DNA from: Myxococcota bacterium
Lineage (GTDB): Bacteria > Myxococcota > XYA12-FULL-58-9 > JALHOP01
Reading direction: 5' to 3'
Assembly: GCA_041288095.1 (NCBI GenBank)
Contig: JBGGMJ010000109.1
Span: 1 to 21,333 of the forward strand
Length of the DNA: 21,333 nucleotides
Shown here one piece after another: positions 1 through 21,333 of the stretch (position 1 is the first letter of the stretch; every line of letters begins with the position of its first letter). The notes below the pieces were generated by a model. That model had not been told where the DNA came from and searched no databases. It saw nothing but the letters and a program-made list of their open reading frames with translations. A program made the translations under genes and the position numbers.

Positions 1-1
1 C

Positions 2-841
2 GCCTTCCGCGTCGGCCCGGGCCAGACCTTCGCCAAGAACATGCGCGAGGGCAAGCGGGCGCGTTGCCCGATGGGTCTGCTCTTCACCGGCCCCATGGGT
101 ACCGGCAAGACCTTCGTCGCCGAGGCCTTCGTCCGCGAAACCGGACTCACCGCGGTGAAGCTCGGAAACTTCCGCAGCAAGTGGGTAGGCGCGACCGAGG
201 GTAATCTCGATCGCGTGTTGAGCGTCATCCGCGCCATCGGCCAGATCATCGTCATCATCGACGAGGGTGACCGCTCGTTCGGCAGCGGTGACGGCGAAAG
301 CGACGGCGGCACCAGCTCGCGCGTCATCGCCCGCATCAAGGAGTTCATGAGCGACACGTCGAATCGCGGACGCGTCATGTTCATCCTCATGACCAACCGG
401 CCCGACAAGCTCGACATCGACATCAAGCGCGCCGGGCGACTCGACAAGAAGATCCCCTTCGTCTACCCGCAAGAGCCGGTCGAGGTGGAGGCTGTGCTGG
501 GCGCGCTGCTGCGCAAGCACCGCATCACGCACACCTTGAAGCTGCCCAACGCGGCGGTATCGACGCCTTTGGTCGGCTACTCGAACGCCGAGATCGAGGC
601 CGTGGTCCTGCTCGCCAACGAATACGCGGGAGACAAGCCCGTCGAGGACAGCCACCTCACCCAAGCCGTCCGCGATTACCTACCAAGCCGCGACGAAGCG
701 ATGCTCGAGTTCATGGAGCTAATCGCGGTCTTCGAAGCTTCCAATCGCAAGATGCTGCCCAAGAAGTACGCGGAAATGACCAACGACGCGCTGCAGGCGC
801 GTTTGAACGAGCTGCGCCTCACGGTGGGCTCACGGAGATGA
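2..841 (+). CDS. Classic-clade AAA+ ATPase (5'-partial)
   Basis: The frame is open from the window edge. Walker A GPMGTGKT, pore loop SKWVG, Walker B IVIIDEGD, sensor-1 MTNRPD, Arg finger KRAGRLD. Confidence 0.9.
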
Positions 842-1296
842 CCATGGAGCTCAACCCAGAGATTCACATCACGCCCATCGATGCCGAGCTGATCGCCAAG
901 GGCTTGATGGCGGTAGCCCGCGCCGACGGCAAGCTCCACGAGCGCGAGGCGATGATGATCCGCATGTTCTACGCCGACGCTGGCGATAGCGGCGTCTCGA
1001 CCGTCGCGAACCTCGAGCGCGAAACGCCGATCGACCCGGCGATGCTGGCTTCTGGCATGGGCAAGGGCGACGTCGCCACCGTCTTCTTGAAGAGCGCTTT
1101 TTTGGTCGCTTACGCGGACAACGACTGCGCCAAGACCGAGCGAGCCCTCATCGAGAAGTTCTCCGATGCCTTGGGCTACTCGCGCGATCAGCTGTTGCTC
1201 ATCGAGAACAGCGTGAAAGAGCATCTCTTGCAGCAGCTCACCCACGTGAAGAACGTCGAGGCCGTGGCCCAGGTGGCGCACGAACTCAAGCTGTGA
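838..1296 (+). CDS. TerB (tellurite-resistance B)-like protein
   Basis: Two TerB-type motifs, [13 protein letters not shown] and [17 protein letters not shown] overlap with the ATPase. The ATG at 844 is better spaced from the GGAG at 834-837. Confidence 0.8.
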
Positions 1297-1904
1297 GCGC
1301 CGGGGATTACGAGATCGACAAAGCCAAGCTCGATGCGCTCATCGCCAAGGTGAGCGAGCTCGGTGTCGTCGTCGAGCAGAACCTCGTCGAGCCCGAAGGC
1401 GCGCGGTTCGTCGGCACCTTCACCGGTCACCTGCTCACGCTGTACCCGAAATACGACAGCAACTTCGCGTTGTACTTCACGGTGGCGCACCTCTACGGCC
1501 ACATGGTGCAAATCGTGCGCGACTCCGAGCGCACCAAGCGTGCAAACGCGATCTTGAGCGTCGTCCTCGACCCCAAGATCTACAAGAACAAGCGCGCCTT
1601 CACCGTTTCCGAAGTGCAGATGATCTACGACCACGAGCTAGAGGCGGCGGCCATCGGGCGCACCGTCATGGCGGATATGGGTAAGGTCGACGCCGAGCTG
1701 GACATCCAGTACGCGCGCATCTTCCTCGCGGACTTCCATTACCTCATCCATGTGCTCGAGACCGGCGAGGCGGGCCCCGACTCGTTCGCGCGCTTCCTGC
1801 GACGGGAGCCGAAGCCCTGGAATCCGATCCCGCCGGATCCGCAGCCACTAGTGAAGGTCGGCCACCTGAAGCCCGAGACGTCGACGACAGTCACCGTCGT
1901 CTGA
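1293..1904 (+). CDS. Hypothetical protein with a degenerate zincin motif (ImmA/IrrE-like, HLxxH)
   Basis: GTGA overlap with the TerB gene and host-like codon usage. FTVAHLYGH plus downstream ELEA resembles the FTxAHELGH...ExEA pattern of ImmA/IrrE peptidases. Confidence 0.7.
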   Translation: MSAGDYEIDKAKLDALIAKVSELGVVVEQNLVEPEGARFVGTFTGHLLTLYPKYDSNFALYFTVAHLYGHMVQIVRDSERTKRANAILSVVLDPKIYKNKRAFTVSEVQMIYDHELEAAAIGRTVMADMGKVDAELDIQYARIFLADFHYLIHVLETGEAGPDSFARFLRREPKPWNPIPPDPQPLVKVGHLKPETSTTVTVV

Positions 1905-2041
1905 GCATGATTCCTTCACAAGCTCTTATGTCCGGAATTCCGCCTCCCGCGAGTCGTGGTGGCCGCTGTCGCGGTCACGGTCGTGCTGATGGGAGCCGGC
2001 CCCTAGCGTAACGCCCGGATCGTGTGGAACACTCCGGTGCG

Positions 2042-2653
2042 ATGAAAGCTTTGCCCAAGCTGGTCGTCGTGATCGCGGCAATTGCCTGGTTCACGGCGAT
2101 CGTCTTCGGTGGCGGCGCTCTCCTCCGCTATAGCGCTACGGGCGGCCGCTCGAGTCCGACGCCCGCCGCGTGGCCCGTGACCTCCAAGCTTCCGCGCGAC
2201 GCCCGGACCACCATGGTGATGTTCGCCCACCCCTTCTGCGCCTGCACTCAGGCGAGCCTCGCGGAGCTCGATCGCTTACTCACCAAGACGCGCGGGACCG
2301 CGACCGTCGTCTTCCTGGAGCCACTGAACGTCGACGAGAGCTGGCGCGATTCACGACTGATCGAACGGGCGCGCGGCATGCAGGGTGTCACGGTCGTCTT
2401 CGACGACGCCGGCCACGAGGCCTCGCTCTTCGGCGCCGAGACCTCCGGCCACGTCGTCGTCTACGACGCGGGCGGCGCGCTCCGCTATTCCGGAGGCATC
2501 ACGCAGGCGCGCGGCCACGAAGGTTGGTCGGCCGGCCAGGAATCGCTCGCGAGTATCCTCGGCGGAAGCGCGTCGGACTCTTCGAAGTCGCCGATCTACG
2601 GCTGTGCGCTGACTGGCTCGCAAGAGCCGGAATTCGCGGACAAGGGCAAGTAA
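2042..2653 (+). CDS. RedB-like membrane-anchored/periplasmic thioredoxin-fold protein
   Basis: N-terminal hydrophobic helix, HPFCACTQASLAEL, LRYSGGITQARGHEG and C-terminal PIYGC. The pattern is recalled from Myxococcus RedB-family proteins. Confidence 0.75.
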   Translation: MKALPKLVVVIAAIAWFTAIVFGGGALLRYSATGGRSSPTPAAWPVTSKLPRDARTTMVMFAHPFCACTQASLAELDRLLTKTRGTATVVFLEPLNVDESWRDSRLIERARGMQGVTVVFDDAGHEASLFGAETSGHVVVYDAGGALRYSGGITQARGHEGWSAGQESLASILGGSASDSSKSPIYGCALTGSQEPEFADKGK

Positions 2654-2655
2654 GC

Positions 2656-3336
2656 ATGAGCTCACTCTCTCAAGACGTGGATGCGGTAGCGGACGGGATC
2701 GTGGCGCGCGCCGATCAGCGCTTCACCGATCTGCGTAACGACAACTTTCGTCGCATCGACCGCATGTTTTTCTGGCTACTCCTCGGTCAGTGGCTATTCG
2801 GCATTCTCATCGCGGTCACCGTCTCGCCGCGCGCTTGGGACGGCACCGAGTGGCACGTCCACCAGCACGTCTACGCAGCCATCTTTCTCGGTCTGGGTGT
2901 CGCGGGCCTGCCGATGACGCTCACCTGGCTTTACCCAGGGCGGCCGTTGACACGGCACGTGGCTGCCGCGTCGCAGGTGCTCTTCTCGGCGCTGCTCATT
3001 CATCTGACCGGCGGGCGTATCGAGACGCACTTCCACGTCTTCGGATCGCTCGCGTTCATCGCGTTCTATCGGGACTGGCGGCCGCTGATAACGGCAAGTG
3101 TGATCGTCGCGGCGGACCATTTTCTGCGCGGGTGGTTCTGGCCGGAGTCCGTTTACGGCGTCGCGAGCCCGGAGTGGTGGCGGTTCATCGAGCACGCGAT
3201 GTGGGTCGTGTTCATCGACGCGTTTCTGGTGCTGAGCTGCGCTTTCGGGGTGCGGGATTTTCGCGCCATGGCGGAGCAGACGGCGCAGGTGGAGGCGTTG
3301 GCCGAGCACGCTATTCGCGGAGCGCGTCCAGCGTGA
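2656..3336 (+). CDS. Multi-pass membrane sensor domain (RedC N-terminal type) without a kinase/output domain
   Basis: ATG 2 nt after the RedB-like stop. About 6 hydrophobic segments with LLIHLTGGRIETHFHVFGSLAFIAFYRDW and WWRFIEHA. It ends about 25 aa after the last TM segment. Confidence 0.8.
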   Translation: MSSLSQDVDAVADGIVARADQRFTDLRNDNFRRIDRMFFWLLLGQWLFGILIAVTVSPRAWDGTEWHVHQHVYAAIFLGLGVAGLPMTLTWLYPGRPLTRHVAAASQVLFSALLIHLTGGRIETHFHVFGSLAFIAFYRDWRPLITASVIVAADHFLRGWFWPESVYGVASPEWWRFIEHAMWVVFIDAFLVLSCAFGVRDFRAMAEQTAQVEALAEHAIRGARPA

Positions 3337-3536
3337 ACGCTTCGGAGGACAAAGGGTTTCATCACGCGGTGGTGAAGCTGGATGGGAACGAGACGCTTTT
3401 GTCCAAGGCGCAGTATGAGGCTATGCCGCTCAAGGATCGGGTGAAGCTGATCTTGAGTGGCGATGTTAAGTTTTTCGATGTGTTGGATCGGGTGTTGCCT
3501 TCGAGTCAGGCGTTGATCAAGTCAGGGAAGCGGTGA
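3333..3536 (+). CDS. Small hypothetical protein, 67 aa (MNASEDKGFHHAVVKLDG...PLKDRVKLILSGDVKFFD...)
   Basis: The GTG start overlaps the upstream stop (GTGA). This is the globular-looking tail of the listed 2790..3536 ORF. Confidence 0.65.
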   Translation: MNASEDKGFHHAVVKLDGNETLLSKAQYEAMPLKDRVKLILSGDVKFFDVLDRVLPSSQALIKSGKR

Positions 3537-3547
3537 GGTTCGACGCG

Positions 3548-3895
3548 TCACCGCACCAAAACCCCACGCTCATGCAAGAACGTGCGGAGCTCCGCCGACT
3601 GCGCGGCTGTGAGGTTGAGCAGCCGAAAAGCGATCCCGGGAGGTCGCTTGAAGTTCTCTTCGGTGTCGAACTCGTTCACGCGTACCACCTGCGCCGTCAG
3701 CTCGAACGGTAACTTCTCGTCGTCGGCGACGTCCGGCACCAGGGTCACTTGAGTACCAACGTCGAGCTGGTGCGCGGTCTCGAGGAAGACCCCCGACTCC
3801 GAGACGTCGAGCACCGGCGCCGCCCAGAAGGACTCACCAGTGTCGTAGATGAAGTTCAGCGAGCCGAACCGATAGCGAGGTGCACGTGGCTGCAT
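3548..3895 (-). CDS. Stand-alone PilZ domain protein
   Basis: N-terminal PRAPR, DVSESG (DxSxxG), AQVVRV and PGIAFRL; 115 aa. Confidence 0.85.
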
Positions 3896-3913
3896 GCGCT
3901 ACGAACCCTTCGC

Positions 3914-4951
3914 TCAAACCGGCCGCGTGCTCAAGACGTCTTGGATGTCGAGGAAGCCGACCGGGGTTTGTGCCTCGTCGACCACCGGGAGCTGGTCGAT
4001 CTTGTGCTCCCGCATGACGCGGGCGGCCTCGGCGAGCAGCTGGTCCGCGGTAACGGACTTGGGCGAGCGGGCCATGCAGGCGGAGATGGGCGCGCCACCG
4101 ACGAACTCTTCGGTTTCGAGCATCCGGCGCAGGTCGCCGTCCGTGAAGAAGCCAACGAGCTTGCCGGCGCCATCGACGATCGAGGCCGCGCCCGGGCGTC
4201 CGGCGGTCCGTGTCATCACCTTGATGACCTCGCGCAACGATGCGGTCTCGGGCGCTATCGGATTGTCGGCACCGGTGCGCATCACTTCACGCACCTTCAT
4301 GAGCTTGCGTCCGAGCTGTCCGCCGGGATGAAAGCGCGCGTACTCCTCGCGCCCGAAGCCCCGGCAATTGAAGACGCTCATAGCCAGCGCATCCCCCAGC
4401 ACCATCATCGCCGTGGTGCTCGCCGTGGGCACGAGGCCCATCGGGCAAGCCTCGGCGATGTCACCGATATCGAGGACGATGTCCGCGTGCCGGGCGAGCG
4501 ACGAGCGTGCGTCACCCGTCATCGCGACCAAGAGCGCGCCCAAGGCTTTCACCGGGCGCACGATGCGCAGGAGCTCCTCGGACTCGCCGCTGTTCGACAG
4601 CGCGAGGACGACATCGCTCTTGGTGAGTCGACCGAGATCACCATGCGCGGCTTCCGCGGCGTGGACGAAGTGCGAAGGTGTTCCGGTCGATGCGAGCGTG
4701 GCGGAGATCTTCTGGCCGACGAGACCACTCTTACCCATACCGGTGACGATGACGCTGCCGCTGCAGTCGAGGATACGGCGCGTGACCTGGGCGAGCTCTT
4801 CGCCGATGCGCGCGGCGAGCGAGCTCACCGCTTGGCCTTCGGCCTCGATGACCGCTCGAGCGTCCGCGATCACGCGTGCCGCGTCGAAACCCGGAGCCCG
4901 GGCGTCGCTCGGCGAGCTGATGATCTCGGGTCTGTTGCGAACAACCTTCAT
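3914..4951 (-). CDS. kdsD: Arabinose-5-phosphate isomerase, KpsF/GutQ family (SIS + 2 CBS domains)
   Basis: [38 protein letters not shown] and FHPGGQLG, followed by a CBS pair. Confidence 0.93.
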
Positions 4952-4984
4952 TACGCCGCCGCCTATACAGGTTCCGAGCGCACG

Positions 4985-5012
4985 TTGACAAACAGTCCCA
5001 TGGGGGTGGATT
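4985..5012 (+). promoter_or_regulatory. Possible sigma70 promoter for the transaldolase gene
   Basis: Perfect TTGACA at 4985-4990, but only a weak -10 (TGGATT at 5007-5012). Confidence 0.35.
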
Positions 5013-5041
5013 CAGGGGCCTACCCTGCTACGGAGACGGCC

Positions 5042-5698
5042 ATGAAATTCTTCATCGACAGCGCTGAAGTGAAAGAAATCCGCGAAGCGCACGCCATGGG
5101 TCTACTCGACGGCGTCACGACCAACCCGTCCCTCATCGCCAAGAGCGGCCGCAACTTCACCGAGGTCATCAAGGAGATCTGCGACATCGTCCCCGGCCCG
5201 GTCAGCGCCGAGGTCGTGACCCTCGATGAGAAGGAAATGATGGACCAGGCCCGGACCCTGGCCAAGATCGCCAAGAACGTCGTCGTGAAGGTCCCGCTGA
5301 CCATCCCGGGCTTGAAGACGGTGAAGGCCCTGGTGCCGGACGGTATCAAGTTCAATGTCACGCTGTGCTTCAGCGCTAGCCAAGCCCTCCTGGCCGCCAA
5401 AGCGGGCGCAAGCTTCATCTCGCCGTTCATCGGTCGTTTGGACGACGTGTCCGAGGACGGTATGCAGCTCATCCAGGACATCGTCACCATCTACGAGAAC
5501 TACCAGTTCAAGACCGAGGTCCTGGCCGCCAGCATCCGCCACCCCGTGCACGTCGTGAAATGCGCCCTCTCGGGTGCCCACGTCGCCACCATCCCGTTCA
5601 AGGTCATCGAGCAGCTCTCGAAGCACCCGCTGACCGACGCGGGCCTTAAAGGGTTCATGGCCGACTTCGAGAAAAACAAGGCGAATTTCAAGATTTAA
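5042..5698 (+). CDS. tal: Transaldolase (short FSA/TalC-type family)
   Basis: [21 protein letters not shown], Schiff-base [27 protein letters not shown]. The Glu in SAEV and Phe in SPF are transaldolase-type rather than FSA-type (Gln/Tyr). Confidence 0.93.
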
Positions 5699-5738
5699 CG
5701 CCTAGTTAGCCGCGTCACTGGTGCGTAAAACCTTTCCC

Positions 5739-5767
5739 TTGGCGAATTGCGTTAAGAACGTTACGCT
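5739..5767 (+). promoter_or_regulatory. Putative sigma70 promoter for the DAGK-family gene
   Basis: TTGGCG (5739-5744), 17-nt spacer, TACGCT (5762-5767), in AT-richer intergenic DNA. Confidence 0.45.
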
Positions 5768-5783
5768 ATTGTCACGTTCAAGA

Positions 5784-5875
5784 TGTGCGTCGGGTCAACC
5801 CCGACACAGCCACTCGTTAGGACTCGCGGTCCTTTGGGACCGCACGGTTTGGGAGAACCGGTCGTAATCGAGTGG
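5784..5875 (+). ncRNA. Candidate structured 5' leader RNA (hairpin + three-way junction), family not recognised
   Basis: Hairpin GTCGGG/CCCGAC. A closing stem CCACTCG..GAC / GTC..CGAGTGG encloses GCGGTCC-TTTG-GGACCGC and CGGTTT-GGGA-GAACCG. Confidence 0.5.
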
Positions 5876-5901
5876 GTCGTAACGCAGGAGTCGTGGTCGA
5901 A

Positions 5902-7044
5902 ATGCTTACCCCTGTGGTTGCTCCGCACGAGCGGACGCAAGAATCTCTCGCCGCCGAAACCGCGGGCCTCCCCGTAGCCCCAACCGACCCGGACAAGGTC
6001 GCGGTGTTGCTCAACCGCAACGCCCGCCGCGTCACCGACGCCCTCGCCAAGAAGCTCGGCCGTCTCGTCGGCAGCGACAACCTCTATTATTCGCGCTCGC
6101 TCGAGGAGGCCGAAGCCTTCGCGCGCGAGATCGTCCAGCGGGGCTACGGCACCGTGGTCTGCGGCGGCGGTGACGGCACCTTCGTTCAGGCCATCAACAT
6201 GGTGCAGCGCTACATCGACGAGGCCAACCAGTGGCGCGTTCAGCGCTACCTGCGCTTCGGCGAGAAGCAAACGCTCCTGGGCGAGCCGCGCTTCGCGTTC
6301 CTGCGCCTCGGCACCGGCAACGCCATCGGCCGCCTGGTCGGCGCCACCCACCCGGCCAAGGACCTCGGCCGCATCGTCGACTACCTGCCGCGCCGCACCC
6401 AGCCCATCCCGCTCATCCGCGAAGGCGACGACCGCTTCTTCTTCGCCGGCATCGGCTACGATTCGCAGCTCTTGAACGACTACAACTGGCTCAAGGCGCA
6501 CACCCACAACAAGCTCTTGAAGCCGATCATGCACAGCGTCGCCGGCTATTTCGTGGCGCTGTTCGGGCGGACCATCCCGTCCATCATGGCGGACAACAAG
6601 ACCGTCGAATGCCGGGTCACCACGGTCGGCGAGGCCTACTACGTCGATCCGGCGCGCGGTGATTTCTCGGAACGCCTCGAGCCCGGCAGCACGCTCTTCG
6701 AGGGTCCGGCGAGCTACATCGGCGCCGGCAGCACGCCTTATTACGGCTACGGCTTCCGCATCTTCCCGTTCGCTCGCATGATGCCGAACATGATGCAGCT
6801 GCGCATCTCCAACATGGGCCCCTTCCGCACGCTCGCGAACCTCCGCGGCCTCTGGGGTGGCACGCATCGCGACAGCAAGCGCATCTTCGACTTCCTGGGG
6901 ACGCACATTCGCGTCGAGCTCTCGCGGCCGCTGCCCTTCCAGCACTCGGGCGATGCGAGCGGAGAGCGCGACAAGCTCGACCTCGTGCTCGATCCATCGC
7001 CACTGCAGCTCGTCGACCTGAGCCGCGCCCGCCAGCTCGCCTGA
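5902..7044 (+). CDS. Diacylglycerol/lipid kinase family protein
   Basis: LLNRNA, CGGGDGT, LRLGTGNA and FAGIGYDS motifs. AGGAG at 5886-5890 lies upstream of ATG 5902. Confidence 0.88.
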   Translation: MLTPVVAPHERTQESLAAETAGLPVAPTDPDKVAVLLNRNARRVTDALAKKLGRLVGSDNLYYSRSLEEAEAFAREIVQRGYGTVVCGGGDGTFVQAINMVQRYIDEANQWRVQRYLRFGEKQTLLGEPRFAFLRLGTGNAIGRLVGATHPAKDLGRIVDYLPRRTQPIPLIREGDDRFFFAGIGYDSQLLNDYNWLKAHTHNKLLKPIMHSVAGYFVALFGRTIPSIMADNKTVECRVTTVGEAYYVDPARGDFSERLEPGSTLFEGPASYIGAGSTPYYGYGFRIFPFARMMPNMMQLRISNMGPFRTLANLRGLWGGTHRDSKRIFDFLGTHIRVELSRPLPFQHSGDASGERDKLDLVLDPSPLQLVDLSRARQLA

Positions 7045-7046
7045 CC

Positions 7047-7790
7047 TTGGTCATCGAGCTCTCGACTCCCGACGGACCGTGCGCGACCACCATCGTCGTT
7101 CCACCGGCCGGCAGTCCACGGCACGCGGTCATCGTCTTTCACGACGCCGCCGGCCCCAGGCCCGCGCAGACGCGCATCCTCGAGCGCATCGCCGAGATGG
7201 GCTACGTCGCCGTGCAGCCCAATCTGTTTCACCGCTCGCCGCCACTCGAGAGCTTCATCGGCGCGCCCGTCACCCTGACGGCGGTGCAGAAGGTCTTCCA
7301 GAACCCCGAGCTCAAGGCGCGCTTCATGGCCGAATACTATCAGCCGGCTCTGGGCTACCCGAACCTCGAGGCGACCGTCGGCGCCGTCCTCGCGCATCTC
7401 GAGGAAGAGCACGACGCCCGCCGCGTCGGCACGACCGGCTATTGCATGGGCGGTAACGCGAGCTTCCGCGCCGCCACCATCTTCGGCGCGCGTATCGCCG
7501 CGGCGGCCGCGTTTCATCCCGGTGGCCTCGTCACCGATCAGCCGGATAGCCCACACCTGCGGGCGCGCTCGGTGAAAGCCCGCCTCTACATCGCACCGGC
7601 GACCGGTGACCTAGCACCCGACGCCGAGGCAAAGCTGCGCGCCGCGCTCGATGCTGGAGGCGTCCACTTCGACATCGCGCACTACGATGCGAAACACGGC
7701 TACGCCGTCGAGGACGCGGCGACCCACGACGGCGCGGCAGCGGAACGCCACTACCAGGCACTCGAAACGCTCTTTCGCCAAGCCCTCTAG
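7047..7790 (+). CDS. Dienelactone hydrolase family protein
   Basis: GYCMGG nucleophile elbow, HDAAG, AFHPG, Asp in ATGD and His in KHGY. TTG start 2 nt after the DAGK stop (start uncertain). Confidence 0.9.
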   Translation: MVIELSTPDGPCATTIVVPPAGSPRHAVIVFHDAAGPRPAQTRILERIAEMGYVAVQPNLFHRSPPLESFIGAPVTLTAVQKVFQNPELKARFMAEYYQPALGYPNLEATVGAVLAHLEEEHDARRVGTTGYCMGGNASFRAATIFGARIAAAAAFHPGGLVTDQPDSPHLRARSVKARLYIAPATGDLAPDAEAKLRAALDAGGVHFDIAHYDAKHGYAVEDAATHDGAAAERHYQALETLFRQAL

Positions 7791-9010
7791 CGAGGCCCGC
7801 GGGGCATGGACCGCGGCATGGCGCGTGGGCCCGACGACGGCGCCGCGCGGAAGTTGGGACGCGCGGCCGGCGAGGCACGCATCACCGGCGCGCTTCGGGG
7901 CGTCGCGTTCACGCGGGACGAGCCGTTGAACGCCGGCTGGCTCGGCATGGCGCGCGGTGAGCTCGGCATGACGCGTGGCTGCGCTTGATTGCTCGGCGTA
8001 CGCGGCACCCCGTGGAAGTTTCCCTGGTCCTGACCCGGCGTCGAGCGCGCTCCGCCGGACTCGTGGACGCGGCTCGCGCGGTCGTCGCTCCCGGGCGCCG
8101 GCAAACGCGGCGTGGGGGCAAGACGTGGCAAGGCCGTGCGCGTGGCGTCGGTTCGACCGATATCGCGTACGCGGCCGGTGTCGAGGTCGTTCGTCCGGCC
8201 GATGTCGCGGCCGCGGCCCTCATCGAGCGCCTGCGCGTTGCTCCCGAGGTCGCCATGGTCGACGCGCGCCAAATCGCGCGCGCCGGGCCCCTGCTCCCCG
8301 AGGCGGTCGTTCACGACGTTGGCGCCGCCGTCACTCTTGGCGACGCGGAGCTGCGGCAAGCGCTCGACCTGCTGCATGCGGTTGATGTCGGTGTCACCAA
8401 CCTCGCGACGCATCGACGTGGTCACGTGGGTGTCCTGGAAGCGCTCCTCGGGCACGACGACGTAATGTTTCGGATCGACGGTACCGGCGACGTTATTGCG
8501 GACATCGGGCTGAACCGGTGCTTGATAACGGCCGCCGCGCCCGTAGCCATGGCCATGATGATGCCCGTAGTAACGGGGAGGCAGCGGTGCCCAGCCGACG
8601 AAGCCCGCGCCATAGCGCCAGCTTACCCAAGCGGGTCCCCACGAATAGCCGGGCACCCAGGCCCAACCGTAGGCCGGCGTGAAGACCCAGTTGCCGTAGT
8701 GGAACGGTGCCCAGCCCCAGACCTCGTCGGCGTGCCACGCGTAACCCCATGCCGACGTGTAACCCCAGTAGCCGGTGGTATACGGCTGCCAGCCGACGCC
8801 GACGCCCGCGGGCATCCAGATCCAACCGTAGGGCTCGCACTGCACCCATGCGCCGTAGGGGGAAAGCTGTTGATAGAAGACGTCGAAGCTCACGGGACGT
8901 GGGCCGATACTGGCGGAGACGTAGACATCGGCGCGTGACACGGCGGGCACCGTCACGACGACGGCGGCTGCGATGGCAACGCTAAAACGGACAATACGAG
9001 ATCTACTCAT
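7787..9010 (-). CDS. Secreted Trp/Tyr/Gly-rich repeat protein (DUF6600/YXWGXW-like) with a disordered Pro/Arg-rich tail
   Basis: AAGGAGG RBS before ATG 9010 and a signal peptide. Core FYQQLSPYGAW...WQPYTTGYW...WGWAPFHYGNW...WGPAWVSW...GWAPLPP, then a low-complexity C-terminus. Confidence 0.85.
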   Translation of the reverse strand: MSRSRIVRFSVAIAAAVVVTVPAVSRADVYVSASIGPRPVSFDVFYQQLSPYGAWVQCEPYGWIWMPAGVGVGWQPYTTGYWGYTSAWGYAWHADEVWGWAPFHYGNWVFTPAYGWAWVPGYSWGPAWVSWRYGAGFVGWAPLPPRYYGHHHGHGYGRGGRYQAPVQPDVRNNVAGTVDPKHYVVVPEERFQDTHVTTSMRREVGDTDINRMQQVERLPQLRVAKSDGGANVVNDRLGEQGPGARDLARVDHGDLGSNAQALDEGRGRDIGRTNDLDTGRVRDIGRTDATRTALPRLAPTPRLPAPGSDDRASRVHESGGARSTPGQDQGNFHGVPRTPSNQAQPRVMPSSPRAMPSQPAFNGSSRVNATPRSAPVMRASPAARPNFRAAPSSGPRAMPRSMPRGPR

Positions 9011-9081
9011 GATGCCCTCCTTAAGGGCCTCGGGCCGTGGCCTGCGACTTGCTTCCGACGCAGCATCCGCCTCTGACATTC

Positions 9082-9110
9082 ATCATAAACCCCGCGGAGC
9101 GCCTTGGGAA
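9082..9110 (-). promoter_or_regulatory. Putative sigma70 promoter for the DUF6600-like gene
   Basis: Minus strand TTCCCA (9110-9105), 17-nt spacer, TATGAT (9087-9082). Confidence 0.5.
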
Positions 9111-9122
9111 TGCGCTCCCTTG

Positions 9123-9965
9123 CTACCAACCCGGCGGCAGGGCGGGATCCTCGGGAGTTGGCGTGAGAAAAGCGCTGCGCAACAAATCGACACAGTCGGA
9201 GCGCCCGTGATCCCAGTAGTCGTCGTTGCCGACGTCGACCACCGCGGGCCGCCAGGGCGCGCTGCCGGCGTACATGAGATCGGTCGGATCATCGCCAACG
9301 TGCGAGGCCGACCAGTGCGGCGCGCAGCGTGGAACCGCGCCCTGGGCGTGCATGAGCTCGTGCAAAGTCGCGAGCTCGATGTAGCCCGCGGGCTCGTCCG
9401 CTTTGGCGATCGGATTGTCGGCGCACGGGCGGGCGTTCGCAATCACACCGTTCAAGTAGACCACCGTGACCTGACCCACGAGGTCGGGAGGCACCGGCGC
9501 GTCGGCGCACGCATGGCTCGCCGCGCCCTCGTAGTAGGCTGTGTAGAGCTTGCCGGGTTGCAATACGCCCAGCTCGCCGAGCTCGACCTCGATGGCATCG
9601 CGAATCCGGTTGCCGCGCGAGGCGAAGCGCTCCTCGTCGGGACGCATGCGCACGAAGGTGACGTCGAGCTCGCCGTCGTAGGTGTCGAGGCGCAGGCGGA
9701 CGCCAGTCCGCTCGAACAGCCACAGCGACCAGCTCGCCACCGAGCCTCCGAGGATGCCGCGACGGTCGAGCTCGCGGTCCACCGAGTCGGCCGCGAGCAC
9801 GTACAGGATGTGGACCTGCGGGTCACTCGAGACGTCGGGATTGTCGCTCGTGAAGCGCCGGCCCAGCTCGTCGGCACCGCAGGCGCAGAAGCCCGCGGCG
9901 CTGGCGATCAGCAGCCCTGCTCGTCGGAGCCGTCGGTGCAGGTCGTGGTGCCGTCGCAGCGCCAT
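9123..9965 (-). CDS. Putative secreted/lipoprotein zinc metallopeptidase-like protein (HExxH)
   Basis: ATLHELMHAQG followed by APH..SHV..DLMY (Met-turn-like). N-terminal RRLRRAGLLIASAAGFCAC signal/lipobox. Start uncertain (ATG 9965, or near 9911). Confidence 0.65.
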   Translation of the reverse strand: MALRRHHDLHRRLRRAGLLIASAAGFCACGADELGRRFTSDNPDVSSDPQVHILYVLAADSVDRELDRRGILGGSVASWSLWLFERTGVRLRLDTYDGELDVTFVRMRPDEERFASRGNRIRDAIEVELGELGVLQPGKLYTAYYEGAASHACADAPVPPDLVGQVTVVYLNGVIANARPCADNPIAKADEPAGYIELATLHELMHAQGAVPRCAPHWSASHVGDDPTDLMYAGSAPWRPAVVDVGNDDYWDHGRSDCVDLLRSAFLTPTPEDPALPPGW

Positions 9966-10810
9966 TCCTCCCTGATGACATAGGAACCGTCGGTGCACAC
10001 GAAGACATCGTAGCCGCAGGTCGTCTCGTCGCTGCGGTCCGCGCAGTTTGGGAAGTAGTCGCAGGCCCAGTCGGCGCGAATCGAACGCACTCCGTCCGCG
10101 CAAGCGAACAGGTCCCAACCGCATCCCTCTTCGTCGGACAGGTCGGCGCAATTGGTCGAGCCGTCACACTCCCAGTCGGCGCGGATGACCGCGACGCCGT
10201 CGCCACAGACGAAGACCTCGTAACCACAATCGGTCTCGTCGCTGTTGTCGTCGCAGCTCGTGAACCCGTCGCACACCCAGTCGCCACGGATGCGCGCGAG
10301 GCCGTCGGCGCAGGCGAAGATGGTCCAGCCGCACCCGAGCTCGTCGCTGTCGTCCGCGCAGTTCGCGGAGCCGTCACACACCCAGTCCCCGCGAATGGTC
10401 TTGGCGCCGTTGGCGCAGGCGTAGAGGCCCGGCCAGTCGCAATCGGCCTCGTCGCTCTGGTCGCGGCAGCTCGCGGTGCCGTCACACCACCAATCGGCGC
10501 GGATGGCATCGACCCCGTCGGCGCATGCCGTGAGCTCCCAGCCACAATCGACCTCATCGCTGCGATCGGCGCAGTTGGCGTAACCGTCGCAGCGCCAGTC
10601 GTCGCGGATGCCGCCGATGCCGTTCGCGCAGCTGAATACCTCCCAGCCGCAGCTCGCCTCGTCGGAGAGGTCGGCGCAATCCACCGACCCGTCGCAGACC
10701 TTCAGGTAGTCCAGATCGCAGCTGTCGAGGCCCGATTCGAGGTCATCGCCACACGCGGGCGCGGCCAGGGCGAAGGCAATCACTAAAGTGTGGGCTCGGA
10801 GGTGCCGCAT
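9908..10810 (-). CDS. Lipoprotein built of LDL-receptor class A (LDLa)-like repeats
   Basis: AGGA RBS before ATG 10810 and a signal/lipobox ...ALAAPAC. One partial and 7 full repeats of about 35 aa: FxCxDGxxxIRxDWxCDGxxxCxDxSDExxC. Confidence 0.9.
   Translation of the reverse strand: MRHLRAHTLVIAFALAAPACGDDLESGLDSCDLDYLKVCDGSVDCADLSDEASCGWEVFSCANGIGGIRDDWRCDGYANCADRSDEVDCGWELTACADGVDAIRADWWCDGTASCRDQSDEADCDWPGLYACANGAKTIRGDWVCDGSANCADDSDELGCGWTIFACADGLARIRGDWVCDGFTSCDDNSDETDCGYEVFVCGDGVAVIRADWECDGSTNCADLSDEEGCGWDLFACADGVRSIRADWACDYFPNCADRSDETTCGYDVFVCTDGSYVIREEWRCDGTTTCTDGSDEQGC
9911..10720 (-). repeat. Intragenic tandem repeat array, ~105-nt unit, 8 LDLa-like units
   Basis: Recurring WxCDG and SDE codons at about 105-nt periodicity. 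The units are diverged at the nucleotide level. Confidence 0.85.
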
Positions 10811-10908
10811 ACACCGTTCCTGGCGCACGCGGGCGTCACCCACAATCTGACAGCCTGCCAGGGGTGGCCTGGGGACCGCGAAAATCAGGGCTCCGAGGAG
10901 ACCAAGGT

Positions 10909-10964
10909 TTGCCGGGGGGCACTGTGGGGGCTACACTGGGGAGGTGTTGCGAACACACGCAACA
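10909..10964 (+). promoter_or_regulatory. Putative sigma70 promoter plus inverted repeat for the peptidoglycan operon
   Basis: TTGCCG (10909-10914), 17-nt spacer, TACACT (10932-10937). Perfect TGTTGCG-N6-CGCAACA at 10945-10964. Confidence 0.55.
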
Positions 10965-12121
10965 TGACAGGAACCATGAGACTTTTCGCTCGCACGGCGC
11001 TCCTTGCCACACTCTGCTCGTTCTCCCGGTCCGCCATGGCGGTGCCGCTCGAGCGGGTTCCGGAGCCTCGCCCCCAGCCCGCGGGTGAGGTCTGCGCCGA
11101 AGCGCAGGCCTGCGAGTCCGCCGAAGCGGACGATCCCAGCGCCGCGGGCGACATCGCCATCTCCTCGACCTTCCATCAGGCGAGCTTCAACGTCGGCCCC
11201 TGGTCGCTCGCCCGCGAGCCCTCGACGCCCCCGCGCCTCTTGGCCGCCGAGGACCACCCGTCGCTGTTGCCGGAGCCCGGCGCGCTCGAGGACAAGATCC
11301 AGTTCTGGGAGACCATCTATCTCCGGCACGGCAGCGACCGCGTGGTCATCCATGACCGCGACGCCCAAAGCGTCGTGTGGCGGGTGGTCGAGCTGCCGAA
11401 GCTCGCGAGCGGCGACGTCGACGAGAAGGCCGCCAAGGTGCAGCTCGCCGTCGAAGTGGACGACCTCAAGGAGCGCTTGGCGCGCCTCGCGCTCACGCTC
11501 ACACCGCAAGACGACGAGGACCGCACCCTGCTCATGCTCGCCGGCGACGGTACCATCAAGCACCTCGATGGCGCCCATGAGCGGCTCCGCACCCAGCGCG
11601 GCGTGGCCGACAAGTTCGCTCTAGCGCACGCCCGCGCCCGCAAGCTCAAGGCGGAGATCGAGAAGACCCTCGTCGAAGAGAGGGTGCCGCGCGAGCTCGC
11701 GATGCTCCCGTTCATCGAGTCGATGTTCAATCCCGTGGCCCGTTCCTCCGTCGGTGCCCTCGGGTTGTGGCAGCTCATGCCGAGCACGGCTCGCTGGCTG
11801 GGCCTGACGGTCACCAAGAAGCAGGATGACCGCCTCGACGTCGTCAAATCGACCCGCGCCGCCGCCAAGCTCCTGCGCAAGAACTACGAGATGCTCGGCT
11901 CTTGGCCGCTCGCCATCACCGCTTACAACCACGGCCACAACGGTCTGAAGCGCGCCGTCGCGGAAGCCGGGACCAACGACCTCGTCTTCCTGGTCACCAG
12001 TTACTCCAAGGAGAACTGGGGCTTCTCGTCGAAGAACTTCTACGCGGGATTTCTCGCGGCTTGCCGTTCGTTCTCAGCCATGGAACAGACGCGTAGCCGT
12101 ACCCTCACCTCGCGGGGCTAA
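10964..12121 (+). CDS. Lytic murein transglycosylase (MltD-like SLT domain, no LysM)
   Basis: Signal peptide, LPFIESMFNPVARSSVGALGLWQLMPSTA (catalytic Glu), AYNHG and SKNFYA. Alternative start at 10976. Confidence 0.88.
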   Translation: MTGTMRLFARTALLATLCSFSRSAMAVPLERVPEPRPQPAGEVCAEAQACESAEADDPSAAGDIAISSTFHQASFNVGPWSLAREPSTPPRLLAAEDHPSLLPEPGALEDKIQFWETIYLRHGSDRVVIHDRDAQSVVWRVVELPKLASGDVDEKAAKVQLAVEVDDLKERLARLALTLTPQDDEDRTLLMLAGDGTIKHLDGAHERLRTQRGVADKFALAHARARKLKAEIEKTLVEERVPRELAMLPFIESMFNPVARSSVGALGLWQLMPSTARWLGLTVTKKQDDRLDVVKSTRAAAKLLRKNYEMLGSWPLAITAYNHGHNGLKRAVAEAGTNDLVFLVTSYSKENWGFSSKNFYAGFLAACRSFSAMEQTRSRTLTSRG

Positions 12122-12124
12122 CGC

Positions 12125-14572
12125 TTGAAGAAACTGAAGGTCGTGCTGCTCGCGGGCGCTGTCCTGTGCGCAATCGGCTTGGTCGTCGCTGTTGTCGGCT
12201 TTCTCGTGCTCAAGGCCGGGGTGCCGGCAATCCGCAATCTCTCCGACTACGACCCGACCCAGGTCTCGCGCATCTACGCCGACGACGGGGAGTTGGTCGG
12301 TGAGCTGTTCACCGAGAAGCGGACGGTCGTTCCCTACGACGCCATCCCCAAACACGTCGTCCACGCGTTCATGGCGGCCGAGGACGCGAGCTTCTTCGAA
12401 CATGGCGGCCTCGATTACGTCGGCATGATGCGCGCGTTCATCAAGAACCTGCGCCCGGGCGCTCACATGCAAGGCGCCTCGACGATCACCCAGCAAACCG
12501 TGAAGACCTTCGTGCTCGGGCCGGAGCGGTCGCTGACACGCAAGTTCCGCGAGATCATCCTGGCGCGCGAGCTCGAGCAGCTGCTCAGCAAGGAAGACAT
12601 CCTCACTCTCTACCTGAACCAGATCTATTTCGGGTCCTCCGCCTACGGCATCGAGGAAGCAGCGCGCACCTACTTCGGTAAGTCGGTGCGTGAGGTCGAT
12701 CTCGCCGAAGCCGCCCTGCTCGCGGCGATTCCCAAGAACCCGAGCCGCTACACACCCAAGGCCGACCGCGAGGCGGCGAAAGAACGCCAGCGCTACGTGC
12801 TCAATCAGATGCTCGAGCACGGCTGGGCCCCCGAGGCCGACGTGAAGAGCGCCTTGGCACGACCCATTCCGCCTGCGCTGCCACCACCGCCCTATCTCGG
12901 CCGCACGCCGCACTACGTGGAGCAAGTGCGACGCTTGCTCGTCGACCGCTATGGCGAAGAGCGCATCCAGCATGGCGGCCTCACGGTCTATACCGGCATG
13001 AACGCCGCCGCGCAGGTCGCGGCTCAAGACGCGCTGCGTAGCGGCCTCGAGGACTTGGCGCGCACGCAGGGCTTCAAGGAGCCGACGGTTCGCGTCGAGG
13101 TCGACCGCTATGACGACCTGGTCGGCGCGTTGCACGCCGAGCTGGATACCGAGATGGCCCGTCGCGTCGACAACAAGCGCGTCATCTGGGACCTACGCAA
13201 GCTCAGCACCGACAACATCGGCGACAAGGCGCAGGCGAGCCGCGCCCTTCGCTTGTCCACGTTAGCGGACGGCACGCGCGTCACTGCGGTGGTCTCGAGC
13301 GTCGACTCCAACGAAGACATGGTCTGGGTCGACCTCGGCACGCAGCGCGGCCGCATTCCCTTCAAGACGATGACCTGGGCCCGGCGGTTCTCGCCGGTAA
13401 GCCATACGCCGCCGCCGAAGGACCCGAGCGACGTGTTGCGCAAGGGCGACCTCGTGCAGGTGCAGATCGTCAAGGTTCCCGTGCGCCTCGCCCACGACAC
13501 GGCGAAGCTGCCGGTGCTCGACGTCGAGCTCGTGCCGGAGCCCGCCGTCGAGGGCGCCATCGTCGCCGTCGATCCGCAAACACGCTTTGTGCGCGCCATG
13601 GTCGGAGGCTACGACCAGGAGCGCGGCAATCTGATTCGCGCGGTGCAATCCCGCCGGCAGCCCGGCTCGTCGTTCAAGCCCATCGTCTACGCGGCCGGTC
13701 TCGACGCGGGCATCATCACGCCGGCGACCGTGTGCCCCGACAGTCCCGTCGTCATCCGCGATGATTTCACCGGTAAGGTCTGGAAGCCCGAGAACTACGA
13801 AGACGGAAAGTTCGACGGCAACATCACCTATCGCACGGCGCTCATGCGCTCGAAGAACACCTGCTCTGTGAAGCTGATCGAGAAGGTCGGTCCCGACAAG
13901 GTGATCGCGATGGCGCACGCCATCGGGGTCATGAGCGACCTCCCGAAGAACCTAACGCTCGCGCTCGGCTCGGGTGACGTGACGCCGCTCGAGATGTCGA
14001 ACGCCTACGCGACCATTGCCTCGGGCGGTTTCTACGCGCCGCCTATCTTCATCCGCAAAGTGGTCGACGCCAACAACGCGACGCTCGAGGAGACTCGCGC
14101 CGAGCTGACCGAAGTGATGCGTCCGTCGGTGGCCTACGTGGTGACCCAGATGATGCGCTCGGTCGTCGAAGGCGGCACCGCGACCCGCGCTCTCGTCCTC
14201 GACCGCCCGGTCGCCGGCAAGACCGGAACCTCCAATGAATCCCGCAACGTATGGTTCGGCGGCTTTTCCCCCGAGCTCGCCGCCATGGTCTGGGTGGGCT
14301 TCGATGACAACGCCCCGCTCGGCAGGGCTACCGGCGGCAGCGCCGCGTTACCAATATGGATACGCTTCATGGGCCGAGCCCTGGACGGCGTGCCGCGGCG
14401 TGATTTCGCGGCTCCGCCGGACGTGGTGTTCGTCAAAGTGGACGCCGACAGCGGCGAGCCCAGCGAAGACATCGGCAGCATCGAGGAGGTCTTCGTCGCG
14501 GGGACCGAGCCGACGCCGGCCAAGCAGACGCTCAAACCGATCTTCGAAGAGGACGACAGCGGGCTGAGATGA
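12125..14572 (+). CDS. mrcA: Penicillin-binding protein 1A (class A bifunctional)
   Basis: N-terminal TM anchor. Glycosyltransferase motifs AAED..F..H.G, GASTITQQ, RKFRE, LYLNQIYFG. OB-like insert. Transpeptidase motifs SSFK, SKN, KTG. Confidence 0.95.
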   Translation: MKKLKVVLLAGAVLCAIGLVVAVVGFLVLKAGVPAIRNLSDYDPTQVSRIYADDGELVGELFTEKRTVVPYDAIPKHVVHAFMAAEDASFFEHGGLDYVGMMRAFIKNLRPGAHMQGASTITQQTVKTFVLGPERSLTRKFREIILARELEQLLSKEDILTLYLNQIYFGSSAYGIEEAARTYFGKSVREVDLAEAALLAAIPKNPSRYTPKADREAAKERQRYVLNQMLEHGWAPEADVKSALARPIPPALPPPPYLGRTPHYVEQVRRLLVDRYGEERIQHGGLTVYTGMNAAAQVAAQDALRSGLEDLARTQGFKEPTVRVEVDRYDDLVGALHAELDTEMARRVDNKRVIWDLRKLSTDNIGDKAQASRALRLSTLADGTRVTAVVSSVDSNEDMVWVDLGTQRGRIPFKTMTWARRFSPVSHTPPPKDPSDVLRKGDLVQVQIVKVPVRLAHDTAKLPVLDVELVPEPAVEGAIVAVDPQTRFVRAMVGGYDQERGNLIRAVQSRRQPGSSFKPIVYAAGLDAGIITPATVCPDSPVVIRDDFTGKVWKPENYEDGKFDGNITYRTALMRSKNTCSVKLIEKVGPDKVIAMAHAIGVMSDLPKNLTLALGSGDVTPLEMSNAYATIASGGFYAPPIFIRKVVDANNATLEETRAELTEVMRPSVAYVVTQMMRSVVEGGTATRALVLDRPVAGKTGTSNESRNVWFGGFSPELAAMVWVGFDDNAPLGRATGGSAALPIWIRFMGRALDGVPRRDFAAPPDVVFVKVDADSGEPSEDIGSIEEVFVAGTEPTPAKQTLKPIFEEDDSGLR

Positions 14573-15177
14573 AGTTGTGGGACAAAGGCGAGCGCGCGAT
14601 TCTGCGGCTCATCGCGATCACCGATCGGCGGGTCGCCCACGCCGCTGTCGGCACTTGTCTCTGGTTGACCATTTTAGCGGGCACCGCGCTCGCGTCCGAC
14701 GTCCGCAAGCCGGCCGAGGTCCCCGCCAAGGCCGTGCTCGACACCGCGCAACGCTATCTCGGAGTACCGTACGTCTACGGCAGCCGCGCCGGCCTCGGAC
14801 TCGATTGCTCGGGCTTCGTGCAGAAGGTGTACGCCGAGCACGGCATCCTCCTGCCGCGCACGTCCGGCGAGATGAGCAACGTCGGACAGAAGGTCGCCTG
14901 GGACAAGCTCGAGCCCGGTGACTTGCTCTTCTTTCACACCAGCGGCGGCAGCAAGCGCGTGAGCCACGTCGGCATCGCCATGGGTCACGGCAAGATGATC
15001 CATGCCTCGACGGGCCAGAAGCGCATTGCCATCGACTCGCTGGACCTCTCTTACTACAAGGCCCGGCGAGTCGTGGCGCGGCGATTGCCGTCGGTGCATT
15101 GGAGCGAGCTCGCTCAGACCAAGGTCTTCAGGCCGGCGACGACCCGCGAGCTGCTGCACATGCGCCCGCACCCTTGA
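14569..15177 (+). CDS. NlpC/P60 (C40) cell-wall peptidase
   Basis: YLGVPYVYG, LDCSG, LPRTS, PGDLLFF, SHVGI, MIHAS. ATGA overlap with PBP1A. Confidence 0.92.
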   Translation: MKLWDKGERAILRLIAITDRRVAHAAVGTCLWLTILAGTALASDVRKPAEVPAKAVLDTAQRYLGVPYVYGSRAGLGLDCSGFVQKVYAEHGILLPRTSGEMSNVGQKVAWDKLEPGDLLFFHTSGGSKRVSHVGIAMGHGKMIHASTGQKRIAIDSLDLSYYKARRVVARRLPSVHWSELAQTKVFRPATTRELLHMRPHP

Positions 15178-15180
15178 GGC

Positions 15181-16134
15181 TCAAGGGCCGAGAGGCGCGC
15201 CCGTCTCATGCCAAACATTGCCAGTCCACTGGAAGCCGGGAGCGCCGGTGTTGAAACCGTGATGGCTCCCGAAGATGCCGCAATTGTCGTAGTACGCACT
15301 CGAGAAACGGTTGTTGCGGATGCGAACGTTTGCGGGCGCTGACCCGGCCTGTGATGGTCCGTAGAGCGTGTACGTCCCGCCCGCGAAGAGGTTGTCCTCG
15401 ACGAGGAGGTCGTGCATGCCTTCGCTCAACGCTAAAGCGGAGCTTCCGGCGCCATAGTTGGTCGGCGTGTAGTCGCCGCCTGTCAGGATGGCGATGACCG
15501 TGTTGTGCACGACGCGCAGACCACCGGCGCCGGCGTGTCCATACGTCTGCAGACCGTCGGTGTGGTCGTCGGCGGCAATCCAGCGGGCGAAATCGTGAAT
15601 GTAGTTGTCGTGCATGTAGCAGCTGCCGCAGGAGACGGCGTTGTCGAGGCCGAAGAGCTCCGTGTTGGCGATCTCGTCGGCGCCTTCGACGCCCACCAGG
15701 AGGTGGGTGCTATCGCGGTCGGTGCGCGAAGGCCTGGCATAGACGCGGCAGTTCTTCACCACGAGGCCGGTCACGGCGTCCCCGAGGATGGCCCAGATCA
15801 TGCCGCTGCCGTCGACTTCGCAGTTCTGGATGGTCACGTTGTTCGCGTTGACGACGATCGCGCCCCTGACACGCAAGCCATTCAACACGGCACCGTCGGT
15901 GCGGACTTCGTACACTCCTTCGTAGTCTTGGAAGACCGTGCCGGCGACCGGTCCGGTGCTCGAGGCATCGGGGAAGCCAGTAGCGGGCGGTGGTGGTGGC
16001 GGCTCGGGGTCGGGATCGCTGCCGCAGCTCGCGAGGTCGCTCGCGCAGACGCGCAGGTTCCGCGGAGCCGAGGGGGCGGCGAGCGCCTCGGCGGTGCTGA
16101 CCGCTAAAACGGAGAAAAACGCAATGATACGCAT
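15181..16134 (-). CDS. Secreted right-handed parallel beta-helix (pectin-lyase-like fold) protein
   Basis: Signal peptide and poly-Pro linker. FPDASSTG, repeated VTIQNCEV / VVKNCRV / MHDNYIHD / LVEDNLFAGG, and HTDGLQ. Confidence 0.75.
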   Translation of the reverse strand: MRIIAFFSVLAVSTAEALAAPSAPRNLRVCASDLASCGSDPDPEPPPPPPATGFPDASSTGPVAGTVFQDYEGVYEVRTDGAVLNGLRVRGAIVVNANNVTIQNCEVDGSGMIWAILGDAVTGLVVKNCRVYARPSRTDRDSTHLLVGVEGADEIANTELFGLDNAVSCGSCYMHDNYIHDFARWIAADDHTDGLQTYGHAGAGGLRVVHNTVIAILTGGDYTPTNYGAGSSALALSEGMHDLLVEDNLFAGGTYTLYGPSQAGSAPANVRIRNNRFSSAYYDNCGIFGSHHGFNTGAPGFQWTGNVWHETGAPLGP

Positions 16135-16169
16135 GGACGAGACCTCGTGGAATGGGTGGAGCCATCCAT

Positions 16170-16185
16170 TGCAGGGTCTGTGCCG
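16170..16185 (-). promoter_or_regulatory. Putative sigma54 (-24/-12) promoter of the beta-helix gene
   Basis: Minus strand CGGCACAGACCCTGCA has exact GG-N10-GC spacing with GGCAC and TGCA, 35 nt upstream of the ATG. Confidence 0.65.
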
Positions 16186-16244
16186 CCGCTAGCTCCCCTC
16201 ACAGCGTGGGTTTTTTCGCCAAGACCCTGGGGGCTCGAGGCCCA

Positions 16245-16270
16245 CGACTGGCAACAGTTGTTACCAGTCG
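16245..16270. promoter_or_regulatory. Inverted repeat, putative enhancer (UAS) for a sigma54 activator
   Basis: CGACTGGCAACA-GT-TGTTACCAGTCG, with 11/12 arm identity, about 100 nt upstream of the predicted sigma54 start site. Confidence 0.6.
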
Positions 16271-17662
16271 CTATTTCTCGCGACCGCTCTCGCGCAGAAG
16301 GTCGCGCTTCACCAACGTGGTCGTGCCGTTGCGGACGCGCACGTTGACCTTGGTGTCGATGCCGAGCTCGGGATTGCGCAGGGTGAAAACGTGGGTGCCG
16401 ACCGGCAGTGTGATCGGCTCGATCGGTGTTGGTCCGAAGCGCTTCGTGCCCAGGAAGATCTCGGCCCAGGGATAGATCTGAAACACCACTTTGCCGGAGC
16501 GCGCCGCATCCTTGGCGCGAGGCGGAAGCGGCTGGGCGCTCTCCGGAGGCGCAATCTGGGCGGGGCTCTCCATGACGGGCACCGGCGGCGGCGGCGCGTT
16601 GGGCTCGCGCCGCAGCGCGTACGCCACGGCGGTCACGCCGGCGACGAGCGCGGCGGTGAGAGTCAACGCAAGCACTAGCCCACGGCGCGACTTCGGGCGC
16701 GGCGGTGTCGGTCGCTCGCCCACGGCGCGCGTGAAGGCCTCGACCGGGGCGTCCGTCTTCGTGACCTGTTGCACGAGCTCACCCAGGTGGGCGGAGGTCG
16801 CCTGGTCGCGCCACAGCGGTCGGATTTGGGCGAGGGCGTCGGCCATTTCGCGGGCGCTGGTGTAGCGGTCGCCTGGCTCCTTCGCGAGAGCGCGCGTGCA
16901 AACGGCTTCCAGCTCGGCCGGCAAATCGAGGCGCGCCCGCCGCAACGGCACCGGCTCGTTCTCCTGAACGGCGCGCATCAACGCCAGCTCGTTTGCTTGG
17001 CCTGGAAAGGGATGCTTGCCGCTCGCCAGCTCGTAAAGGACGACCCCCATGGCGTAGATGTCCGCGCGTTGGTCGACGGTCTCACCACGAAGCTGCTCGG
17101 GTGGCATGTAGCGGTACTTGCCGCGCACCACGCCGCCGGTGGTCTTCGCCTGCGCCGCGGCTCTTGCGATGCCGAAGTCGGTCAGCTTCACGACGCCTTC
17201 GTTGCTGACGAGCAAGTTGTCGGGGCTGACGTCGCGATGCACGAGCCGGAGCGGCTCGCCGTTCTCGCCGGTACGCGAATGGACGTACGCGAGACCCGCG
17301 AGCGCTTGCTCAACGATCAGCACCGCGAGCCGCGGATCCACACCCTCGGTGTGCCGGGTCACGAGCCGCGCCGCGCTGCAACCGCGCACGTACTCCATGG
17401 CGATGAAGTACGATCCGTCGGTCTCGCCGAGCTCGAAGATCTGGATGATGTTGGGGTGATCGAACAGCGCCGCGAGGCGCGCCTCGTTCAAGAAGAGGTC
17501 GACGAGACTCGGCTCCGCCGCGAGGTGCCGCAACAGGCGCTTCACCACCAACGTCTTGACGTAACCCGCCGGGCCGACGAGCTGCGCAAGGCACACCTCA
17601 CCCATGCCGCCGGTCGCGAGCAGGCCGAGGATGCGGTACTTCCCGAAGACGGTGCCTTCCAT
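16271..17662 (-). CDS. Membrane Ser/Thr protein kinase (Hanks type) with a C-terminal PEGA-like domain
   Basis: GGMGEV, VVK, FLNEAR, HRDVSPDN, DFG, YMPPE, DIYAMG. TM segment, Pro-rich linker, then PWAEIFLG..FGPTP..LPVGTH. Confidence 0.93.
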   Translation of the reverse strand: MEGTVFGKYRILGLLATGGMGEVCLAQLVGPAGYVKTLVVKRLLRHLAAEPSLVDLFLNEARLAALFDHPNIIQIFELGETDGSYFIAMEYVRGCSAARLVTRHTEGVDPRLAVLIVEQALAGLAYVHSRTGENGEPLRLVHRDVSPDNLLVSNEGVVKLTDFGIARAAAQAKTTGGVVRGKYRYMPPEQLRGETVDQRADIYAMGVVLYELASGKHPFPGQANELALMRAVQENEPVPLRRARLDLPAELEAVCTRALAKEPGDRYTSAREMADALAQIRPLWRDQATSAHLGELVQQVTKTDAPVEAFTRAVGERPTPPRPKSRRGLVLALTLTAALVAGVTAVAYALRREPNAPPPPVPVMESPAQIAPPESAQPLPPRAKDAARSGKVVFQIYPWAEIFLGTKRFGPTPIEPITLPVGTHVFTLRNPELGIDTKVNVRVRNGTTTLVKRDLLRESGREK

Positions 17663-17672
17663 GGTAGCGCCG

Positions 17673-18434
17673 CTACAGTGGCTCGAAAGGCACGAAAGAC
17701 CAATCGGATAACACCGCCGAGACTTCCGTAGCCGGCGTGCCGCCAAGGTAGTCTTGCAAGCCGAGCCTGAGCTCGGCCGGGGCGAGAGCCTCGGGGTCTT
17801 CGAAAGCGGACATGGTGAGGTCCAGTAACATGAAGCCGTCGAGCCAGACTTGGACGGTGTCTCCCTGGCGAAAGCGGATTTCGAAGCGCGACTCGCGGCC
17901 GGGGACGAGAGCCTGCTCGACCTGATCGTAGGTCGCGACATCGACACCGCCGAGCACGGGATCGTCACTGTAGATGCCCGGCGCCGCCTGGACGTGAAAA
18001 CCGTCGGGAGCGGCCTCCAAACGCAGGAGCACCGACCCCTGCCGGCCGAGCAAGTAGCAGAACGTGAAGCCCGCGCCGACGCCGGCGGGGAAGAGGATCT
18101 TGCCGCCGATACGGCCCGCGGTCACATGCGGCAAGCGCGCGGCGACTTCACCGACGGCTTCGTGACTACCGCCGCCGGTACCCAGGCTCGCGCTCAGCAC
18201 GTGCTCGTCGCCGGCGACGTCGACCGCGTCCACGGGCCCCGAGGCGCTGCTCGTGAAGCCGTGGAGCGCCTGGCTCCAACCCTCGAAGTCCGACGCTGGA
18301 ATGCAGCGGTCGCCAAAACACTCTTGCGCGTCCATGCACGGGTGCTCCGGCAACGCGCAGGCACGACTCGAGGCGTCGTCGATGCCGACCCAGCAGCCAC
18401 TGACCGCGAGCAAGAGCAACGATGCAAACCTCAT
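17673..18434 (-). CDS. Hypothetical lipoprotein with an N-terminal 4-Cys motif and a beta-rich domain
   Basis: ATGA overlap with the upstream gene. MRFASLLLLAVSGC lipobox and CALPEHPCMDAQECFGDRC. Confidence 0.7.
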   Translation of the reverse strand: MRFASLLLLAVSGCWVGIDDASSRACALPEHPCMDAQECFGDRCIPASDFEGWSQALHGFTSSASGPVDAVDVAGDEHVLSASLGTGGGSHEAVGEVAARLPHVTAGRIGGKILFPAGVGAGFTFCYLLGRQGSVLLRLEAAPDGFHVQAAPGIYSDDPVLGGVDVATYDQVEQALVPGRESRFEIRFRQGDTVQVWLDGFMLLDLTMSAFEDPEALAPAELRLGLQDYLGGTPATEVSAVLSDWSFVPFEPL

Positions 18435-19132
18435 GGCTCGGCGGGCCGCTCCGCGTCCGGCCAGAGGAGGACCGTGGCAACGGCGGCAGCGACCGCGACC
18501 CCGAGACTGACGCTCGCGAGTCGCGCCGAGGTGCGGGCGCGATCTCCGCTCGCCAGAGCGTCGTCCTGGAAGCGCGCCGCATTGGCATCGGATGCGAGGT
18601 TGCGGGCACGAATGCCGAGCACGGCGTACCCGAGCGTCCCGGCGGCAGCGACACCGGCGGTGACCCACGGCAGGAGGCGGCGCGCGGGTGGCGGGCGATT
18701 GTCCTCTATAGCGACAGAGGCGGCAGGCGGCGCCTCGCTCGGCGGCGACGGTGCCGGCTCGCTGGGCGGCTCACGCGGCCCCGAGGAGCGATGGCCCGCG
18801 ACCGCCGACTCGAAGAACTGGCGGATGCGTGGGCTGGTGAGCGGCGGCAGGTCGATCGCCGGGTTGAGCTTCACCGCTGTCTGGAAGTGATCGACCGCGG
18901 CGCTGCGCCGCGACAGCCCGTAGGCGCAAAGGCCGCGGTAGAGCTCGACCTCGGCGAGCCGGGCCGGCGTGTTCTCCTCGGCGCCGGCAACGTCGAGCGT
19001 TGCGAGACATGGAGCGAACGCGAAGTCGCGATGGAGCCGCTTGGCGCGTTCGAGTGCCCCCTCGTCCGCCTTCGCGGTCACGAGCGGGGCCACCCACGCG
19101 ACGATGACGAGCGCCAACCGCCAGCGGTTCAT
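18431..19132 (-). CDS. Exported TPR-like protein with a Pro-rich linker and two C-terminal hydrophobic helices
   Basis: Signal peptide, LYRGLCAYGL..AAVDHFQTAVKLNP (TPR-like), TSPRI, and C-terminal WVTAGVAAAG / LGVAVAAAVATVLLW. Confidence 0.72.
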   Translation of the reverse strand: MNRWRLALVIVAWVAPLVTAKADEGALERAKRLHRDFAFAPCLATLDVAGAEENTPARLAEVELYRGLCAYGLSRRSAAVDHFQTAVKLNPAIDLPPLTSPRIRQFFESAVAGHRSSGPREPPSEPAPSPPSEAPPAASVAIEDNRPPPARRLLPWVTAGVAAAGTLGYAVLGIRARNLASDANAARFQDDALASGDRARTSARLASVSLGVAVAAAVATVLLWPDAERPAEP

Positions 19133-19181
19133 CACCTCCAGGCTACCTCGAAAACGACCGCGGCCGCCGGTTTTTCCCGAT

Positions 19182-19841
19182 TCACGGGAATGACTTGGTC
19201 ACCTCGATCGACTTCGGTCCCTCGATGCCCATGCTGTCGTAGGCCGAGACGGCGAAGAAATACGTCGTCGCGGACGCTAGCCCAGTGACCTCGTAGGACG
19301 CCGCCGACACATTCGCGATCGGATCCGCGAAGGTCCGCGACGACTCGCGCACGTAGACGAGATAGCCGCCGAGGTCACCCTCGGGATTCTCGTCCCACGC
19401 GAGCAAGGCGCTGTTCGTCCCGGGCGCCGGCGGCTCGTCCGGCTCGGCTTCGCCGGCGAGCGGGAGCTGCTTGTCGCGAATACTGTCGAGCAGGCAGATG
19501 AGCACGCCGTTGTAGACACCGGGTGCGGTCGGCCGGAAGTACACCTGCACGGTCACCGAGGAGCGCGGCGGAATGGACAGCGGGCTCGCGAGCTCGTCGA
19601 CGAAAAACGGCGGGTCCGTGTGGAGGTGCCGGAGCACCGCGGTGACGCGCCGATTCGAGTTGGCGATGACGACGTTCTGGACGCTCTCGCTACCGACGCC
19701 CTGCAGCGCGAAGCTCCCAGAGACGAGGCGAATCGTGACGTCACTCTCTGTCAAACCATCCGGCGCCTCCACGACGCTCCGTCCACAAGCGGCCGTTCCC
19801 AGCACTAACAAGACAACTCCGAAGCGATTCCAGTTCATCAC
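19182..19841 (-). CDS. Lipoprotein with an Ig-like (ASH/choice-of-anchor D type) domain and a fibronectin type III domain
   Basis: AAGGAG RBS before GTG 19841 / ATG 19838 and a lipobox [39 protein letters not shown]...YFFAVSAYD. Confidence 0.8.
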
Positions 19842-19867
19842 GTGCTTCTCCTTTGCGTCGCAGACGA

Positions 19868-19883
19868 AGCACGTGGCGTGCCG
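19868..19883 (-). promoter_or_regulatory. Putative sigma54 (-24/-12) promoter of the lipoprotein-TPR-kinase operon
   Basis: Minus strand CGGCACGCCACGTGCT has exact GG-N10-GC spacing. The predicted start site (~19857) lies just upstream of the AAGGAG RBS. Confidence 0.65.
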
Positions 19884-19962
19884 AGGCACGTGCGCGCAAA
19901 AAAGCGCGTAATGACCGGCGCATGCCTCGAATGCCGGCGCCAATGGCCGCGGTCAGTAGTCC

Positions 19963-19985
19963 ACTGGTAACATTTGTTGTTGCCA
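19963..19985. promoter_or_regulatory. Second copy of the putative enhancer motif
   Basis: ACTGGTAACA-TTTGT-TGTTGCCA shares the TGGYAACA half-sites of the 16245-16270 palindrome. Confidence 0.5.
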
Positions 19986-20011
19986 CCCCCGCGGGGCTAA
20001 CCTGGACGCCG

Positions 20012-21333
20012 ATGGCCACCGAGCCGATGCCACAAGCACGTCCGCTGTTGCGGGTGGATCCGAGCACGGGTCAGCTCCAGGAGCAGACCTACGAGGTCTC
20101 GGTGTTGCGCGGCCCCGACGAGGGTCGCACCGCCGTGCTGCGTGATGCACTGGTCATCGGCACGCACGAGTCCGCCGGTCTCAAGCTCACCGACACCAAC
20201 GTCTCGCGCTACCATGCCGAGTTGATCGCCCGTAGCGACGGTGTCGTGGTGCGCGACCTCAAGTCGACCAACGGCACGTTCCTGGGCGCCGGCCGCGTCG
20301 AAGAAGCGTTGCTCGTCGAGGCCGAGGCGACGGTCCGCGTCGGTAAGACGGTCTTGCGCGTCGCTCGCTCGCTCGCGCCCGCGGCGTCGGCGGAGCGGGC
20401 CACCTTCGGCGCTGCCTCGTCGGAGAGCCCGGCGATGCGCCGCATATTCGGCATCCTCGAGGTCGTGGCGCCCTCCGACGCCACGGTGCTGCTCGGAGGC
20501 GAGACCGGCACCGGCAAAGACGTCGTTGCGCGCGCGGTGCACGCGGCGTCGCGACGGGCGGCCTACCCGTTCGTCGTGGTCGACTGCGCCGCTATAGCGG
20601 GCAACCTCATCGAGAGTGAGCTCTTCGGACACACGCGCGGCGCCTTCACCGGCGCGGTCGCGGCGCGGGCCGGTGCCTTCCTCGACGCCAATCGCGGCAC
20701 GCTTTTCCTCGACGAGATCGGTGAGTTGCCGCTCGAGCTGCAACCGAAGCTCCTGCGCGTCCTCGAAGCCGGTACCATCAAACACGTCGGCGACGACCGG
20801 CACCGTCCCGTCGACGTGCGGGTCATCGCCGCGACGCACCGTGACCTCGACGCCGAAGTGCGCGCCGGCCGCTTTCGTCAGGACCTCTACTATCGGCTCG
20901 CCATCGTGCCGGTGCGCCTGCCACCTCTTCGCGATCGGCCGGAGGACATCGCGCCACTCGTACGGCATTTCCTGCGCGAGCTCGGCCGCGACGACTTCGA
21001 GCTGCCGGCGGCGACGCTCGCTGAAATGCAAGCCTATCGCTGGCCCGGCAACGTGCGCGAGCTCAGGAACGTCGTCGCCCAAGCGGTCGCGGGTTTCGGC
21101 ACCAAGCTCACGAGCGAGAACGCTCCGGCGCGGCCGGTCCCGGTAACCAACCCGTCCGAGAAGCCACCGCCCTTCAAGGAAGCGAAGAACAAGCTGGTCG
21201 ACGACTTCACCCGTGCCTATCTGCAAGATCTATCGAACCGCTATAACGGAAACATCTCGACCATGGCGCAGGTGGCCGGCATCGCCCGCCACTACCTGCG
21301 TGACCTCATGGTCAAGCACGGCCTGCGCAAAGA
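20012..21333 (+). CDS. FHA-domain sigma54-dependent enhancer-binding protein (3'-partial, nearly complete)
   Basis: Not in the ORF track because there is no stop in the window; translated by hand from ATG 20012. FHA ([20 protein letters not shown]), [44 protein letters not shown], and a Fis-type HTH ([14 protein letters not shown]). Confidence 0.95.

Follow-up and report, generated by a model that had tools for sequence, protein, structure and literature searches.

We identified a compact, highly structured element in the 5' leader of a gene for a DAGK catalytic-domain family kinase in an uncultured Myxococcota bacterium. The element lies at positions 5789-5875, plus strand, of the window, which is the whole 21,333-nt stretch of DNA that was analysed, and RNAfold predicts it to form a hairpin (H1) followed by an almost gapless three-way junction of helices P1, P2 and P3. 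It is a single-copy element linked to the kinase gene, its fold has been kept in two congeneric genomes through compensatory base changes, and the sequence of P3 does not vary within the genus. Building on the fold, the copy number, the strand, the kinase linkage, the compensatory evolution and the P3 invariance, we propose that it is a cis-acting 5' leader of the kinase mRNA, in which a scaffold presents P3, as a sequence-specific site, to a factor. We give this reading an even chance of being correct. The features of the locus are as follows.

5051-5698, plus strand: transaldolase/fructose-6-phosphate aldolase gene, tal (Pfam TAL_FSA, E 2.2e-61).
5739-5783, plus strand: promoter-like block, with TTGGCG at 5739-5744, a 17-nt spacer and TACGCT at 5762-5767.
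5789-5805, plus strand: hairpin H1, a 6-bp stem (5789-5794 with 5800-5805) and a variable 5-nt loop, UCAAC.
5810-5823, plus strand: 5' strand of P1, partner by folding 5861-5875; pairing is 5810-5816/5869-5875, 5817-5819/5865-5867 and 5821-5823/5861-5863.
5826-5843, plus strand: P2, a 7-bp stem (5826-5832 with 5837-5843) and the loop UUUG.
5845-5860, plus strand: P3, CGGUUU-GGGA-GAACCG (5845-5850 with 5855-5860), with the closing pair U5850·G5855.
5861-5875, plus strand: 3' strand of P1, in which G5864 faces G5820 and U5868 is a bulge.
5876-5901, plus strand: linker containing the Shine-Dalgarno (SD) sequence AGGAG at 5886-5890.
5902-7044, plus strand: DAGK catalytic-domain family kinase gene, 380 aa (Pfam DAGK_cat, 37.7 bits against a cut-off of 23.6).

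The helices had been proposed from the letters of the sequence in an initial annotation; every one of them was recovered at its coordinates, and RNAfold yielded an identical structure. The predicted minimum free energy (MFE) of the plus strand at 5784-5880 is -50.4 kcal/mol, compared with -34.7 +/- 3.4 kcal/mol for dinucleotide shuffles (z -4.66), and none of 200 shuffles folded as well. The 66-nt junction alone is more extreme still, with an MFE of -37.3 kcal/mol and a z of -5.37 (0 of 200 shuffles as good). The three junction strands measure 2, 1 and 0 nt: across the three congeners J1/2 reads UC, AC and UC, J2/3 reads A, A and G, and J3/1 is absent. The junction ends 10 nt upstream of the SD, which itself lies 11 nt upstream of the ATG at 5902. 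Since the minus strand folds about as well as the plus strand (z -5.56), the strand of the element could not be decided by energy alone.

Comparison within the genus set the genome of the window (G000, the reference, 90% complete) against two congeners, G001 and G002, with 98% amino acid identity in the kinase. A 206-nt intergenic query matched three of 41 relatives' genomes, one of them its own; the other two were the congeneric G002 (88% identity) and G001 (80%). Conservation was unevenly spread along the locus. At third codon positions of three flanking genes, identity to G000 was 64-77% in G002 and 53-72% in G001. The corresponding values were 85% and 71% for the junction, 69% and 65% for the H1 region, 98% and 84% for the block at 5739-5783, and 92% and 96% for the SD linker at 5876-5901.

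Independent folding of each of the three copies gave the same architecture. In a scripted structural alignment of the three copies, 96 of 100 pair cells were standard pairs, and sliding the 3' partner by 1-3 columns reduced this to 32-52%; because the structure guided the fitting of the alignment, the paired fraction is inflated, and the figures are descriptive, covering three closely related sequences. Double compensatory changes were found at five pair positions, in H1, P1 and P2. In H1, G000 and G002 have G-C at 5792/5802; G001 has A-U there, as does a sediment contig (X14). In P1, pair 5812/5873 changes from A-U to G-C and pair 5817/5867 from U-A to C-G, both in G001. In P2, pair 5828/5841 takes three forms (G-C in G000, A-U in G002 and U-A in G001), and G001 has C-G in place of U-A at 5830/5839. 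Four more substitutions lead to G·U pairs. Two pairs of G001, 5814/5871 and 5819/5865, are broken, with a partial offset by new pairs between 5820 and an inserted C and between 5825 and 5844.

The genus is also present as DNA in soil and biofilter samples, and contigs in public data supplied further variants. A cave contig (X3) carries T at 5841 with 5828 unchanged, giving a G5828·U5841 wobble, and differs also in a loop and in a bulge. A soil contig (X10) has T at 5841, with 5828 outside its coverage, and a third contig (X4) is of the G002 type. The P2 loop, UUUG in G000, is UUCG in G001 and G002, and the U5868 bulge is C in X3 and absent in G001. The initial annotation had named conservation and covariation in relatives as one check to be made, and the fold is indeed kept in two congeners with compensatory changes at five pair positions. 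As pairing alone is conserved in them, H1, P1 and P2 probably constitute a structural scaffold.

The same alignment bears on the strand, and on whether the element acts as RNA at all. Seven cells of the plus-strand structure are G·U pairs, each equivalent to an A·C mismatch on the minus strand, and only two are C·A, both at one optional extra pair. Together with the UUCG/UUUG and GGGA loops, this points to an RNA read from the plus strand, the orientation first favoured for it. A feature acting at the level of DNA, such as nested palindromes bound by a protein or a mobile-repeat remnant, or else a chance arrangement, would be consistent with the equally good folding of the minus strand and with the abundance of palindromes in GC-rich genomes. 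Such an origin would not predict a single copy, strand-specific G·U pairs and loops, compensatory changes at five pair positions, or a fold that none of 200 shuffles equalled, and we regard it as extremely improbable. A multi-copy REP-like repeat had been named at the outset as a finding that would overturn the proposal; the genome's own 5.85-Mb assembly contains one full-length copy, and a 101-nt query found, besides itself, five fragments of 14-22 nt (E 3.3-6.2). An interspersed repeat of the REP or MITE type was also rejected, the element being single-copy in each of G000, G001 and G002.

The behaviour of P3 is the opposite of that of the scaffold. The 18 nt at 5845-5862, comprising P3 and two further bases, are identical in G000, G001 and G002, where synonymous sites have diverged by 23-47%. 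Simple arithmetic puts the neutral expectation for 18 invariant nucleotides at 0.72^18, or about 0.003, and because third codon positions have diverged far more, neutral change is an unlikely explanation of the 18-nt identity. The tetraloop of P3 provides the only unpaired bases of the element that do not vary; junction nucleotides and bulges differ between species. The conservation of the P3 sequence inside a covarying scaffold argues for sequence-specific recognition.

A similar arrangement was found in a second family of the class, f9. In two f9 genomes of one genus (G017 and G011), the MFE structure of the kinase leader contains a junction of the same topology, positioned between a sigma-54-like promoter and the SD, with shuffle z-scores of -1.66 and -3.66, respectively. 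Their P3 is CCGUU-GGGA-GACGG, in the same place as the P3 of the window and with the UU-GGGA-GA tip in common. The 18-mer around P3 is identical in the two genomes, whose P1 and P2 share no sequence and whose kinases are 76% identical. The pair repeats the pattern seen in the window's genus, in which the scaffold varies and P3 is fixed. Hairpins that combine a GGGA tetraloop with a stem of at least 5 bp occur at 0.002-0.004 per 100 nt of one strand, a rarity that makes their recurrence at the same position in two families unlikely to be due to chance. Two other f9 genomes differ: G015 carries CCGUC-GGGA-GCCGG, with the junction present only in a fold 4 kcal/mol above the MFE, and G019 forms a simple hairpin whose loop is AGGGA.

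The relationship between the two sets of leaders is loose. A covariance model built from the three congener copies (R1), run with filters off, did not detect the f9 leaders at kinase-proximal positions; the junctions of f1 and f9 were not alignable with MAFFT, which precluded a joint covariance model. A kinase tree did not distinguish a sister relation of f1 and f9 from other arrangements, and common descent and convergence are not separable by it. No similar leader was found in families f3-f8 or in ten orthologues from outside the class. As a separate observation, two f6 loci (L059 and L061) share a conserved hairpin, GUGGC-(6 nt)-GUCAC, about 35-65 nt upstream of the kinase ATG, which is unrelated to the junction.

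The main rival to a recognised P3 is a passive structural leader, which would shield the mRNA against 5'-end-dependent decay and insulate the SD, with P3 going unread. Nearly all bases of the element are paired, its tetraloops are of stable types and its junction strands are minimal, all of which would suit such a role. In G000 the SD is also predicted to be unpaired when the junction forms, with a probability of 0.99 for four of its five bases in a construct ending at +12, and H1 would lie a few nucleotides downstream of the predicted transcription start if either promoter reading described below is right. The ompA-type 5' stabilizer stem-loops offer a precedent: they likewise combine a stable hairpin near the (here predicted) 5' end, further structure and a free SD. 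However, the three-way junction is more elaborate than known examples, and sequence invariance of P3 would be unexpected for a pure stabilizer. Under a passive role P3 should drift in a compensatory manner, as P1, P2 and H1 have done, yet its 18 nt are invariant in the genus, and the f9 genomes G017 and G011 share a different, equally unchanged P3 18-mer despite the complete divergence of their other helices. We therefore consider a purely passive role rather unlikely.

The position of the element directly 5' of a metabolic gene also raised the question of a riboswitch. The initial annotation had recognized no known riboswitch, and searches bore this out: no Rfam 15 family matched at its gathering score across the whole window, and none matched at E<=10 on either strand of 5650-5950. 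ARAGORN predicted no tRNA or tmRNA gene in 5600-6000. Such a motif was not found described in the literature, as judged from the opening portions of abstracts. The element is thus undescribed in Rfam and, as far as those abstract openings tell, in the literature, and it is lineage-restricted.

Control of the kinase gene by a small-molecule or ion riboswitch would fit a conserved, structured leader of no known family, and three-way junctions are frequent among aptamer folds. The purine, TPP and c-di-GMP-I riboswitches share with the element the 5' leader position, a junction of three helices and a GNRA-type tetraloop on one arm. Unlike these, the element has no conserved ligand pocket (0-2 variable nucleotides per strand); no expression platform was found, and Rfam gave no match. 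Its bulges vary or vanish, and with only the P3 loop invariant among unpaired bases, the pattern is the opposite of that of a ligand-binding aptamer. No terminator-like site was found in 5400-6200; H1 is followed by ACAGCC and P1 by GUCGUAAC, with no U-tract. No conserved alternative pairing was detected, an SD-sequestering MFE structure is confined to G001, and the distribution is very narrow. A riboswitch, one of the roles first suggested for the element, is for these reasons very improbable. An alternative pairing of the repeated GUCGUAAC at 5876-5883 with 5815-5823 was also considered as a switch and rejected, as a hand count gave 8 of 9 pairs in G000 and 6 of 9 in G001, uncompensated.

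A related proposal is a translational switch that needs no ligand, such as a thermometer or a kinetic switch. Its alternative state would have part of P1/P2 paired with the SD. The leader of G001 provides the evidence in its favour: the MFE structure of the whole leader pairs GGCUCgCUGC, which joins the 3' end of the P1 5' strand to the P2 5' strand, with the SD-containing GCAGGAGUC, at -57.3 kcal/mol compared with -50.9 kcal/mol for the junction fold. The 5' strands of P2 are, moreover, pyrimidine-rich (UCCU, CUCCU and CUCU). Against this, the MFE structure of G000 is the junction fold with a free SD, G002 is intermediate, and the anti-SD-like stretch is not retained in the f9 leaders. At -37 kcal/mol, the junction is too stable for a thermometer. 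We judge a switch of this kind to be very unlikely.

The proposal that the element regulates the kinase gene depends on its linkage to that gene. It had been placed initially in the leader of a lipid kinase gene, and its position between a conserved promoter-like block and the SD and ATG (5886 and 5902) of the DAGK-family gene agrees with this. The kinase scored below cut-off with the NCBIfam models for YegS-type lipid kinases, so we name it as a DAGK-family kinase and not by substrate. Its N-terminus, MLTPV, is common to the f9 orthologues. Translation of this region, as a leader peptide or as extra N-terminal residues of the kinase, was considered and rejected: the ATG at 5783 is unconserved, and indels across the element add up to a net +1 in G002.

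Upstream, the element begins 91 nt past the stop codon of tal. Orthologues of the kinase are present in 20 of the 22 class genomes, and the order of tal followed by the kinase gene is repeated in families f1, f6 and f8 and, by eye, in f5. The fourth congener, G003 (84% complete), has a transaldolase gene with 80% DNA identity and unrelated DNA right past its stop codon; neither a kinase match nor the element was found in this genome. The f9 leaders with a related junction sit behind CorA or PGI genes and not behind tal. The absence of both kinase and element from G003, and the CorA and PGI neighbours in f9, indicate that the element travels with the kinase gene and not with the transaldolase gene.

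These observations also bear on an origin as the 3' end, terminator or processing site of tal, or as an independent small RNA. With no terminator between tal and the kinase gene, read-through transcripts would include the element. However, G003 keeps tal without the element or an adjacent kinase gene, the f9 junction leaders follow other genes, neither a U-tract nor a terminator follows the element, and the conserved promoter-like block separates it from tal. The small RNA that had been offered as one option thus finds no support, and we hold the tal-linked and small RNA explanations together to be highly unlikely. In G003, downstream of the transaldolase gene, the first 60 nt of locus L084, a contig end where the congeners have the kinase leader, form a long near-perfect hairpin, GCGACAGACGAAACC...GGTTTCGTCGTCTGTCGC.

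Further downstream, the window contains two other loci of note on the minus strand. An ORF at 9908-10843, of 311 aa, includes 105-nt tandem repeats at 9912-10736 and encodes a protein whose seven LDL-receptor class A domains match Pfam Ldl_recept_a in seven stretches (E 1.1e-51); this domain is known mostly from eukaryotes, making the protein an unusual one for a bacterium. A 430-aa ORF at 7787-9079 combines a DUF6600 domain (E 4.4e-31) with a long Pro/Ser/Arg-rich tail.

The putative promoter that the initial annotation had put upstream of the element remains a candidate. The arrangement TTGGCG-N17-TACGCT is present and its block is conserved, but a sigma-70 consensus scan of 5400-6200 returned no sites. 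Both the type of promoter and the transcription start are predictions from the conserved block at 5739-5783. The block includes a perfect inverted repeat, GAACGT (5756-5761)-N12-ACGTTC (5774-5779), which overlaps the kinase gene's candidate -10 region and is kept in both congeners, with the second arm reading ACGTTT in G001. This repeat could be the operator of a dimeric regulator, or its arms could be the -35/-10 pair of an ECF-type promoter (GAAC...CGTT).

Orthologues outside the genus present a different picture. A regular expression for a sigma-54-type motif, TGGYRY-N5-BTGCH (B = C/G/T, H = A/C/T), matched upstream of 10 of 16 non-genus orthologues, and an eleventh (L063) was recognized by eye; the motifs lie 74-167 nt upstream of the matched kinase start (loci L057 and L059-L068). 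A sigma-54 promoter in the window's own leader was rejected, as inspection of 5699-5800 by eye revealed no GG-N10-GC spacing. The absence of the motif from the window's genus suggests promoter replacement in this lineage.

The element has a very narrow distribution, confined to one genus with a looser relative in one sister family. R1 found a single copy in each of three of the four genomes of the genus and none in the 18 other genomes of the class; the 22 genomes sampled represent the order, which is the entire class in this collection. Across a phylum sample, three of 151 genomes matched, with no match in the 129 beyond the class. The kinase protein, searched against metagenome contigs, yielded one distant relative (35% identity) from 156 candidate stretches. 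The exact P3 18-mer was found at 39 loci in a genome-contig collection of 185,579 species, where the only full-length matches to R1 were the two congeners (114.1 and 106.6 bits); the remaining 37 loci, with at most 22.5 bits or no score, are read as chance matches. Within G000, a loose search for P3-like hairpins returned 49 with at least three flanking pairs. Ten sites, including the element, were examined as a possible P3 regulon, and the other nine all fell inside long open frames, adding no further leaders.

Taking these results together, we return to the reading in which P3 is recognized. Transcription from the conserved upstream block would place H1 near the 5' end of the mRNA and the compact junction ahead of the SD. 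H1, P1 and P2 would hold the scaffold that displays P3, a hairpin with a U·G-closed GGGA tetraloop and the tip UUGGGAGA. P3 would most likely be the recognition site of a trans-acting factor, which could be an RNA-binding protein, or else the ribosome or the 3' end of 16S rRNA, GGGAG being SD-like. Binding of the factor would then set translation initiation, the stability of the kinase mRNA or both. We infer these steps, namely transcription from the upstream block, binding of P3 by a factor and a post-transcriptional output, from the arrangement of the sequence.

Among known RNA-binding regulators, CsrA/RsmA was the obvious candidate reader. Leaders of the glgC type carry one GGA in a loop and another in the SD, and the same arrangement is seen here: the P3 loop contains GGA at 5852-5854, and a second GGA overlaps the SD at 5887-5889. 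With the U·G pair open, the P3 loop would read U-GGGA-G, with the second GGA 35 nt downstream, a spacing compatible with the bridging of two GGA sites by a CsrA dimer. CsrA was nevertheless rejected as the reader of P3: its domain (PF02599) was found in none of the 22 class genomes, in a search that was positive in three of 14 controls (Escherichia coli, Bacillus subtilis and Thermotoga maritima). As CsrA was not found in the class, the reader would be another protein or the ribosome. The S15-type autoregulatory leaders that mimic rRNA are a second point of comparison, since they too place a protein-binding three-way junction right before the SD, although binding by our element is only proposed. 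The gene downstream of the element encodes a kinase and not a ribosomal protein, and no similarity of the element to the Rfam families of ribosomal-protein leaders was detected.

A more ambitious version of this proposal would give the junction the role of operator in an undescribed, RNA-based circuit controlling a membrane-lipid kinase in this uncultured class. A dedicated RNA-binding protein or ligand would read the invariant UUGGGAGA tip, which recurs in two families whose kinase genes differ in promoter, with sigma-54 used in one family and some other type in the window's genus. We put this forward as a speculative possibility and think it improbable as it stands.

The narrow distribution and the lack of a ligand-pocket signature limit the general importance of the element. 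If it functions as proposed, it would represent an undescribed structured leader RNA in a poorly studied, uncultured class of Myxococcota, and it would link post-transcriptional control to a lipid-kinase-family gene that stands under sigma-54-like promoters in relatives. The difference between a covarying scaffold and a sequence-frozen P3 gives the search for a new RNA-binding regulator a precise target.
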